Assembly: GCA_964346985.1 (NCBI GenBank)
Contig: CAYFWW010000005.1
Location: 17,206 to 81,205 of the forward strand
From: an uncultured Actinomycetota bacterium
GTDB lineage: Bacteria; Actinomycetota; Aquicultoria; CAYFWW01
Length of the DNA stretch: 64,000 bases
Reading direction: 5' to 3'
The notes below the pieces were generated by a model, which was not told where the DNA came from, ran no database searches, and saw only the letters and a program-made list of their open reading frames with translations. Position numbers and translations under genes: made by a program. Numbering within the stretch: position 1 is the stretch's first letter; each line of letters starts with the position of its first letter. Below are positions 1 through 64,000 of this stretch, in pieces.

Positions 1-402
1 AATGCCGAAAGCAGGAAGGGTGAAACTTTTGCAGAAATAAAAGGATTAAGTACATACGCACCATTTGCTGCAGCTGCAATGGCAATTTTTATGTTTTCCT
101 TGGCGGGTATCCCTCCTCTGGCTGGGTTTATTGCCAAGTACTGGATTTTTACAGCTGTGATTAGATCAGGTTATACCTGGCTAGCAATTATATCAGTATT
201 GAATAGTGCTTTATCAGCATATTATTATTTACGAGTGGTAAAAGTTATGTATCTTGACTCGGTGAATCAAAAACTTGAAATAGTAGCCTCAGTTTCACTT
301 TCATTTGCTGTGCTGGTAATGGTAGCTTTAACTTTGATTTTAGGGATATTCCCTCAGGTTTTTATGAGATTGACAGAAATGTCAATGATCTCAATTTTTT
401 AA
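1..402 (+). CDS. C-terminal fragment of a complex-I-type antiporter-like membrane subunit (NuoN/MnhD/hydrogenase-4 family), 5'-truncated by the window edge
   Basis: The reading frame is open from position 1. The translation ...FAAAAMAIFMFSLAGIPPLAGFIAKYWIF... matches the conserved C-terminal LAGIPP..GF..K motif of the NuoL/M/N family. The sequence is hydrophobic and helical. Confidence 0.6.
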   Translation, partial: NAESRKGETFAEIKGLSTYAPFAAAAMAIFMFSLAGIPPLAGFIAKYWIFTAVIRSGYTWLAIISVLNSALSAYYYLRVVKVMYLDSVNQKLEIVASVSLSFAVLVMVALTLILGIFPQVFMRLTEMSMISIF

Positions 403-435
403 AAATTTAAGTTTTTAGAGGTTTGGGCAAATTAA

Positions 436-1746
436 ATGGCATATTTATCATTTAAAGGGGGAATTCATCCCCCAGAGAATAAATACCTTTCTGAAGGTAA
501 GGAAATCGTAAACGCAGGCATTCCAGAAGAAATAATTATTCCTTTGAGCCAACATATAGGTGCTCCTTGTGACCCGCTTGTTGAAAAAGGCGACCAGGTC
601 CTTGCCGGTCAGATGATAGGTAAAAGTGAGGCTTTTGTTTCAGCGCCTGTTCATGCCAGTGTATCAGGAAAAGTTAAAGCAATAGAACCCAGGCTAACTT
701 TTACTGGGAATAAAGTCAATTCAATTGTCATAGAGCCCGACCAGGAACAAAAATCAGTAGAGTTTGAAGGATTGTCTGAGCTTTCTGCTGAAAATATTCG
801 CCAAAGAATTAGAGAGTCAGGCCTGGTAGGAATGGGCGGAGCTGCTTTCCCCACTTCGATTAAACTTACTCCGCCAAAAGATAAAAAAATAGACAGCGTT
901 ATTATTAATGGCTGTGAATGTGAACCGTACTTAACTTGCGACCATAGGAATATATTAGAAATGCCTGAAAAAATCATTGCCGGTTTAAAGATAATTATGA
1001 AGACTGTTGAAGCAGAAAAAGGTTATATTGGAATTGAGACGAATAAAATGGATGCTATCGAAGCCATTAAAGGTTTAATTGTAGACGAAGACTTAATAGA
1101 ACTCGTCATTTTAAAGACCAAATATCCGCAAGGTGCTGAAAAACAATTAATTAATGCCATTCTTATGAGAGAGGTTCCTTCAGGATGCCTTCCTGCAGAG
1201 GTAGGTGCTTTAGTTCAAAATGTTGGGACGACAATAAAAATTGCTGAAGCGGTCAATGATGGAAAACCTTTAATAGAAAGGGTATTGACAGTCAGCGGCA
1301 AGGGAGTAACTGAACCTTTAAATCTTTTAGTAAAGATAGGTACGCCGATTTCTCATTTGATTGAAAAAAGCGGAGGTTTTACTGGTGATGTTCAAAAAGT
1401 AATAATCGGTGGCCCAATGACTGGTTTTGCTCAATTTGATATGGGTGTACCAATCCAGAAAGGAACTTCAGGTGTTTTGGCTCTTAATGGCAGTGAGGTC
1501 AAGTTAGCTCTTGATCAACCTTGTGTTAGATGCGGGCGCTGTGTAAATCACTGCCCAATGAAGCTGACTCCTTTGTATTTTTGTTTTTTTGCTGAGAAAG
1601 ACATGATTGATGAATCGGAAGAAAATAATGTTCTAGACTGTTTTGAATGCGGCGCTTGTGCATATGTTTGCCCTTCGAGCAGAAGAATAATTCAATCAAT
1701 TCGCTATCTTAAAGGCAAGGTCTTAGCCAAAAAGAAAGGTGTATAG
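436..1746 (+). CDS. rnfC: Rnf electron transport complex subunit C (NADH-binding, two 4Fe-4S CxxCxxCxxxCP motifs)
   Basis: 436 aa. C-terminal motifs CVRCGRCVNHCP and CFECGACAYVCP. First gene of a canonical rnfCDGEAB order. Confidence 0.9.
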   Translation: MAYLSFKGGIHPPENKYLSEGKEIVNAGIPEEIIIPLSQHIGAPCDPLVEKGDQVLAGQMIGKSEAFVSAPVHASVSGKVKAIEPRLTFTGNKVNSIVIEPDQEQKSVEFEGLSELSAENIRQRIRESGLVGMGGAAFPTSIKLTPPKDKKIDSVIINGCECEPYLTCDHRNILEMPEKIIAGLKIIMKTVEAEKGYIGIETNKMDAIEAIKGLIVDEDLIELVILKTKYPQGAEKQLINAILMREVPSGCLPAEVGALVQNVGTTIKIAEAVNDGKPLIERVLTVSGKGVTEPLNLLVKIGTPISHLIEKSGGFTGDVQKVIIGGPMTGFAQFDMGVPIQKGTSGVLALNGSEVKLALDQPCVRCGRCVNHCPMKLTPLYFCFFAEKDMIDESEENNVLDCFECGACAYVCPSSRRIIQSIRYLKGKVLAKKKGV

Positions 1747-2763
1747 TTGGAAAAAAGACTAATTGTTTCGGCACCACCACATATAAAAACGCAAGCTGAT
1801 ACTAGCTCAGCTATGAGAGATGTAGTTATTTCACTAATTCCTGCCCTATTAGCTTCGATCTATTTCTTTGGACTGAATGCGTTATTAGTGATTGTATCTT
1901 GTATTATTGCTGCAATTTTGACTGAAATTGGCATGAGAAAAATCTTTGGCAAAAAACCTACAATATGGGATGGAAGTGCTGTTGTAACTGGGATTTTGCT
2001 TGCATTTACATTGCCTGCAGCTATACCGTGGTGGATTGCTGCCATTGGAGCTTTTATAGCTATAGCTATTGCTAAAGAAGTTTTTGGCGGGTTAGGTTCG
2101 AACATCTTTAATCCTGCTTTGGTGGGGAGAGCATTTCTCTTATCTTCCTGGGGAGTCTTTATGACGACTTGGTTAAAACCGCTATTCTGGAAAACAATCG
2201 GTGTATTGAACTTTATTACTCCTGGTTTTGAAGAACACAATCTTAAGCTATTCAATGTGCAAGGTAAGGCAGTTGTGGATACTATTACTCAGGCTACACC
2301 TCTGGCTATAGTCAAACAAGGCTTAGATCTGCAAATACCGAGCAACATAGAACTTTTTTTAGGCTCAAGAGCAGGAAGCCTGGGAGAAACATCTGTCCTG
2401 GCTCTTTTGATAGGAGCAGCTTATCTTTTATACAAAGGGCATATTGAATGGAGAATTCCCGGGAGTTTTATCGGATCAGTTTTTGCCCTCTCTTGGATTT
2501 TAGGAAGAGACCCAGTCTTTAGTATTATAACTGGAGGTTTGATTCTAGGTGCATTTTTTATGGCTACAGACTGGGTAACCAGCCCGATTACGGAAAAAGG
2601 TAAGCTAATTTTTGGTTTTGGAGCTGGCCTTTTAGTTGTTTTAATTAGGCAATATGGTGGTTTTCCAGAAGGTGTATGTTATTCAATTCTTTTAATGAAT
2701 GCAGCTACACCTTTGATTGACCGCTATACGAAACCTACGAAATTTGGGGAGGTTTCTGCATAG
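1747..2763 (+). CDS. rnfD: Rnf complex subunit D (NqrB-like membrane subunit); TTG start
   Basis: Polytopic membrane protein. N-terminal SAPPHI region is typical of RnfD/NqrB. The TTG start overlaps the rnfC stop. Confidence 0.9.
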   Translation: MEKRLIVSAPPHIKTQADTSSAMRDVVISLIPALLASIYFFGLNALLVIVSCIIAAILTEIGMRKIFGKKPTIWDGSAVVTGILLAFTLPAAIPWWIAAIGAFIAIAIAKEVFGGLGSNIFNPALVGRAFLLSSWGVFMTTWLKPLFWKTIGVLNFITPGFEEHNLKLFNVQGKAVVDTITQATPLAIVKQGLDLQIPSNIELFLGSRAGSLGETSVLALLIGAAYLLYKGHIEWRIPGSFIGSVFALSWILGRDPVFSIITGGLILGAFFMATDWVTSPITEKGKLIFGFGAGLLVVLIRQYGGFPEGVCYSILLMNAATPLIDRYTKPTKFGEVSA

Positions 2764-3296
2764 TGCAAGAATACGTAAGACCTATAATTATCTTATTCTT
2801 GATATGCTTTATTGCGGCCGGCCTTTTAGCTTATACTTTTTCTTTTACCGATCCTATTATTAAGGAGAATCTGGAAAAAGCTAGAGATGAAGCTCTACAG
2901 CAGGTTAAACCTGATATTGAGAAATTTGAGAAGAAAAAGAAAGATGAATTTTCATATTATGTTGGCCAAAATATAGAAGGGGATACAGCTTACGCTTTGG
3001 AAGTAGAAACGAAAGGATATCAAGGACCGATAACTTTGATAATTGGTATGAACACCGATGGAAGCATATCAGGAGTAAAAATTCTTCAGCAGTCTGAAAC
3101 CCCGGGACTAGGAGCACATATTGCTGATGATTGGTTTCAGGATCAGTTCGCAGGTAAGAGTTATAAAGATGATTTTATGGTAAAGGGTGAATTAAAAGAC
3201 TTGGATGCTATAACCGGAGCAACAATATCCTCAGATTTAGTTGCTAGTTCGGTCAAGGATAATACTCGCAAGCTCTTTGAAAAGGTGGAAGAGTAA
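2763..3296 (+). CDS. rnfG: Rnf complex subunit G (FMN-binding, membrane-anchored); GTG start
   Basis: Single N-terminal TM helix. Contains the FMN-attachment region ...ITGATISS... characteristic of RnfG/NqrC. Confidence 0.85.
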   Translation: MQEYVRPIIILFLICFIAAGLLAYTFSFTDPIIKENLEKARDEALQQVKPDIEKFEKKKKDEFSYYVGQNIEGDTAYALEVETKGYQGPITLIIGMNTDGSISGVKILQQSETPGLGAHIADDWFQDQFAGKSYKDDFMVKGELKDLDAITGATISSDLVASSVKDNTRKLFEKVEE

Positions 3297-3297
3297 T

Positions 3298-3936
3298 ATG
3301 AGTGAATCAAAAAAATCTTTGAAGATGGATTATTGGTACGAATTTAAAAAAGGAATATTTAGTGAAAATCCAACTTTTAAGTTAGTTTTAGGGATGTGCC
3401 CGGTTTTAGCTGTAACAACTGCTGTTGTGAATGGAATAGGTATGGGTTTGGGTACAACTTTTGTACTGTTATGTTCAAATATAATAATTGCTTTATTAAG
3501 AAAATATATACCAGAAAAAGTTAGAATTCCTTGCTTTATAGTGGTCATTGCTACTTTTGTGACTATCACCGATTATGTTATGGCTGCTTTCTCACCAGAT
3601 GTACATAAAGCACTCGGTATATTTGTTCCTCTAATAGTTGTCAACTGCATTATTTTAGGAAGAGCCGAAGTTTTTGCCAGTAAAAATAGAGTATATCCGT
3701 CTATAATTGATGCTTTAGGTATGGGAATCGGATTTACTTTAAATCTATTATTAATAGGTTTTATCAGAGAATTGATTGGAAGTGGTGTCCTTGGTGATGG
3801 GACTGCCCTAAGAATTCAGATTTTTAATCCGGATTATTCAGCGGTTATGCTAATATTGCCACCCGGTGCTTTTATAACCATGGGGCTCTTGCTGGCACTC
3901 TTTAATTCACTAAGTAATCGCAAAAAAAGTGTCTAG
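3298..3936 (+). CDS. rnfE: Rnf complex subunit E
   Basis: The ATG at 3298 gives MSESKK...FKLVLGMCPVLAVTT..., an RnfE/NqrD-type membrane protein. The longer ORF from 3241 overlaps rnfG and is unlikely. Confidence 0.9.
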   Translation: MSESKKSLKMDYWYEFKKGIFSENPTFKLVLGMCPVLAVTTAVVNGIGMGLGTTFVLLCSNIIIALLRKYIPEKVRIPCFIVVIATFVTITDYVMAAFSPDVHKALGIFVPLIVVNCIILGRAEVFASKNRVYPSIIDALGMGIGFTLNLLLIGFIRELIGSGVLGDGTALRIQIFNPDYSAVMLILPPGAFITMGLLLALFNSLSNRKKSV

Positions 3937-3945
3937 GTGATTAGG

Positions 3946-4530
3946 ATGGATAAAGGAAGCTTAATTTTTATATTGATAAGTGCCATCTTAATAAATAATT
4001 TTATTGTCATTCGTTTTTTGGGGATTTGTCCATTTCTTGGTGTGTCCAGGAAAGTTGAAACTGCTATAGGCATGGGGATGGCTGTAATTTTTGTCATGAC
4101 CCTGGCCGGCATTATTTCCTGGATGCTCTATAATTATATTTTAATACCTCTGAAAGTAGAGTTTTTAGAGACTGTTGCTTTTATACTAGTTATTGCTTCT
4201 CTTGTTCAATTAGTTGAAATGTTTCTAAATAAATTCTCTCCGACCTTGTACAGAGCTCTGGGTATTTATTTACCACTAATAACGACCAATTGTGCTGTAT
4301 TGGGAGTAGCCCTTTTAAATATTGATGAATCCTATAATTTTATCCAGATGACCATACATAGTTTTGGAGCTGCTATTGGTTGGACCTTAATTATTGTCTT
4401 ATTTGCCGGAGTAAGGGAGAGGCTTGAATTTTCAGACATACCTGAGCCATTTAGAGGAATGGCTATCGCCTTTATTATTGCGGGATTATTCTCTATGGCC
4501 TTTTTAGGTTTTTCAGGCTTCTTAAGCTAG
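3946..4530 (+). CDS. rnfA: Rnf complex subunit A
   Basis: RnfA/NqrE-like membrane protein (…[11 protein letters not shown]…). The ATG at 3946 is preceded by AGGTGA. An in-frame GTG at 3937 is an alternative start. Confidence 0.9.
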
Positions 4531-4538
4531 GTGATTAA

Positions 4539-5336
4539 ATGATTGAGACAATTGTATTTTCTATAACAACACTGGCGGGACTTGGTATAACATTTGGCCT
4601 TCTTCTTTCCTATGCCTCAAAAGTCTTTTATGTCGAAATAGATCCGAAGCTTAAAAATCTTGAGGAAGCATTGCCCGGTTTGAACTGTGGGGTCTGCGGT
4701 TACGCCGGATGTAATGATTTTGCTTCTGCTGTTTTGCGAGATGATGCACCAGTGGATGGTTGTAAAGCAGGTGGAATCGAAATTGCCAGGGATGTGGCTG
4801 ATATCATGGGAGTCGAATTGGAAGGGGAAGAAGAAGCTTTGGTGGCTGTAGTAAACTGCACAGGCCGCCAAGACGGTGTCGTTGAAAGATTCATCTATGA
4901 TGGAATTAAAGACTGCAACATTGCAAATTCATTGGCTGGAGGCTCTCTTTTATGCACTTATGGTTGTCTTGGAGGCGGCGATTGCATTAAGGCATGCCCC
5001 TTTGATGCTATTACTTATGGCAAAAATAACTCTATCATTATTGAACAGGATAAATGTGTCGGATGTGGAGGCTGTGTAACAGCATGCTCCCGTAATATTA
5101 TTACCTTGATTCCGGTAGAAAAAAGATTAAGGAATCTTTGTGTCAATAAAGAAAAGGGGAAGCTTGTCAGAAAATCATGTGAAGTCGGATGTATTGCCTG
5201 CAAAGCTTGCCAGAAAGCCTGTGAGGTTGAGGCAATTACAATCGAAGATTTTCTGGCTGTTATTGATTATGAAAAATGTGATGATTGCGGAAAATGTGTA
5301 GAAAAATGCCCAACCAATTGTCTTTTGCTTGTCTAA
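4539..5336 (+). CDS. rnfB: Rnf complex subunit B (N-terminal membrane anchor, Cys-rich FeS domain, several 4Fe-4S ferredoxin motifs)
   Basis: CGVCGYAGC and CKAGG motifs plus multiple CxxCxxCxxxCP ferredoxin repeats. Last gene of the rnf operon. Confidence 0.9.
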   Translation: MIETIVFSITTLAGLGITFGLLLSYASKVFYVEIDPKLKNLEEALPGLNCGVCGYAGCNDFASAVLRDDAPVDGCKAGGIEIARDVADIMGVELEGEEEALVAVVNCTGRQDGVVERFIYDGIKDCNIANSLAGGSLLCTYGCLGGGDCIKACPFDAITYGKNNSIIIEQDKCVGCGGCVTACSRNIITLIPVEKRLRNLCVNKEKGKLVRKSCEVGCIACKACQKACEVEAITIEDFLAVIDYEKCDDCGKCVEKCPTNCLLLV

Positions 5337-5343
5337 TTATAAT

Positions 5344-5718
5344 ATGTTATTAAAACGAGCTGATAAATTTCTAATAATATCTCTTTTATCTTTAGCTTTA
5401 TTCCTTTTTATCCCAAACAGAGCTTTTACTAAACGTTATAATTCTACGAGTATTACGGTATATAAAGGCAACGAAATTCTATTTAAAAAGGATTTAAATG
5501 ATGATGGATTCTATTTGATAAAGGATGCTGAAGGAAAGATGTCTTTGCAGATAAAGGATAATAAAGTTAGAGTGGCCGATTCCGATTGTCCTAGAAAAAT
5601 ATGCATTCAACAGGGCTGGATTAGCCAACCGGGCCAAGTAATATATTGTGTACCAAACAATATTATGGTTGAAATAGATTCAAAAAATAAACAGGAAATT
5701 GATTCAGTGCTTAGGTGA
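5344..5718 (+). CDS. Small N-terminally anchored/secreted protein, NusG-domain-II-like (hypothetical)
   Basis: Hydrophobic N-terminus, then a beta-rich domain with CPRKICIQQGW...VIYCVPNNIMVEI. From memory this resembles the NusG_II-type small proteins that accompany Rnf/flavin-trafficking genes in Clostridia. An ATG at 5344 is preferred over the TTG at 5329. Confidence 0.45.
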   Translation: MLLKRADKFLIISLLSLALFLFIPNRAFTKRYNSTSITVYKGNEILFKKDLNDDGFYLIKDAEGKMSLQIKDNKVRVADSDCPRKICIQQGWISQPGQVIYCVPNNIMVEIDSKNKQEIDSVLR

Positions 5719-5722
5719 GAAC

Positions 5723-6253
5723 ATGAAAACAAAAATGATTGCTATTCAAGCTGTTTTTCTGGCATTGGCTTTAATTTTGCATTTTATAGAAAATTTGTTA
5801 GTTCCGCCTTTGCCATTACCAGGAGCTAAACTTGGATTAGCAAATATAATTCCATTGGTCTTAATTTATCTTTATTCGTGGAAAGAAGGCCTTCTAAACT
5901 CAATTTTTAGAGTTTTCTTAGGTTCGATTATTGTTGGTACATTTTTTACTCCGGCATTCTTTTTTAGCATTGCAGGGGCAATTCTTAGCACAATAGCCAT
6001 GTCTGTGGTTATAGCCAGGTTTAGAGAGTTATTTTCAATAATTGGAGTGGGTATAATAGGGGCTGTTGGCCATAACCTGGCTCAGCTTTTTGTGGCCATA
6101 TTAATAACTTCGCATCTCGGAGTTCTTTTATTAAGCCCCTTATTAATTATTATCTCAATTATTACCGGAATGACTACCGGTTATATAGCTTCTATTACCT
6201 TAAAGAGCTTGTTTCAATATAATGTTCAGAGGGTTTATCAAAATATCTACTAA
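5723..6253 (+). CDS. Gx transporter family membrane protein (heptaprenyl-diphosphate-synthase-component-I-like / ECF S-component-like)
   Basis: About 177 aa with 5-6 TM helices. The ATG at 5723 is preceded by AGGTGAG. Pairing with the preceding NusG_II-like gene downstream of rnf is a recurrent arrangement. Confidence 0.5.
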   Translation: MKTKMIAIQAVFLALALILHFIENLLVPPLPLPGAKLGLANIIPLVLIYLYSWKEGLLNSIFRVFLGSIIVGTFFTPAFFFSIAGAILSTIAMSVVIARFRELFSIIGVGIIGAVGHNLAQLFVAILITSHLGVLLLSPLLIIISIITGMTTGYIASITLKSLFQYNVQRVYQNIY

Positions 6254-6343
6254 TTATTTCATTTGTTATATAATTAAGCAGAATTTTTTTATTCTATAAA
6301 AAGCGTTATAATATCAGATTACTGTCTTTAATATGGAGGGGTT

Positions 6344-7039
6344 TTGGCTGAAATTGAAAATAAAATTACGATAAAAGAACTGCCTTGTGAAATTAGGCCG
6401 AGAGAGAGATTATTTGAGCAAGGAACAGGAAGCCTGTCAGATGCGGAACTACTGGCGCTAGTAATTGAAAGCGGTATTAATGGGAAAAATGCACTTCAAC
6501 TGGCTCAAGAGATATTGATTACCTTTGGAGCTCTTAATAAAATACCTTATAAATATCCGGCAGAGTTGTTCTCGGTAAAAGGAATAGGAAAGGCTAAGGT
6601 AGGGAAGATTCTTGCTGCTATCGAGATGGGTAAAAGGGCTTATTTTGGATCAAAATCAGTCGGCCGAAAGATTTCAAACCCTGAAGAAGCTGCTAATTTT
6701 TTATTGCCTGAGCTTGGTTTTTTAGAGCATGAAGTAGTTAAGGTTATTATTTTGAATATAAAAAATATAGTCCTAAGAATGGATACTGTTTCAACCGGGG
6801 GATTAAACAAAGCGTTAGTTCTGCCTAGAGATATTTTTCGCCCAGCATTAAGAGAAAACGGTTCTGCGGTGATTATAGCTCATAATCATCCAAGCGGTGA
6901 TATCCAACCTAGCCAGGCAGATAAAGAATTTACTGAAAGGATTAAACAAGCGGGAAAAACAATAGGAATAAAACTACTTGATCATTTCATCATTGGACAA
7001 GGTAGATATATTAGCTTGAAAAGAATGGGGATTTTATAG
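6344..7039 (+). CDS. radC: RadC-like JAB/MPN-domain protein; TTG start
   Basis: C-terminal HNHPSG JAMM motif and an N-terminal helix-hairpin-helix region. Sits upstream of mreB as in Bacillus. Confidence 0.85.
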   Translation: MAEIENKITIKELPCEIRPRERLFEQGTGSLSDAELLALVIESGINGKNALQLAQEILITFGALNKIPYKYPAELFSVKGIGKAKVGKILAAIEMGKRAYFGSKSVGRKISNPEEAANFLLPELGFLEHEVVKVIILNIKNIVLRMDTVSTGGLNKALVLPRDIFRPALRENGSAVIIAHNHPSGDIQPSQADKEFTERIKQAGKTIGIKLLDHFIIGQGRYISLKRMGIL

Positions 7040-7067
7040 TGACACATTATTCTAGGAGTATAAAGTA

Positions 7068-8099
7068 ATGTTTGATTTTTTATTAGGCCCTTTAGGAAGG
7101 GATATGGCAGTTGATTTAGGGACTGCAACAACCTTGGTTCATGTAAAAGGCCGGGGAATAGTTTTAATTGAACCCTCAGTTGTGGCCATTGAAAAGAAAT
7201 CAGGAAAAATCTTAGCTGTGGGTACAGATGCAAAAAAGATGCTGGGGAGAACTCCTGGCAGTATTGTGGCCATAAGACCTTTAAGAGACGGAGTAATTGC
7301 TGATTTTGATGTAACAGAATCAATGATCCGTTATTTTATTCAGAAAGTACATAACCGCCGTTTTGCCGTTAAACCAAGAGTAGTAGTTTGTGTCCCTTCC
7401 GGTGTGACCGAAGTAGAAAAAAGAGCAGTCTTTGAAGCAACTTTACAAGCTGGAGCTAGAGCTGCTTTTCTTATTGAAGAACCAATGGCTGCAGCCATTG
7501 GGGCCGGTTTACCTATTCAGGAGCCTACCGGAAATATGGTTGTCGATATAGGAGGAGGGACAACTGAGGTAGCAGTCATATCCTTAGGAGGAGTAGTTAC
7601 CAGCATCTCAATTCGCATTGGCGGGGATGAGTGTGATGAATCTATAATCCAGCATGTCAAGAGGGAATACAATATTATGATTGGAGAAAGAACCTCCGAA
7701 GAAATAAAGATTGAAATTGGATCAGCATACCCCCTTTCCGAAGAGGAAGATGCTGAAGTGAGAGGCCGGGATCTATTGACTGGCTTGCCAAAAAACATCG
7801 TTCTTTCATCAGAAGAGATTAGGGCTGCAATGGAAGAACCTGTAAGCTCAATAATTCAAGCTATCAAAAGCACTCTTGAGAAAACACCACCTGAGCTTTC
7901 AAGCGATATTATGGATAGGGGCTTGGTGCTTGCCGGGGGAGGAGCTTTGATGAAGGGTCTTGATGAACGACTGCGTCAAGAAACTGGTATGCCTGTTCAT
8001 GTTGCCGAAGACCCAATGACAGCAGTTGTGTTAGGGTCGGGTAAAGCTTTAGAGGAAATTGATGTATTAAAACAAATACTCATAGGCAGTCAAAGATAG
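7068..8099 (+). CDS. mreB: Rod shape-determining actin homologue MreB
   Basis: 343 aa with actin-fold motifs ([16 protein letters not shown]). TAGGAG ribosome-binding site. Confidence 0.95.
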
Positions 8100-8110
8100 G
8101 TGGATAATGA

Positions 8111-8968
8111 ATGCCTTCTTCTCGAATACCACGTGGTCGTATTGTCTTAGTAATTTTATTGATTATAAGTATCTTACTTTTAACGCTTTATGTTCGTGAA
8201 GGAGAAGAAGGAATACTTCATGATACACAAAGAATAGCTATTGAAATCTTTGCACCTATTCAAAAAGGTGTCTTTGTTATTACATCTCCATTTAAAAAAG
8301 CATATCTTTATATTGCTAATTTTGGAACTGTTTATGACCAAAATAAGGAATTAAAAAAAGAAGTAAAGGAACTCAGGCAAGCTATACTATCTTTAAAGAC
8401 TTTTGAAGAAGAAAATAAGAGACTAAGAGAACTGCTGGCCTTTAAAAAGAAAAATGAATTTGAGACAATAAGTGCTCAAGTTATTGGAAAATCAGCAACA
8501 AACTGGCGATATACAATTATTATCGACAGGGGTTCCAAAGATGGAATAAAAAAGAATATGCCGGTGATTGTAGCCGATGGCCTGGTAGGCCAAGTGACGG
8601 AGGTATCAGGATATGCCTCGCAAGTAAAGCTGATAATAGACCCTAAAAGCGGTGTTGGAGCTCAGTTGTTAGAATCACGCGAGACAGGCATTGTCGAAGG
8701 CGAAGTTGGTGGAAACCTTTCTTTAAGCTTCATAACCCGTGAAGCAAACATCAACAAAGGAGACGCCGTTGTCACCTCCGGTCTTGGGGGATTATATCCG
8801 AAAGGAATTTATATCGGATTGGTTGAGGAAGTAGATCAAAAATCATATAGCTTATATAAGGAAATAATAGTCAGTTCTCCAATAGATTTTTCAAAGCTTG
8901 AAGAAGTAATGATCATTATAAATCCACCGCTAGAACTTCCATTTGAAACAGATAGGGATGGTGGATAA
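8111..8968 (+). CDS. mreC: Rod shape-determining protein MreC
   Basis: N-terminal TM helix, coiled coil, and a beta-rich C-terminal domain. Positioned between mreB and mreD. Confidence 0.85.
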   Translation: MPSSRIPRGRIVLVILLIISILLLTLYVREGEEGILHDTQRIAIEIFAPIQKGVFVITSPFKKAYLYIANFGTVYDQNKELKKEVKELRQAILSLKTFEEENKRLRELLAFKKKNEFETISAQVIGKSATNWRYTIIIDRGSKDGIKKNMPVIVADGLVGQVTEVSGYASQVKLIIDPKSGVGAQLLESRETGIVEGEVGGNLSLSFITREANINKGDAVVTSGLGGLYPKGIYIGLVEEVDQKSYSLYKEIIVSSPIDFSKLEEVMIIINPPLELPFETDRDGG

Positions 8969-9476
8969 ATTGCGGATATGGCAAAAAATAACTTTACTGA
9001 TACTAGCGACTGCAATTTTCCAGTCAACTATAGCACCATATTTGACAATTAAGGGTGTGCAACCAGATTTTATTTTAATAGTTGTGATTTTTTGCGCATT
9101 TATTTATGGTTCGAGCATAGGTGGTATTATGGGTTTTGGCGGTGGTTTGTTCCAGGATATAATTTTGAGTCAAACCTTTGGGATAAATGCCATAATAAAG
9201 ATTATCTTAGGTTATTTAGCGGGTTTTTTTCAAAGAAAAATATTTATGGAGCAACAGTATCTTTCAATATTGGCTATTTTCTTGGCTACAATCTTATCTC
9301 AGATTCTCTATACTATTATAAATTTTATGGTAGGTATTAAATTACCGTTTTGGTCTGTTTTTTGGAGACTATTGATTCCCATGGCCTTTTATAATTCGTT
9401 AATTTCAATTTTTCTTTTCCCTATTCTTGATAAGATATTAAAAGAAAAGGAGGAGCTCAAACCGCTCCAGAATTAA
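8958..9476 (+). CDS. mreD: Rod shape-determining protein MreD (start uncertain: TTG 8943, ATG 8958 or GTG 8961)
   Basis: Small polytopic membrane protein directly after mreC. It overlaps the mreC stop. Confidence 0.7.
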   Translation: MVDKLRIWQKITLLILATAIFQSTIAPYLTIKGVQPDFILIVVIFCAFIYGSSIGGIMGFGGGLFQDIILSQTFGINAIIKIILGYLAGFFQRKIFMEQQYLSILAIFLATILSQILYTIINFMVGIKLPFWSVFWRLLIPMAFYNSLISIFLFPILDKILKEKEELKPLQN

Positions 9477-9485
9477 TATTTTTAT

Positions 9486-11348
9486 ATGGTTAGATTGCCC
9501 GATTTTGTCCATAAAAGACTTGCAATATTTAATCTTATTATTTTGATTATTTTTGCTGTTCTTTTAGGCAGGTTATGGTTTTTACAGATTGCACTGGGAA
9601 ATGAGTATAACCAGCTTGCTGAGAGCAATAGAGTTCGAACTGTAGATATACCCTCTCCTAGAGGCAATATCTATGACCTTAACGGAGAGGTCCTGGTAAA
9701 AAACAGGCCTGGTTTGGCCGTAGCTATAGTTCCCTTTGTCTTTAAAGATAATAGTAAATTGATTGAACGACTGGCATTGCTTTTAGATATTACCCCACAG
9801 GAGATTAAAGAAAAACTTAAAGAAAAAAAGACAGATCCTCTTGAACCAAAGATTATAAAAAGAGATGTCGGTGAAGAAAAAATTACCTATCTTGTCGAAC
9901 ATCAAGCAGAATTTACCGGAATAGAGATAATAACTGAACCCATAAGGGAGTATATATTTGGCAATATGGCACCCCATGTACTTGGATATGTTGGTGAAAT
10001 CTCTAAAAAAGAGCTGAAGTTGAAAGAAAGTCAAAAAATTGAGATGGGTGACATGATTGGCAAGAGCGGGATTGAAAAAGAATATCAGGTATTTCTAAGC
10101 GGTCAAAAAGGACAGAAAAATATTGAGGTTAATGCCAACGGCAGGCCGATTAGAGTAATCAACGAGATTGAACCAATATCAGGCCAAAATTTAAGAATGA
10201 CACTTGATACAAAAATTCAATTGGCTTTAGAGCAGTCCTTAGAAGAAGGAATAAAGCTGGCTCAAAAAAGAGGACATAAAAACGCTAAAGCAGGTGCAGC
10301 TTTGGTTATGGATCCTTATACGGGAGAAATTAAAGCAATGGCCAGTTATCCAGTTTTTGATCCTTCCGAATTTATAGGAGGTATATCTAAAGAAAAATGG
10401 GCTGATTTAAATCGACCAGAGAATAATTTTCCTATGTTAAATAGAGCTGTAATGGCTACTTATCCACCTGGCTCAACCTTTAAATTAGTAACCGGGTTAG
10501 CTGCGCTGCAGGATGGTATGGTTTCTTCAAATAGTACTTTTGTCTGTACGGGAAAATGGATGGATTTAGGCAGAGATTGGCCTAAATATTGCTGGAAAAG
10601 ATCGGGACACGGAAGCTTGAACTTTAATCAGGGTATTGCTTACTCCTGTGATACTGTATTTTACGAGATAGGGTATAGTTTTTATAAAAGAAAAGGTGAA
10701 CCTTTCCAGGAGTGGGCAAGGAAAATGGGGTTTGGTCGTGATACTGAAATTGATCTACCTTCTGAATTAAAAGGCAGGATACCGGATAAAGAATGGAAAA
10801 AGAGATTTTATAAAAATTATCCTGAGCTGCAAACCTGGTTTCCGGGCGATACGGTTAATATGGCGATTGGCCAAGGTGATGTTTTAACATCCCCGATCCA
10901 ACTAGCAAACTTTTATTCGACAATTATAAATGGCGGTAAACTATATAAACCAAGATTGGTCAAGTCCATTCTATCAATAGAGGGAAAAATATCACATAAT
11001 TACAAACCTGAAATTATCGGTGAAATAGGAGTAAAACCCTCTTATCTTCAAGTGGTTAAAAAAGACCTGGAAGCAGTCGTTGAATTCGGTACAGCTTCAT
11101 CAGCTTTTCGAGGTTTTCCGATTAAGATTGGCGGTAAAACCGGAACTTCGCAAGTTAAAGGAAAAGATGATTATGCCTGGTTTGTATCTTTCGCACCTGC
11201 GGAAAAGACGAAATACATTAGTGTCTTTGTTATAGAGCAAGGCGGTAATGGTGGTGAAGCCGGTGCACTGGCTGCCAGGAAGCTATACAGCCAAATCTTT
11301 GATATTGAAGATAAAGGAGTTGAGGGAGTGGTAGACAGATCAAGATGA
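9486..11348 (+). CDS. mrdA: Penicillin-binding protein 2 (elongasome peptidoglycan D,D-transpeptidase)
   Basis: 620 aa. N-terminal TM helix, PBP dimerisation domain, transpeptidase motifs STFK and KTGT. Followed by rodA. Confidence 0.9.
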   Translation: MVRLPDFVHKRLAIFNLIILIIFAVLLGRLWFLQIALGNEYNQLAESNRVRTVDIPSPRGNIYDLNGEVLVKNRPGLAVAIVPFVFKDNSKLIERLALLLDITPQEIKEKLKEKKTDPLEPKIIKRDVGEEKITYLVEHQAEFTGIEIITEPIREYIFGNMAPHVLGYVGEISKKELKLKESQKIEMGDMIGKSGIEKEYQVFLSGQKGQKNIEVNANGRPIRVINEIEPISGQNLRMTLDTKIQLALEQSLEEGIKLAQKRGHKNAKAGAALVMDPYTGEIKAMASYPVFDPSEFIGGISKEKWADLNRPENNFPMLNRAVMATYPPGSTFKLVTGLAALQDGMVSSNSTFVCTGKWMDLGRDWPKYCWKRSGHGSLNFNQGIAYSCDTVFYEIGYSFYKRKGEPFQEWARKMGFGRDTEIDLPSELKGRIPDKEWKKRFYKNYPELQTWFPGDTVNMAIGQGDVLTSPIQLANFYSTIINGGKLYKPRLVKSILSIEGKISHNYKPEIIGEIGVKPSYLQVVKKDLEAVVEFGTASSAFRGFPIKIGGKTGTSQVKGKDDYAWFVSFAPAEKTKYISVFVIEQGGNGGEAGALAARKLYSQIFDIEDKGVEGVVDRSR

Positions 11349-12487
11349 GAATTAATTTAAATAGAGATCGTTTGATAAGACAAATAGACTGGATTCTTAT
11401 ACTTGCTGTTATTACTATTCTTATAATCGGCATACTTATTATATCTTCAGCAACTCACCAGGAAATAACTGAAGGAGATAATCTATCTGAACTTTATCCT
11501 AAACAACTTATCTTTATTGTATTCAGCCTCTTTATTTTAGCAATTACCTGGTTAGTAGATTATCATCAAATCAAGGGTTATTATTTTCATTTATATGGGC
11601 TAAACCTATTTTTTCTTTTATTGGTACTTTTACTTGGCAACACAGAGCCCGGGGCCCAGCGATGGATAGAGATCGGATCTTTTCAGATACAACCGTCAGA
11701 AATATCAAAGATAATAATTATAATCACTCTGGCTGCTTTTTTGTCAACCAGAAAAGGCGATTTGACTGGGATTAAGGATATTGTCTTTGCTTTTATTCAT
11801 ATCTCCATTCCAACTTTTTTTATTTTTTTACAGCCGGATTTGGGCACATCTTTGGTCTTGATTGCTGTTTTAATAGGTCAACTTTTTATTGCTGGAATTA
11901 AAATAAAACATCTTGGGGTAATATTTATTATTGGATTTGTATTAATAGCAATAATTTTTAACTTTAACCTTTTAAAGGAATATCAAATGAATAGGCTTTT
12001 AGTATTTCTTAATCCAGACCTTGATCCACAGGGTGCCGGATACAATTTAAGCCAGTCCAAGATTGCTATTGGATCAGGACAAATATTTGGTAAGGGTTTA
12101 TATTCAGGAACACAAACCAATCTTAGATTTCTACCGGCCAGACATACTGACTTTATCTTTTCTGTAGTCGGAGAAGAGTTAGGCTTTTTAGGTACATCAA
12201 TGGTTTTGGTCCTATATTTTATAATAATTGGTAGAGGAATTGCCATTGCCTTATCGGCGAAAGATATTTACGGAGCTCTGGTTTCCATAGGCATTGTAGC
12301 TATGTGGATGTTTCAAATAACTGTTAATATTGGAATGACTATAGGAATAATGCCAATAACTGGAATTCCACTGCCGTTTCTAAGTTATGGTGGTAGTTCG
12401 ATGTTGATTAATATGGTTTCAGTTGGTCTATTATTGAATATATATAGCCGGAGGTTTAAAACTAGTAGAAAAATTATGACAGTCTAA
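11345..12487 (+). CDS. rodA: SEDS family peptidoglycan polymerase RodA
   Basis: FtsW/RodA/SpoVE family polytopic membrane protein. ATGA overlap with mrdA. Confidence 0.9.
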   Translation: MRINLNRDRLIRQIDWILILAVITILIIGILIISSATHQEITEGDNLSELYPKQLIFIVFSLFILAITWLVDYHQIKGYYFHLYGLNLFFLLLVLLLGNTEPGAQRWIEIGSFQIQPSEISKIIIIITLAAFLSTRKGDLTGIKDIVFAFIHISIPTFFIFLQPDLGTSLVLIAVLIGQLFIAGIKIKHLGVIFIIGFVLIAIIFNFNLLKEYQMNRLLVFLNPDLDPQGAGYNLSQSKIAIGSGQIFGKGLYSGTQTNLRFLPARHTDFIFSVVGEELGFLGTSMVLVLYFIIIGRGIAIALSAKDIYGALVSIGIVAMWMFQITVNIGMTIGIMPITGIPLPFLSYGGSSMLINMVSVGLLLNIYSRRFKTSRKIMTV

Positions 12488-12494
12488 AAATAGC

Positions 12495-13433
12495 ATGAAA
12501 ACACCGATTAAAACCAAACAAATATTTAAAATTTTGAATAGCGTAAAGAAAGAATCATCAAAAAGCTTTAATATACTAATTATTGGTGAAAAAAACGCAG
12601 GTAAAAAAAGTCTGATTGATAACTTAGCAAAGAACAGCTTGGCCCAGGAGGGTTTATTATCACTTAATATTGAAAATCAGAGAGTTGAATATCATCCTGA
12701 ATTTACCGAAGTAGGCAAAAAGGCTGATATCATCTTAATCTTATTGGATGCCACTAAATCAATAAATAGGAACTTAAAAAGTTATTATGATTATTCCAGA
12801 AGAAAATTTAAGAAGTTACCTTTATTAGTATTAAATAAGATTGATTTGAACCCCCGGGTGGAATCCTTGCTTTATGATATCTATCAAATCTTTGATGTTA
12901 AGCCTTCACATGTGTATTTAATCTCAGCTCGAAATAATATCAATATTGATCAACCTTTGATCGAAGGACTATTAAAAGGACTAAAAGAAAAGGAAATTGC
13001 AGTCAGCCGGTCTTTACCTCGTTTTAGAAAGACTGCTGCCCGGCTGATTACAAAAAGAACAGCTCAACAAAATGGAATCATCGGGGCGGTAACTATTATT
13101 CCTGGTACGGATATGCCCATTCTCATGGCAAACCAGATTAAAATGATTCTACAGATATCAGCAATTTATGACAAAGATCTATCCATGGAAAGGATTACTG
13201 AAATACTTTTTACAATTGGCAGTGGATATACTTGGAGAGCTTTAGCACGTCAGTTATTAGACTTTATCCCGGGAGTGGGCTGGATAATTAAAGGATCAGT
13301 AGCTTTTACCGGAACACATCTGATCGGAGAAGCAGCTATAAAATATTTTGAAAAGGGCGGCATATTAACTCCGAATAAGTTACGGGAATTCCTGGAGAAT
13401 GTAACCAAAAGATTAAAAGTGGGTAGGGGCTAA
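12495..13433 (+). CDS. P-loop GTPase-like protein with a C-terminal DUF697-like domain
   Basis: GEKNAGKKS P-loop and LNKIDL (NKxD) motif, but no clear DxxG. The C-terminal region (…IPGTDMPILMANQIKMILQISAIYDKD…) resembles the DUF697/YcjF-type domain as I recall it. Confidence 0.5.
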   Translation: MKTPIKTKQIFKILNSVKKESSKSFNILIIGEKNAGKKSLIDNLAKNSLAQEGLLSLNIENQRVEYHPEFTEVGKKADIILILLDATKSINRNLKSYYDYSRRKFKKLPLLVLNKIDLNPRVESLLYDIYQIFDVKPSHVYLISARNNINIDQPLIEGLLKGLKEKEIAVSRSLPRFRKTAARLITKRTAQQNGIIGAVTIIPGTDMPILMANQIKMILQISAIYDKDLSMERITEILFTIGSGYTWRALARQLLDFIPGVGWIIKGSVAFTGTHLIGEAAIKYFEKGGILTPNKLREFLENVTKRLKVGRG

Positions 13434-15292
13434 TGCCCTCACTTTGGGAACAAATTGAAGAAATACTTCCGGATGTAGAAAAACCTGTTAGATATATAAA
13501 CCGTGAAGTAAATGCAGCTAAAAAGAGTTGGAACCGAGCAGACATTAAAGTTTGCCTTGTTTATCCAGACACATATGAGATTGGTATGTCCAATCTTGGT
13601 ATACAGATTCTATATGCACTTCTAAATTCCAAAAAAGGAATTATTGCCGAAAGAGTTTATAATCCCTGGATTGACTTTGAGAGACAGCTTTTAAATCATA
13701 AAATTCCTCTTTTTTCTTTGGAGACTAACCATCCAGTCAAGGATTTTGATATTCTAGGCATTACTCTTCAGCATGAATTAACATATACGAATATCCTAAG
13801 GCTTTTAGATCTTGCCCGTATTCCACTGTTAGCTGATGAGCGGGATGGAGAATATCCATTAGTGGTAGGAGGAGGACCTGCTGCTTATAACCCAGAGCCA
13901 TTAGCTCCTTTTTTTGATTGTTTTGTAATTGGAGATGGGGAAGAGGTCATTTTTGAGTTAGTGGATATGATCAGAAATTTTAAGAATAATACTCAAAACA
14001 AAAAGGAGCTTTTAAAAGAATTAGCAAGTATTAAGGGAGTTTATGTTCCTAGTTTATATAAAACAATCTATGATGAAGAGGATAGAATTTTACGGATAAA
14101 AAACAGTTCTCATGCCCCCCCAGTAATAGAAAAGAGATTGATAAATGATATAAACTACCAAATTCCTTATGATAATGTAATTGTTCCCTACATGGACATA
14201 GTTCATGAAAGGGTAAATGCAGAGATTATGAGAGGTTGTACAAGGGGCTGCCGCTTTTGCCAAGCAGGTATAATATACAGGCCGGTACGCGAAAAAAAAT
14301 GTAAAGTAGCTCAAGAAGAGATAAGGGAACTGTTTGCTGTTACCGGTCAGGACCAAATCGGGCTTTCTGCATTAAGTTGTAGTGATTATACGAGAATCGA
14401 AGAACTTGTAAATTGCCTGGTTAATGATTTTAGGGGACAGGGTATTTCAATTTCTTTACCGTCCCTACGAGTTGATACTTTTTCGGTTAAATTAGCTTCG
14501 GAAATACAAAAGATTAGAAAAACAGGGTTAACCTTTGCACCTGAAGCCGGCTCTCAAAGGTTACGAAATGTAATTAATAAGCAGATTTCCCAGGAGAATA
14601 TCTTAAAAGCTGCTGAAGCTGCCTTCTATTCAGGATGGTTTAAGCTGAAATTGTATTTTATGATAGGCTTGCCGACGGAAAAGCATCAGGATATTCAGGC
14701 AATGGCCGATTTGATTGACGATATAGTCTTACTGGGACGCCGCACTATATCAAAGAGTGTCAGAAAAAGAATCAAGATAAATGTTAGCATTTCAAATTTT
14801 ATACCTAAACCTCACACGCCTTTTCAATGGTTGCCAATGGATAAAGATGAAAGCTTAAAAGAAAAACAGGATTATCTGAAAGCTAGAATTGTTCAGAGAG
14901 AAGTCAATTTAAAATGGCATGATGTAAAGCAGAGTAGAATCGAGGCTATTTTTTCCAGGGGCGACAGACGACTGTCTGCTGTTTTGCAGTCTTCAATTGG
15001 GAAAGGATGCCGTTTTGATAATTGGTCGGAATTTTTTGATAATAATTTATGGGAGAAATCTTTTTCTGATTCAAACATTAATCCCGATTTCTATCTTTAC
15101 AGGAATATTGGGCATAAAGAAGTCCTTCCCTGGGATCATATTGATACTTTAGTAAAGAAAGAGTTCCTCCTTAGAGAGTTAAGTATGGCTCGTCAAGGAA
15201 GAACCAGTGATGATTGCCGGTTTAGAAATTGTCTTGATTGTGGCCTTTGCAAAGGCCCTGTAAAAAATGTCTTGGACAAAATCAATGATTAA
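13433..15292 (+). CDS. B12-binding-domain radical SAM protein (TIGR03960-like)
   Basis: CTRGCRFCQAG radical SAM CxxxCxxC motif after an N-terminal B12-binding-like domain. About 620 aa, the typical size of the radical SAM protein that recurs upstream of rne/rng in Firmicutes. Confidence 0.8.
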   Translation: MPSLWEQIEEILPDVEKPVRYINREVNAAKKSWNRADIKVCLVYPDTYEIGMSNLGIQILYALLNSKKGIIAERVYNPWIDFERQLLNHKIPLFSLETNHPVKDFDILGITLQHELTYTNILRLLDLARIPLLADERDGEYPLVVGGGPAAYNPEPLAPFFDCFVIGDGEEVIFELVDMIRNFKNNTQNKKELLKELASIKGVYVPSLYKTIYDEEDRILRIKNSSHAPPVIEKRLINDINYQIPYDNVIVPYMDIVHERVNAEIMRGCTRGCRFCQAGIIYRPVREKKCKVAQEEIRELFAVTGQDQIGLSALSCSDYTRIEELVNCLVNDFRGQGISISLPSLRVDTFSVKLASEIQKIRKTGLTFAPEAGSQRLRNVINKQISQENILKAAEAAFYSGWFKLKLYFMIGLPTEKHQDIQAMADLIDDIVLLGRRTISKSVRKRIKINVSISNFIPKPHTPFQWLPMDKDESLKEKQDYLKARIVQREVNLKWHDVKQSRIEAIFSRGDRRLSAVLQSSIGKGCRFDNWSEFFDNNLWEKSFSDSNINPDFYLYRNIGHKEVLPWDHIDTLVKKEFLLRELSMARQGRTSDDCRFRNCLDCGLCKGPVKNVLDKIND

Positions 15293-15980
15293 ATATAGGT
15301 TTTCATATAGTAAAAAAGGCAGACTGCGTTTCTTATCTCATCTTGAACTGACCGGCACATTAATCAAAGCAATACGCAGGTCCGGCCTTCCTTATAAACT
15401 AACCGAAGGCTTTAATCCTCATCCAAAGATTGTATTTAGCCAGGCATTGCCTGTAGGGTTTTCAAGTAGAGAAGAATGGGCAGAATTGACCTTAAAAGAT
15501 GAAATCAAAAAGGAAATATTTAAAGAGCTTTTAAACGAACATTTACCAGAAGAGATAACCATTGATACTTGTTTTGTTATCCGCTCTAAAAGAAGAGAGT
15601 TATCTAAAGACCTCCAGATTGCGAGGTACCGCGTATATTTTAACCAAGAATCAAGTAAAGATAAGATTAAGTTTTGGGTTGAAGGATTAATGAACATGAA
15701 CTGTTTGGAAATTAGAAAAAAAGAAAAGATGAAGCTCATTGAACCCCGAAAAGCTATCTTAAAATTTGAGCTGAAAGATTTTAATCAAAGTTTTTACTTA
15801 GATATTTATCTTAGAGCTGATATTGATAATCCTTTATGGCCAAGCGATATCGAGCATTTGATCATTTCCGATAAAAAATTAAGCCCAAAAAGAGTTAAAA
15901 TTGAAAAAATTGAGCATTTTTTAGAATTTTCTGGTAATCTTATAAAGGTAAAGGATTTTTTTAAACATAATCTAATTTGA
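15285..15980 (+). CDS. Radical-SAM-linked DUF2344 (TIGR03936-like) protein
   Basis: MIKYRFSYSKKGRLRFLSHLEL... matches the conserved N-terminus of the DUF2344 partner of the TIGR03960 radical SAM protein. ATGA-type overlap with the upstream gene. An ATG at 15267 is the alternative start. Confidence 0.7.
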   Translation: MIKYRFSYSKKGRLRFLSHLELTGTLIKAIRRSGLPYKLTEGFNPHPKIVFSQALPVGFSSREEWAELTLKDEIKKEIFKELLNEHLPEEITIDTCFVIRSKRRELSKDLQIARYRVYFNQESSKDKIKFWVEGLMNMNCLEIRKKEKMKLIEPRKAILKFELKDFNQSFYLDIYLRADIDNPLWPSDIEHLIISDKKLSPKRVKIEKIEHFLEFSGNLIKVKDFFKHNLI

Positions 15981-16019
15981 TTTTTTCTGTTCTACCAAGA
16001 AAAGAACAGAATATTTTAC

Positions 16020-16080
16020 GCAAGAGGTGTTACTTTTTTTAACGCCCGGGTAAGTTTAAGGCTTTATTTAACACTCTTGC
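16020..16080 (+). promoter_or_regulatory. Structured 5' leader upstream of RNase G/E: 11-bp long-range stem enclosing a GC palindrome
   Basis: GCAAGAG(G)TGTT at 16020-16031 pairs with AACACTCTTGC at 16070-16080. The loop contains the palindrome CGCCCGGG. It lies about 25 nt before the rng start. Confidence 0.3.
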
Positions 16081-16104
16081 GGCATAATATTTGAGGAAAA
16101 AATT

Positions 16105-17631
16105 ATGTCGCAGAAGCTTAATGAGATTATTATAAACGTTAGTAACTACGAAACAAGAGTTGCTATCCTTGAAGATTATAGTTTAGTAGAGCTATACTAT
16201 GAACGGCAGATAAACCGCTCGGTTGTTGGAAATATCTATCTAGGCCGTGTTATGGATATTCTTCCGGGGATGGAAGCAGCTTTTGTTGACATAGGCCTCG
16301 AAAAAAATGCTTTCCTCTATGTTGAAGAGATTATTGAAAGCTACAAACCTGAATTAGAAGAAGAACAATTAATTCAAAATATCCTTTCCAAAGGTCAGGA
16401 AATAATGGTTCAAATTGTTAAAGAACCGATGGGTGGGAAGGGGGCCAGGCTAACAACACAAGTTGCTGTTCCAGGTAGGTATATTGTTTTACTACCATTT
16501 TCTGAATTTGCAGGTGTTTCAAAAAAAATTGAAGAACAGAGAAGAGAGAAACTCAAAGAAATTGTTGATTCAATCAAACCGAAAGATATGGGCCTTATTG
16601 TCAGAACTGCTGCTGAGAAATGTTATAAAAAAGATTTGAAGTTTGATCTCAGATATTTAAAGAAGATATGGAAGACAATTATACAGCGTAAAAAATTATC
16701 TCACCCACCAAGTTTGATCTATTCTGAATTAGAACTGCCTTTAAGAATAGTTCGTGATGTTTTTTCAGAGAAATTTCAGAAACTTATAGTTGATGACCGT
16801 GAAGTATTTGAAAAAATAATGCTATTACTTGAAAACACTAATCCTGATCTCAAGCCTAGAGTTGAATTGTACACGAAAGCTCTACCAATCTTTGATAAGT
16901 ACCATTTAAATGATGATATCGAAAAAGCGCTTAAACGAAAGGTCTGGTTGCGTTCAGGAGGTTATATTACTATTGATCAGACAGAAGCCCTAACTGCGAT
17001 AGACGTCAATACAGGTAAGTTTATCGGCAGAAATAACCTTGAGGAGACTATACTTCAAACAAACCTTGAAGCTTCGGAAGAGATTGTACGCCAGCTTAGA
17101 TTTAGGGATATTGGTGGGATTATAATAATTGATTTTATAGATATGCAGGAAGAAGAACATAAAGAACAGGTATTCCAATCTTTTAATCAAGCATTGGAAA
17201 CTGATCGGACCAAAACTAGAGTGGTTGAGATTTCAAGTCTTGGATTGATTGAAATGACCAGGAAGAAAGTGTCAGACGGTTTACTTGATTATTTAACCCA
17301 GACCTGTCCTCGGTGTAAGGGAGTAGGCAGAATTTTATCGAACAATAGCAATTTTATTGAAGCGGAGAGAATTATTCATAAAATCTGTGCTTCAAATCGA
17401 CAACCTGCTTTTCTATTTAAAGGTAATATTGAGATTGCATCTATGCTTATTGGGAAAAAAGCATCTGGGTTGAATAGGCTACAAGCCGAGACTGGAAAGA
17501 AGATTTATATTTATGGAGATAATGAAACTCCACCGGAAAATTTCATGAATATAAAAAAAGGTTCTATTAAAGAAGTAGAATATGCTTTTCAAGAATTAGA
17601 AAATCAACGTAAGAATAAGACTATTCTCTAA
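16105..17631 (+). CDS. rng: Ribonuclease G/E family endoribonuclease (catalytic N-terminal-domain type)
   Basis: 508 aa. S1 domain (…VGNIYLGRVMDILPGMEAAFVDIG…), DNase-I-like region and a Zn-link CPRCKGVG. Confidence 0.85.
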   Translation: MSQKLNEIIINVSNYETRVAILEDYSLVELYYERQINRSVVGNIYLGRVMDILPGMEAAFVDIGLEKNAFLYVEEIIESYKPELEEEQLIQNILSKGQEIMVQIVKEPMGGKGARLTTQVAVPGRYIVLLPFSEFAGVSKKIEEQRREKLKEIVDSIKPKDMGLIVRTAAEKCYKKDLKFDLRYLKKIWKTIIQRKKLSHPPSLIYSELELPLRIVRDVFSEKFQKLIVDDREVFEKIMLLLENTNPDLKPRVELYTKALPIFDKYHLNDDIEKALKRKVWLRSGGYITIDQTEALTAIDVNTGKFIGRNNLEETILQTNLEASEEIVRQLRFRDIGGIIIIDFIDMQEEEHKEQVFQSFNQALETDRTKTRVVEISSLGLIEMTRKKVSDGLLDYLTQTCPRCKGVGRILSNNSNFIEAERIIHKICASNRQPAFLFKGNIEIASMLIGKKASGLNRLQAETGKKIYIYGDNETPPENFMNIKKGSIKEVEYAFQELENQRKNKTIL

Positions 17632-18331
17632 TATATTCTTTTGAGCGGTTTTTTAAAAATTTAAAAATTAAAATTAAAGCTAAACCGGTAACAAATCCAC
17701 CTATATGGGCAAACCAGGCAACGCCAGAACTGGACTCAGGTGATACGCTAAATTCTTGCAGCCCGCTAATGACTTGAAGAAAGATCCAAAAACCAATTAC
17801 CAGTGAGGCGGGAAGGCTGATTACTCTTATAAAATAAAAGAATATTACCAAGCTATTAATTTTAGCTCGGGGATATAAGAGGATATAGGCACCTAAGATT
17901 CCGGCAATTGCACCACTCGCTCCCAGGCTTGGGATTTTTGAGAAAGGATCACTCAGTATATGGGCAAATGTTCCACCAAGCCCACATATAAGATAGAAAA
18001 TAATAAACTTAAAACTGCCAAGATAATCTTCTATATTATTTCCGAAAATCCATAGATAAAGCATATTGCTTAATAGATGAATGAGGTTTCCGTGTAAAAA
18101 CATGGAAGAAAAGACAGATAGATAGATTGGATTTACTTCTCCCGGAAATTGGTAAATATTAACGCCGTTGGTTATCTCATAAGGTATTACGGAAAAACGG
18201 TAGAAAAAACCTTCTAATTGCAGGCCTAAAGATATTTCATAGATAAATACTGCAACATTAGCGATGATTATCAAGATGGTCATGATAGGAAATTTTTTTG
18301 TTGGGTTTTCATCTGAAATTGGGATTAACAT
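17621..18331 (-). CDS. Rhomboid family intramembrane serine protease
   Basis: Six TM helices with the GASGAIAG (GxSG) catalytic motif and a downstream His. Convergent with rng, overlapping it by 11 bp. Confidence 0.85.
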   Translation of the reverse strand: MLIPISDENPTKKFPIMTILIIIANVAVFIYEISLGLQLEGFFYRFSVIPYEITNGVNIYQFPGEVNPIYLSVFSSMFLHGNLIHLLSNMLYLWIFGNNIEDYLGSFKFIIFYLICGLGGTFAHILSDPFSKIPSLGASGAIAGILGAYILLYPRAKINSLVIFFYFIRVISLPASLVIGFWIFLQVISGLQEFSVSPESSSGVAWFAHIGGFVTGLALILIFKFLKNRSKEYIRE

Positions 18332-18501
18332 GTTTATTATTTAATCTTGAAATTATAGTTAATTAATAATATAGCAGAAAAGATGTAAAGATAGACAATC
18401 TGGAAAGATAAACTTTTTTAGAAAATTATTAGCAGTGATTGATTAAAGGAATCTATTAGCTTATTATTATTTAAAATCTCTAAATGTTAAGGAGGCAGAT
18501 T

Positions 18502-19077
18502 ATGGGAGTTTGTTTTAGTATAGTTGTTATTGGGCTCCTAGCAATTGTTGGCCTGGCAATTATTTTTGTTATTGCTATCTATAACAGGCTAATTGTGCTA
18601 CGAAACAGAATTGACAATTCTTGGGCCCAGATTGATGTCCAATTAAAAAGGCGGTATGACCTTATACCAAATTTGGTTGAGACTGTTAAAGGCTATGCGA
18701 AACATGAAAAAACAGTATTTGAAGAGGTGACTAAAGCCAGAACTCAAGCAATTAATGCCGGGACTGTTCAAGAACAGTCAAATGCTGAAAATATGTTGAC
18801 CGGGGCCTTGAAATCATTGTTTGCTGTCGCTGAAAACTATCCGGATTTAAAGGCCAATGAAAACTTTTTAATGCTTCAAGAAGAATTATCTGGAACTGAA
18901 AGTAAGATTGCCTATGCCAGACAGTTTTATAATGATACTGTAATGAAATTCAATACAACTATTCAGACTTTTCCTAACAATTTATTAGCTGGAATGCTTG
19001 GTTTTAACCAAAGAGACTATTTTGAAATAGAGGAAGCCTCACGCGAAGCAGTAAAGGTTGATTTTACTGAATCTTAA
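18502..19077 (+). CDS. lemA: LemA family protein
   Basis: N-terminal TM helix followed by a LemA-type domain. The ATG at 18502 is preceded by AGGAGG. Followed by an M48 peptidase, the usual pairing. Confidence 0.85.
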
Positions 19078-19089
19078 TTTTATCTAAAA

Positions 19090-20001
19090 ATGTATGAACA
19101 GATTGCAGCTAACAAATATAAAACTGGCTTCTTAATGTTTGCCTTTTTCATTTTTATAATAATAATTGGCTGGGTTTTTGCTCAAATTTCAGAATTTGGT
19201 TATTTTGCTCTTTTTATAGCGGTTATTATTGCTATTATTGGAAGTTTCGGAAGTTATTATTACAGCGATAAAATAGTTTTGCGGATGAGTAAAGCTAGGC
19301 CAGTTTCCAGGGATGAACTTCCGTACCTTTATCATATTAATGAGGGTTTGGCTATTGCAGCAGGCATTCCTACCCCTAAAGCTTTTATAATAGATGATAC
19401 AGCCCCCAATGCTTTTGCCACTGGTAGAGATCCGGAGCATGCAGTTATTGCCGTGACCAGTGGATTGCTTGACAAGTTAAACAGGCAGGAGCTGGAGGGA
19501 GTTGTCGCTCATGAAATGTCACATATTAAGAACTTTGACATTAGGTTACAAACAGTTACTGTAGTCATGGTCGGCATAATTGCCTTATTATCAGATTGGA
19601 TGTTAAGGACTTTTTTCTGGGGAGGAAGGCGGAGAAGAGATAGTAGTTCTGGAAATATTGGAGTAATTTTAATAGTCGTTGGGTTAGTTCTAGCAATTTT
19701 ATCACCCATAATTGCTCAATTAATAAGATTGGCTATTTCCAGGAAGAGAGAATATTTAGCTGATGCCAGCGGAGCTATGCTCACTCGTTTTCCAGAAGGC
19801 TTGGCTAATGCACTTTTAAAAATATCAGAAGACAAAGAACCCCTGGAAGTAGCAAACAAGGCTACCAGCCCGCTTTATATAGCAACACCTTTTAATCTGA
19901 GAAAACGCCGCGGTTCTTATCTCTGGGAGACTCACCCGCCAATTAAAGAGCGGGTTGCAAAATTACGCGAGATGTCATTTCAACCGGAAGTACCTTCGTG
20001 A
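19090..20001 (+). CDS. htpX: M48 family zinc metalloprotease HtpX-like
   Basis: HEMSHIKNFD (HExxH) motif and several TM segments. Confidence 0.85.
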   Translation: MYEQIAANKYKTGFLMFAFFIFIIIIGWVFAQISEFGYFALFIAVIIAIIGSFGSYYYSDKIVLRMSKARPVSRDELPYLYHINEGLAIAAGIPTPKAFIIDDTAPNAFATGRDPEHAVIAVTSGLLDKLNRQELEGVVAHEMSHIKNFDIRLQTVTVVMVGIIALLSDWMLRTFFWGGRRRRDSSSGNIGVILIVVGLVLAILSPIIAQLIRLAISRKREYLADASGAMLTRFPEGLANALLKISEDKEPLEVANKATSPLYIATPFNLRKRRGSYLWETHPPIKERVAKLREMSFQPEVPS

Positions 20002-20113
20002 TACGTAATATCAGTGATTATGTAAGCCATTGGCTAACCTTTATGAGCTCTCTGCTGATTTTTGACAATAGCTTTCGACAAAAGAATCCTCCAATTACAT
20101 CCTTAACAGCTTT

Positions 20114-20142
20114 TTGACATTGCCTGATTAACCAAGTATTAT
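20114..20142 (+). promoter_or_regulatory. Near-consensus sigma-A promoter (TTGACA-17-TATTAT) with no downstream ORF
   Basis: TTGACA at 20114-20119, a 17-nt spacer, TATTAT at 20137-20142. No ORF longer than 14 codons lies between here and the terminator at 20333-20368. Confidence 0.45.
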
Positions 20143-20332
20143 GTCAGATATCGTTTTCGATTGGGCCACCGGCCGAAACATAAGGGAGATATTGTGAAAA
20201 TGTGAAAACAGTAGTAATATAGTATTAAACCTTGAGGATCTGATTTTTTAGTACAGCAATATCCTTTTAGAAAACCTCCCTATCCCCAGGTTTATCAAGA
20301 AAGTTTGCAGATTCTCAAGGTTTTATTTTATT

Positions 20333-20368
20333 AAAAAAGAGAGGAATAATTATATCCTCTCTTTTTTA
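20333..20368. terminator. Bidirectional intrinsic terminator between convergent htpX region and the small-membrane-protein pair
   Basis: AAAAAAGAGAGGA-ataattata-TCCTCTCTTTTTT. A perfect GC-containing stem flanked by an A-run and a T-run. Confidence 0.65.
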
Positions 20369-20389
20369 ATATATGTATTATTTTAAAAT

Positions 20390-20725
20390 CTATATTGGCA
20401 TTTTTTTCTTGACCATGAAGTAATAGACAAGAGCTCCAATCCAACTAAGTAAAACAACTATTAAAATCCAAATGATCTTGGTGTTTTCAGAAGGATTAGG
20501 AAACTGGTCATCTTGTCTTTTTATTACATCAACCAGCATAAGAACCCAAAAGACTAAACCAGCTATTGCGATTATAAAGAAAATACCCTGGCAACATAAA
20601 ATGCCGATACCAAAAGTACCACCTATTGCTGTACCTACGGCATCATCTTGAGCAAAGGCCATTCCAGAAAAAAGAAGATGAAGAAAAACAACAGATGATA
20701 ATAATATTTTTTTCAATACTTTCAC
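20390..20725 (-). CDS. Small secreted/membrane protein with a C-terminal PLDc_N (YxlE-like) domain, paralogue 1
   Basis: Signal peptide (…FAQDD), a CC-containing TM segment, then …MLVDVIKRQDDQFPNPSENTKIIWILIVVLLSWIGALVYYFMVKKK. This resembles the B. subtilis YxlE / PLD-nuclease N-terminal domain pattern. Confidence 0.5.
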   Translation of the reverse strand: MKVLKKILLSSVVFLHLLFSGMAFAQDDAVGTAIGGTFGIGILCCQGIFFIIAIAGLVFWVLMLVDVIKRQDDQFPNPSENTKIIWILIVVLLSWIGALVYYFMVKKKMPI

Positions 20726-20805
20726 CTCCCAAAATAAACGGATAAATATTGATATTTCAGAAAACTAAATTATAAAAGACTAATTTTTCAAATATCTAAA
20801 AGATG

Positions 20806-21153
20806 TTAAATTGGCATCTTTTTTTTGACCATGAAGTAATATATTATTGCTGCAAGCCAGTTTAATCCAAGAATCCAGCTAACCAGTAATACAATTAGCC
20901 AAATAGTTTTTGTATTTTCTGAAGCATTAGGAAACTGGTCATTCTCTCTTTTAATACAATCTACTAACATAAATATCCAGAAGACAAATAAGGCTAATAA
21001 TACTATAGCTATTAATCCCAAGCAGCATAGGAAAAATATACCAAGGGTTTCACCAAATGCTTCATCAGAGATATCTTGAGCTAGGGCTGGTGTGGCAATA
21101 AGCAAGGGTATTATAAGAGCAATAATGTAAAGAATTTTTTTCAATACTTTCAC
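20806..21153 (-). CDS. Small secreted/membrane protein with a C-terminal PLDc_N (YxlE-like) domain, paralogue 2
   Basis: Same architecture as 20390-20725: identical first eight residues MKVLKKIL and a conserved DQFPNxSENTK…YYFMVKKKMPI C-terminus. Tandem duplicate. Confidence 0.5.
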   Translation of the reverse strand: MKVLKKILYIIALIIPLLIATPALAQDISDEAFGETLGIFFLCCLGLIAIVLLALFVFWIFMLVDCIKRENDQFPNASENTKTIWLIVLLVSWILGLNWLAAIIYYFMVKKKMPI

Positions 21154-21366
21154 CTCCCATAGTGATCTTTTGGCTATAATAACATAACTAAATATCCTAA
21201 GACAATTTCGTTAATCATAAGTCAATATTATTTATTAATAGACTAATAATATGAAGTAACAATTTCCATAATATTATTTATATAATCAGACTCTATTTTA
21301 TAAATTTTTTATTTTTAAATATTATTTAATACTTTTAATAGAATATTAAATGGTAGAATAATTTAT

Positions 21367-22194
21367 ATGCCTGAATTGCCAGAAGTAGAAACCATAAAAA
21401 TAGGTCTCGAAAAGAGAATTGCCGGTAAGACTATCGAGAAAATAAAAATTTACTTTCCCGAGTATATTCGTAGTAATAACCCTGAAGGCTTTTGCCGGAT
21501 TGTGGGTGGAGCCAAGATAAATAGGTTAAGCCGCCAGGGAAAGCTTCTTCTAATTCATCTAGATAATGATTACGTTTTGTTGATTCATCTTAAGATGACC
21601 GGCCAACTCTATATCCCTGGTGCTGAGGATGAAATTGATAAACATGTCCACCTCATCTATCAATTCAAGGAAGGTTTTGAACTTTGGCATCGTGATGTCA
21701 GAAAATTTGGTTATGTTAGATTATTGCCAGAAAAACAATTAAAGCTTGATAAAACTATCAAAAATTTAGGGCCTGACCCGTTTAATCAAAAGTTAAGTGT
21801 CAGCAAGTTTAAGAATATATTGAACAAGCACAGTTCAAAAAAGATTAAAGCCTTATTGCTGGACCAGCACGATATTGCTGGAATAGGCAATATATACGCT
21901 GATGAAATTCTATTTATTGCTGGGATAAAACCGGGCCGCTTAGCTGGTGATTTAAACCAGTACGAAATTAAAAAGCTTCTAAAATCAATTGAAGGAATCT
22001 TGAACCTGGCAATTGAATCAATGGGGACGACCATCCGTGATTTTATCGGAGCTGATGGTTCTGCCGGAAATTTTTCACAAAAATTAAAGGTATATAGGCG
22101 GAATGGCCAGGATTGTTATTGCTGCTCGACTAAGATTCTGAAGTCCAAAATTTCAGGAAGAAGTACTCATTATTGTCCTGAGTGCCAGAGGTAG
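21367..22194 (+). CDS. mutM: Formamidopyrimidine-DNA glycosylase
   Basis: N-terminal MPELPEVE with catalytic Pro2/Glu3. H2TH region. C-terminal zinc finger CYCCS…CPECQ. Confidence 0.9.
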   Translation: MPELPEVETIKIGLEKRIAGKTIEKIKIYFPEYIRSNNPEGFCRIVGGAKINRLSRQGKLLLIHLDNDYVLLIHLKMTGQLYIPGAEDEIDKHVHLIYQFKEGFELWHRDVRKFGYVRLLPEKQLKLDKTIKNLGPDPFNQKLSVSKFKNILNKHSSKKIKALLLDQHDIAGIGNIYADEILFIAGIKPGRLAGDLNQYEIKKLLKSIEGILNLAIESMGTTIRDFIGADGSAGNFSQKLKVYRRNGQDCYCCSTKILKSKISGRSTHYCPECQR

Positions 22195-22197
22195 AAA

Positions 22198-22953
22198 CTA
22201 TTCTATAGCTAATTCATCCATTACTTGTTCGGAGATGTCAAAATTAGAATAGACTTCCTGTACGTCATCACTATCTTCTAGGGCATCGACCAATTTTAAA
22301 ACTTTGCGTGCTTCATCTTTATTTAAATTTATAGTATTTTGAGGAAACATGGTCACTTCCGCTGTTAACGGAGTTATGCCAGCTTTTTTTATGGCTTGGT
22401 TTACTTGTGTGAAATCCTTTGGATCAGTAATTATTTCCCAGTTACTGTTTTCTGAGCGAAGGTCTTCAGCCCCGGCTTCTAAGATTATCTCTAGTAATTT
22501 ATCTTCATCTGATTCATCTTCTTTACTGATTAGAATATAACCTGACTTTTTAAATAAATAACTTACACAACCATCTGTTCCGATTTTCCCTCCGTATTTA
22601 TCGAAAATATGACGTATTTCAGCAGTTGTCCTGTTCCTATTGTCAGTCATGATATCTACCATTAAAGCAACTCCGTTTGGACCATAACCTTCATAGAGCA
22701 ACTTTTCATAATGTACGCCTTCGATATCTCCGGTACCACGCTTAACGGCTATATCGATTTTATCATTGGACATGTTATATGATTTTGCTTTCTCTATAGC
22801 ATTTGCCAGAGCAGCATTCGTATCAGGATTACCGCCACCTTCTTTAGCGGCAACAGTAATATAGCGGCTTAATTTGCTAAATATTTTGCCTCTTTTAGCA
22901 TCTTCTTTTGATTTTTTATGTTTAATCGATGACCATTTTGAATGACCTGACAT
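22198..22953 (-). CDS. yebC: YebC/PmpR family DNA-binding transcriptional regulator
   Basis: MSGHSKWSSIKHKK…GGGNPDTNAALANAIEKAK. Highly conserved YebC family N-terminus. Confidence 0.9.
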   Translation of the reverse strand: MSGHSKWSSIKHKKSKEDAKRGKIFSKLSRYITVAAKEGGGNPDTNAALANAIEKAKSYNMSNDKIDIAVKRGTGDIEGVHYEKLLYEGYGPNGVALMVDIMTDNRNRTTAEIRHIFDKYGGKIGTDGCVSYLFKKSGYILISKEDESDEDKLLEIILEAGAEDLRSENSNWEIITDPKDFTQVNQAIKKAGITPLTAEVTMFPQNTINLNKDEARKVLKLVDALEDSDDVQEVYSNFDISEQVMDELAIE

Positions 22954-22954
22954 C

Positions 22955-23545
22955 TTATCCTCCGTTTACCATCTTAATAAAATATTGATGTATCCGGCCA
23001 TCATGTGTTAATTCGGGATGAAAAGCCGAAACAAGCAAATGGCCTTCCCTGGCCATTACTGCCACATCTTGAAAATACGATAATATTTTAACATTTTTAT
23101 TTGCTGACTCAATCCAGGGAGCTCTGATGAATACACCGCGGAATAGTGGGGGGGTAATATTCTGAATAGACAGATTAGCTTCAAAACTCTCTCGCTGCCT
23201 GCCAAAAGCGTTTCTCCTGGCTTCTATATTCATCAGGTTTAATAGTGGCTGGTCACCTTCGGTAATTTTTTTAGCTATTATTATTAATCCTGCGCATGTT
23301 CCATAAATTGGTTTTTTTTGTTCAGAAAATTTTTTAATGGGTTCGATAAAAGAATATTTAACTAATAATTTGCCAATAGTAGTGCTTTCTCCACCAGGTA
23401 TAATCAATCCATCAATAAGGCTTAATTGAGAGGGGGCCTTAATTTTTACTGCTTTTATTCCGATTTCATTTAGAATATGAATATGTTCCCTAACAGCTCC
23501 CTGAAGGTCAAGAACTCCAATAATAATATCGTTTTTATTTTTCAT
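22955..23545 (-). CDS. pdxT: Pyridoxal 5'-phosphate synthase glutaminase subunit PdxT
   Basis: Class I glutamine amidotransferase. IGVLDLQGAV… and the catalytic CAG are typical of PdxT. Downstream of pdxS. Confidence 0.9.
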   Translation of the reverse strand: MKNKNDIIIGVLDLQGAVREHIHILNEIGIKAVKIKAPSQLSLIDGLIIPGGESTTIGKLLVKYSFIEPIKKFSEQKKPIYGTCAGLIIIAKKITEGDQPLLNLMNIEARRNAFGRQRESFEANLSIQNITPPLFRGVFIRAPWIESANKNVKILSYFQDVAVMAREGHLLVSAFHPELTHDGRIHQYFIKMVNGG

Positions 23546-23665
23546 GAGGATATTTTAACATCAAAACCAGTTGGAAATAGACTGTAGAGATTAGTCAATA
23601 TTATTAACTCTAATATTTTACTATAATAAATTAAGGCAGCGAAAGAGTCAGTACTTTATTTATTA

Positions 23666-24553
23666 TTACCAACCTCTAAACTGAATCAGGTTCTCTTCGC
23701 CGATTTTGTCGATTTCAAGACCAGTCATTGCTTCGCCCAAACCTTTACTAACTCGGGCGACGACTTCGGGGTCCTGGAAATGGGTAGTTGCTTCAACTAT
23801 AGCACTTGCCATTTTCCGGGGATTTTCTGATTTAAAGATTCCACTTCCAACAAATATTCCTTCAGCACCAAGCTGCATCATCAAAGATGCGTCAGCCGGG
23901 GAAGCAATACCGCCGGCCGAGAAATTAACAACAGGCAATTTTTTCAATTCAGTGACTTCCTTAACCTGAGCAAGAGGGGCCTTAAGATTTTTTGCAGCTG
24001 TAGCCAGTTCATCTTTCCGAAGAACTGTTAGCTCTTTAATCTCTTTCATAATTGTTCTCATATGACGTACCGCTTCAACTACATTACCGGTCCCAGCTTC
24101 ACCCTTAGTTCTGATCATAGCAGCTCCTTCGGCAATGCGCCTGAGTGCTTCGCCTAGATTTGTTGCTCCACAGACAAATGGGATTTTAAACTTAGTCTTA
24201 TCAATATGATTGTTTTCATCAGCAGGTGTTAAGACTTCGCTTTCGTCTATGTAATCTATTCCAAGAGATTCTAATACCTGGGCTTCAGCAAAATGTCCTA
24301 TTCTAGTTTTGGCCATAACCGGGATGGATACAGAATTCATAATCTCTTCGATAATTCTGGGATCGGCCATACGTGCAACTCCACCTTGGGCCCGGATATC
24401 AGCAGGTACTCTTTCTAGGGCCATTACCGCAACAGCTCCGGATTCTTCAGCGATTTTTGCTTGTTCAGGCGTGGTAACATCCATTATGACTCCGCCTTTA
24501 AGCATTTCTGCTAATCCTCTTTTTACTTTTTCAGTTCCTTCTTCCTTGATCAT
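23666..24553 (-). CDS. pdxS: Pyridoxal 5'-phosphate synthase lyase subunit PdxS
   Basis: 295 aa (beta/alpha)8 protein, …GGVIMDV…[13 protein letters not shown]… GGAGATG ribosome-binding site. Confidence 0.95.
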
Positions 24554-24960
24554 TACTATTACTTCATCTCCTGTTTATTAATGAAGAATAAATAGAATAT
24601 TACTAAATACTATTATAGCAGGCAACATCTTTAACTACTAACCTGGCAATGCTCAATAAATAGTTAAAATATTGGCCTTTATTATTGAAAATTTCTTTTA
24701 TTACGGGGCTAAGCACATTTATAAAAGTTTATTTTTGTTTCTAAAAGAGGCTTAAAAATCTTTAAAAATTTGAATTGCATAATTTTTATATTAAAATAGC
24801 TTAATCAGTCAGTTGGTTTGATGGTTAAGTTTTATACTCTTTAAACAGGGCATTATAAACAGGGCTGCTGACAGAGAAACCGGCTTTAAATATCTGATCT
24901 TTCTTCTTTTTACAAAATTAGATATATTTGCTATTAGAAAAAAGATTTGCTATCCTAATA

Positions 24961-24980
24961 AAAACATATGTTCGATATAG
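24961..24980 (+). promoter_or_regulatory. LexA(Cheo)-like operator-type motif immediately upstream of ruvC
   Basis: AAAACATATGTTCGATATAG. Matches the Gram-positive SOS box CGAAC-N4-GTTCG in 12 of 14 positions, with the right half perfect. Ends 7 nt before the ruvC ATG. An almost identical 19-mer occurs at 27958-27977. Confidence 0.35.
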
Positions 24981-24986
24981 AAAAAA

Positions 24987-25481
24987 ATGATTATTCTAGG
25001 AATTGATCCAGGGACAGTAAGAATAGGATACGGAATAATTGATGACGCCAGAAATGCATTTGCATTAAAGGACTATGGTTGTCTCACTCTTTCAAAAATT
25101 TCAACTTCTTCGCTAAGGCTTAAGAAGATATACCAGGAAATAGGCGCAATAATTGACGAGCATAAACCTGATGTCCTGGCCATAGAAGAACTTTTTTTCA
25201 GCTCGAATGTCAAAACAGCTTTATCCGTAGGCCAAGCAAGAGGGGTAATTATACTGGCTGCAGCCGATAAAAAAATTCCTACCTTTGAATATACTCCTCT
25301 TCAAGTAAAACAGGCAGTTACAGGTTACGGAAAGGCAGACAAAGAACAGATTCAATTAATGGTAAAATCTTTACTTAAGATGAAAGATATTCCTAAACCT
25401 GATGATGCAGCAGATGGGCTGGCTTTGGCAATCTGCCATGCTAACTCAAGAAAATTCTCAGAAAAAGTAGGGCAGATATAA
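24987..25481 (+). CDS. ruvC: Holliday junction resolvase RuvC
   Basis: MIILGIDPGTVRIGYG… RNase-H-fold resolvase. First gene of ruvCAB. Confidence 0.9.
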   Translation: MIILGIDPGTVRIGYGIIDDARNAFALKDYGCLTLSKISTSSLRLKKIYQEIGAIIDEHKPDVLAIEELFFSSNVKTALSVGQARGVIILAAADKKIPTFEYTPLQVKQAVTGYGKADKEQIQLMVKSLLKMKDIPKPDDAADGLALAICHANSRKFSEKVGQI

Positions 25482-26074
25482 TGATTGGTTATCTCTGTGG
25501 AAAAATTGTTCAAAAAGACGAATCCCGAATTATTCTTGATGTTGGTGGTGTGGGTTATCTTGTTTATCTTTCTTCAAATTCGCTTGCTGCCCTACCCCAA
25601 AATGGCCAGGAAGCAAAAATATTCACCTTTTTACAATTAAGAGATGACTCCATGCAGATGTTTGGTTTTGTAACAATTGATGAAAAAGAGATGTTTGAAA
25701 ATTTGATTTCAATTAATAAAGTAGGCCCCAAATTGGCTATAGCTGTTCTCTCTTCTTTTGGTGCCGAAGAGTTAAAGAAAGCTTTTGCTACAGAAGATAT
25801 TGAATTATTATCTTCTATCCCGGGAATTGGAAGGAAAACTGCTCAAAGGTTAGTCTTAGAGCTAAAGGAGAAGATGGCTTTGCCTGATCTTAAACCTATT
25901 GCTGACCAGCCTGATAATGTTGAATCACCGGTAAAACAAATTCGTGAAGCCTTAAAGAGTTTGGGTTATTCAAGCGCTGAAATATCAGCTGCAATGGAAA
26001 ACATAAGTTATGATGCAGATAATTTTGAACAATACTTAAAGGAGACCCTGAAATATTTAGGAAGCCATAATTGA
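25481..26074 (+). CDS. ruvA: Holliday junction branch migration protein RuvA
   Basis: MIGYL.GK… OB-fold N-terminus and HhH motifs ([11 protein letters not shown]). Confidence 0.9.
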
Positions 26075-26075
26075 T

Positions 26076-27095
26076 ATGGAAGAAGAAAGAGTAGTTAGTG
26101 CAGAACTAAAAGTAGAAGATATAGAATTTGACAGCAACTTAAGGCCTCGATGTTTAAGTGAATTTATAGGCCAAAATAAAATAAAGGAACACCTGGAGAT
26201 ATTTATAAAGGCGACTAAGAATAGGAACGAACACCTTGATCATGTCCTTCTATCCGGTCCTCCGGGCCTGGGCAAGACTACTTTAGCCTACATCATAGCC
26301 ACAGAGTTAGGTGTCAACATAAAGGTTACATCCGGGCCTGCATTAGAGAGATCTGGCGATATTGCAGCCATAATTACTAATTTGGAAGAAAGGGATGTTC
26401 TGTTTATTGATGAGATCCACCGCCTCAATCGATATGTTGAAGAGATTCTATATCCAGCGATGGAGGATTATAAGCTAGATATAGTCATCGGCAAGGGTCC
26501 AAGTGCCCGTTCTATTCGGCTGGACGTTCCGTATTTTACTTTAATAGGAGCTACCACCAGGACTGGCTTGATTACTTCCCCTTTGAGAGACAGGTTCGGG
26601 GTGGTAAACCGCCTTGATATATACCCCCCAGAGGATCTGGAAAAAATAATTACCCGCTCAGCTAAGATACTGAATGTCAAAATAAATAAAGAGGGAGCAT
26701 ATGAGATTGCTAAAAGATCAAGAGGAACACCGCGTATTGCCAATAGGCTGCTTAAGAGAGTCAGAGATTATGCTGAAGTAAAAGCTGACGGATTAATAAA
26801 AAAAGATATTGCCAATAAAGCATTGTGTTTTTTTGAAGTTGATAATATTGGCCTGGATAAAATAGACCAAAGAATAATACTGACAATAATTGAAAAATTT
26901 AAAGGTGCCCCCGTGGGCCTAAATACTTTGGCCATGTCAGTCGGTGAAGAAACAGATACGATAGAAGATGTTTATGAACCGTATCTTCTCCAGCTTGGGC
27001 TTTTACAAAGAACACCAAGGGGCAGGATAGCAACAGACCGGGCATATGAGCATTTTGGGCTCCAAAAAGAAAAAACCGAGAAACCTCTTTTTTAA
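26076..27095 (+). CDS. ruvB: Holliday junction branch migration ATPase RuvB
   Basis: AAA+ Walker [10 protein letters not shown], sensor motifs and a winged-helix C-terminus. Confidence 0.95.
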
Positions 27096-27112
27096 TTAAG
27101 AGATAAATTTCT

Positions 27113-27838
27113 TTAAAGTAAGAAACCAACTAAAAAGACGATCATGATTCCGAATACTAGAAATAATGGATTGACAATTTCTCTTTGCCGGTGAGTTTCA
27201 GGTATTAAATCAGAAGCGGCAATATAAAGAAATGATCCAGCTGCAATCGAGAGTAGTATTCCCAAACTTTGTTCTGATATTTCTTTAACCAGGAATAAGG
27301 AGACGATTGCTCCTATTGGAGTAGCAAGGGCAACTAAATACGAAAAGACCATAGCTTTTGTTTTTTTTATTTGGGAGTGAATCATTATTGACATTACAGT
27401 AATGCCTTCTGGAAACTCGTGAAGAATAACTCCCAAAGTTGCTACCAGACCGATTTTTAAGCTTACCTCAAAACCTATACCTATAATTAAGCCGTCAATT
27501 AAAGAATGAAATCCCAGACTGATCAGGGCTAAAGTGCTTAGATTTTCAAGACGGCACTGTTCATCATGACAATGGTGGCCTGTGATAATACTTTCTAGTA
27601 GATAGAAAAAGATAAAACCAATCAGAATTGTCAGTAGGGCATTTTTAAAGAGTTCAATACTTTCAGGAATAATATGAAAAAATGCAGCTGCAAGCAATGC
27701 ACCGGCAGAGAAACTTAACAGAAAGATTGAGTTTTTTTCAGCCCATCTTTTTTTGTATAAAACAAGATACATACCGGAAATTGTTGATAACCCGGCTATA
27801 ATTCCGAAGAAAAATGTATTGATTATTTGGCTTTCCAT
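27113..27838 (-). CDS. ZIP family metal (zinc) transporter
   Basis: Eight TM helices with an HEFPEG signature and a His-rich loop (HHCHDEQC). Confidence 0.85.
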   Translation of the reverse strand: MESQIINTFFFGIIAGLSTISGMYLVLYKKRWAEKNSIFLLSFSAGALLAAAFFHIIPESIELFKNALLTILIGFIFFYLLESIITGHHCHDEQCRLENLSTLALISLGFHSLIDGLIIGIGFEVSLKIGLVATLGVILHEFPEGITVMSIMIHSQIKKTKAMVFSYLVALATPIGAIVSLFLVKEISEQSLGILLSIAAGSFLYIAASDLIPETHRQREIVNPLFLVFGIMIVFLVGFLL

Positions 27839-27957
27839 TTCGATAATAATTTTAACAGAAAATTAACTTACATGACCAAATCCTAAAATTATTTAACTAA
27901 AGTTTAAACTTATTATCAATAATGAAAAAATAACGCCACCATATCCCTATTGAAAAG

Positions 27958-27977
27958 CAAACACATGTTCGCTATAG
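27958..27977 (+). promoter_or_regulatory. Second copy of the LexA(Cheo)-like motif, upstream of the DUF763 gene
   Basis: CAAACACATGTTCGCTATAG. Shares 17 of 19 positions with the ruvC-upstream copy (AAACA[T/C]ATGTTCG[A/C]TATAG). Lies 35 nt before the DUF763 start. Confidence 0.3.
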
Positions 27978-28011
27978 TAGAAAATATATATAAAACCATT
28001 AAAGGATTGTA

Positions 28012-29088
28012 ATGAGAACTGGAACCATAAAATTGCCTCTCCATGGAGGTAGAGCACCGGCCTGGTTATTTCAGCGGATGAAAAACCTGGCTAGAGAAGT
28101 AATTTTAGTTATGGTCAGCGAATTTGGCCCAGGCTATGTTTTAAATAAACTTTCAGACCCGTTTTGGTTTCAAGCTTTCGGTTGTATACTCGGATTTGAT
28201 TGGCATTCTAGCGGTTTAACCACAACTGTATGCGGAGCACTTAAAGAAGGGATAAGAGGCCTTGAAAATGAGACAGGCCTTTTTGTAGCCGGAGGCAAAG
28301 GCAAAGCCTCTCGCCGAACACCGTTGGACATAAAAAATAATGAAGCTTGGTTGAAATGTAACCCTGATAAATTAATTAAAGCAAGTAAAATGATAGCTAA
28401 AGTTGACAATAATGCGCTTCAAGACGGGTATCAGCTATATCATCATACTTTTGTTTCTAATAGAGATGGAGAATTTGCTGTTATTCAGCAGGGGATGAAT
28501 GAACAAAATCGGTATGCTCGCAGATATCATTGGTTGAGTAAAACTATTAAAGATTATGTTAATGAACCCCATGCGGCGATTTGTTTTCAAGCTAAAGGTT
28601 TGGTTCTGGATTTGACTTCAGCTAAAAGCAGGAAAAATCGAGAAGTTTCCAGCCAAATATCTTCTGAAAAACCAGAAAAGTTATGCAAGGAACTGGTCCG
28701 ATTGAAAGATGCTAATCTTCCAAGACGCCATCAAATCCTGTTGAGTGATATTTATCCAGATAATTTAAAAAGCATATTTCTCAAAACCTATGAGTTTAAT
28801 CCGGCTAGCTTTAAAGAACTGCTCGGTATGCCGGGTGTTGGCCCAAAAACAATTAGAGCATTGGCGCTTATCTCTGAATTAGTTTATGGAGCTGAATTAA
28901 GCTACCAAGATCCGGCTCGTTTTAGTTTTGCCCACGGAGGAAAGGATGGAATACCTTATCCGGTTGACCAGGAGAATTATGACCGTTCCATAGATTATTT
29001 AAACAAAGCTCTAAGAAAATCAAAGATAGGCCAAACCGAAAAAGTTAAAGCTTTAAAACGTCTTTATAATTTTTATAAAGATGATTAG
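28012..29088 (+). CDS. DUF763 domain-containing protein
   Basis: The N-terminus MRTGTIKLPLHGGRAPAWLF… is the conserved DUF763 opening. A C-terminal HhH-like segment (LLGMPGVGPKTIRAL) suggests nucleic-acid binding. Confidence 0.7.
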   Translation: MRTGTIKLPLHGGRAPAWLFQRMKNLAREVILVMVSEFGPGYVLNKLSDPFWFQAFGCILGFDWHSSGLTTTVCGALKEGIRGLENETGLFVAGGKGKASRRTPLDIKNNEAWLKCNPDKLIKASKMIAKVDNNALQDGYQLYHHTFVSNRDGEFAVIQQGMNEQNRYARRYHWLSKTIKDYVNEPHAAICFQAKGLVLDLTSAKSRKNREVSSQISSEKPEKLCKELVRLKDANLPRRHQILLSDIYPDNLKSIFLKTYEFNPASFKELLGMPGVGPKTIRALALISELVYGAELSYQDPARFSFAHGGKDGIPYPVDQENYDRSIDYLNKALRKSKIGQTEKVKALKRLYNFYKDD

Positions 29089-29188
29089 TAAAAAATATTA
29101 AAATATTTTTTACATATTTTTTATAATCAGAAAAGATTCGCATAAACAAAAAAATTTTGTTGATATATAATTGATTCTGGTGAATCCA

Positions 29189-29731
29189 ATGAAGATATTA
29201 ATCCATACCTGTTGCGGTCCTTGCCTGACGGTTCCTTTTTTTGAACTGCAAGGAGAAGGTGAGATAACTGCCTATTTTTATAATCCAAATATTCATCCAA
29301 GCCGAGAGTACATGCATAGGCTAGATTCTTTTATAGCATTTTGCCTGGAGGAAAATATAGATTATAAACTAGGTCTATATGAACCTGTAAAATACTTTGA
29401 TCAAGTTGATTATCATCTCCCTGAAGGGGAGAGATGTCAAAATTGTTATCAGCTTAGATTAAATGAGACTGCTAGTTTTGCCAGCAAAAATGGCTTTCAG
29501 GCTATAACTACCACTATGCTTGTAAGCCCCTATCAGGATTTTGAAAAAATTGTTGACCTGGGGAAGAAAATTGCCGCTGACTTTAAATTAAGCTTTATAG
29601 CCCAGGATTTTCGCCAAAATTACCGCCATACAATAGAAGAATCAAAAAAAAGAAACTTATATCGACAGGGTTACTGTGGCTGCATCATCAGTGAATTTGA
29701 GAGATATTACAGGTCTAAGGATCACGTTTAG
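29189..29731 (+). CDS. queH: Epoxyqueuosine reductase QueH (DUF208)
   Basis: MKILIHTCCGPC… conserved Cys cluster plus CQNCY and GYCGC motifs. Located near queA-tgt. Confidence 0.8.
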   Translation: MKILIHTCCGPCLTVPFFELQGEGEITAYFYNPNIHPSREYMHRLDSFIAFCLEENIDYKLGLYEPVKYFDQVDYHLPEGERCQNCYQLRLNETASFASKNGFQAITTTMLVSPYQDFEKIVDLGKKIAADFKLSFIAQDFRQNYRHTIEESKKRNLYRQGYCGCIISEFERYYRSKDHV

Positions 29732-29832
29732 TCATTTCAGGCTTCTTTCTAATTGCTGGTTTAAAAGATGGAATCTTGGATTTTTAGAAAGAGGCATTTT
29801 GAATAGAGAATGGAGACAGTATCTCAACCCCG

Positions 29833-29841
29833 TGTTATAAT
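29833..29841 (+). promoter_or_regulatory. Extended -10 promoter element (TGTTATAAT) upstream of the 29861 gene
   Basis: TGnTATAAT lies 20 nt before a GGAG ribosome-binding site and the ATG. No good -35 element. Confidence 0.35.
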
Positions 29842-29860
29842 TTTTCAATCGGAGTAAATT

Positions 29861-30157
29861 ATGGAAAATTCGATTATTATGCTCGTAACAGTCTTTTTGA
29901 TCAATCTCCCCTTTGGATATTGGCGGAAAGCGACATTGAAATATTCCCCGTCCTGGTTTATCTCAATTCATCTGCCGATTCCTTTGATTATATATTTGAG
30001 GTTTGATCTAGGATTAAACTTGATTATTATTCCTTTGTCATTTACTTCATTTGTTTTGGGCCAATATTTAGGGGGTAGAATAAGAAAGATGATTCCCGCA
30101 GAAAATAATCAAAGTAAATGTCTTGTGATGGACTTATACAGAATAATTACAAGATAG
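29861..30157 (+). CDS. Hypothetical small membrane protein (3 predicted TM segments)
   Basis: 98 aa, hydrophobic, no recognised motif. Has a promoter-like element and a ribosome-binding site. Confidence 0.4.
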   Translation: MENSIIMLVTVFLINLPFGYWRKATLKYSPSWFISIHLPIPLIIYLRFDLGLNLIIIPLSFTSFVLGQYLGGRIRKMIPAENNQSKCLVMDLYRIITR

Positions 30158-30243
30158 GTTCCATTTTTTAAAGATTATTTTTATTTTCTCTAAATAGTTG
30201 AAAGGTAAAATAAAAATAATATATGCTTAATAAGTGATCAGGT

Positions 30244-30474
30244 ATGGGCTTTGAAGAATTTGGAAAGATTTTAATCTTTGTCGGTATTTTAATTGTTATT
30301 AGCGGGGTAATTATTTTTTTTATTGGAAGAAATTTTTCAATTAAAAAACTACCGGGTGATATATTTTATAAAAATGAAAAAATCACCGTCTTTTTTCCGA
30401 TCGTTTCTATGATTGTCATTAGTATTATTCTAACCATTGTTGTTAATGTAATTCTATATTTTATAAGAAAGTAA
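30244..30474 (+). CDS. DUF2905 family small membrane protein
   Basis: 76 aa with two TM helices and a central KKLPGDIFYKNE motif. Its position immediately upstream of queA is typical for DUF2905. Confidence 0.6.
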   Translation: MGFEEFGKILIFVGILIVISGVIIFFIGRNFSIKKLPGDIFYKNEKITVFFPIVSMIVISIILTIVVNVILYFIRK

Positions 30475-31503
30475 ATGAAAACCTCTCTTTTTGATTATAA
30501 TCTCCCTGAAGATTTAATTGCTCAGAAGCCAATTGAACCCAGGCACAGCTCTAAATTGATGGTTATTGATAGAAAGACGGGAAAGATTGAACATAAAAAA
30601 TTCCATAATCTTCTTGAAATTCTTGATGAAGGAGATTGTTTGGTGATAAATGAAACTAAGGTTTTTCCAGGAAGGTTGATTGGTTATAAAGATGTTAGCG
30701 GTGGAAAAGTTGAACTGCTTTTGCTAAAAGAAGCCGATAATGATCGCTGGGAAGTTTTATCCAAGCCATCTAAAAAATTGAAGAAAGGTAACCGGATAAC
30801 TTTTAAAAACGGCCAATTGAGAGCGTTTATTGAAGAAGAACTGTCTGACGGAAAGAAGATTGTAAGTTTTTCTGTAACCGGGAAAGAATTTTGGCAATAC
30901 TTAAAGAAAATTGGCAAAATCCCACTTCCGCCTTATATAAAGAATAACAATATAAAAAGGCAACGCTATCAGACAGTTTTTGCAAAAGATGAGCATTCAA
31001 TAGCTTCACCTACAGCTGGTTTACATTTTACTGAAGAAATGTTGGATGACCTAATGAAAGAGGGAATTAATATATGCCCGGTCACACTTGATATTGGAAT
31101 TGATACTTTTTTACCTGTTAGAGAAGAAAATGTTGAGGATCATAAGATTCACTCCGAAAGGTATCGGCTTTCAAAAGAGGCAGCTAGGATTATTAATGAT
31201 ACGAAAAAGATGAATAAAAGGGTAGTTGCAGTTGGTACGACAAGCACACGCTTACTAGAGACAGTGGCTAAAGAAGATGGAACGGTGGCTCCTGGTACTG
31301 GATTAACTAGCTTGTTTATATTTCCAGGTTATAAATATAAGACTGTAGATATGCTACTGACAAATTTTCATCTGCCAAAATCAAGCTTGATTATGATGGT
31401 TTCTGCATTTGCCGGATTAGAGTTAATAAGAAAGGCTTACATTAAGGCAATTAAGGAAAGATATTATTTTTATAGTTTTGGGGATGCTATGTTGATAATT
31501 TAA
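30475..31503 (+). CDS. queA: S-adenosylmethionine:tRNA ribosyltransferase-isomerase
   Basis: MKTSLFDYNLPEDLIAQKPIEPR… canonical QueA N-terminus. 342 aa. Confidence 0.95.
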   Translation: MKTSLFDYNLPEDLIAQKPIEPRHSSKLMVIDRKTGKIEHKKFHNLLEILDEGDCLVINETKVFPGRLIGYKDVSGGKVELLLLKEADNDRWEVLSKPSKKLKKGNRITFKNGQLRAFIEEELSDGKKIVSFSVTGKEFWQYLKKIGKIPLPPYIKNNNIKRQRYQTVFAKDEHSIASPTAGLHFTEEMLDDLMKEGINICPVTLDIGIDTFLPVREENVEDHKIHSERYRLSKEAARIINDTKKMNKRVVAVGTTSTRLLETVAKEDGTVAPGTGLTSLFIFPGYKYKTVDMLLTNFHLPKSSLIMMVSAFAGLELIRKAYIKAIKERYYFYSFGDAMLII

Positions 31504-31529
31504 CAATATTTAGAGGAAATTCTTTTCAG

Positions 31530-32639
31530 ATGAGCTTTCAATTCAGAATTATAAAAAAAGACAAGAATACCAAGGCCCGTTTGGGAATAATAAAAACTGC
31601 TCATGGGGAGATTAATACCCCGGTTTTTATGCCTGTTGGCACCAGAGCAGCAGTTAAGACATTATCAGCCGGGGACCTAAAAGAGATTGGGGTACAAGTA
31701 ATTCTCAGTAATGCATACCACCTTTTTCTGCGTCCAGGAGCAGATTTAATAAAGGAAGCCGGGGGCTTGCATCAATTTATGAACTGGGGAAAACCTATCT
31801 TGACAGATAGCGGAGGATTTCAAATTTTCAGCTTGGACAATTCAGCTAAGATTACTGACGAGGGAGTGTATTTCAAATCTATATATGATGGTAGCCAACA
31901 TCTGTTTACACCGAGGATAGCAATAGAAATTCAGCAAAAGATTGGAGCTGATATTATTATGGTCCTAGACCAGTGTGTTGGCTATCCGGAAAACAAGGAG
32001 AAGATAGAGTCCTCTATGCAAAGAACTCTTCGCTGGAGTGAAGAATGCCTAAGTTACAAATCTGAAAATAGTCAGGCTCTTTTTGGAATAATTCAGGGTG
32101 GGATCTATCCTGACCTAAGGATAAGAAGCGCTATAGAAACAGTCAAGATGGATTTTCCCGGGATTGCTATTGGTGGTTTTAGCGTTGGGGAACCGCTGGA
32201 TAAGATGTTTGAAGTAATTAAAGAATTCATCGGTATAATTCCTGAAGATAGGCCGAGATATCTTATGGGTGTTGGTGATCCCTTGAGTATGGTCGAGGCA
32301 ATTATTAATGGTATAGACATGTTCGATTGTGTTTTGCCTACCAGGTTAGCTCGAAACGGAGCCGTAATGACCTGGCATGGAAGAATTAATATAAAAAATT
32401 CAGCCTATAAAGATGATTTTTCATTATTAGACGGTCAATGCGGGTGTTCTGTTTGTAAAACATACTCTAAAGCTTATATCCGCCATCTATATTTAAATAA
32501 CGAGATTTTAGCTCACCGCCTCCTGACCTATCATAATCTTTATTTTATAATAAATATAATAAGAAATGTTAGGAAAGCTTTAAATGAAGGAAATTTGGAG
32601 GATTACTGGAAAGATATTAGAGAAAAAATGTTAAATTAG
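31530..32639 (+). CDS. tgt: Queuine tRNA-ribosyltransferase
   Basis: …ARLGIIKTAHGEINTPVFMPVGT… and a C-terminal zinc site CGCSVCKTYSKAYIRHL. Confidence 0.95.
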   Translation: MSFQFRIIKKDKNTKARLGIIKTAHGEINTPVFMPVGTRAAVKTLSAGDLKEIGVQVILSNAYHLFLRPGADLIKEAGGLHQFMNWGKPILTDSGGFQIFSLDNSAKITDEGVYFKSIYDGSQHLFTPRIAIEIQQKIGADIIMVLDQCVGYPENKEKIESSMQRTLRWSEECLSYKSENSQALFGIIQGGIYPDLRIRSAIETVKMDFPGIAIGGFSVGEPLDKMFEVIKEFIGIIPEDRPRYLMGVGDPLSMVEAIINGIDMFDCVLPTRLARNGAVMTWHGRINIKNSAYKDDFSLLDGQCGCSVCKTYSKAYIRHLYLNNEILAHRLLTYHNLYFIINIIRNVRKALNEGNLEDYWKDIREKMLN

Positions 32640-32657
32640 TATTTTAAGGAGGTACAA

Positions 32658-32915
32658 ATGGAAAATATAACCGGACTGTTTTTTTATCTAATTTTACTTG
32701 GCGGTCTCTTTTACTTCCTTCTGATTAGGCCACAGCAGATGAGAACAAAAAAGCACCAGGAGCTTGTAAAATCATTAAAAAATGGTGATAAGGTGATGAC
32801 CATTGGTGGGATAATAGGGAGGATCAAGTCAATTGACGAAGAATTAATTAAACTGGAAATTGCTGAAAAAGTAATAATAAAAGTATCCAAGTCTGCTATT
32901 ACAAAAATAATATAA
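32658..32915 (+). CDS. yajC: Preprotein translocase subunit YajC
   Basis: 85 aa, single TM helix, …LKNGDKVMTIGGIIGRI… YajC signature. AGGAGG ribosome-binding site. Confidence 0.85.
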   Translation: MENITGLFFYLILLGGLFYFLLIRPQQMRTKKHQELVKSLKNGDKVMTIGGIIGRIKSIDEELIKLEIAEKVIIKVSKSAITKII

Positions 32916-33005
32916 GTTTCTTATCGATTAATAATTGTTGGCCTGTTTAATAGATTTATCTTGCCATGCATATCAAGTGGTGATTTAATAGAGCAGTGAT
33001 TTTTT

Positions 33006-33668
33006 ATGCAAGTTACATTAGATGATGTGAAAAAAAATGAAGAATTGAAAGCCTTTATTATCGAGGCTGATAAAAATCTGGCGTCTATTGGTTTTACAGA
33101 ACATGGTCTTCGTCACTCGGATTTAGTGGCAAATATTGCCAGAAATGTTTTGATTCATTTATCCTTTCCTGAAAGGACTGCTGAAATCGCAGCAATCTCT
33201 GGTTATTTTCATGATATTGGCAATGTTATAAGCAGGACTTTACATGGAATAAGCGGGGCATTACTGGTAAGGCCTTATCTTTTGGATATGGGAATGCCTC
33301 CAAACGAAGTAGCTTTGATAATGAACGCAATCGGAAATAGCGAGGAAGAAATAGGCTCAACAGTCAATGAAGTTTCAGCCGCAGTTGTTCTGGCTGACAA
33401 AAGTGATGTTCATCAAAGCCGTGTTCGTAATCCCGATCCAGCTAGATTTGATATTCATGACCGGGTTAACTTTGCTTCTAAAAAATCTTTCCTAGCAGTC
33501 GATGAAGAAAAAGGGGAGATTATTCTTAAGATTGAAATAGATACAAAAATTTCTCAAGTCATGGAATATTTTGAGATTTTTCTTGATAGAATGACCATGT
33601 GCCGTAAAGCTGCAGAAGTGCTTGATTGCAAATTTAAAATTATAATTAATGAACACGAAATCTTATAG
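33006..33668 (+). CDS. HD-domain phosphohydrolase-like protein
   Basis: …EHGLRHSDLVANIA…YFHDIGN… gives an H…HD metal-binding pattern. Inserted between yajC and secD. Confidence 0.6.
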   Translation: MQVTLDDVKKNEELKAFIIEADKNLASIGFTEHGLRHSDLVANIARNVLIHLSFPERTAEIAAISGYFHDIGNVISRTLHGISGALLVRPYLLDMGMPPNEVALIMNAIGNSEEEIGSTVNEVSAAVVLADKSDVHQSRVRNPDPARFDIHDRVNFASKKSFLAVDEEKGEIILKIEIDTKISQVMEYFEIFLDRMTMCRKAAEVLDCKFKIIINEHEIL

Positions 33669-33681
33669 GGAGTACTAGTTT

Positions 33682-34953
33682 TTGAATACTCAACAGAAGG
33701 CTTTATATTCACTTCTTTTTATATTTGTATTAATCTCAATAAGTATTTATTTAGTCTTTCCTGTTGAGAAATCAACCAAACTGGGCCTGGATTTAAAAGG
33801 AGGAATGAGCGTAATATTAACTGCTCAGGCTACCAAGAAGGCTCCTATAACTGAGGATAAGATGGATCAAGCCAAACTTGTAATAGAAAAAAGAGTAAAC
33901 CGTTTGGGAGTTTCTGAAGCCAGTGTTCAAAGATCAGGCATTGATAATATCTTAATTCAATTACCAGGCATTAAGAATCCACAAAAAGCTCTTGATATAA
34001 TCGGAAAAACAGCTATTTTAGAATTTAAACCAGTCCTGGCGGATGACCAGGCCGGGGGGGATAATTTTACTCTTGGACCCACTGAGATGTCAGGGGATGC
34101 CCTGAGTTCAGCCAGGGCAACCTATGATGATAAGAATGAACCTGTTGTACTGATAAATTTTACATCAAAAGGCAAGAAACAATTTGCCGATGTAACCACT
34201 CGTTATGTTCAGAAAAAATTAGCTATAGTTCTTGACGGGGAAGTAATATCTGCTCCTGTGATAAATGAACCAATTATTCAAGGAAATGCTGAAATATCCG
34301 GTCTAGCTTCAATTGACGAAGCTAAAGAAATTGCCTTAGTTCTTCAAACTGGTGCATTACCAGTAAAGTTAGTTAGGTCTGAAGTAAGGGAAGTTGGCCC
34401 CACACTAGGAAAAGAATCTTTAATTGCCGGTTTAAGAGCAGGTATTATTGGTTTGATACTTGTTGCTATTTATATGGCTATTTACTACCGTGGCTTGGGC
34501 TTAGTAACTTCATTGGCATTGGTAGTCTTTTCCACTATATTTTGGGGCGTTATAGCATTTATATCAAGGTTTATTGGCCAGTGGAGCTTAACTTTGCCGG
34601 GAATTGCCGGAATTATTCTCAGCATTGGGCTCGCGGCTGATTCCAGTATTATTATTTTTGAACGAATTAAGGAAGAAGTCAGGAGCGGAAAAAGCTTTAG
34701 GGTCGCCGTTGATTCTGGTTTTGAAAATGCTTTTAGGACTATAATGGATGCCGATTTTTGTACAGTAGCTGCAGCTTTCTTTCTATATTGGTTAGCTATT
34801 GGACCGGTTAAGGGCTTTGCTTTGACTCTTATTATAGGTATTGTAATTGATATTACTACAGCTTTCTTTTTCACCCATTCAATATTGAGGTTGTTGGCAC
34901 TCTCTAAAAGAATAGTTAAACCGTATATTTTAGGTGTTAAGGAGACAACCTAG
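33682..34953 (+). CDS. secD: Protein translocase subunit SecD; TTG start
   Basis: N-terminal TM helix, periplasmic domain (LGLDLKGGMSV) and a C-terminal six-TM bundle. Confidence 0.9.
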   Translation: MNTQQKALYSLLFIFVLISISIYLVFPVEKSTKLGLDLKGGMSVILTAQATKKAPITEDKMDQAKLVIEKRVNRLGVSEASVQRSGIDNILIQLPGIKNPQKALDIIGKTAILEFKPVLADDQAGGDNFTLGPTEMSGDALSSARATYDDKNEPVVLINFTSKGKKQFADVTTRYVQKKLAIVLDGEVISAPVINEPIIQGNAEISGLASIDEAKEIALVLQTGALPVKLVRSEVREVGPTLGKESLIAGLRAGIIGLILVAIYMAIYYRGLGLVTSLALVVFSTIFWGVIAFISRFIGQWSLTLPGIAGIILSIGLAADSSIIIFERIKEEVRSGKSFRVAVDSGFENAFRTIMDADFCTVAAAFFLYWLAIGPVKGFALTLIIGIVIDITTAFFFTHSILRLLALSKRIVKPYILGVKETT

Positions 34954-35832
34954 ATGAAAATCGATTTCGTGGGTAAAAAATATTATTGGTTCGCTTTATC
35001 AATTTTAGTAATTTCTATTGGGATTGCCAGCATGTTAATAAAAGGTATTCAATTTGGCTTAGAGTTTAGCGGGGGCACGTTATTAGATTTAAGCTTTGAG
35101 AAGAAAGTCCAAGTTAGCGATATTAGAAACGTATTAAGAGATTATAATCTTGCTGATAGCGTGATACAACAGACTCCCGATAAGAAAGAAGAGTTTCTAA
35201 TTCGTTCTAAAAAATTAAAGAGCGAAGAACAGAAGAAAATAATCGACTCTCTCGATGCAAAGCTGAAAATTGCTGAGGTAAATAATATTATAAGCGTTGG
35301 GCCTGGTTGGGGAGAACAAGTCTCCAGAGGAGCATTATTAGCTATGATTGCCTCGTTAATAGTAATATTAATATATATTTCCTTCAGATTTGAATATAAA
35401 ATGGCAATTTGCGCAATTACGGCCTTAATCCATGACGTATTAGTGGTAATAGGTGTCTACGCATTGGTTGGCAGGGAATTAAATCCCAATACGATTGCTG
35501 CCATATTAACCATACTTGGTTATTCACTTTACGACACCATTGTTGTCTTTCATAGAATAAAGGAGAATGTTCAAATTATGGGCAAGAAACCTTTTTCAGA
35601 GATTGTTAATAAATCAATTAACCAGGTAGTTATGCGCTCAATAAATACTTCTTTGACGTCTCTTATACCTGTTGCAGCCATAATTTTAATAGGAGGAGAT
35701 ACACTAAAAGACTTCGCCTTTGCACTTTTTATCGGGATAGCTTCGGGAACTTATTCATCAATTTTTAACGCCAGCCCTATATTGACAATTATCAAGGAAA
35801 GGGAACCGTACTGGAAAACCAGGATTGCCTGA
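34954..35832 (+). CDS. secF: Protein translocase subunit SecF
   Basis: …GLEFSGGTLLDL… and a C-terminal TM bundle. Immediately follows secD. Confidence 0.9.
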   Translation: MKIDFVGKKYYWFALSILVISIGIASMLIKGIQFGLEFSGGTLLDLSFEKKVQVSDIRNVLRDYNLADSVIQQTPDKKEEFLIRSKKLKSEEQKKIIDSLDAKLKIAEVNNIISVGPGWGEQVSRGALLAMIASLIVILIYISFRFEYKMAICAITALIHDVLVVIGVYALVGRELNPNTIAAILTILGYSLYDTIVVFHRIKENVQIMGKKPFSEIVNKSINQVVMRSINTSLTSLIPVAAIILIGGDTLKDFAFALFIGIASGTYSSIFNASPILTIIKEREPYWKTRIA

Positions 35833-35896
35833 TGTGTTGGGAATTGGATAAATTTGGTGGTAAAATTATTTTGTAATTCCAAGGGGGAGGAAAGCA

Positions 35897-36220
35897 ATGA
35901 AAGAAGTTATCGAGAAAAGTTTATATGCGACACTTGGTGCCTGGTTATACATACATGAAAAAGCGGATGAAGTAATTAAAGATTTGGTTAACAAGGGAAA
36001 GTTAGCTCCTGAAGAGGGTAAGACATTCTTAGACGAAATATCAAAAAGGGCAGATGATGAAAAAGAACAGCTTAAAGAAAGGTTTAGTTCGGGTTTTAAA
36101 TCTTTCTTTGAGGAAACCGGTTTGGCCTCTAAAGAAGACATTAAGAATTTGCGTGATTTGTTGGCCCAATTAGAGAATAGGATCTCATCCCTGGAGAAAA
36201 AAGAAGAATCCACAAAATAA
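35897..36220 (+). CDS. Phasin-family-like small alpha-helical protein
   Basis: 107 aa, all-helical, with a C-terminal …SKEDIKNLRDLLAQLENRISSLEKK coiled coil. Overall pattern resembles the 'PHA synthesis regulator phasin' proteins that precede ABC1/UbiB genes in Clostridia. Strong GGGGGAGG ribosome-binding site. Confidence 0.5.
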   Translation: MKEVIEKSLYATLGAWLYIHEKADEVIKDLVNKGKLAPEEGKTFLDEISKRADDEKEQLKERFSSGFKSFFEETGLASKEDIKNLRDLLAQLENRISSLEKKEESTK

Positions 36221-36258
36221 ATTAAAGAAATCTGTCTAAAATATTCAGGAATATTACT

Positions 36259-37896
36259 ATGCCCAGAATATTGCCGCGTAGAAAAAAAATCAAAAGACTT
36301 CGTGAAATTACTGAGGTTGCTGCTAGGCATGGTTTAGGTTTTTATCTTGAGAAATTCCAAATAAATAGGATAATAGGCAAATCTCTTGGCAAAGATAGTA
36401 TAAAAATTGAGAAAGTAGAACTGGCTGCCAAAAAGCTACGCTTATTACTCGAGGACCTCGGCCCGACTTATATAAAGATTGGACAATTATTAAGCATAAG
36501 GCCTGATTTAGTACCTCCTGAAGTAATATTCGAACTTGAAAAACTGCAGGATAATGTATCTCCATTTGACTATGAAATAGTAGAAAAGATAATCAAAAAT
36601 GAATTTGAAAAAAATATATCTGATATCTTTTCGAAATTTGAAAAGGTACCGTTAGCTTCTGCTTCAATTGGTCAAGTTCATGAAGCTTATCTACATGACG
36701 GAACTCATGTCGTAGTAAAAATTCAGCGGCCGGAAGCCAGGGAGATCATTACAGCAGATATGGACCTTATTAAAACTGTCGCTCGGTTAATCAAAGCAAG
36801 AATAGAATTTGTCGATATTGAAGGTGTTGTTGATGAGTTTATTAAATCATTAAACCGGGAACTTGATTACCGGACAGAGGCCAAACACATAGACCGTTTT
36901 CGTTTCAATTTTCGTCAGGACGAGCTGGTAAAGATACCCCTAGTCTACTGGCCATATACAAGTAAAAGAGTTTTGACAATGGAATATATCGATGGAACCA
37001 AGATAAGCGACTTGGCTACTCCGGAGGCATTAGGCATAGATACTTTTAAATTAGCGAAGTTTGGCGCAGAAGCCTTTATGAAACAAGTCTTAGTTGACGG
37101 TTTCTTTCACGGTGATCTACATCCGGCAAATCTTTTAATCACACCAGAAGGGAAAATAGGCTATCTGGATTTTGGGATTATCGGAGAGATAAGTGAGAAA
37201 GATAGAGAGTACGTTACCTATCTATTGGCATCGATAATCCGAAAAGACATTGAGGGAGTTGTCAATTATTCAAGGAAGCTGGGAGTTGAAATCGACCAGG
37301 CACAGGTTTCTTCAATTAAAACTGGGTTAAAAAAAATCATTGACAGATATTATGGAAGGGAGCTTGGGGATATAAAAATTGATGTCATTGGTCGAGAATT
37401 TCTAAATTTGATTTACCAAAATAAGATGAAGATACCAAAAAGATTTGCTCTTTTGGCAAAAGCTTTAATCACAGTAGAGGGAGTTGCCCAAGATTTATAC
37501 CCTGGATTCAATGTCATGGAAGTTGCCAAACCTTATGCTCTAAATCTGATAAAAGAAAAATACAGTTTGATGAAAAATCTGGAAGATTTTACAGAACATT
37601 TCTATCAAAATATTTTATTGCTAACTAAATTCCCTGAGCTTATTTATAGTGTTTTAAATAAGATGGAGTCCGGTGAAATTGAATTTATCAGCCAAAATGG
37701 AAGTAGAGCCAGGCAAGTACAAAAGAGTAAAAATATTAGTAATCTCTACCTGACAATTATTACTATTGCTTTTATAATCAGTTCTGCCTTAATAATTTCT
37801 TTTTCGGATTTTTTAGTAATCGGCCTGATTTTTCTTGGGTTTGGAATTTTTGTAATTTTCGTATTAATATTTCAAATTTTAATCGGAAAAGATTGA
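36259..37896 (+). CDS. ABC1/UbiB family atypical protein kinase with C-terminal TM helices
   Basis: ABC1 kinase motifs (ASIGQVHEA, HGDLHPANLL, DFG). Two C-terminal TM helices. Confidence 0.85.
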   Translation: MPRILPRRKKIKRLREITEVAARHGLGFYLEKFQINRIIGKSLGKDSIKIEKVELAAKKLRLLLEDLGPTYIKIGQLLSIRPDLVPPEVIFELEKLQDNVSPFDYEIVEKIIKNEFEKNISDIFSKFEKVPLASASIGQVHEAYLHDGTHVVVKIQRPEAREIITADMDLIKTVARLIKARIEFVDIEGVVDEFIKSLNRELDYRTEAKHIDRFRFNFRQDELVKIPLVYWPYTSKRVLTMEYIDGTKISDLATPEALGIDTFKLAKFGAEAFMKQVLVDGFFHGDLHPANLLITPEGKIGYLDFGIIGEISEKDREYVTYLLASIIRKDIEGVVNYSRKLGVEIDQAQVSSIKTGLKKIIDRYYGRELGDIKIDVIGREFLNLIYQNKMKIPKRFALLAKALITVEGVAQDLYPGFNVMEVAKPYALNLIKEKYSLMKNLEDFTEHFYQNILLLTKFPELIYSVLNKMESGEIEFISQNGSRARQVQKSKNISNLYLTIITIAFIISSALIISFSDFLVIGLIFLGFGIFVIFVLIFQILIGKD

Positions 37897-37955
37897 CGTC
37901 TGCCTGGAATATCTATATTTTATAATAGAAAACAAAAGAATTATCGAACTAGTAG

Positions 37956-40640
37956 ATGGAGATTAAATTAGAGACAATCTGGGAATATAATGAATACGAC
38001 CATAAGCTCCGGGATGAGCTGTCCAAGCGTCTCGGAGTTTCTTCTTATTTAGCTCAAATATTAAATAATAGGAAGGTAATAGATTATGAATCGGCTTGCA
38101 GCTTTATCAACCCCACTCTTAATAATCTTGAAGACCCATATCTGATTCCTGGAATTGATACCGCAGTTTCCAGGATATATCAGGCAATTAAAAGAAAAGA
38201 AGGAATTTTAATCTATGGTGACTATGATGTTGATGGAATTACTTCTGCGGTTATGCTTGATGATTATCTTCAGCAGAGAGGATGCTTAGTTGATATTTAT
38301 ATACCTTCGCGAGCCGAAGGTTATGGGTTAAACAAGGATACATTAAAAAAATTAGCCGGTAAAGACTTTTCACTTATAATAACTGTCGACTGTGGCACAA
38401 ATAATTATGACGAAATTGATTATGCCAAAAAAATTGGTTTCGATGTTATAGTTACCGACCACCATAATCCCGGGGTAAAAATTCCTAAAGCTATTTCAAT
38501 AGTCAATCCAAAGTTAGGCCAAGAAGAAAATGGCATGAGTGTCCTTTCCGGAGCCGGTGTTGTATTTAAGCTCATCCAGTCTTTGGAAGATGGGAAAATT
38601 CCAGTCCAGTACTTGGACCTAGTCACCTTGGGCACTATTGCTGATGTTGTTCCAATAATAGGTGAGAATAGAAATATCATTGCCGAAGGAGTCAAGCAAT
38701 TTTGTAATACAAAAAGGCCCGGGCTGCAAGCGTTGATTGATGTTTCTGGCTTTAGGGATAAGACAATTCAGGTTGGGCAAATTGCATATGGGCTAGCCCC
38801 CAGGCTTAATGCCAGTGGTAGAATTGATGAGCCATTAGATTCAATAAAACTTCTTAAAGCTATGAATATGAAGGAAGCAATGCCTTTGGCTAAAAGTCTC
38901 GATAAGAAGAACAGAGCTAGGCAAAAACAACAAGAACAGACTTTAGATGAAGCTTTATCAAAGATTAAGCGCGAAATAAACCTTCAGGAAGAAAAAGCTA
39001 TTTTACTGTATGAAGAAGATTGGAATCCTGGCATTATCGGAATTGTTGCCAGTAAACTTGTGGCCAAATTTTACCGTCCGGTAATCCTTTTTACAAAAAA
39101 AGGTATGCTAGCATCAGGTTCAGGAAGAAGTATTGATTCATTTCATTTGCTTGATGCCTTGCAAGATTTAGGAGATTTACTGGAGAATTTCGGTGGCCAT
39201 AAACTAGCTGCTGGATTATCTTTACCATTACAAGGTTTTAGGAATTTTAAGGACAGTTTTTTAAAAATTGCCAATAAGAGAATTTCAGATGACGATCTTA
39301 AACCAAGATTGAATATTGATTTGATTCTTGACCAGTCTGAAGTAACTGAAGACCTTGCTCGAGAAATTAATCTTCTGGCCCCATTTGGAAATGAAAACCC
39401 AAGTCCGGTAATAGTTGTTAAGAATGCCGGTTATCAATCGATAAAAACTTTGAGTAACGGCAAGCATCTCAAGTTTGATTTTCCCACCTTAAACTCTAAT
39501 TTTGAGGTAATTGGATTTAATTATGGTCTATATTTGAATGAATTAAAATCCAGGCAAGATAACCTAAATATAGCCTTCAAAATTGAGAAGAATTATTTTA
39601 AAAGAATTGAAAAATACCAGTTAAAATTGATAGATTTAAAATTTGAGCCAAAATGTAAAGAGACAGCAAGTTTCATAAATAATTTATACAGCCGAGCTAA
39701 AGAGTTTAAAATTGAAACAAGATATTTAAAATATTCTGATTGCTTAAGTTTTAAAAATAAAGAAGACAGTACAAGCTCCGACAATCTAAACTCAGATTCG
39801 AAGAAAAGTGATCTTAGTATCCCCAGGAATATCCGCCTTTTTGATAAACGAAATATAAAATCTAAGAATAATTATTTGAAAGTATCAATAAAAAGAGGCG
39901 GAAAATCTTTAATATTATCAAACAAGCCTGATAAATGTGTAGAACTGGCAAATTTTTTAAGAAAAGAGATTATTTATAAAGAAAACGAGATTGCTTTCTA
40001 TCACAGTGGTTTAAATAAGGCAGATCGCATACAAATATGGCAATTGTTTCGGGATTCAAAAATAGACACTCTTATCTCGACTTATTCATTTATGGAGAAT
40101 ATAAGTATTTTGGATATAAGGAGTTTATATCTATATGATTTACCATTTAATTATAGTTCATTAAAAAAAGTGACAAGCATAGTCGGGCTGGACAACCAAT
40201 TGACTTATATTCACATTCTATTTGGTAAAGGTGATATATTGGAAAATGACCTTATGCTGGAATCAATTTCACCTTCAAGAAAAAGTTTAGCGATTGTTTA
40301 TAGATCCTTAAGAGAATTGGCAGAAAATAATATTATTTTTCACGGTTCAAGAAGAGAAATTCTTGACCATTGCCAAAAGAATTCAAGGTTTAATTTGTTA
40401 GACAAAACTTTTCAAAATAGCTTATTGATTCTTGAAGAGTCTGGCTTAATCAAATTAGAGGATAATAGGGAAAAAATATGGATTGAATTAAAACCTGAAC
40501 CCGATAAAAAAATTGACTTGAATATTTCTTCTAGATATCTAGAGGGAGAAAAAAAACGAGAAGAGTTTTCAGATTTCAAGAAATGGATATTCAATACTGA
40601 ACAGTCTAAATTATTAGCTGCTTTTTACAGCTCTAAATAG
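37956..40640 (+). CDS. recJ: Single-stranded-DNA-specific exonuclease RecJ with a roughly 300-aa C-terminal extension
   Basis: DHH motifs (ITVDCGT, VTDHHNPG) and a DHHA1 domain (…LENFGGHKLAAG…). The C-terminal third resembles a degenerate helicase-C (RecA-like domain 2) fold: …IAFYHSGLNKADRIQIWQLFRDSKIDTLISTYSFMENISILDIRSLYLYDLP…. Confidence 0.85.
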   Translation: MEIKLETIWEYNEYDHKLRDELSKRLGVSSYLAQILNNRKVIDYESACSFINPTLNNLEDPYLIPGIDTAVSRIYQAIKRKEGILIYGDYDVDGITSAVMLDDYLQQRGCLVDIYIPSRAEGYGLNKDTLKKLAGKDFSLIITVDCGTNNYDEIDYAKKIGFDVIVTDHHNPGVKIPKAISIVNPKLGQEENGMSVLSGAGVVFKLIQSLEDGKIPVQYLDLVTLGTIADVVPIIGENRNIIAEGVKQFCNTKRPGLQALIDVSGFRDKTIQVGQIAYGLAPRLNASGRIDEPLDSIKLLKAMNMKEAMPLAKSLDKKNRARQKQQEQTLDEALSKIKREINLQEEKAILLYEEDWNPGIIGIVASKLVAKFYRPVILFTKKGMLASGSGRSIDSFHLLDALQDLGDLLENFGGHKLAAGLSLPLQGFRNFKDSFLKIANKRISDDDLKPRLNIDLILDQSEVTEDLAREINLLAPFGNENPSPVIVVKNAGYQSIKTLSNGKHLKFDFPTLNSNFEVIGFNYGLYLNELKSRQDNLNIAFKIEKNYFKRIEKYQLKLIDLKFEPKCKETASFINNLYSRAKEFKIETRYLKYSDCLSFKNKEDSTSSDNLNSDSKKSDLSIPRNIRLFDKRNIKSKNNYLKVSIKRGGKSLILSNKPDKCVELANFLRKEIIYKENEIAFYHSGLNKADRIQIWQLFRDSKIDTLISTYSFMENISILDIRSLYLYDLPFNYSSLKKVTSIVGLDNQLTYIHILFGKGDILENDLMLESISPSRKSLAIVYRSLRELAENNIIFHGSRREILDHCQKNSRFNLLDKTFQNSLLILEESGLIKLEDNREKIWIELKPEPDKKIDLNISSRYLEGEKKREEFSDFKKWIFNTEQSKLLAAFYSSK

Positions 40641-40822
40641 TGTTTTCAGATAAGTACAACTTTATATTAATCTGGGAAATATGATTTTTTAAGATTTAGA
40701 AAAATAAGATATTTTGAATTTCTTATGATAACAAATTATGAAAAATAATGAGTTTGAATTAAAAAAACAAAAGAAAAGGATTTTTTTAAATAAAAAATGC
40801 ACTAGGTTGCTATAATTAAGAT

Positions 40823-42994
40823 ATGAAAGCAATTAATAAGATGATTAAAAATATAATTAAATATAATCCTGATGCTAATAAGGATAAAATCAAAGAAGCT
40901 TATTTTTTGGCAAAGAAATTACATTTAAACCAACAAAGAAAATCAGGAGAAGATTTTATTAATCATCCTCTTGAAGTGACCAGGATACTGGTCGATCTTG
41001 GAATGGATACAACCACAATAATTGCTGCTCTTTTACATGATGCAGTCGAGGATACAAATGTATCGCTTACTCAAATCAAGAGGCCTTTTAGTCAGGAAGT
41101 TGCAGATTTGATAGATGGTGTTACAAAGCTGGGTAAAATTGAATTTAAAACTGAAGAAGAACAACAAGCTGAGACATTAAGAAAGATGCTATTAGCAATG
41201 ACTAAAGATGTAAGAGTAATAATTATTAAATTAGCTGACAGAACACACAATATGAGAACTATAAATGCTTTGGAACCAGAAAAGAGAAAACAAAAAGCTC
41301 GAGAGACTCTGGATGTTTATGCTCCGTTAGCTCACCGCTTGGGGATTTACTCCATAAAATGGGAACTGGAGGATTTAAGTTTTGCTGTTCTTGAAAATAA
41401 AAAATATAACCAAATCATGAAGATGGTTGCTGAAAGTCGAAACGCCAGGGAAAAATATATTGAAAAGGTAAAAAAAGCTATTAGCAGCAGATTAAAGGAA
41501 GCAAATGTAAAATTTGAAATTTCGGGAAGGCCAAAACATTTTTACAGTATCTATCAAAAAATGGTTAAACGCGGCAAGGAGTTTAATGAAATCTATGATT
41601 TGATGGCTCTAAGGATTATTGTTGAAAATGTTAGGGATTGTTATGCTGCTCTTGGTATTATACATTCAATTTGGAAACCTATCCCAGGTCGATTTAAAGA
41701 CTATATTGCCATGCCTAAATTTAATCTTTATCAGTCGCTCCATACTACCGTCATCGGGCCAGAGGGAAAACCCTTGGAAATACAGATTAGGTCAACTTTG
41801 ATGCACCGCACGGCTGATTACGGAATTGCAGCTCACTGGCGTTATAAGGAAGGCGTAAAAAATGATATTGAATTTGAAGAAAGATTATCATGGTTGCGCC
41901 AGATGCTTGAATGGCAAAGTGATTTAAAAGATCCAAAAGAGTTTATGGAGGCTCTAAAAATTGACTTATTCGAAGACGAAGTTTTTGTTTTTTCTCCAAA
42001 AGGAGATGTCTATAGCTTGCCCAGTGGCTCAACACCCATTGACTTTGCCTATTCTATCCATACTGATGTAGGACATAGTTGTGTGGGAGCTAAAGTAAAT
42101 GGTCGAATAGTCCCTCTGGAATATGAACTAATAAATGGCGACCAGATTGAGATACTAACTTCGAAATCAAGTTCTGGCCCTAGCCGTGATTGGTTAAATA
42201 TTGTAAAGACGTCGAGGGCTAGAAATAAAATCAGGCAGTACTTTAGTAAAGAGCGAAGAGAAAGCTTGGAACAAGTAGGAAAAGATGAATTATATAAGAT
42301 AATGCGACGAAAAGGATTTATTCTGAAAGCCAGGTCTCAACAAAATGTTCTTAAAGAGATTGCTGCCGGGTTTAACTTTAATTCTGTCGATGATTTATAT
42401 TCTAGTATAGGGGCTGGCAAAACATCTCCGCAACAAGTTGCCACCAAATTGATCAATCTTATGACCCATCCTGATGAAAGAGAAATCGAAGAAGAAGATT
42501 ATGAAGAATATATAGCAAAACAAAAAGAAACTTCGACAACCGGCATTAAAGTAAAAGGTGTAGAAGATGTTTTAGTGAGGCTTGCCAGGTGCTGTAATCC
42601 AGTACCTGGAGATAAGATTGTCGGTTTTATTACTAGAGGTAGAGGTGTCTCTGTCCATAGAAATGAATGTACAAACATCGTAGGGTTAAAAGAAGAGAAA
42701 GACAGGTTTATTGAAGTATCATGGGATAAAAAAGTAGCTAAATCTTTTCCAGTTGAAATAAAAGTTGAATCAATTGACAGAAAAAAATTATTAAGAGATA
42801 TAAGTACAATTATCTCTGATGCCGGAGTTAATATTCTAAATGCCAGCGTAGTAACGAGCAAGGATAAAATTGCTATATTGAGATTTGTATTTGAAATAAG
42901 CGATATGGAACATCTTAAAAGCATATTGAATACAATTAACAATGTTGATACTGTTATTTCAACCTACCGAGTAATGCCCGGCCAAAGAAGTTAA
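40823..42994 (+). CDS. relA: Bifunctional (p)ppGpp synthetase/hydrolase Rel
   Basis: 723 aa. HD hydrolase (HDAVEDT), synthetase domain, TGS and ACT C-terminal domains. An extended -10 (TGcTATAAT) ends 6 nt before the ATG, so the mRNA may be leaderless or the start may be a downstream ATG. Confidence 0.95.
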   Translation: MKAINKMIKNIIKYNPDANKDKIKEAYFLAKKLHLNQQRKSGEDFINHPLEVTRILVDLGMDTTTIIAALLHDAVEDTNVSLTQIKRPFSQEVADLIDGVTKLGKIEFKTEEEQQAETLRKMLLAMTKDVRVIIIKLADRTHNMRTINALEPEKRKQKARETLDVYAPLAHRLGIYSIKWELEDLSFAVLENKKYNQIMKMVAESRNAREKYIEKVKKAISSRLKEANVKFEISGRPKHFYSIYQKMVKRGKEFNEIYDLMALRIIVENVRDCYAALGIIHSIWKPIPGRFKDYIAMPKFNLYQSLHTTVIGPEGKPLEIQIRSTLMHRTADYGIAAHWRYKEGVKNDIEFEERLSWLRQMLEWQSDLKDPKEFMEALKIDLFEDEVFVFSPKGDVYSLPSGSTPIDFAYSIHTDVGHSCVGAKVNGRIVPLEYELINGDQIEILTSKSSSGPSRDWLNIVKTSRARNKIRQYFSKERRESLEQVGKDELYKIMRRKGFILKARSQQNVLKEIAAGFNFNSVDDLYSSIGAGKTSPQQVATKLINLMTHPDEREIEEEDYEEYIAKQKETSTTGIKVKGVEDVLVRLARCCNPVPGDKIVGFITRGRGVSVHRNECTNIVGLKEEKDRFIEVSWDKKVAKSFPVEIKVESIDRKKLLRDISTIISDAGVNILNASVVTSKDKIAILRFVFEISDMEHLKSILNTINNVDTVISTYRVMPGQRS

Positions 42995-43003
42995 AGGAGA
43001 ATT

Positions 43004-43453
43004 GTGAGAGCTTTACTGCAAAAAGTAAGTTCAGCAAGTGTTGCTATCGAAAAACAATTGATTTCAAAAATAGGTCCGGGACTGCTAGTCTTTCTTGGAG
43101 CTGAAGAAGGGGACACTGAGGAAGATACTAATTATATTGCCAAAAAAATTAGCCAAATAAGAATTTTTCCCGACAAGCATGATAAATTAAATTTAGATAT
43201 TAGGGATGTTAAAGGTGAAATTTTACTTGTCAGCCAGTTTACATTAGTTGCGGATTGCAAAAAAGGTAATCGACCAAGTTTTAGCCAGGCGCTTTCTCCC
43301 GCAAAAGCAGAAATGTTTTATAATAATCTAGTTCAAAGACTAAAAAGCCTTAATCTAGATGTAAAGACAGGTAAGTTTAAAGCACAAATGAAAATTAAAC
43401 TGGTAAACGATGGACCGGTTACTATCTTTATTGATAGCAGAAAAAGACTCTAG
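43004..43453 (+). CDS. dtd: D-aminoacyl-tRNA deacylase; GTG start
   Basis: 149 aa, …GLLVFLG… and an SQFTL motif. AAAGGAGA ribosome-binding site. Confidence 0.9.
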   Translation: MRALLQKVSSASVAIEKQLISKIGPGLLVFLGAEEGDTEEDTNYIAKKISQIRIFPDKHDKLNLDIRDVKGEILLVSQFTLVADCKKGNRPSFSQALSPAKAEMFYNNLVQRLKSLNLDVKTGKFKAQMKIKLVNDGPVTIFIDSRKRL

Positions 43454-43455
43454 AC

Positions 43456-44088
43456 ATGATGAATATTAAAAAAATTATAGTCGGGCCACTAGGTACTAAT
43501 TGTTATATTATATACAGCGATAAAGAAAAAAAGGCCATAGTAATTGATCCTGGTGGAGATGCTAAAAGGATTATAAATACTTTAGACGAGCTTGATCTTG
43601 AAGTTGAGCACATTATTAATACGCATGGACATTTTGATCATGTTTCAGCCAACTTAGAGATGTATAGAAAAACGAAGAAAAAAATAATGATACATGAAAA
43701 AGATCATTCTTTAATCGATCATCCTCGGCTGGAGGCATTTTCAACAGATAGCAAAGATGGAAAATCGATCTATAAGTTTATCAAAGAGGGAGATGTCCTT
43801 GAAATTGATGGCCAACAAGTTAAAATCATAGAAACACCAGGACATTCACCTGGAAGTATAACCGTAGGTATAGAAAATGCCTTGTTTGTTGGAGATTTAT
43901 TATTCGAAGGTTCGGTTGGCAGGACAGATTTATATGGGGGTAACTTTGAACAGCTAAGGCAGTCATTAGCAAAATTAGTTCTTTATGATGAAGATACAAA
44001 TGTATATCCAGGCCATGGATCTAAGACAACTATAGGTAGGGAATTAATGCAAAATCCATATCTTCAAGAATTTGAAAGGAAAAAGTAA
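43456..44088 (+). CDS. MBL-fold metallo-hydrolase
   Basis: HGHFDH (HxHxDH) zinc motif and downstream His/Asp ligands. Confidence 0.8.
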   Translation: MMNIKKIIVGPLGTNCYIIYSDKEKKAIVIDPGGDAKRIINTLDELDLEVEHIINTHGHFDHVSANLEMYRKTKKKIMIHEKDHSLIDHPRLEAFSTDSKDGKSIYKFIKEGDVLEIDGQQVKIIETPGHSPGSITVGIENALFVGDLLFEGSVGRTDLYGGNFEQLRQSLAKLVLYDEDTNVYPGHGSKTTIGRELMQNPYLQEFERKK

Positions 44089-44090
44089 CT

Positions 44091-45371
44091 GTGGAGATAA
44101 AAGCACCTCGGGGAACTTCTGACGTCTTACCTGAAAAGGCGGCAATCTGGGATTATCTAGAATCAAAAGTAGTAGACATATTTACAAATTTTGGTTATAA
44201 AAAAATAATACTCCCAGTTTTTGAGCATACTGAGATTTTTCAACGCGGTATTGGCCAATCAACCGATATTGTCCAAAAAGAAATGTATACTTTTGAGGAC
44301 AAGGGAGGGAGGAGCTTAACTCTGCGTCCTGAAGGAACAGCCTCGGTGGTCAGGTCTTTTATCGAAAACAAAATGTGGAATAATCCACTCCCGGTCAAGC
44401 TGTATTATATTGGGCCAATGTTTCGCTATGAACGCCCTCAGTCTGGAAGATACCGGGAATTCTGGCAAATGGGGGCGGAAGCCTTGGGTTCCGACGACCC
44501 ATTTCTAGATGTAGAAATGATAATTCTTTTGATGGATTACTTTCGTTCATTAAAACTGAATAAATTAGAATTAAAAATAAATTCTATGGGTTGTTCTAAA
44601 TGTCAACCCGCATATACTGGAGATTTAAAGAAATTTATTGAACCTAATCTTGAAAAGATATGTAAACAATGTCAAAAAAGATATGAAAAAAATCCTTTAA
44701 GGATATTTGATTGTAAGAATAAAGAATGCCAAAAGATATACGGCGATGCTCCAAAATTAACGGATTATCTATGCCAAGAATGCAAAATGCATTTTGACCA
44801 GGTTAAAGATGCTTTAACTGAAAATAATGAAGATTTTGAGGTCGATAAATCTCTGGTAAGGGGCTTTGATTATTACACAAAAACAACATTTGAGATTTGC
44901 TCGCCGGTATTAGGTGCTCAGAATGCAATTGGAGGCGGGGGGAGATATGATGGACTAATAGAATCTTATGGTGGTCCGCCTAATCCAGGGATTGGTTTTG
45001 CTTTGGGAATTGAAAGAATGATATTGGCTATGCAAGCAGAAGAAAGAATGCCAGGCCCGAAAAGAATAAATGATGTATTCGTTGTTTCAGTGGATAAAGA
45101 TAGCAAACCAGAGGTTTTTAAATTATTAATGGAGTTAAGACGTTCTGGTATTTCGGCTGAGATGGATTTTGCCGAAAGAAGCTTGCGCAGCCAGATGAAA
45201 CAAGCAGATAAGAAAAAAGCTGAATATGCATTAATTCTTGGGCCTGATGAAATTAAATCAGGAGTTTGCACAATAAAGGATTTGATTAATGGTACTCAGG
45301 AAAATATTAAAAGAAATAAAGTTTTGGAATATCTATTAAAGAAAAAGAGAGTTAATGAAAGAAAGAATTAA
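44091..45371 (+). CDS. hisS: Histidine--tRNA ligase; GTG start
   Basis: Class II aaRS motifs and a HisS-typical N-terminus (…PRGTSDVLPE…). 426 aa. Confidence 0.95.
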   Translation: MEIKAPRGTSDVLPEKAAIWDYLESKVVDIFTNFGYKKIILPVFEHTEIFQRGIGQSTDIVQKEMYTFEDKGGRSLTLRPEGTASVVRSFIENKMWNNPLPVKLYYIGPMFRYERPQSGRYREFWQMGAEALGSDDPFLDVEMIILLMDYFRSLKLNKLELKINSMGCSKCQPAYTGDLKKFIEPNLEKICKQCQKRYEKNPLRIFDCKNKECQKIYGDAPKLTDYLCQECKMHFDQVKDALTENNEDFEVDKSLVRGFDYYTKTTFEICSPVLGAQNAIGGGGRYDGLIESYGGPPNPGIGFALGIERMILAMQAEERMPGPKRINDVFVVSVDKDSKPEVFKLLMELRRSGISAEMDFAERSLRSQMKQADKKKAEYALILGPDEIKSGVCTIKDLINGTQENIKRNKVLEYLLKKKRVNERKN

Positions 45372-47133
45372 AAATTCACAAAAGACTCATTATTGCAAAC
45401 AATTGAACAGGGATAATATTGACGAGGAAGTTATTTTAGCCGGATGGGTAAATAAGCGTAGAGATCATGGAGGATTGATCTTTGTTGACTTAAGAGATAG
45501 GTCTGGTTTAGTTCAGTTAGTGATAAGCCCGGATGAAAATCCGGAAGCATTTAAGGTTGCCGAAAAAGTTAGAAATGAATTTGTGCTTAAAGTACAGGGA
45601 AAAGTAAGGCACAGACCAAAAGGAACAGTAAACCCCGATTTAGAAACCGGCGAGATTGAAGTTTTTATTGAAAAACTGGAAATTCTTAATTCTTCGCTTA
45701 CTCCTCCGTTCGAGATTGAAGACGAAGTTTCGGTTGATGAAAAAATCCGTTTGAAATATCGTTATCTTGATCTGAGAAGGCCGGTTATGGCCGAATCGAT
45801 TATGTTTAGACATCAGGTAACTGGAAAAGTTAGGCAGTTTTTAGATAGAAATGATTTTATCGAAGTAGAAACACCGATATTAACTAAGAGTACACCTGAA
45901 GGTGCTAGAGATTATCTGGTTCCTTCAAGGATAAGCCAAGGCCATTTTTATGCGTTACCCCAGTCTCCGCAACTTTTCAAGCAGCTTTTGATGATAGCTG
46001 GGTTGGAGCGTTATTACCAAATTGCAAGATGCTTTAGGGACGAAGACTTGAGGGCCGACAGGCAACCGGAGCATACCCAGGTGGATATAGAAATGTCATT
46101 TATCGAGTGCGATGACTTATTAGCATTAGTCGAAGAAATGATTAAAGATATTTTTTCTTTAATAAAGGTTGAAATAGACTTACCTTTTCCAAGATTAACA
46201 TACGATCAAGCTATGTTAAATTATGGATCTGATAAGCCAGATTTGAGATATGAATTAGAAATTAATGATGTCACAGATATTTTTGACAAGACTGCTTTTA
46301 AAGTTTTTTCAGGTGTCATTGAGAAAGATGGCGTTATCAGGGCACTTGTGGTTCCGGGAGGTATATCTTTTACCAGAAAAAAGTTAGATGAATTGATCGA
46401 AACTTCGAAGGAATTTGGAGCAGGCGGTTTAGTCTGGCTTCAGCTAAAAAACCAACAAGATATTAAATCACCAGTAGCAAAATATTTATCTGAACAAGAA
46501 GTTAGGCAGTTAATAGAACAAACAAAGGCAAATTCCGGAGACCTGATTTTAATAGTTGCTGACCAAGAAAGAATTGCGGCTGAGGCATTAGGTGGATTAA
46601 GATCAAATTTAGCAGGTGATTTGAAATTAATAAAAGAAGATTCTTTTAACATGAGTTGGATATTAGATTTTCCACTTTTTGAATATGACACTGAAGAAAA
46701 AAGATATAAATCAAATCATCACCCTTTTACCAGGCCAACTGAAGATACCTTAGCTTTTCTGGAAAAAGACCCGCTTAAAGTAAAAGCCTATGCTTATGAT
46801 TTGATATTAAACGGAGTTGAAATTGGTGGAGGAAGTTTGCGTATTCACAATCAAGATCTCCAAAGAAAGATATTTAAAATTCTAGGCATTGAAGCCAAGG
46901 AAGCTGAATCCAAGTTTGGTTTTTTATTGGAAGCGTTGAAATATGGTGCACCACCTCACGGGGGGATAGCTTTTGGTCTTGATAGAATGATAATGGTTAT
47001 GACCAGAAAAAAATCAATTCGGGATGTTATTGCTTTCCCGAAAACACAAGCTGCAGCTTGTTTATTAACAAAAGCACCAAACTTAGTTAAGCCCGAGCAA
47101 CTTAAAGAGTTGCATTTGCGATTAAGAAAGTAA
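45355..47133 (+). CDS. aspS: Aspartate--tRNA ligase
   Basis: 592 aa. OB-fold anticodon-binding N-terminus, class II motifs (QLFKQLLM, GGGSLRIH). Confidence 0.95.
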   Translation: MKERIKNSQKTHYCKQLNRDNIDEEVILAGWVNKRRDHGGLIFVDLRDRSGLVQLVISPDENPEAFKVAEKVRNEFVLKVQGKVRHRPKGTVNPDLETGEIEVFIEKLEILNSSLTPPFEIEDEVSVDEKIRLKYRYLDLRRPVMAESIMFRHQVTGKVRQFLDRNDFIEVETPILTKSTPEGARDYLVPSRISQGHFYALPQSPQLFKQLLMIAGLERYYQIARCFRDEDLRADRQPEHTQVDIEMSFIECDDLLALVEEMIKDIFSLIKVEIDLPFPRLTYDQAMLNYGSDKPDLRYELEINDVTDIFDKTAFKVFSGVIEKDGVIRALVVPGGISFTRKKLDELIETSKEFGAGGLVWLQLKNQQDIKSPVAKYLSEQEVRQLIEQTKANSGDLILIVADQERIAAEALGGLRSNLAGDLKLIKEDSFNMSWILDFPLFEYDTEEKRYKSNHHPFTRPTEDTLAFLEKDPLKVKAYAYDLILNGVEIGGGSLRIHNQDLQRKIFKILGIEAKEAESKFGFLLEALKYGAPPHGGIAFGLDRMIMVMTRKKSIRDVIAFPKTQAAACLLTKAPNLVKPEQLKELHLRLRK

Positions 47134-47134
47134 A

Positions 47135-47163
47135 TTGAATGGCTTTTTCTTGTGTGCTACAAT
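47135..47163 (+). promoter_or_regulatory. Sigma-A-type promoter TTGAAT-17-(TG)cTACAAT for the downstream structured RNA
   Basis: TTGAAT at 47135-47140, a 17-nt spacer, an extended TG, then TACAAT at 47158-47163. The predicted start of transcription (~47170) coincides with the 5' end of the RNA's closing stem. Confidence 0.45.
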
Positions 47164-47169
47164 CAAAAA

Positions 47170-47347
47170 AAAGCTCTGCCTTGTACGTGAGCATTTGTGA
47201 TTGTGTGAGCCAACACATTCACAAAGGGAACTTAGCTCTATTAGCAGCTTGGATGCCAGATAATGGAACCAAAAAGTTAGTAGGAAAGTACCCACCTGAA
47301 CAAACAGGGTTCAACAATGTGATATGTCCACGGCAAGGCGGGGCTTG
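47170..47347 (+). ncRNA. ssrS: Candidate 6S RNA (SsrS/BsrA-like), about 180 nt
   Basis: 12-bp terminal stem: 47172-47183 AGCTCTGCCTTG pairs with 47334-47345 CAAGGCGGGGCT (two G-U pairs). Further interrupted helices lie inward. Own promoter. Position directly downstream of aspS matches B. subtilis 6S-1 (bsrA, aspS-yrvM intergenic region). The overlapping 69-codon ORF is Cys-rich and has no ribosome-binding site. Confidence 0.45.
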
Positions 47348-47366
47348 ACTCTGAAAGGAGATAAAC

Positions 47367-47909
47367 TTGCCAGCTAGAAGATATACATTCTTTTTATTAC
47401 TGCTTTTAATTTCAGCAATTATTATTTCAGGATGCGGAGGCGGTGGAGGTCAGCCAGCAAGTGATCAAAACACATCAAATACTGCCCAGCCTGATCAAAC
47501 CGGTGGAGACCAGCCACCAGTGCCTACAACAACAACATCAGCACAGGATAAAATCCCACGCGACTTTAAATTAAGCGATGAAATGCCGGATTTTATTAAG
47601 AAAGCAGTTTCAGAAAAGAGACCCTTTGTTATTGTCTTTTTTCTCAAGGGTGATTACACATGGAATGAAGCAAAACCTGAGATTGATAATGTTAAAGAAA
47701 CTTATAAACAGATAAGCTTCTTTTATATTGATATTGATTCAACAAAAAAAGATCCAAAAAAATCTAAACTTGCTAAAGAACTGGAAGTAAACTATCTACC
47801 AGAAATATTTCTCATAAACCAGGAAAGTAAGATTGTATATCAACATAGCGGTTATATAGATCGCGATACTTTTAAGAATGAGATTCATCAGAAGCTTTCT
47901 TTAAAGTAA
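47367..47909 (+). CDS. Lipoprotein with a thioredoxin-like fold lacking the CxxC motif; TTG start
   Basis: Signal peptide plus lipobox (IISGC). Gly/Pro/Thr-rich linker. C-terminal region with thioredoxin-like topology (…FVIVFF…YLPEIFLINQ…) but no catalytic cysteines. AAAGGAG ribosome-binding site. Confidence 0.5.
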   Translation: MPARRYTFFLLLLLISAIIISGCGGGGGQPASDQNTSNTAQPDQTGGDQPPVPTTTTSAQDKIPRDFKLSDEMPDFIKKAVSEKRPFVIVFFLKGDYTWNEAKPEIDNVKETYKQISFFYIDIDSTKKDPKKSKLAKELEVNYLPEIFLINQESKIVYQHSGYIDRDTFKNEIHQKLSLK

Positions 47910-47937
47910 TAATTGAAAATAAGTGTCAGTCGTAATA

Positions 47938-49290
47938 ATGGATTTATTTGATCAGCAGATTAATGAATATCTCGAAAAAAATGCACCTTTAGCCTACAGG
48001 CTTCGGCCAAAAAAAATTGAGGACTTTATTGGCCAAAATGAAATTATTGGCCCGGGTAGAATTTTAAGAAGAGCAATTGAGCAAGACCTGATTCAATCTG
48101 CAATTTTTTGGGGTCCTCCAGGGAGTGGTAAGACAACTTTAGCAGAAATAATTGCTAATATAACAAAAAAACATTTTGTAAAACTTAGCGCAGTAAGTTC
48201 GGATGTTGCTGAAGTCAGAAGAGTTATTTCAGGGGCAAAAGATAGAAACATTATTGATAACCTGGGAACAGTTGTCTTTATTGATGAAATACATCGTTTT
48301 AATAAAAACCAGCAAGATGCTTTACTCCCCGCAGTTGAAGAAGGATTAATAACTTTAATAGGGGCAACTACTGAAAATCCTTTCTTTGAGGTTAATGCGC
48401 CACTTTTATCCCGTTCAAGAATATTTCAGTTTAAACCACTCAACAAAGAAGAAATTAATCAAATCTACACAAGAGCACTTACGGATAAAGAAAAAGGATT
48501 AAAAAAGTACAATTTAAAGATTGAAAAAAAAGCTAAAGAGCATCTTTTAAATTCAGCTAATGGGGATGCCAGGTTATTATTGAATGCTCTGGAATTCTTG
48601 GCAATTGCTGTAGAAGAAGGTAAAAATAAAGAGCGAAATGTTTCTATTGATGAGGCTGAAGAAGCTGTTCAAAAAAGATATGTTGCTTATGATAAAAGAG
48701 GAGACGATCATTATGATACTATCTCAGCTTTTATTAAGAGCATTAGAGGCTCAGATCCAGATGCAGCAGTTTTTTGGTTAAGTAAAATGCTTTATGCAGG
48801 TGAAGATCCAAAGATTATTGCCCGACGATTAATTATTTCTGCATCTGAAGATATAGGACTTGCTGATTCCAATGCACTGAATATTGCTGTTTCTGCAGCT
48901 CAAGCTGTTGATTTTGTAGGCTTGCCGGAAGCCAGAATAAATTTGGCCCAGGCAACAATATATCTTGCATTAGCTCCAAAAAGTAATTCATCATATCTGG
49001 CAATAAAAAAAGCTTTTGATGATGTTGAGAAAAAACATGCTATTGAGGTTCCGGATAGATTAAAAGACAGCAGTTATAAGGGTGCAAAATTTATTGGCCA
49101 TGGTCAAGGTTATCTTTATCCTCATGACTATGAAAATCATTACATTGATCAAGAATACCTGCCTTCAAACTTAAAGGATGCTCGCTATTACCAACCAACA
49201 GCAGAGGGTGAAGAGAAAATAAAAGTCAGCCAGTGGTTAAAAAGAAAAAATGTAGAAAATAAGAATCAAAGGTCCGAGAAGAAAGGCTAG
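47938..49290 (+). CDS. rarA: Replication-associated recombination protein A (AAA+ ATPase RarA/MgsA)
   Basis: Walker A GPPGSGKTT, Walker B VVFIDEIHRF, and a MgsA-type C-terminal domain. An in-frame GTG at 47923 is the alternative start. Confidence 0.9.
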   Translation: MDLFDQQINEYLEKNAPLAYRLRPKKIEDFIGQNEIIGPGRILRRAIEQDLIQSAIFWGPPGSGKTTLAEIIANITKKHFVKLSAVSSDVAEVRRVISGAKDRNIIDNLGTVVFIDEIHRFNKNQQDALLPAVEEGLITLIGATTENPFFEVNAPLLSRSRIFQFKPLNKEEINQIYTRALTDKEKGLKKYNLKIEKKAKEHLLNSANGDARLLLNALEFLAIAVEEGKNKERNVSIDEAEEAVQKRYVAYDKRGDDHYDTISAFIKSIRGSDPDAAVFWLSKMLYAGEDPKIIARRLIISASEDIGLADSNALNIAVSAAQAVDFVGLPEARINLAQATIYLALAPKSNSSYLAIKKAFDDVEKKHAIEVPDRLKDSSYKGAKFIGHGQGYLYPHDYENHYIDQEYLPSNLKDARYYQPTAEGEEKIKVSQWLKRKNVENKNQRSEKKG

Positions 49291-49293
49291 GTT

Positions 49294-49650
49294 TTGTCTC
49301 CGTTAGCAACAAATACTTTTATTGCTATTTTTATTATGCTTGGGATTTTTGCTATTGCTGCTCTTATTTATCTGATAATAACAATGAGAAATATAAACAG
49401 ATTTGTAATTTTTATGGAAAAAGAAGCAACTCCTGTATTATCAAGGCTGCAAAAAACTTTAGAAAAATTAGGAGACGAACTTGATAAAACTGTTGATATA
49501 ATAAATGATGTTCATAAAGTGAGTGAGAGAGTTAATTTAACTATTCAACTGGTGCAGGAAATAGTTACCTCTCCATTCGTTAAACTGGCCGGCTTATCTG
49601 CTGGAGCGAAAAAGATTATACAATCCTTACGTCAAAAGGAAAATGAATAG
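49294..49650 (+). CDS. DUF948 domain-containing membrane-anchored protein; TTG start
   Basis: 118 aa. N-terminal TM helix followed by a helical region with …LSRLQKTLEKLGDELDKTVDIINDV…, the DUF948 pattern. Confidence 0.55.
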   Translation: MSPLATNTFIAIFIMLGIFAIAALIYLIITMRNINRFVIFMEKEATPVLSRLQKTLEKLGDELDKTVDIINDVHKVSERVNLTIQLVQEIVTSPFVKLAGLSAGAKKIIQSLRQKENE

Positions 49651-49686
49651 CAGTAAATCAAAAAAACAAATTTTTAAGGAGGTTTA

Positions 49687-50805
49687 ATGGCAACAACAAA
49701 AAAACCCTCAAGTAAAAATTTTGATAATATTCTTATCTGGCAAAGAAGAATTTGGTTTCTGGTTGGCACCTTAATCCTGATTATCGTTTTATTTTATCTT
49801 TTGAATTTCTTAAAACCTGTAATCACACCTTTTGTCTATGCATTGGCCATAGTCTATATTCTTAAACCGATTGTTGATTTTTTTCAAGATAAAGGAATTC
49901 CTCGGATATTTGCTGTCATTTTAGCCTATTTATTATTCATTTTTATTGTTTCTCTATTCTTAATCTATATTATTCCGATAATTATTGATCAATTTCGAGG
50001 TTTGATTTCATCAATTCCAACTTATATTGAACTAATTGAAAAAAAGGCTCTACTTTATTTAAAAGAAATTGGTAAGATGCATTTACCCTTTGACCTAAAG
50101 AAATTACTAGCGGATTTATTGGATAGGTTAAAAGAGCCCGGGCTAGCTTTTTTTGGACGTATACCCGGATATACAGCTAATGTTGTATCTAGCTTTTTTA
50201 ATATTGTAATCGCTCCGATTTTAGCTTTTTATATATTGAAGGATTATGAACAAATTAGGTTGAATATCCGTAATTTAATACCCATGCGTTACCGAGAAGA
50301 AGTAACTACTGGTATTACCAAGATTGATGAGGTTATTTCAAATTACTTAAAAGGCCAGATTTTTGTTGCCTTAATAGTCGGTTTTCTTATGACTATTGGA
50401 CTTTATATACTGGGAATCGATTATGCATTGATAATAGGAATGATTGGCGGTATTGCTAATATTGTTCCTTATTTAGGCCCTATAATAGGGGCAATACCAG
50501 CTATAATAATCGCCTTTTTTGAGAAGCCTATTTTAGCTTTATGGGTAATAATAGTAATGATAATTATTCAACAAGTTGACAGTTTTCTTATTTCACCTAA
50601 TATTATGAAAAAGCAAATGGACTTACACCCGGCTTTAATAGTCTTCGCTCTTATGGTAGGCGGAATAATTTGGGGAATTCTCGGAATGCTCCTAGCTATT
50701 CCAATAACGGCAGCCGGAAAAGCTGTTATGATGTACTACATAGAAAAATCTCCTTATTATCAGGAGGATAATATAAAAGATGAAACACCAGGAGATAAGA
50801 GATAA
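49687..50805 (+). CDS. AI-2E family transporter (UPF0118)
   Basis: 372 aa, eight TM helices, AI-2E-type topology. GGAGG ribosome-binding site. Confidence 0.8.
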   Translation: MATTKKPSSKNFDNILIWQRRIWFLVGTLILIIVLFYLLNFLKPVITPFVYALAIVYILKPIVDFFQDKGIPRIFAVILAYLLFIFIVSLFLIYIIPIIIDQFRGLISSIPTYIELIEKKALLYLKEIGKMHLPFDLKKLLADLLDRLKEPGLAFFGRIPGYTANVVSSFFNIVIAPILAFYILKDYEQIRLNIRNLIPMRYREEVTTGITKIDEVISNYLKGQIFVALIVGFLMTIGLYILGIDYALIIGMIGGIANIVPYLGPIIGAIPAIIIAFFEKPILALWVIIVMIIIQQVDSFLISPNIMKKQMDLHPALIVFALMVGGIIWGILGMLLAIPITAAGKAVMMYYIEKSPYYQEDNIKDETPGDKR

Positions 50806-53419
50806 TTTTTTATCATTTTTTAAAAAAAGAGATCATACTATAGTAAAAAGTTCTTCTTTGATACCCAATGATCCAACAATGCTCCTGACAGGTGCGGGCA
50901 TGGTTCAGTTTAAACCGATTTTTTTGGGTAACCAAAAAGCTGATTATAATAGAGCTGCTTCTGCTCAAAAATGTGTTAGGACTACTGACATTGATAACGT
51001 TGGTAAAACCGCTAGGCATCTAACTTTTTTTGAAATGCTTGGTAATTTTTCATTTGGGGATTATTTTAAAGAAAAAGCTATTCCTTGGTGCTGGGAATTG
51101 CTTGTGGATGAATATAAACTTGATCCAGAAAAACTTTGGATAACTATTTATAATGATGACGATGAAGCTGCTGAAATATGGCAGAATGAAGCTGGAATTT
51201 CCTCAAATAAGATAGTCCGCCTTGGTGAAGATGATAATTTTTGGGCAGCCGGACCAACCGGTCCTTGCGGGCCTTGCTCAGAAATAATTTTTGACTTTGG
51301 GAAAGAGCGGGCGTGCAGTTCAAATTGTAGTGTTGGTTGTGATTGTGATCGATTTTTAGAAGTCTGGAATTTAGTATTTATGCAGTACGACCGGGACGAA
51401 AACGGTAAATTAAATCCATTGCCGAAAAAAGGAATAGATACCGGAATGGGATTAGAAAGGCTTGCTTCGCTTCTCCAGAATTCAAACACAAATTTTGAGA
51501 CAGATATTATATGGCCTTTAATAGAAAATTTGGTTGAATTATCTGGCCAAGAGTATGAAAAAGAGGATAAATATAAAACCTCAATGAGGATAATTGCTGA
51601 TCATTCTAGAGCTATAACGTTTTTAATTGGAGACGGAGTTATTCCCACAAACGATGGCAGAGGGTATATTTTAAGGAGGCTTCTCAGGAGAACAATTAGA
51701 CACGGAAAGATTATAGGAGTTGATAAGCCTTTTCTTAAAACTATGGTTGAAACTGTGATGGAATCAATGGGTTCTGTCTATCCTGAAATAATTGAGAATA
51801 AAGATTTTATTCTTAAGATAGTACAGAGCGAAGAAGAGCGCTTTAATCAAACATTACGCCAGGGCTTAAGGTTAATAGAAAAAAATATATCTGAATTAGC
51901 TAAAGAAAATAAGAAAGAATTATCTGGTGAAACGGCATTTAAACTGTATGATACTTATGGTTTTCCACTAGAACTTACTGAAGAGATAGCTTCTGAAAGT
52001 GGACTAAAAATTAAAAAAGAAGAATATGAGAAATTGATGGAAAAGCAGAGAAAAACAGGTAGATCGGCCTGGCAAGAATCAGGCTGGGAAGTTAAAGAGA
52101 AACTATACTCAGATTTAGCGAAAAAACTACCCAAGTCTGAGTTTAGTGGTTATGAAGAAGAAGAGACGCAAACAAAAATTTATGCGATTATCAAAAATGG
52201 AAAGCTATGTGATCAACTTAAGAAAAATGATGAGGGTGAAATCGTTTTAGAAAAAACTCCTTTTTATGCAGAAAAAGGAGGTCAAATTGCTGATAAAGGA
52301 TTAATTAAGACCGAGTCTGGGGAATTCGAGGTTTTAGATACTCAAGAGCAAATAGAGGGATTGATCCTACATATGGGTAGAGTAACCAAAGGCAGTATTG
52401 AAAAAACAAATTCTGCTAAAGCCATAATTGAAATTAGACGCAGGCAATTAATTGCCAGAAATCATACGGCAACACATTTATTGCATTGGGCATTGAGATT
52501 AGTTCTTGGTTCTCATGTAAAGCAAGCTGGTTCTTTTGTCGGGCACGATCATCTGCGTTTTGACTTTTCACATTTTCAAGCTATGAATGATGATGAGATA
52601 AAAAAAGTCGAAAATCTTGTTAACCAGAAGATTATTGAAAACCACCCAGTGAGATGTTTTATTACTACTCAAGACTATGCACGTGATATAGGAGCAATTG
52701 CCCTGTTTGGCGAGAAGTATGATGAATATGTCAGAGTTGTTGAATCTGGAAATTTTCATAAGGAGTTATGTGGCGGAACTCACGTTGTTTCAACAGGGGT
52801 TATAGGATTATTTAAAATTTCCTCTGAAACTTCTATTGGGTCTAACTTAAGAAGAATTGAAGCGGTCACATCTCGAAAAGCCATTGAAATTATAAACGAT
52901 AAAGAAAATATAATTAAGAAAATTGAATCTAGACTTGAAACCAATCTAGAACAAATTCCTGAAAAAATTGATTCTTTAGTGGATGAATTAAAAGATACAA
53001 AACAAAAGATTAGTAAAATGCAATCAAAGCAGATAAAGGATGATTTAAGTAAATTATTGAAAGATATTGTGGAAATAAACGGTTACAAGGTTGTGGTGGC
53101 CAAAATAGATGCTTCGGATATGGAAGAATTAAGGTATTATACTGATTTAATCAGAGATGAAACTAAAAGCTGCGTGGTTTTACTTGGCTCGATTACCAAT
53201 GGTAAAGTTCTACTAATTGCTGCAGCAACAAAGGATATAGCCGGTAAAGGCTTCAGCTCTAAAGAATTGATACAAAATGTTGCCCCGCTTGTCGGCGGTG
53301 GAGGCGGAGGCAAGAATGACCTTGCTCAAGCTGGTGGACGAAAAATTGAGAAAATAGATGAAGCTCTTTCGAAAGGGAAAGAATATATTATTGAATTTTT
53401 TACCGGTGATGATAATTGA
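50780..53419 (+). CDS. alaS: Alanine--tRNA ligase
   Basis: 879 aa. MKHQEIRDNFLSFFKKRDH… N-terminus, editing-domain HxxxH/CxxxH zinc motifs, and a C-terminal DHHA1 (GGGGG) region. Confidence 0.95.
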   Translation: MKHQEIRDNFLSFFKKRDHTIVKSSSLIPNDPTMLLTGAGMVQFKPIFLGNQKADYNRAASAQKCVRTTDIDNVGKTARHLTFFEMLGNFSFGDYFKEKAIPWCWELLVDEYKLDPEKLWITIYNDDDEAAEIWQNEAGISSNKIVRLGEDDNFWAAGPTGPCGPCSEIIFDFGKERACSSNCSVGCDCDRFLEVWNLVFMQYDRDENGKLNPLPKKGIDTGMGLERLASLLQNSNTNFETDIIWPLIENLVELSGQEYEKEDKYKTSMRIIADHSRAITFLIGDGVIPTNDGRGYILRRLLRRTIRHGKIIGVDKPFLKTMVETVMESMGSVYPEIIENKDFILKIVQSEEERFNQTLRQGLRLIEKNISELAKENKKELSGETAFKLYDTYGFPLELTEEIASESGLKIKKEEYEKLMEKQRKTGRSAWQESGWEVKEKLYSDLAKKLPKSEFSGYEEEETQTKIYAIIKNGKLCDQLKKNDEGEIVLEKTPFYAEKGGQIADKGLIKTESGEFEVLDTQEQIEGLILHMGRVTKGSIEKTNSAKAIIEIRRRQLIARNHTATHLLHWALRLVLGSHVKQAGSFVGHDHLRFDFSHFQAMNDDEIKKVENLVNQKIIENHPVRCFITTQDYARDIGAIALFGEKYDEYVRVVESGNFHKELCGGTHVVSTGVIGLFKISSETSIGSNLRRIEAVTSRKAIEIINDKENIIKKIESRLETNLEQIPEKIDSLVDELKDTKQKISKMQSKQIKDDLSKLLKDIVEINGYKVVVAKIDASDMEELRYYTDLIRDETKSCVVLLGSITNGKVLLIAAATKDIAGKGFSSKELIQNVAPLVGGGGGGKNDLAQAGGRKIEKIDEALSKGKEYIIEFFTGDDN

Positions 53420-53844
53420 GAATTCTTGCCATTGATATTGGCACAAAAAGAATCGGGCTAGCTTTATCTGATAAATTTGAAATTACCGCTAGCGCATATT
53501 CAGTCATAGAGAGCTCTAACCCGGAAAGTGATCTGCTTGAGATTAAAAAGATTATCAAAAAGGAAAATGTACAAGAAATTATAGTAGGAGTTCCCTTTTC
53601 TTTGCAAGGTGCTGAAAACTCTCAAGCAAAATCAGCCCTTGATTTTATTGATTTTCTTCAAAAAAATCTTTCTATCCCGGTCAAGAAATGGGATGAAAGA
53701 TTAAGTACAGTTGAAGCAGAAAAAGTTCTTATTGATGCAGATATATCAAGAAAGAACAGAAAAAAAGTAATTGATAAGATTACAGCGGCAATTATTTTAG
53801 ATAGTTATTTAAAATATAAAAGAATCAAGAAAGGAATTGAATAG
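53416..53844 (+). CDS. ruvX: Putative pre-16S rRNA nuclease / Holliday-junction-resolvase-like YqgF; TTG start
   Basis: MRILAIDIGTKRIGLALSD… RNase-H-like fold. Directly after alaS, as in Bacillus. Confidence 0.85.
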   Translation: MRILAIDIGTKRIGLALSDKFEITASAYSVIESSNPESDLLEIKKIIKKENVQEIIVGVPFSLQGAENSQAKSALDFIDFLQKNLSIPVKKWDERLSTVEAEKVLIDADISRKNRKKVIDKITAAIILDSYLKYKRIKKGIE

Positions 53845-54868
53845 GATTAGAAAGAAAATAATATTAATTTTTCCTGTTATATTTATTGTATTAATTTTGC
53901 TTGTTTTAGTAATACTATTTTCTGATTTTGGTAGGCTTAATATAGAAGAGAATCAAAATGAAAAAGTTCAGGTAAATATTAATCCTGGAATGAGCACCTC
54001 AGAAATTGCTGCCTTGCTAAAAAAAGAAGGAGTAATATCAAGTATAACTGCATTTAAAATTCAAATTTATCTTAAAGATGCAAGTAGCAAATTACAGGCT
54101 GGCCGCTATCTTATGAAAAAAAATATGTCTAATCAGGAAGCTATTGAAACATTAATTAAAGGCCCAGAAGAGAAATTTTATAGTCTTCCTGTTCCCGAGG
54201 GTTTTTTATTGAAACAAATTGCAGATAGGGTGGGAAGCAGGACTCCTTTGGACAAAGATCTTTTTTATAAAATAGCTAATAGTGAAGCAAGCAAATTTAA
54301 GAGTAAATATAAGTTTTTATCTCATTTACCTGGCAATTCATTAGAGGGATATTTATTTCCCCGGACTTATTTGGTAAAGGAGACAACCAGTGAGGAAGAT
54401 TTAATTCAAGATATGCTGGAGCAATACGAAATTCAAACCAAAAATCTACCTTGGAAGAATATAGAGAAATTAAAAATTAGTTATCACGATGTCATAATTA
54501 TTGCTTCATTAATTGAAAAAGAAGCAAAGGTTGAAGAAGAAAGGCCAAAAGTTTCTGCTGTAATTTATAACCGGCTGAAAAAGAAAATGTTTCTTCAAAT
54601 TTGTGCTACAGTTCAGTATTCTTTACCCGCCTGGAAAGAAAAACTGACAAATGAAGATTTGAAAATCAACTCGCCTTACAATACCTATATAAACAAAGGT
54701 TTACCGCCCGGGCCTATATCAAATCCGGGTTTGCCCTCATTAAATGCAGCTTTAAATCCAGAAAAATCAGATTACCTCTATTATGTTCTAACCAAAGATG
54801 ATAAACACTTTTTTACGTCAAGTTATAAAGAATTTTTAGAAGCTAAACAAAAGTATAATAATAAATAG
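53837..54868 (+). CDS. mltG: Endolytic murein transglycosylase MltG (YceG-like); TTG start
   Basis: N-terminal TM helix, LysM-like segment, YceG domain (…AGRYLMKKNMS…, …PGPISNPG…). Confidence 0.85.
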   Translation: MNRIRKKIILIFPVIFIVLILLVLVILFSDFGRLNIEENQNEKVQVNINPGMSTSEIAALLKKEGVISSITAFKIQIYLKDASSKLQAGRYLMKKNMSNQEAIETLIKGPEEKFYSLPVPEGFLLKQIADRVGSRTPLDKDLFYKIANSEASKFKSKYKFLSHLPGNSLEGYLFPRTYLVKETTSEEDLIQDMLEQYEIQTKNLPWKNIEKLKISYHDVIIIASLIEKEAKVEEERPKVSAVIYNRLKKKMFLQICATVQYSLPAWKEKLTNEDLKINSPYNTYINKGLPPGPISNPGLPSLNAALNPEKSDYLYYVLTKDDKHFFTSSYKEFLEAKQKYNNK

Positions 54869-54895
54869 GTGTTTATTCTGTCTTATGGAGAATTT

Positions 54896-56098
54896 ATGAA
54901 AAAACCGGAACTTCTGGCACCGGCAGGTAATCTGGAAAAACTTGAATATGCTATTGCTTATGGCGCAGATGCGGTATATATAGGAAGTTTTGAATATAGC
55001 CTGCGAGCAGCCGCGGATAACTTTAACTTATCTCAAGTAAAAGAAGCTGTTAAAATAGCACATAGAAATGATAAAAATATTTATCTTGCCTTGAATATCT
55101 TTGCTTTTAATGATGATATTAAAGATTTAGTCAGATATTTAAAAGAGCTAAAAAAGATAAAGCTCGACGCCTTAATAGTTAGCGACCCAGGTATTTTGAA
55201 ATTAGCTATGGAAAATGCTCCAGAGATTCCAATTCACCTTAGTGTTCAATCAAATGTAATGAATATACAAGCAGCAAAATTTTGGCAAAGCCTAAAGATA
55301 AAAAGGCTAACTTTAGCTCGTGAATTATCACTTGATGATGTAAAGGTAATTACTCAAAATGTCGATATAGAGACAGAAATATTCATACATGGAGCAATGT
55401 GCATAGCATATTCGGGCAGATGCCTTATCAGTAACTATTTTACTGGAAGGAATGCAAATAGAGGAGATTGTGCTCAAAGCTGCCGTTGGAAATACTATTT
55501 GCTTGAAGAAATGAGACCCGGTATTTTTTGTAAAGTAGAAGAAACAGATGAGGGAATTTACTTATTTAATTCAAAAGATCTTTGTTTAATAAGAAGAATA
55601 CCGGAATTAATAAAGTCAGGAATTGATAGTTTTAAAATTGAAGGGAGAAATAAAAGCCTACATTACCTGACAACTGCAGTTGGTACGTATCGACGGTTTA
55701 TAGATAATTTTTTTAATAATAAAGATAAGGTAGAGGTGAGGCCAGAATTTATTGAAGAACTTGAAAAAATAAATAGGCGAGGATACACAGAAGGATTTAT
55801 TGCTAAAGATGGAGCTATGGAAGACTTTAAAAAAAGAGCTATAAGTCAAAGTGTTGAATTTATAGGACTGGCAGATCAAAACGCAGATGATGTTATAAAT
55901 GTAAGGAATTGTTTTAAAAAAGGCGATTTCATTGAAGTATTTTGGCCTACCGGTGAGCTAGAATTATTAAGAGTTGAAAAAATTCAACTTGTTGATACTG
56001 GAAAAGAGATAAATACTGCCAACCCAAACATGAATGTCCGACTTAATGACAAAGTTTTTCCTAAGTGGTCTATACTAAGAAAAAGGATAGTAAAATAA
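54896..56098 (+). CDS. Peptidase U32 family protein
   Basis: …KPELLAPAGNLEKLEYAIAYGADAVYIG… canonical U32 N-terminus and an E-x-F-x-H-G-A-x-C motif. An ATG at 54896 with a GGAG ribosome-binding site is preferred over the GTG at 54869. Confidence 0.85.
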   Translation: MKKPELLAPAGNLEKLEYAIAYGADAVYIGSFEYSLRAAADNFNLSQVKEAVKIAHRNDKNIYLALNIFAFNDDIKDLVRYLKELKKIKLDALIVSDPGILKLAMENAPEIPIHLSVQSNVMNIQAAKFWQSLKIKRLTLARELSLDDVKVITQNVDIETEIFIHGAMCIAYSGRCLISNYFTGRNANRGDCAQSCRWKYYLLEEMRPGIFCKVEETDEGIYLFNSKDLCLIRRIPELIKSGIDSFKIEGRNKSLHYLTTAVGTYRRFIDNFFNNKDKVEVRPEFIEELEKINRRGYTEGFIAKDGAMEDFKKRAISQSVEFIGLADQNADDVINVRNCFKKGDFIEVFWPTGELELLRVEKIQLVDTGKEINTANPNMNVRLNDKVFPKWSILRKRIVK

Positions 56099-56127
56099 TT
56101 TTTAGGTAAGGAAAAGTGTGAAAAAAG

Positions 56128-56649
56128 TTGCTATTTAAAATGTTATATCCTGATTTAATAAATGATTCGATATTTGATTTGAACTTTGAGAAATTAACAA
56201 ATATTGGAATCTGTGCTTTGATAGTAGATTTAGACAACACGATGATTCCTCGTGATCATGATAAAACTAATCCTTTACTGAAGAAATGGGTAATAAAAGC
56301 ACAGGAGCATGATATGAAAATTTGTATTATTTCAAATAATGTACATAAAAGGGTAAAGGTTATTGCCGATGAATTAAACTTGCCATTAGTTTCTAGCGCT
56401 ATTAAACCATTTAGTATGGCTTTTAAAAAAGGCTTGAAAATACTTGATAGTTGCCCGGAGGAAACAGCAGTAATTGGCGATCAAATTTTTACTGACGTAC
56501 TTGGAGGAAATTTAGCAGGAATGACAACTGTACTTGTTGAGCCTTTAAGTGATGTTGACCTTATACATACCAAAGCGTTAAGGATTATTGAGCGATTTAT
56601 TATCAAGATTAGAAATAGAAAGTATAAGATTGATGGAAATGGCCATTAA
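56128..56649 (+). CDS. yqeG: YqeG-type HAD-IIIA phosphatase; TTG start
   Basis: DLDNTM HAD motif I, SNN motif and a GDQIFTD motif. Confidence 0.8.
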   Translation: MLFKMLYPDLINDSIFDLNFEKLTNIGICALIVDLDNTMIPRDHDKTNPLLKKWVIKAQEHDMKICIISNNVHKRVKVIADELNLPLVSSAIKPFSMAFKKGLKILDSCPEETAVIGDQIFTDVLGGNLAGMTTVLVEPLSDVDLIHTKALRIIERFIIKIRNRKYKIDGNGH

Positions 56650-56917
56650 AAATGTGCATTTTTATGTTAATGGAATAGTCCAGGGTGTTGGGTTTAGATA
56701 TTATGCAATGCGTCATGCAAACAAAAATAACTTAAAGGGATATGTTAAAAATACAAATGACGGAAGGGTTGAAGTTGAAGTCGAGGGAGATGAAGTAGAG
56801 ATTAATTATTTTTTATCAAGTCTTGAAGTTGGACCGCAAATGTCAGAGGTTAAAAAAATCAGTGATTTAACCGAGCAAGAAATAAAAGAATATGCAAGTT
56901 TTGAGATAAGGTTTTAA
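56633..56917 (+). CDS. acyP: Acylphosphatase
   Basis: …VNGIVQGVGFRYYA…GYVKNTNDGRVEV… acylphosphatase signatures. About 94 aa. Overlaps the yqeG stop. Confidence 0.75.
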   Translation: MEMAIKNVHFYVNGIVQGVGFRYYAMRHANKNNLKGYVKNTNDGRVEVEVEGDEVEINYFLSSLEVGPQMSEVKKISDLTEQEIKEYASFEIRF

Positions 56918-56920
56918 AAA

Positions 56921-57784
56921 ATGACTAAGATAAAACAAAAACTTTGCGGAATAATAGGATATCCACTTACTCATTCGCTCTCACCTATTATGCACAATAA
57001 AGCTTTTGCAGATGTCGGCCTTGATTGGTTCTATATGCCTTTTACTGTTAAAGAAGAAGATTTAAAGGATGCTTTAAAAGGCTTTAAAGCAATAGGGGTA
57101 ATAGGACTTAATGTTACCATGCCTTATAAAAAGAAAGTAATACCATATTTAGATGAAATTGCCCATTATGCAAATTTAGTCGGAGCAGTGAATACTATCC
57201 ATTACATTGAGGATAAAATAGTCGGTTATAACACAGATGGAAGAGGATTTATAGATGCAATTACAGAGGGGTTTAAGTTTATATCAGAAGACAAAAAAAT
57301 TCTACTTATTGGTGCGGGAGGTGCAGCTAGAGCAGTCGCAGTAAGTTTAGCAATGGAAGGGGCAAAGTCTATTATTATAGCCAACAGAACATTTGAGCAT
57401 GCCAATGACATAAAAGAGATTTTAGATAACCATTTTTCTAAATGTGAATCTAAAGTAGTTTCATTAGATAAGTCAATTAATCAGTATTTTAAAAACGTTG
57501 ACATGATTGTAAATGCTACACCGATTGGAATGTACGATAATGAAAAGGAAATACCTTTTTCCTTTAATAATTTTACCGAAAATCATTATGTTATCGATCT
57601 TATTTATAAACCATTACAGACCGAGTTCTTAAAAAGGGCAAAAGAAAGAGGAGCAAAAACAGCTAACGGCCTAGATATGCTTATTTATCAAGGAGCTGCT
57701 GCTTTTAAAATTTGGACAAATATAGATGCCCCGATTGAAGTTATGAAAAAAGCTATAATCGAAGAGATTAAGGGAGCCAATTAA
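56921..57784 (+). CDS. aroE: Shikimate dehydrogenase
   Basis: …GIIGYPLTHSLSPIMHN… substrate-binding N-terminus and a GAGGAARA NADP Rossmann motif. Confidence 0.9.
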   Translation: MTKIKQKLCGIIGYPLTHSLSPIMHNKAFADVGLDWFYMPFTVKEEDLKDALKGFKAIGVIGLNVTMPYKKKVIPYLDEIAHYANLVGAVNTIHYIEDKIVGYNTDGRGFIDAITEGFKFISEDKKILLIGAGGAARAVAVSLAMEGAKSIIIANRTFEHANDIKEILDNHFSKCESKVVSLDKSINQYFKNVDMIVNATPIGMYDNEKEIPFSFNNFTENHYVIDLIYKPLQTEFLKRAKERGAKTANGLDMLIYQGAAAFKIWTNIDAPIEVMKKAIIEEIKGAN

Positions 57785-57785
57785 A

Positions 57786-59492
57786 TTGCCTGAAGAGAAT
57801 AATATTGATATAGAAAAGAAAAAAGAACTTATAAAAAATAGCAGGATGGGTAAGTTATTGCTTGATAAAGGTTTAGTGAATGAAGAACAGCTTCTCGAAG
57901 CTTTTGATTCCTCGGGTGTAAAATCTTTAGCTCATAGGCTAGTTGAGTTAAAAATGGTAAGTGAAGAAGATATTTATAAAGCTATTGCTGAGAAGATGAA
58001 TCTCGAATATATTGATTTAAATGAAAATGAGATAGACCCTAATGCGGCGACGATTATATCTGAGGAAATCGCTCGTAAGTATAATTTAATTCCTGTCAAG
58101 TTTGAGGATGAAACGATGATAGTTGCTATGGCCGATCCAGCAAATGTGCTGGCAATCGATGATTTAAGAGTTATGACTGGTTATGACATAAAACCGGTTG
58201 TTTCAAGTAGTTCAATTATAGACCATGCTATTGATGAGTATTGCGGAATGGACCAGACAGTTGAACAAATGGTCGAAGGCCTAGATGAATTTGAAGTTTC
58301 AGAAGCGCTTGAAGAAGAAGAGGCAGAAAGTGAAAATGCCCCAGTTGTAAAATTAGTTAACTTGATTATCTCGGAGTCTGTGAGAACAAGAGCAAACGAC
58401 GTTCATATTGAACCTCAGGAGAAAGATGTCAGAATTCGTTTTAGGATTGACGGTGTTTTACACGAAGTAATGCGTTCACCAAAAAAAGTTCAAAACGGAG
58501 TAATTTCAAGAATTAAAATTCTTTCAAAATTGGATATTGCTGAAAAAAGGTTACCACAAGACGGCAGGTTCGGATTGGTAATTGATGGTAAAGCAATAGA
58601 TTTTCGAGTTGCAACATTACCAACAATCCACGGGGAAAAAATTGTTTTAAGATTACTGGAGAAAGAAAGTATACTAATATCTCTTGAAGACCTTGGGCTT
58701 GAACAAGACAGCCTAGAAATTTTTTCAAAATCATTTAATAAACCATATGGAGCAATTATGGTTACAGGACCAACAGGATGTGGCAAAACTACTACTCTAT
58801 ATGCGGTTTTAAATGTCATTAATTCTATAGAAAAGAATATAATTACTGTTGAAGATCCAGTTGAATACAGGCTTGCAGGCTGTAATCAGGTTCAAGTAAG
58901 TGAAAAAGCAGGAATGACATTTGCTGCCGGTTTAAGGTCTATTTTAAGAAATGATCCTGATATAGTAATGATAGGAGAGATCAGAGATAAGGAAACAGCT
59001 CAGATTTCTATTGAATCAGCTTTAACCGGCCATTTAGTATTGTCAACTCTACATACAAACGACTCAGCGTCAACTTTAACCCGCCTGACCGAAATGGGGA
59101 TTGAACCATTTTTAACTGCTTCAGCTGTTGATAGTGTTTTAGCTCAAAGGTTGGCCAGAAGGTTATGTCCAGAATGCAAAAAAGAATATAATCCTGAAAA
59201 AGATATTATAGAAAAATATAACCTTCCTAAAAAGAAAGGTAAACCGCCAACTTTATTTAAGGCAGAGGGTTGTAGAGCCTGCAATGATACTGGATATAAA
59301 GGCCGACTGGGATTATTTGAGCTCCTTTTAGTAAGTGAGGAGATAGAAAAACTATGTGTTGACAGAGCAACAGGTGACGATATCTCAAATCAAGCAATAA
59401 AAGAAGGCATGAGAACCCTTAGGGAAGATGGAATTCTTAAAGCATTAAAAGGACATACATCAATTGAAGAAATATTAAGAGTAACTGTTTAA
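57786..59492 (+). CDS. pilB: Type IV pilus assembly ATPase PilB / GspE family, paralogue 1; TTG start
   Basis: 568 aa. GspE N-terminal domains, Walker A GPTGCGKTT, Asp and His boxes, and a tetracysteine motif CPECKK…CRACNDTGYKGR. Confidence 0.85.
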   Translation: MPEENNIDIEKKKELIKNSRMGKLLLDKGLVNEEQLLEAFDSSGVKSLAHRLVELKMVSEEDIYKAIAEKMNLEYIDLNENEIDPNAATIISEEIARKYNLIPVKFEDETMIVAMADPANVLAIDDLRVMTGYDIKPVVSSSSIIDHAIDEYCGMDQTVEQMVEGLDEFEVSEALEEEEAESENAPVVKLVNLIISESVRTRANDVHIEPQEKDVRIRFRIDGVLHEVMRSPKKVQNGVISRIKILSKLDIAEKRLPQDGRFGLVIDGKAIDFRVATLPTIHGEKIVLRLLEKESILISLEDLGLEQDSLEIFSKSFNKPYGAIMVTGPTGCGKTTTLYAVLNVINSIEKNIITVEDPVEYRLAGCNQVQVSEKAGMTFAAGLRSILRNDPDIVMIGEIRDKETAQISIESALTGHLVLSTLHTNDSASTLTRLTEMGIEPFLTASAVDSVLAQRLARRLCPECKKEYNPEKDIIEKYNLPKKKGKPPTLFKAEGCRACNDTGYKGRLGLFELLLVSEEIEKLCVDRATGDDISNQAIKEGMRTLREDGILKALKGHTSIEEILRVTV

Positions 59493-59496
59493 TTCA

Positions 59497-59525
59497 TTGA
59501 CTAAATAGGTTATTGTTTTGATAAT
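59497..59525 (+). promoter_or_regulatory. Sigma-A-type promoter TTGACT-17-GATAAT upstream of the roadblock/GTPase unit
   Basis: TTGACT at 59497-59502, a 17-nt spacer, GATAAT at 59520-59525. Followed by an AAAGGAGG ribosome-binding site and the ATG at 59566. Confidence 0.45.
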
Positions 59526-59565
59526 AAACAGAAATCTTTGATAGATCGTTAAAAGGAGGAAAAGA

Positions 59566-59985
59566 ATGGAAGACTATGAAAATATAGATTCATCTTCCAA
59601 GGGCGATAGGGTAAGACATCAAAGCAGGGCAGAAAAGCTAACAACTGCCTTAGGTGATTTACTTCAGAATTCTCCTGAAATAGAAGCGGCTGCCCTGGTT
59701 AGCCCTGATGGACTTATGGTAGCTTCGGCACTCCCAAGTCATATGCAAGAAGAAAGAGTTGCTGCTATGTCTGCAGCTATACTAAGTCTTGGAGATAGAA
59801 CAGCAAATGAACTGGGGAGGGGGAAACTTACTCAAGTATTTGTCGAGGGTGAAAACGGATTCGTTTTTTTAATGTCCTCAGGACCTAATGCTGTTTTAAC
59901 AGCACTTGCAGGTAAAGGTGCAAAGTTAGGTTTAATATTTTATGACATGAAACATGCAGCAAAGGAGATATCCGAAATTTTATAA
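59566..59985 (+). CDS. Roadblock/LC7 domain protein (MglB-like GTPase regulator)
   Basis: 139 aa. …EIEAAALVSPDGLMVASALP…ERVAAMSAAILSLG…GKLTQVFVEGENGFVFLMSSGPNAVLTALAG… matches the roadblock/LC7 fold pattern of MglB/CvnB. Confidence 0.75.
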   Translation: MEDYENIDSSSKGDRVRHQSRAEKLTTALGDLLQNSPEIEAAALVSPDGLMVASALPSHMQEERVAAMSAAILSLGDRTANELGRGKLTQVFVEGENGFVFLMSSGPNAVLTALAGKGAKLGLIFYDMKHAAKEISEIL

Positions 59986-59999
59986 TTCGATGGTAACAA

Positions 60000-61616
60000 A
60001 TGGCATTAGCTGGTAATTTAAGAGACTTTAGTCTCCCGGATATATTTCAATTAATAAGTTTAAGTAAAAAAACTGGCTCTCTGGATATTGTACGTGATGA
60101 TACAGAGGGGCATGTTTATTTTAAAGATGGTGAAGTTTTTTTTGCCATATCAAACTGGCATCAAGAGTCTCTTGGTAAAAGACTTGTTAACTCAGAAAAA
60201 ATTACCAATGAACAACTAAAAAAATCAGTAAAACAACAAAAAGAAGAGAAACAAAAACGGCGTCTTGGACAGATTCTAATCGAAAAGAAATACATAACTG
60301 AAAATGTGTTGTCAACATTTGTGCAAGAACAGATTCAAGATACAATTTTTGATCTATTCAGATGGCAAGAGGGAGAATTTAACTTTAGAGCTGGAGAAAT
60401 TCCTTCTGAGGAAGACATCGGCCTTTCTGTTTCAGTTGAAAATATTATCATGGAAGGCGCTCGCCGTCTTGAAGAATGGAATAGAATAGTTCAAAAAATT
60501 CATTCATTAGAAATGGTTTTTAATATGGCTTCAGGCCCAGGAGAAGGGACTTTTGAGATTAGCCTGAAACCAATGGAATGGAAAATAATCTGTCTTCTTG
60601 ATGGACAAAAAACAATCAAGGATTTAATTGATATTACTGGTCTTAACGACTTTGAAATTTGCCGAATTATTTATGGTATGTATTCAGCCGGCTTACTTGA
60701 AGAGGCAGAAGAAATTGAAGAGATGGAAACCGCTGAGGAAGAAGTTGAAACAGCTGAAGAAGAGATAGAAGCAGAGCAAGGTGAAGTTGAAGAAGAGGCA
60801 GAAGAAGTACTTGAAACTGAAGAAGATACTGAAAAGATAATTAAAATTGAAGAAGAAGATAAATATTCTATCGAATCCTTAGAAAAGAGATCTCAGGAAC
60901 TTTTAGAAAAACAAGAGACTAAGGAAGAACCAACTCCAGAAATAGCTAAAGCAAAGATTAAAAAAGAAGAAAGTACGAAAAGTATAAAAACTGAGGATAA
61001 ATCTAGACAACAGCAGATTAAGAAATTGCTAAAAGATCTAACCTCAAAAGGCCTTGAAGTAGATTCTGATTTTACAGAAGGGTTGGTAGACGAAGAGGAT
61101 AAGAAAGAAATTTATGAAAAGAAGAAACCTAAGAAAGAAAAGAAAGTTGAAGTTATTGATGGAAAAGAACAAATAGACTCAATAAAAATTGAAGATGATG
61201 AAGCCGTAGAATTAGCTGAAGAGCATGAGGAAAAAGAGGAGATAAAAATTGAGCTTGAAGAAGAACCTATCAAGGAAGAGCCTTCAATACCAAAGATTGG
61301 AAAGATAGATAAAGAAGAAAAAGAGCCGGTTAAAAAAGAAGAGAAAAAAGAAGAAGGACATAAGAAAAAAAAGATTACCGAGCAATCTCTGAAAGATGCC
61401 AAGCGTTTTCCTGCTGGTGTGAGATTTGCTTTAACCGAAGAACTTACATCATTGACAGGTGCTAAAAAATCTGAAGCTAAACAAAAGAAAAAACAGACTA
61501 TTGATGATAAAAAGAAAGAAAAGAGCGAAACAAAAGGGGGAAAACCAAAGGCTGAAAAGGGAGATATAACAAAGGATACTGTCTTAAGGATTATTAATAG
61601 TGTCAAAAAAATATAA
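60000..61616 (+). CDS. PATAN/DUF4388-domain protein with an approximately 300-aa Glu/Lys-rich low-complexity C-terminal region
   Basis: N-terminal GNLRDFSLPDIFQLISLSKKTGSL… is the DUF4388 (PatA-like N-terminal) signature. Residues from about 230 onward are dominated by E and K (EEAEEIEEMETAEEEVETAEEEIEAEQGEVEEEAEE…KKEEKKEEGHKKKK). Confidence 0.6.
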   Translation: MALAGNLRDFSLPDIFQLISLSKKTGSLDIVRDDTEGHVYFKDGEVFFAISNWHQESLGKRLVNSEKITNEQLKKSVKQQKEEKQKRRLGQILIEKKYITENVLSTFVQEQIQDTIFDLFRWQEGEFNFRAGEIPSEEDIGLSVSVENIIMEGARRLEEWNRIVQKIHSLEMVFNMASGPGEGTFEISLKPMEWKIICLLDGQKTIKDLIDITGLNDFEICRIIYGMYSAGLLEEAEEIEEMETAEEEVETAEEEIEAEQGEVEEEAEEVLETEEDTEKIIKIEEEDKYSIESLEKRSQELLEKQETKEEPTPEIAKAKIKKEESTKSIKTEDKSRQQQIKKLLKDLTSKGLEVDSDFTEGLVDEEDKKEIYEKKKPKKEKKVEVIDGKEQIDSIKIEDDEAVELAEEHEEKEEIKIELEEEPIKEEPSIPKIGKIDKEEKEPVKKEEKKEEGHKKKKITEQSLKDAKRFPAGVRFALTEELTSLTGAKKSEAKQKKKQTIDDKKKEKSETKGGKPKAEKGDITKDTVLRIINSVKKI

Positions 61617-61623
61617 GGTAACT

Positions 61624-62178
61624 ATGCAGACTGTAAAGATACTTATTACTGGACCATTTAACGCAGGAAAGACAACATTTATAAAGACTATAAGTGAAAT
61701 TTCAGTTGTTTCCACTGAGAGGGATATTACTGACCATACCAAATCATTGAAGCCAGAAACTACTGTTGCAATGGATTTTGGAAAGATTACAATAGATGAA
61801 AAATTAGCTCTATATTTATTCGGTACCCCTGGGCAGGAAAGATTTGACTTTATGTGGGAAACATTATCTGAAGGGATGCTAGGGTATATCTTAATGATAG
61901 ATGTTTCACGAAAAGAATCTATTAAAGAAGCTAAAACAATACTGGAATTCTTTAAAAAACTATCTGATGTACCATACATTATTGCTCTAAATAAAAAAGA
62001 TATGGCTGATGGATCTATCAATGAGGAAATATTAAGAAAGAAGCTAACTGTTGAACAGAAAATCCCTGTTGTTGAATGCAATTCTTTTGAAAAGGAAAAT
62101 GTTAAAGATGCTTTACTTTGCCTTTTATATTTAATCCTCGATCAAACTGATGAAAAGGAGAAATTAAAGAAACGGTAA
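61624..62178 (+). CDS. MglA-like small Ras-family GTPase
   Basis: About 185 aa. P-loop ILITGPFNAGKTTF, STERD switch-I-like segment, GTPGQ in place of DxxG, NKKD (NKxD). Overall pattern parallels M. xanthus MglA (…GPGLCGKTT…STETDRT…TVPGQ…NKRD). The ATG at 61624 is preferred over an in-frame upstream ATG that overlaps the previous gene. Confidence 0.75.
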   Translation: MQTVKILITGPFNAGKTTFIKTISEISVVSTERDITDHTKSLKPETTVAMDFGKITIDEKLALYLFGTPGQERFDFMWETLSEGMLGYILMIDVSRKESIKEAKTILEFFKKLSDVPYIIALNKKDMADGSINEEILRKKLTVEQKIPVVECNSFEKENVKDALLCLLYLILDQTDEKEKLKKR

Positions 62179-62182
62179 TATT

Positions 62183-62491
62183 ATGCAGGATATTCTGATA
62201 TTTAAATATTTTCTATTATTTTCTTTAATTATAGTAATCGTTTTTTTTATCACTTTTATTATATATCGGCGCAGAAAAAGAGCTAAGAAGAAACAACGCC
62301 CGGTAGAATTATATTTTAGTGATGGTTCAATGATTAAGATTGAACCTGGTACTAAACAGTATTTGACTTATAAAGCACTAGCTAATCATATGTTTAGTGG
62401 ACCTGATATAAAAGATATGCAATCTCGTAGGATAATACGCCGCTATCATAATAAGCATTTCGAGATTTTAAAAAAATCTTATCCTTCCTAA
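62183..62491 (+). CDS. Hypothetical small membrane-anchored protein with a polybasic juxtamembrane segment
   Basis: 102 aa. N-terminal TM helix, then RRRKRAKKKQR, then a roughly 60-aa soluble domain. Last gene before the terminator. Confidence 0.4.
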   Translation: MQDILIFKYFLLFSLIIVIVFFITFIIYRRRKRAKKKQRPVELYFSDGSMIKIEPGTKQYLTYKALANHMFSGPDIKDMQSRRIIRRYHNKHFEILKKSYPS

Positions 62492-62535
62492 GTTTAGAGT
62501 AAAGAAAAGCCTCTAAGTACTCTAAACGTTTTTTT
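62492..62535 (+). terminator. Intrinsic terminator closing the roadblock-PATAN-GTPase unit
   Basis: GTTTAGAGTA (62492-62501) pairs with TACTCTAAAC (62518-62527) across a 16-nt loop, followed by GTTTTTTT. Confidence 0.6.
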
Positions 62536-62595
62536 CAAAAATGCCGATGTGTTAAATGAAAAAAATCTTTATAAGTGAGGTTTTTAATTTGACTG

Positions 62596-64000
62596 CTGCT
62601 GGTCAGAGTTTCGGTGAAATACTTCTGGAATCTAAAGTAATTGACCAAGATCAACTTGTAAGTGCATTAGAAGAACAGCAGGCAACTGGAAAACCCTTCA
62701 GTCAAGTAATTGTTGAAAAAGGTTATGCGACTCAAGAAGATATTCTTTCCAAGTTAGCCGAACTTCTTGGTTTGCCATATGTTAATTTAAATGAATATGA
62801 AATAAATGTCAGCGCTGTGGCTTTAGTCCCTGATAATTTAGCTCGTAAATATATAGCTATACCAATAGATTTCGATAATGAAAGATTAGTAGTAGCTATG
62901 GCCGATCCTGAAAATATGATGGCAATCGACGACCTAAGAATTGTTACCGGTTATGACATTAAATCAGTCGTGGCAACAAAAGACGGGATATTGAGTGCTA
63001 TCGAGAGATATTGTAAGTCAGAGTCAATGGAAGATGCTTTCCAAGACTTAGATGTTGGTGAAGAAGAAAATGAACTGACCAAGCTTCATGAAATTTCTGA
63101 AGATGCACCAATAGTAAAACTGGCTAATTTAATAATTACCAGAGCAGTTAAAGAAGGAGCTTCAGATATTCATATTGAACCACAGGAAAAAGATATCAGA
63201 GTAAGATACAGGATAGATGGTGTTCTACACGAAGTTATGAAGTCGCCGAAAAAGATTCAACCAGCCCTTCTGTCTAGGTTTAAAATAATTGCAAGCTTAG
63301 ATATTGCTGAAAAAAGAAAACCTCAGGATGGTCACTGCGGTTTAAATATAGCTGGAAAAGTTGTTGATTTTCGTGTGGCGACATTACCGACTGTATATGG
63401 GGAAAGGATAGTCCTTAGAATCTTAGAAAAAGAAAGTATCTTACTTGACCTTAATGATTTAGGTTTTTTAAAAGAATCACTAGATAAGTTCAGGAATGCA
63501 TTTATGCAACCCTATGGTGCAATTTTTATTACTGGGCCAACTGGAAGCGGTAAGTCCACCACTCTATATGCAACATTAAATGTTTTAAATACCGAAGATA
63601 AAAACATAGTAACAATTGAAGACCCAGTTGAATACCGCTTACCTGGAATAAACCAAGTACAAATTAATGCCAGGGCTGGCCTATCTTTCTCTAGAGGATT
63701 ACGGTCTATTCTACGCGCGTCTCCTGATATTGTAATGGTAGGGGAGATAAGAGATCATGAAACTGCACAAATTGCTATAGAAGCTGCTTTAACAGGTCAT
63801 TTGGTTTTTTCCACCTTACATACAAATGATGCTCCGGGAGCTATAACCAGACTAACTGAAATGGGTATCGAACCATTTTTAACAGCTTCAGCCCTATCCT
63901 GTATTCAAGCACAAAGGTTAGCTAGAAAACTGTGTTCAGATTGCAAAGAACCTTTCAAACCTACTTCTAAGGTTATTAAAGAGTACGGATTAAAGATAAA
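62596..64000 (+). CDS. Type IV pilus assembly ATPase PilB / GspE family, paralogue 2 (3'-truncated by the window edge)
   Basis: Same domain order as paralogue 1: N-terminal GspE_N (…MADPENMMAIDDLRIVTGYDIK…), Walker A GPTGSGKST, and the start of a Cys motif (CSDCKE). TTG at 62596 with a GAGGT ribosome-binding site; an ATG at 62556 is the alternative start. The frame stays open to position 64000. Confidence 0.8.

What the first reader, a model, noticed from the sequence alone, without database searches (positions are those of the whole stretch)
60000..61616. PATAN/DUF4388 protein with a roughly 300-residue Glu/Lys-rich tail: a possible RomR-like scaffold for the GTPase
The N-terminal ~230 aa carry the DUF4388/PatA-N-terminal signature (GNLRDFSLPDIFQLIS…KTGSL). 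The rest is extreme low-complexity sequence. An acidic stretch (EEAEEIEEMETAEEEVETAEEEIEAEQGEVEEEAEE) is followed by alternating K/E blocks and a Lys-rich end.

In M. xanthus the MglA regulator RomR has a comparable layout: a folded REC-type N-domain plus a long Glu-rich C-terminal region needed for polar targeting and GEF-complex formation. The sequence similarity is not established, but the architectural parallel suggests this protein is the landmark or GEF-scaffold component of the module. At DNA level the GAA/AAG-rich region produces spurious long antisense ORFs.
Basis: partly seen in the sequence, partly recalled or inferred. Interest (0 to 1): 0.6.

Follow-up and report, generated by a model that had tools for sequence, protein, structure and literature searches.

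The report
Long-tailed PATAN adaptor in pilus cluster
This gene encodes a real, widespread but unstudied regulator: a PATAN domain with a built-in c-di-GMP-type motif, then a long acidic floppy tail ending in a conserved helix. It sits with a small GTPase inside a type IV pilus gene cluster and probably links that switch to the pilus motor.

Summary
ORF 60000-61616 encodes 538 aa with a strong DUF4388/PATAN match (E 7e-38) and a 303-residue tail that is 41-55% Glu+Lys, against 15% elsewhere in the window.

The tail is neither an artefact nor featureless. All complete syntenic orthologues (aroE-pilB-roadblock-PATAN-GTPase-pilB2-pilT-pilC-pilin) carry tails of 207-875 aa. Net acidity is conserved. 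Lysine simply tracks low GC (r = -0.94).

Conserved islands are embedded in the tail. The clearest are an 'ELT(A/S)LTG' motif and a terminal amphipathic helix, which together form a C-terminal module of roughly constant length (~60 aa).

That helix co-occurs with a GTPase gene immediately downstream: 40/40 loci with the motif against 1/26 without. Tail-less paralogues sit in Che-type loci without a GTPase.

- Residues 167-235 are a winged helix.

The RomR comparison holds as an architectural analogy only: there is no REC domain, no Pro-rich linker and no detectable homology.

Best reading: an adaptor or effector coupling an MglA-like GTPase switch, and possibly c-di-GMP, to PilB.

The parts
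60000..61616 (+). Gene for the 538-aa PATAN protein. Order of parts: PATAN core, MshEN-type insert, winged helix, acidic disordered tail, C-terminal module.
   Evidence: ORF. Pfam DUF4388 E 7e-38. An identical 538-aa protein is in the public collection, from one NCBI contig of 149 kb.
60000..60155 (+). PATAN core, first part (residues 1-52): beta1, alpha1, beta2-beta4.
   Evidence: AF2 pLDDT >90; secondary structure E4-6, H12-22, E26-32, E35-42, E45-51. G5, L7, L18, K24, G26, L28, F41, G44 and A49 are nearly invariant.
60165..60338 (+). Inserted four-helix MshEN-type (c-di-GMP-type) tandem motif, residues 56-113. Motif 1 is SLGKRLVNSEKITNEQLKKSVKQQ; motif 2 is RLGQILIEKKYITENVLSTFVQEQ.
60339..60497 (+). 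PATAN core, second part (residues 114-166): beta5 and a long helix.
   Evidence: Second Pfam stretch, residues 85-161 matching profile positions 48-122. AF2 E126-131, H146-166.
60498..60704 (+). Winged-helix subdomain (residues 167-235). It is acidic, so probably a protein-binding module rather than a DNA-binding one.
60705..61403 (+). Acidic, Glu/Lys-rich, mostly disordered tail (residues 236-468) with embedded helical islands at about 240-271, 287-305 and 328-349.
   Evidence: AF2 pLDDT <50 over 273-280, 307-327 and 376-460; helices at pLDDT 62-88. Islands align to conserved orthologue islands 'DMAVFEQMMGAVL' and 'DLRALGLGELP'. Composition.
61428..61463 (+). Conserved motif ALTEELTSLTGA (residues 477-488). 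The family consensus is GLGDELTALTGG.
   Evidence: Residue-class conservation 0.86 across 51 tails. E, L and T are invariant in alignment A3.
61542..61613 (+). C-terminal amphipathic helix motif (residues 515-538, ...GDITKDTVLRIINSVKKI-COOH). The family consensus is LHRDQxVDRxLLxKIIEGIEKL-COOH.
   Evidence: AF2 helix 525-537 at pLDDT 85-92 inside an otherwise disordered tail. Conserved in orthologues. Present in 109 of the 143 best family representatives, against 0.9% of other ORF C-termini.
59566..59985 (+). Roadblock/LC7 protein (139 aa), the likely GTPase regulator of the module.
   Evidence: Pfam Robl_LC7 E 1.7e-19. PDB matches: 7f8m E 3e-27, CvnB5 3leq E 1e-12, MglB E 8e-3. Strong RBS and a promoter-like site at 59497-59525.
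61624..62178 (+). Small Ras-superfamily GTPase. The longest ORF starts at GTG 61600; ATG 61624 is the likely start.
   Evidence: Pfam ATP_bind_1, Arf and Ras. 27% identity to MglA, G3 motif FGTPGQ, no Arg at the MglA arginine-finger position. Start site.
62183..62491 (+). Small single-pass membrane protein (102 aa), conserved after the GTPase in the closest syntenic relative.
   Evidence: ORF. The L081 103-aa homologue shares 'VELxFxDGS'.
57786..59492 (+). PilB-type pilus extension ATPase 1 (MshEN + T2SSE).
   Evidence: Pfam and NCBIfam. Its c-di-GMP motif scores 32.8 bits, below the cut-off of 38.
62556..64000 (+). PilB-type ATPase 2. It is partial and runs off the end of the window.
   Evidence: TIGR02538 E 9e-167; c-di-GMP motif 47.7 bits, above the cut-off. 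In L081 it is followed by pilT, pilC, a pilin gene and a prepilin peptidase gene.

Best explanation
The protein is the adaptor or effector subunit of a three-part switch (roadblock protein, PATAN protein, small MglA/CvnD-like GTPase) encoded between two pilB genes at the head of a type IV pilus cluster.

Shown here:
- A PATAN core carries an inserted MshEN-type four-helix bundle.
- A winged helix follows it.
- A net-acidic disordered tail of variable length follows that.
- The tail ends in a conserved module of roughly constant length (~60 aa): the 'ELTxLTG' motif plus a terminal amphipathic helix.
- That module is found only where a GTPase gene follows immediately.

Inferred mechanism:
- The folded N-terminal part engages the PilB/PilC pilus motor, as cyanobacterial PATAN domains do.
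- The flexible acidic tail acts as a tether. Its terminal helix and upstream islands bind the GTPase, and possibly its roadblock partner, in a nucleotide-dependent way.
- The GTP/GDP state, set by the roadblock GAP, would then gate or localise PATAN-PilB engagement and so pilus extension.
- The MshEN-type insert either senses c-di-GMP or mimics and competes with the PilB N-terminus.
For: Domain calls:
- Pfam DUF4388 E 7e-38.
- NCBIfam c-di-GMP motif above cut-off.

Synteny: aroE-pilB-robl-PATAN-GTPase-(TM)-pilB2-pilT-pilC-pilin occurs in the window, in L081 and in 49 Actinomycetota loci.

Tail conservation:
- Tails are kept in all syntenic orthologues whose C-terminus is in the contig (207-875 aa), and all 45 complete tails analysed (including L081 and L083-L085) are net acidic, NCPR -0.08 to -0.28.
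- Conserved islands and a C-terminal module of roughly constant length (57-63 aa, up to 69) are present.
- AF2 gives pLDDT 85-92 for the terminal helix in a disordered context.

Co-occurrence of the terminal motif with a GTPase gene immediately downstream:
- 40 loci with both, 0 with the motif only, 25 with neither, and 1 likely frameshifted locus.
- The pattern recurs in several distinct locus contexts. Chloroflexia have no roadblock or pilB nearby. Two PilB-flanked loci (L083, L085) have no adjacent roadblock gene. One Che-type locus has gained a GTPase together with a tailed PATAN, while the same locus type without a GTPase has a tail-less PATAN.

Literature:
- The PATAN domain binds PilB1 and PilC and is the output domain (bioRxiv 10.1101/2021.06.11.447907; PMC11181946).
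- MglA/MglB homologues are often encoded next to PATAN genes (PMC4316618).
Against: - No interaction was tested. The tools return no inter-chain or contact information, so which partner the terminal helix binds is inferred from gene co-occurrence alone.
- That co-occurrence is partly phylogenetically non-independent.
- In this protein the turn glycines of both MshEN motifs are replaced (E66, K97) and motif 1 starts with Ser rather than Arg, so c-di-GMP binding may be weak or lost.
- PATAN-PilB binding is known only for cyanobacterial PATAN-REC proteins.
- A profile search with the C-terminal module found only fragments, so it gave no independent clue to the partner.
Confidence: 0.55

Rival explanations
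1. True RomR-like mode. The terminal helix docks on the roadblock dimer rather than on the GTPase. The protein would then be a polar landmark or partitioning factor that positions the roadblock GAP.
For: - RomR has the same layout of folded N-domain, long disordered region and C-terminal helix, and its helix 371-420 binds the roadblock protein MglC at nanomolar affinity (PMC12719032).
- A roadblock gene lies immediately upstream here and in all 49 syntenic loci. Geothermincolia loci have three.
Against: - The terminal helix persists in loci with a GTPase but no adjacent roadblock gene.
- It is absent from a locus with a roadblock gene but no recognisable GTPase.
- There is no REC domain and no detectable RomR homology.
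Confidence: 0.2
2. The main job is c-di-GMP reception. The PATAN protein would be a stand-alone MshEN-type receptor that passes c-di-GMP levels to the pilus ATPases, and the tail would be secondary.
For: - The NCBIfam c-di-GMP motif scores 44.5 bits against a cut-off of 38.
- The fold matches c-di-GMP-bound MshE and PilF domains.
- Motif 2 is invariant across 80 homologues.
- PilB1's own motif is sub-threshold at 32.8 bits.
Against: - The query lacks both turn glycines and the first Arg of motif 1.
- PilB2 keeps a good motif of its own at 47.7 bits.
- No paper in the searchable library shows c-di-GMP binding by a PATAN insert.
- This reading does not explain the conserved tail or its link to the GTPase.
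Confidence: 0.12
3. The tail works mainly through bulk physical properties. It would be a blocky polyampholyte or acidic IDR that drives condensate formation, or acts as an entropic spacer at the pilus base, with no specific partner.
For: - FCR 0.53 with segregated acidic and basic blocks.
- Length varies from 207 to 875 aa with conserved net acidity.
- AF2 predicts disorder.
Against: - Several sequence-specific islands are conserved, and the terminal module keeps a roughly constant length.
- The basic block is specific to low-GC lineages.
Confidence: 0.08
4. It is a DNA-binding transcription regulator acting through its winged helix, or the tail is non-functional low-complexity drift or an assembly artefact.
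For: - A winged-helix fold is present.
- The tail sequence is of low complexity.
Against: - The winged helix is acidic and sits next to a strongly acidic tail.
- The tail is kept in every syntenic orthologue, with conserved motifs.
- There is no DNA tandem repeat of note.
- The reading frame stays open for 303 codons in a 35% GC window and ends in a conserved motif, 8 nt before the next gene.
Confidence: 0.05

Closest known systems
PatA-type PATAN regulators of cyanobacteria (PixG, PixE, LsiR, PatA)
   Same: They share a PATAN (DUF4388) domain with an alpha-helical insertion of two repeated helix pairs. In them the PATAN domain is the output module that binds PilB1 and the PilC N-terminus and controls pilus polarity (10.1101/2021.06.11.447907; PMC11181946). 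The gene here is likewise next to pilB.
   Different: Those proteins carry a C-terminal REC domain and take input from Che-type kinases or photoreceptors. This one has a winged helix, a long acidic disordered tail and a conserved terminal helix, and is paired with a roadblock protein and a small GTPase.
RomR of Myxococcus xanthus (MglA polarity module)
   Same: Both have a folded N-domain, a long disordered region and a C-terminal helix, and both work with a small GTPase and roadblock proteins. RomR's terminal helix binds the roadblock protein MglC (PMC12719032).
   Different: RomR's N-domain is a REC domain and its linker is Pro-rich. No sequence similarity was found. romR is not encoded next to mglA. 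The motif here tracks the GTPase gene rather than the roadblock gene.
Actinobacterial conservon CvnA-CvnB-CvnC-CvnD
   Same: The gene order roadblock (CvnB-like; 3leq E 1e-12), then a winged-helix-containing middle protein, then a small GTPase with ATP_bind_1 and 'GTPGQ' features is the same. The closest relatives are Actinomycetota.
   Different: There is no CvnA histidine kinase; pilB sits upstream instead. The middle protein is a PATAN protein, and similarity of its winged helix to DUF742 is only marginal (2 of 18 members, best E 0.009).
MshEN c-di-GMP-binding domain (V. cholerae MshE, T. thermophilus PilF GSPII-B)
   Different: The motif is inserted into a PATAN domain instead of heading an ATPase. 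The spacer is 7 residues rather than 5, motif 1 lacks the Arg, and both turn glycines are replaced in this protein.
MglA effectors that recruit PilB (SgmX/SopA) and the MglB C-terminal helix
   Same: The proposed logic is the same: a GTPase switch is coupled to PilB recruitment (PMC11580455). MglB also uses a C-terminal helix beyond its folded domain to contact MglA (cited in PMC12719032).
   Different: There is no homology. SgmX is a TPR protein and SopA is specific to Myxococcales. The resemblance is functional and inferred.

Membership tests
PATAN / DUF4388 (PF14332) | Significant match to the Pfam profile above the gathering score | tested here: met
   E 7e-38, 129.8 bits against a cut-off of 25.
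PATAN / DUF4388 (PF14332) | Alpha-helical insertion inside the domain (Makarova et al. 2006) | tested here: met
   The Pfam match is split in two. AF2 places helices 58-120 between beta4 and beta5.
MshEN-type c-di-GMP receptor | Tandem 24-residue motifs scoring above the curated NCBIfam NF053729 cut-off | tested here: met
   44.5 bits against a cut-off of 38, residues 58-111.
MshEN-type c-di-GMP receptor | Key ligand-contact and turn residues (R, L, G ... G ... L ... L ... Q in each motif) | tested here: inconclusive
   Motif 2 keeps R88, L89, G90, L104, V108 and Q111 but has K97 in place of Gly. Motif 1 has S57 in place of Arg and E66 in place of Gly. 54 of 55 orthologues keep the Gly of motif 2.
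MshEN-type c-di-GMP receptor | Four-helix bundle fold of MshEN_N | tested here: met
   [not shown]
MshEN-type c-di-GMP receptor | Binds c-di-GMP | not testable with these tools
   Needs DRaCALA or ITC.
RomR | N-terminal REC (response regulator receiver) domain | tested here: not met
   No Response_reg hit at E <= 0.01; only DUF4388 matches. The AF2 fold is not a (beta-alpha)5 fold.
RomR | Pro-rich linker followed by a Glu-rich C-terminal region | tested here: not met
   9 Pro in 303 tail residues. The Glu-only block is at 236-275, the start of the tail, and the end is Lys-rich.
RomR | C-terminal helix that binds a roadblock protein (MglC) | not testable with these tools
   A conserved terminal helix exists, but its partner is unknown.
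Conservon (CvnABCD) | CvnA-type membrane histidine kinase in the operon | tested here: not met
   The upstream gene is a PilB-type ATPase. No kinase gene is adjacent to the module.
Conservon (CvnABCD) | CvnB-type roadblock protein and CvnD-type GTPase | tested here: met
   Roadblock matches CvnB5 (3leq) at E 1e-12. The GTPase scores 62.8 bits on ATP_bind_1 against a cut-off of 27.
Conservon (CvnABCD) | CvnC (DUF742) middle protein | tested here: inconclusive
   DUF742 is hit by 2 of 18 family winged-helix segments, best E 0.0088, among many generic wHTH hits.
MglA/MglB polarity module (group 1) | MglA-type GTPase with an intrinsic arginine finger, plus an MglB GAP | tested here: not met
   27% identity to MglA, with a gap at the Arg-finger position. 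Roadblock matches MglB only at E 8e-3.

The most novel reading that the evidence does not exclude
Long-tailed PATAN proteins (PATAN with MshEN insert, winged helix, acidic IDR, conserved terminal helix) may form a widespread, undescribed class of small-GTPase effectors. They would integrate an MglA/CvnD-like switch with c-di-GMP and deliver the result directly to the PilB motor. That would be the missing general link between Ras-like GTPases and type IV pilus control outside Myxococcus. The terminal helix would be the nucleotide-state-dependent GTPase-binding element.
Probability: 0.3. Interest if true: 0.7.

Novelty: new variant of a known kind. Interest (0 to 1): 0.5.

Why it matters
Small Ras-like GTPases with roadblock partners are common in bacteria, but how they reach their targets is known in detail almost only for Myxococcus. 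PATAN domains are the one domain shown to touch the pilus motor directly, in cyanobacteria.

This locus joins the two. A PATAN protein is tethered, through a conserved tail module, to a GTPase/roadblock pair inside a pilus operon.

The family is large. 3,388 representative clusters match at E <= 1e-30, and 109 of the best 143 end in the same helix.

It therefore offers a directly testable model for GTPase-controlled, and possibly c-di-GMP-controlled, pilus assembly in Actinomycetota-related anaerobes and beyond. It also gives a clean case of a conserved short-motif module embedded in a compositionally drifting disordered region.

Tried and rejected
- The tail and the C-terminal 78 aa have no Pfam family.
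- A profile search with the C-terminal module (A3) against 5.8 billion proteins returned only 11 short fragments with no other architecture. It gave no clue to the partner, and full-length orthologues were evidently not collected by the word index.
- An exact look-up of the protein's contig failed, although an identical sequence exists in the representative library. The nearest relatives are Coriobacteriia and other Actinomycetota MAGs at <= 64% identity.
- I considered fusing the GTPase or roadblock to the tail module for AF2.
- An assembly artefact or tandem repeat was rejected.
- DNA binding by the winged helix was judged unlikely because the region is acidic.
- No GGDEF or HD-GYP motif was found in the window by regex. 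This is uninformative for the whole genome.
Full report
OBSERVATION

The ORF 60000..61616 (+) exists and encodes 538 aa. Pfam DUF4388/PATAN matches at E 7e-38, 129.8 bits against a cut-off of 25, in two stretches separated by an insertion.

The remaining 303 residues are 25% Glu and 20.5% Lys. Every 100-aa window of the tail holds 41-55% E+K. In 513 windows from the other long ORFs of this window the figure is 15.4 +/- 5.6%, with a maximum of 37%.

The charge is blocky: net -27 over residues 236-300 and +10 over 461-538. At DNA level there are only weak 2-2.5-copy arrays, so nothing points to a repeat-collapse artefact. The S/F-rich antisense ORF 61112..61606 is the expected by-product.

ANATOMY OF THE FOLDED PART

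An AlphaFold2 model built on 64 homologues is very confident over residues 1-235 (pLDDT mostly above 90). A second model of residues 1-167 agrees. Three elements can be told apart.

(ii) A four-helix insertion, residues 56-113.
- It passes NCBIfam's curated 'c-di-GMP motif, MshE-related' model at 44.5 bits against a cut-off of 38.
- It matches the N-terminus of Geobacter PilB and V. cholerae MshE by sequence.
- It consists of two copies of the 24-residue motif defined by Wang et al. (PMC5013675).
- Across 55 orthologues and 25 paralogues the second copy is essentially canonical and invariant (R-L-G..LV..G-YI....L...V..Q). The first copy has P/L/S instead of Arg.
- This particular protein has lost both turn glycines (E66, K97), so its ligand binding is uncertain.
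- This is the 'alpha-helical insertion' of Makarova et al. 2006. I found no paper in the searchable library that tests whether a PATAN insert binds c-di-GMP.

(iii) A winged helix, residues 167-235.
- Pfam hits are weak: TrmB, MarR_2, HTH_47 and HTH_27. DUF742, the CvnC family, is hit by only 2 of 18 members at E >= 0.009.
- The region is acidic, so a protein-binding role is more likely than DNA binding.

GENOMIC SETTING

The gene order in the window is as follows.
- aroE
- PilB-type ATPase (57786-59492)
- roadblock/LC7 (59566-59985)
- PATAN (60000-61616)
- small GTPase (probably from ATG 61624)
- a 102-aa membrane protein (62183-62491)
- a second PilB-type ATPase that runs off the window from 62556

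In the closest syntenic relative, L081, the cluster continues with pilT, pilC, a pilin gene and a prepilin peptidase gene. A promoter-like site and a strong RBS precede the roadblock gene. The downstream genes are separated by 5-14 nt, and no terminator-like site lies on the + strand.

The roadblock protein is closer to CvnB5 of the actinobacterial conservon (E 1e-12) than to MglB (E 8e-3). The GTPase is 27% identical to MglA. Its G3 motif is FGTPGQ, and it has no residue at MglA's arginine-finger position.

IS THE TAIL CONSERVED?

A first protein search suggested that many relatives are only about 250 aa long. Genome context resolved this.
- The 49 loci with the same synteny, from Coriobacteriia and other Actinomycetota MAGs (N-domain <= 64% identical), all encode long proteins. 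The complete ones are 441-762 aa, and the one complete protein from the related Geothermincolia-type loci (three tandem roadblock genes) reaches 1,191 aa.
- The shorter database entries were contig-end fragments.
- The 247-251-aa tail-less proteins are a paralogue in a different locus: PATAN, CheR-TPR, REC, PilB-like ATPase, CheW, CheW, with no roadblock and no GTPase.

In 45 complete tails the net charge is always negative, with NCPR from -0.08 to -0.28. Lysine content follows genomic GC with r = -0.94, and Ala+Pro+Gly with r = +0.92. The conserved property is therefore acidity. The 'K' of the E/K tail reflects this AT-rich genome.

THE TAIL IS BEADS ON A STRING

Aligning 51 tails reveals conserved islands separated by variable spacers.
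- A helix directly after the winged helix.
- 'DMAVFEQMMGAVL' (query about 289-303).
- 'DLRALGLGELP' (query 344-356).
- 'GVISTDAFL' (query 459-470).
- 'GLGDELTALTGG' (query 477-488, ALTEELTSLTGA).
- The extreme C-terminus, 'LHRDQxVDRxLLxKIIEGIEKL' (query 515-538, ending DITKDTVLRIINSVKKI).

The distance from the ELTALTG motif to the C-terminus is nearly constant, at 57-63 residues. It is 66 here and up to 69 in the other low-GC relatives. The tail upstream of it varies several-fold in length.

AF2 predicts helices exactly at these islands. It gives the terminal helix pLDDT 85-92 within an otherwise disordered region where pLDDT is below 50.

WHAT THE TERMINAL HELIX TRACKS

66 genome loci had the PATAN C-terminus and downstream DNA available. 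The terminal pattern (hydrophobic-hydrophobic-x-x-hydrophobic-x-x-hydrophobic at the C-terminus) and a GTPase gene within 600 nt downstream coincide as follows.
- 40 loci have both.
- 0 loci have the motif only.
- 25 loci have neither.
- 1 locus has a GTPase only. It has a PE-repeat tail that looks frameshifted.
- The pattern occurs at 0.9% of other ORF C-termini.

The association recurs in separate contexts.
- A Chloroflexia protein of 272 aa has only the terminal helix and is followed by a GTPase, with no roadblock or pilB nearby.
- Two PilB-flanked loci lack a roadblock gene, and one of them has a degenerate GTPase.
- A Che-type locus contains a GTPase and has a tailed PATAN. The same locus type without a GTPase has the tail-less form.
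- A locus with a roadblock gene but no recognisable GTPase has a tail-less PATAN.

The family is large. A profile search of 1.84 billion representatives gave 31,238 hits at E <= 1e-3 and 3,388 at E <= 1e-30. Of the 143 new proteins among the best 150 hits, the median tail is 342 aa and 109 end in the terminal-helix pattern. One of them is identical to this protein and comes from a single 149-kb NCBI contig.

MECHANISM

Shown: the domain architecture, the synteny within a pilus cluster, conservation of an acidic tail with embedded motifs, and the strict co-occurrence of the terminal module with an adjacent GTPase.

Inferred:
- The folded part contacts the PilB/PilC motor. This rests on cyanobacterial PATAN domains, which bind PilB1 and PilC and suffice as the output (10.1101/2021.06.11.447907; PMC11181946). 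It also rests on both paralogues here sitting next to PilB-type genes.
- The tail tethers this domain to the GTPase through the terminal helix and neighbouring islands.
- The roadblock protein sets the nucleotide state.
- The MshEN-type insert adds c-di-GMP input, or competes with the homologous N-termini of the two PilB proteins. Those N-termini score 32.8 and 47.7 bits on the same motif model.

The main rival is that the helix docks on the roadblock dimer, as RomR's helix does on MglC (PMC12719032). Gene co-occurrence favours the GTPase but cannot exclude this.

COMPARISON WITH KNOWN SYSTEMS AND VERDICT

It is a true PATAN protein. The association of PATAN genes with MglA/MglB homologues has been noted before (Makarova 2006; PMC4316618).

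It is not a RomR family member. There is no REC domain and no Pro-rich linker, and the Glu block is in the wrong place. The architectural analogy is real, however, and recent RomR work sharpens it. The 'GEF scaffold' label is unsupported here and is contested for RomR itself (PMC13408092).

It resembles a conservon in gene order and in the type of roadblock and GTPase. It lacks the kinase, and its link to CvnC is marginal.

The combination of PATAN with an MshEN insert, a winged helix, an acidic IDR and a GTPase-linked terminal module appears to be undescribed. I therefore rate it a new variant of a known kind, of moderate interest. It is a well-defined, testable lead rather than a surprise.

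Noticed in passing
window 57786-59492 and 62556-64000: Two PilB-type ATPase paralogues flank the module. The N-terminal c-di-GMP motif of PilB2 passes the NCBIfam cut-off (47.7 bits) and that of PilB1 does not (32.8 bits). Together with the PATAN insert (44.5 bits), the cluster holds three MshEN-type motifs.
   Followed up: partly
window 62183-62491: A 102-aa single-pass membrane protein follows the GTPase after a 4-nt gap. A 103-aa counterpart in L081 shares 'VELxFxDGS'. A simple motif search found no clear counterpart in the high-GC Actinomycetota loci. It may anchor the module to the membrane.
   Followed up: partly
window 61600-61630: The longest GTPase ORF starts at GTG 61600 and overlaps the PATAN gene. 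Orthologue N-termini (MRSVKIVVTG, LKTVKMVITG) and an AAGG 7 nt upstream point instead to ATG 61624, 8 nt after the PATAN stop.
   Followed up: yes
L056 6001-11755 (also L050-L080): The same Actinomycetota genomes carry a tail-less 248-aa PATAN paralogue in a chemosensory-type locus: PATAN, CheR-TPR, REC, PilB-like ATPase, CheW, CheW. This is reminiscent of cyanobacterial Tax systems, but with PATAN and REC as separate proteins.
   Followed up: partly
L083 7151-7675: In a lineage with no adjacent roadblock gene, the protein after the tailed PATAN is a degenerate GTPase. Its P-loop is GPVRAGTTS (the Lys is lost) and its G3 motif is GTPGE. This suggests a pseudo-GTPase that still partners with the tail.
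   Followed up: no
L063, L071, L072, L076, L077, L079: Geothermincolia-type loci have three tandem roadblock genes before a PATAN protein of up to 1,191 aa. In L079 the module lies upstream of aroE-pilB rather than downstream.
   Followed up: no
P0111-P0113: The top-scoring family representatives are giants of 1,455-1,492 aa with 5-6 separate matches to the profile. They are probably multi-PATAN repeat proteins and end in TPR-like sequences.
   Followed up: no
[not shown]
   Followed up: partly
tails of L001-L049 (alignment, columns 993-1010): One conserved island in the Actinomycetota tails, 'DLDDLLRSLG', resembles (from memory) the CheY-binding C-terminal peptide of CheZ (…VDDLLDSLGF). It is not clearly present in the window protein.
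   Followed up: no
window 59497-59565: A promoter-like site TTGACT-17-GATAAT and a strong AAAGGAGG ribosome-binding site lie in the 73-nt gap after pilB1. The roadblock-PATAN-GTPase genes may therefore have their own transcription start. This is a consensus match only.
   Followed up: no

Follow-up and report, generated by a model that had tools for sequence, protein, structure and literature searches.

The window, i.e., the whole 64,000-nt stretch of DNA analyzed here, carries on its forward strand a unit of four genes that is flanked by two paralogous genes for PilB-type ATPases. The first of these, a PilB/GspE-type ATPase (57786..59492; Pfam T2SSE, 1.2e-141, with an MshEN N-domain at 5e-21), lies immediately upstream of the unit, which encodes a 139-aa Roadblock/LC7 protein of the MglB/CvnB type (59566..59985; Pfam Robl_LC7, 1.7e-19), a 538-aa PATAN (DUF4388/PatA_N) protein (60000..61616; Pfam DUF4388, 7e-38), a small Ras-like GTPase (61624..62178), and, as the last gene, a small predicted membrane protein of 102 aa (62183..62491). 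These genes are separated by 14, 7, and 4 nt, respectively, and the GTPase gene is the third of them. The 73-nt gap in front of the roadblock gene contains a promoter-like sequence, TTGACT-17-GATAAT (59497..59525), which matches at 10 of 12 positions and may weakly hint at a promoter; such sites are not enriched in the window (23 found vs. 19.5 expected from shuffled sequences). For the 102-aa membrane protein, an open reading frame of no known family, no Pfam match was obtained, and phmmer searches found it only in the two closest relatives, L001 and L006, the latter of which has a called 102-aa gene at this position.

Downstream of the unit, a hairpin followed by a U7 tract (62492..62535, forward strand) resembles a terminator (folding energy of −12.7 kcal/mol, z = −3.06 vs. 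shuffled sequences). It was found by direct folding and was missed by a consensus terminator scan of the window, which returned nothing significant, because its stem is poor in G-C pairs. The second PilB-type ATPase gene (62556..64000, forward strand) is an open frame without stops that is truncated where the window ends. Its product is 56% identical to the first paralog and 99% identical to the corresponding protein of L006, a 98%-identical relative in which this pilB gene is followed by genes for PilT, PilC, a pilin, a prepilin peptidase, and PilM. An Rfam scan for riboswitches near the module, e.g., for c-di-GMP, gave a 6S RNA at 47170-47348 as its only match. The alanyl-tRNA synthetase encoded in the window has its best matches, at ∼53% identity, in basal Actinomycetota MAGs (Aquicultorales, Geothermincolales, and Hakubella), so that the AT-rich DNA probably comes from a deep-branching and sparsely sampled relative of Actinomycetota.

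The GTPase gene is an intact open reading frame for 184 aa; an alternative GTG start codon at 61600 would extend the protein by eight residues to 192 aa. The P-loop (G1) can be read directly from the sequence as GPFNAGKT (aa 10-17; 61651..61674), and a canonical guanine-specificity motif (G4) as NKKD (N123-K-K-D126; 61990..62001). Alignments to Rab proteins and MglA place the end of switch I at K43-P-E-T46-T47 (61750..61764), with Thr47 as the G2 threonine, and switch II (G3) at G67-T-P-G-Q71 (61822..61836), with Gly67 at the position of the Ras aspartate and Gln71 as the catalytic glutamine. The G5 position reads C-N-S and aligns to T-S-A of Rab. In HMMER alignments to Rab35, Ypt1, and Rab8, GTPGQ coincides exactly with the DTAGQ of these proteins, and T47 with the threonine of their switch I. 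BLASTP and hhalign comparisons with MglA of Myxococcus xanthus, whose reference sequence is identical to PDB 6hjh_A at 195 of 195 residues, gave 27% identity and paired G67 with T78 and Q71 with Q82 of the MglA motif TVPGQ, T47 with T54, and T46 with R53. Sequence and alignments thus bear out the initial annotation, which had noted a glycine in place of the switch-II aspartate next to an intact P-loop, NKKD motif, and Ser/Thr-rich switch-I-like segment. A G3 motif located elsewhere with a normal aspartate, which would have undone this reading, was not found, since the Rab and MglA alignments both place G3 at GTPGQ. The MglA motif given there, TVPGQ, was also correct.

Conservation analysis showed that the glycine is the norm in this family. 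GTPGQ is present in all of the 120 best database homologs, in all of the 79 orthologs translated from genome loci, and in 108 of the 111 sequences with a recognizable xxPGQ among the best 150 representatives of 50%-identity clusters. This distribution indicates that the glycine is held by selection and is neither a chance event nor a sequencing error; the idea that the Gly-for-Asp exchange sets this gene apart is not supported. The P-loop is likewise constant, with GPF[SAGN]AGKT in 120/120 of the best homologs. The [NT]KxD motif is missing in 113 of the 120 closest homologs, which are mostly actinobacterial; the aligned ones among them mostly read NRxx. The closest named homologs are actinobacterial “ATP/GTP-binding proteins” with ∼60% identity, and orthologs in the genome collection reach a best identity of no more than 61%. 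The family is large: 7,967 of 8,000 scored candidates lie at E ≤ 1e-3, and 1,362 cluster representatives at E ≤ 1e-10. GTPGQ has been published as a hallmark of Groups 2–5 of the MglA family (Wuichet & Sogaard-Andersen 2014, Genome Biol Evol, PMC4316618), and restoring the aspartate in MglA (T78D) abolishes its function (PMC3000849).

With its P-loop, T47, GTPGQ, NKKD, a single G domain, and a length of 184 aa, the protein has the properties of a small GTPase, and it scores above the cutoffs of TIGR00231 small_GTP (50.8 bits vs. 42.5) and of the Pfam models Ras (45.3 bits) and Arf (44.5 bits). The AF2 model (pLDDT 75.7) adopts a Ras fold, and its top Foldseek matches are Sec4, Rab8, and MglA (6izw_A). 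Together with the Rab alignments, this agrees with the earlier view that the protein is not of the translation-factor or Era type and belongs to the small GTPases of the Ras superfamily. Neither the fold nor the sequence searches separate MglA from Rab/Arf, with slightly better scores for Rab. A finer placement follows from the published features of the MglA groups. The protein carries GTPGQ in G3 and Thr46 in front of the G2 threonine, the latter in line with the threonine that Groups 2–5 have in place of arginine (PMC4316618); it lacks both the arginine and the TVPGQ of Group 1 (MglA sensu stricto). It also belongs to the coupled type, which has a roadblock/MglB homolog within four genes, as the Robl_LC7 gene lies two genes upstream. 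G4 is canonical in Groups 1, 4, and 5, and PATAN neighbors have been described for Groups 1 and 5 (PMC4316618); unlike Groups 2 and 3, our GTPase has a canonical [NT]KxD motif (NKKD). Because of this motif, its PATAN neighbor, and the lack of a conservon, the GTPase is most like Group 5, as judged by these published criteria rather than by a tree with the Wuichet reference set, and we see no defining difference from Groups 2–5, especially Group 5. The protein is an unremarkable representative of a large class of Ras-like bacterial switches that has been described before. In sum, we consider it likely that the GTPase belongs to the GTPGQ class (Groups 2–5) of the MglA family, has the roadblock protein as its GAP and the PATAN protein as a further partner, and probably regulates the assembly of type IV pili.

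A genome scan for the GTPase yielded 80 loci, and neighbors were counted at those with enough flanking DNA. In Actinomycetota, a roadblock gene lies upstream of the GTPase ortholog at 53/53 loci, a PATAN gene upstream at 51/53, and a pilB gene downstream within 10 kb at 46/50, 44 of them within 3 kb. The synteny of roadblock, PATAN, GTPase, and pilB is kept in ∼50 Actinomycetota genomes. The recurrent actinobacterial order is alaS-ruvX-mltG-aroE-roadblock-PATAN-GTPase-pilB-pilT, and the same backbone is found in the window. Variants include loci with three roadblock genes, with a PATAN protein of up to 1,465 aa, or with aroE after the GTPase gene. Chloroflexota loci also have the roadblock gene upstream (9/9) and mostly the PATAN gene (6/9), and a pilB gene was found downstream within 10 kb at none of eight. 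Since Chloroflexota keep the three genes without pilB, and since the locus order varies in Actinomycetota, the roadblock-PATAN-GTPase trio is the conserved core, and the link to pilus genes holds for Actinomycetota and for the window. The tight and conserved placement beside pilB/pilT in Actinomycetota appears to be undescribed in the survey of the MglA family (PMC4316618).

The roadblock protein has its best PDB matches in 7f8m_A (3e-27), CvnB5 (3leq, 1e-12), and Rv3364c (9hef, 8e-11), with MglB at ∼8e-3. It carries an Asp-Gly pair that is known from the literature and conserved among its orthologs (D48 in 79/81 and G49 in 72/81); two arginines, R64 and R85, are kept in 70/81 and 66/81 of them. 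A precedent exists in the Mfp system, where experiments are reported to have shown the roadblock protein MfpD to be the GAP, and the DUF742 protein MfpC the GEF, of MfpB, a GTPase of the GTPGQ type (PMC11343762). The initial annotation had proposed the adjacent roadblock gene as the candidate GAP, and in view of its conserved position upstream of the GTPase, the Asp-Gly pair, and the MfpD precedent, this proposal is sound: by analogy, the roadblock protein is a reasonable GAP candidate. The annotation had overlooked that a PATAN gene lies between these two genes and that genes for pilus ATPases stand on either side.

The PATAN protein consists of a PATAN domain with an α-clip insertion, a winged-helix-like region that spans roughly aa 185-240, and a low-complexity tail rich in E and K. 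The α-clip (aa 57-111) is formed by two 24-residue repeats, SLGKRLVNSEKITNEQLKKSVKQQ and RLGQILIEKKYITENVLSTFVQEQ. It matches the NCBIfam model NF053729, an MshE-related c-di-GMP motif, with 44.5 bits (cutoff 38) and aligns to the PilB N-terminus/MshEN region of 5tsg_B at 1.7e-5. Compared to the MshEN consensus, which consists of two 24-residue RLGxx(L/V/I)(L/V/I)xxG(L/V/I)(L/V/I)xxxxLxxxLxxQ repeats joined by a linker of ∼5 residues, repeat 1 starts with Ser instead of Arg, the turn Gly is replaced by Glu in repeat 1 and by Lys in repeat 2, and the spacer is longer, with 7 residues instead of 5. The relaxed MshEN pattern of the motif's authors is matched by neither repeat, and the NF053729 model by only 15 of 43 PATAN orthologs. 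The winged-helix region gives MarR_2-like matches in 24/43 orthologs. We also considered this region as a DUF742 domain, i.e., a GEF of the CvnC/MfpC type, which is unsupported: weak matches were seen in 2/43 orthologs (best E-value 0.025), and no DUF742 match was obtained in the PATAN protein of the window itself.

PATAN domains have been connected to pili in cyanobacteria. On its own, the PATAN domain from Synechocystis binds PilC as well as the N-terminal domain of PilB1 and reverses phototaxis (Han et al. 2022; bioRxiv 10.1101/2021.06.11.447907), and the same authors noted that MglA/MglB homologs are often encoded near PATAN genes. Our PATAN protein shares with PixE, PixG, and PilG of Synechocystis the PATAN/DUF4388 domain with its α-clip insertion and the association with a PilB extension ATPase. 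In contrast to these PATAN-REC response regulators, which are driven by phosphorelays or photoreceptors, it extends beyond the PATAN domain into a winged-helix-like region and a long tail rich in E and K, and its partners are a GTPase and a roadblock protein. A search of our literature library for work combining DUF4388, roadblock, and GTPase proteins retrieved none.

Based on the synteny and on analogy to these systems, the unit is probably a G-protein switch for type IV pilus assembly. A different function of what would still be a genuine MglA-family switch, e.g., in polarity, division, or envelope growth, with the neighborhood of pilus genes reflecting inherited gene order, is possible although we find it doubtful. 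The Chloroflexota loci, which retain the three genes without a nearby pilB, speak in its favor, so that the connection to pili could be confined to a lineage or be one of gene order only. Moreover, the Actinomycetota block also always follows the housekeeping genes alaS-ruvX-mltG-aroE, and in the window a hairpin resembling a terminator stands between the unit and the second pilB gene. Inheritance of the gene order is harder to reconcile with the persistence of pilB downstream of the trio in most Actinomycetota loci despite rearrangements that place aroE before or after the trio and leave either one or three roadblock genes, and with the additional pilB gene directly upstream in the window. 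The binding of cyanobacterial PATAN domains to PilB and PilC argues in the same direction, as does the control of PilB/PilT polarity by MglA and SofG in Myxococcus.

That the GTPase is part of a conservon, an actinobacterial G-protein system (Group 2, CvnD/MfpB) that includes a CvnA histidine kinase and a GEF of the DUF742 type, would fit its closest named homologs, the order of roadblock gene, middle gene, and GTPase, which resembles cvnB-cvnC-cvnD and mfpD-mfpC-mfpB, and the few weak DUF742 matches among PATAN orthologs. Further common features are a GxxGQ type of G3, a roadblock protein with an Asp-Gly pair, and an identical spacing of Lys43, Thr47, Gly67, and Gln71 to Lys61, Thr65, Gly85, and Gln89 of MfpB, including Lys-x-x-x-Thr. 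Nevertheless, we regard membership in a conservon as very unlikely. Neither a histidine kinase nor a DUF742 gene was present among the genes scanned around the GTPase, and PilB-type ATPases occupy both flanks; the genomic context is one of pilus genes, whereas that of the CvnD/MfpB systems is mfpA or specialized metabolism. In addition, G4 and G5 read NKKD and C-N-S instead of the NxFD and DAR of Group 2, and the middle gene is a clear PATAN gene (7e-38) with a winged helix for which MarR_2 matches (24 of 43 orthologs) greatly outnumber those to DUF742 (2 of 43).

The GTPGQ-class switch also differs from the MglA-MglB pair of M. xanthus and Thermus thermophilus (Group 1; PDB 3T12, 6IZW, and 6HJH), with which it shares a Ras-like fold, the loss of the switch-II aspartate, the catalytic Gln in xxPGQ, and a roadblock-domain regulator; in Myxococcus, MglA is moreover linked to type IV pili. 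The initial annotation had called the mechanism MglA-type, with reliance on an intrinsic arginine finger, and had suggested checking for the Arg and Gln of MglA by alignment. Gln is present, as Gln71 corresponds to Gln82, and the protein does fall within the MglA family as drawn broadly by Wuichet and Sogaard-Andersen (PMC4316618). The intrinsic arginine finger is absent, however: Thr46 takes the place of MglA Arg53, and the Thr-Thr pair is kept in the orthologs. A true Group 1 switch, in which an Arg next to the G2 threonine is repositioned by MglB, would explain the Pro-Gly-Gln switch II without aspartate, the adjacent roadblock gene, and the MglA structures among the top Foldseek matches. 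It is highly improbable here, as it is contradicted at the sequence level by Thr46, by GTPGQ instead of TVPGQ, and by a roadblock protein that is far nearer to CvnB (1e-12) and Rv3364c (8e-11) than to the distant MglB. Groups 2–5 have also been reported to be finger-less, and a mechanism distinct from that of Group 1 MglA was concluded for them (PMC4316618).

Least probable of all is that the protein is a GPN-loop (ATP_bind_1) or SR-β-type NTPase rather than an MglA relative: its best Pfam score is indeed to ATP_bind_1 (63 bits), and one homolog was named “signal recognition particle receptor subunit beta” by JGI, but the alignment to this profile is confined to aa 45-138 (profile positions 67-177 of 240) and leaves the P-loop/GPN-loop region uncovered, Gly-Pro-Asn is absent from the whole protein, SRPRB stays below its cutoff (19.5 vs. 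25), Pfam has no MglA model, so that M. xanthus MglA itself matches only Arf and, weakly, SRPRB and Gtr1, and both the size of the protein and its roadblock partner are those of a small GTPase.

For a GTPase of the GTPGQ class, hydrolysis would have to proceed without the arginine finger. The motif KxxTT is found in 78/79 genome orthologs, and Lys43, four residues before the G2 threonine, is kept in 25/25 aligned homologs. The position of Arg33 is occupied by R or K in homologs. Switch I of the AF2 model (aa 28-50) has a pLDDT below 50, which is too low to place Lys43 or Arg33. In MfpB of Mycobacterium tuberculosis, Lys61 has been proposed as a stand-in for the missing Arg, and MfpD, which forms a 2:1 complex with MfpB, as a GAP that acts through switch I (2026 preprint, PMC13015309). 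By analogy to the demonstrated or modeled action of MglB on MglA and of MfpD on MfpB, we propose that the GTPase cycles between GTP and GDP forms and that a dimer of the roadblock protein acts as its GAP, which would reposition Gln71 and switch I without inserting an Arg, with Lys43 possibly standing in for the latter. The PATAN protein could link the switch to the pilus motor, as suggested by the binding of PilB and PilC by PixE/PixG-type PATAN domains, and it may sense c-di-GMP via its MshEN-like α-clip or be the exchange factor. The output of the switch would be control over the timing or location of type IV pilus assembly. The roles of GAP, GEF, and effector within the unit are thus assigned by analogy. 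In its most specific form, which we put forward only tentatively, the trio would be a G-protein switch of Actinomycetota-type bacteria that gates PilB, with the PATAN protein integrating c-di-GMP and serving as GEF or adaptor, and with finger-less hydrolysis that depends on Lys43.

The Gly-for-Asp exchange in itself matters little, as it has been published as the hallmark of a family that is very large, and Actinomycetota orthologs with ∼60% identity share it. What remains of interest is the finger-less mechanism of the GTPGQ class and the pilus-adjacent module in Actinomycetota. How GTP is hydrolyzed without an Arg finger in either the GTPase or its roadblock partner has been a question for this class since 2014, to which MfpB has so far contributed models only. 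The α-clip of the PATAN protein represents a possible c-di-GMP input into the pilus-adjacent module, and, if the trio indeed gates PilB, the PATAN protein would fill the place that the DUF742 GEF has in conservons. The strict synteny of the trio with pilB/pilT, seen across Actinomycetota and in the window, makes it a candidate for regulating type IV pili in lineages of the Gram-positive type.

Conservation analysis showed that the window and dozens of Actinomycetota genomes (orthologous loci L003, L004 and L008-L067) share the alaS-ruvX-mltG(yceG)-aroE backbone immediately upstream of the module (50780-57784 in the window). The window AlaRS shares at most about 53-56% identity with any database entry. 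The module is flanked on either side by PilB/GspE-type ATPase paralogues (57786-59492 and 62556-64000), which are 56% identical to each other. Since in most actinobacterial relatives aroE, and not a PilB gene, lies directly upstream of the roadblock gene, the upstream PilB copy looks like a lineage-specific addition. A 6S (SsrS) RNA at 47170-47348 (98.6 bits) is the sole Rfam match across the window.

At the other end of the module, the gene at 62183-62491 encodes a small predicted membrane protein of 102 aa, which has a hydrophobic helix at its N-terminus as well as a basic stretch. It matched no known family and was detected in the two closest relatives only (L001 and the 98%-identical L006). 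Directly 3′ of this gene, a hairpin followed by U7 (62492-62535; −12.7 kcal/mol, z = −3.06) looks like a terminator that divides the module from pilB2, the downstream ATPase paralogue; a consensus terminator scan did not pick it up.

The PATAN protein carries an alpha-clip insertion (aa 57-111; 60168-60332) that consists of two MshEN-type 24-residue repeats. This insertion scores 44.5 bits against the NCBIfam c-di-GMP-motif model (cutoff 38), which is also matched by 15 of the 43 PATAN-protein orthologues, and the PilB N-terminus can be aligned to it. The insertion departs from the MshEN consensus in three respects: the first Arg and the turn Gly are replaced, and the spacer has a different length. 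C-terminal to the PATAN domain follows a winged-helix-like region (aa about 185-240; 60550-60720) with MarR_2-like matches in 24/43 orthologues (best E 1.8e-4), and the C-terminal 300 or so residues form an E/K-rich low-complexity tail (60700-61616). Total length among the orthologues ranges from about 250 to 1465 aa. Just two of the 43 match DUF742, the CvnC/MfpC GEF family, and these matches are weak. That the middle genes of the trio (PATAN) and of conservons (DUF742) are linked is therefore no more than a hypothesis.

The roadblock protein (59566-59985), which carries an Asp48-Gly49 pair, also has several arginines that most of its 81 orthologues retain, giving high conservation at R64 (70/81), R85 (66/81) and R21 (65/81). 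These residues may be relevant, since a trans-acting finger is not known for the GTPGQ class.

The window GTPase has a canonical G4 motif, NKKD (61990-62001), whereas [NT]KxD is absent from 113 of the 120 homologues nearest to it, a largely actinobacterial set with about 60% identity. The window was compared here with loci L003 and L007-L067. In those close homologues that were aligned, the G4 region mostly reads ALNRxx and thus lacks the guanine-specifying Asp, which raises a question about the nucleotide specificity of these homologues.
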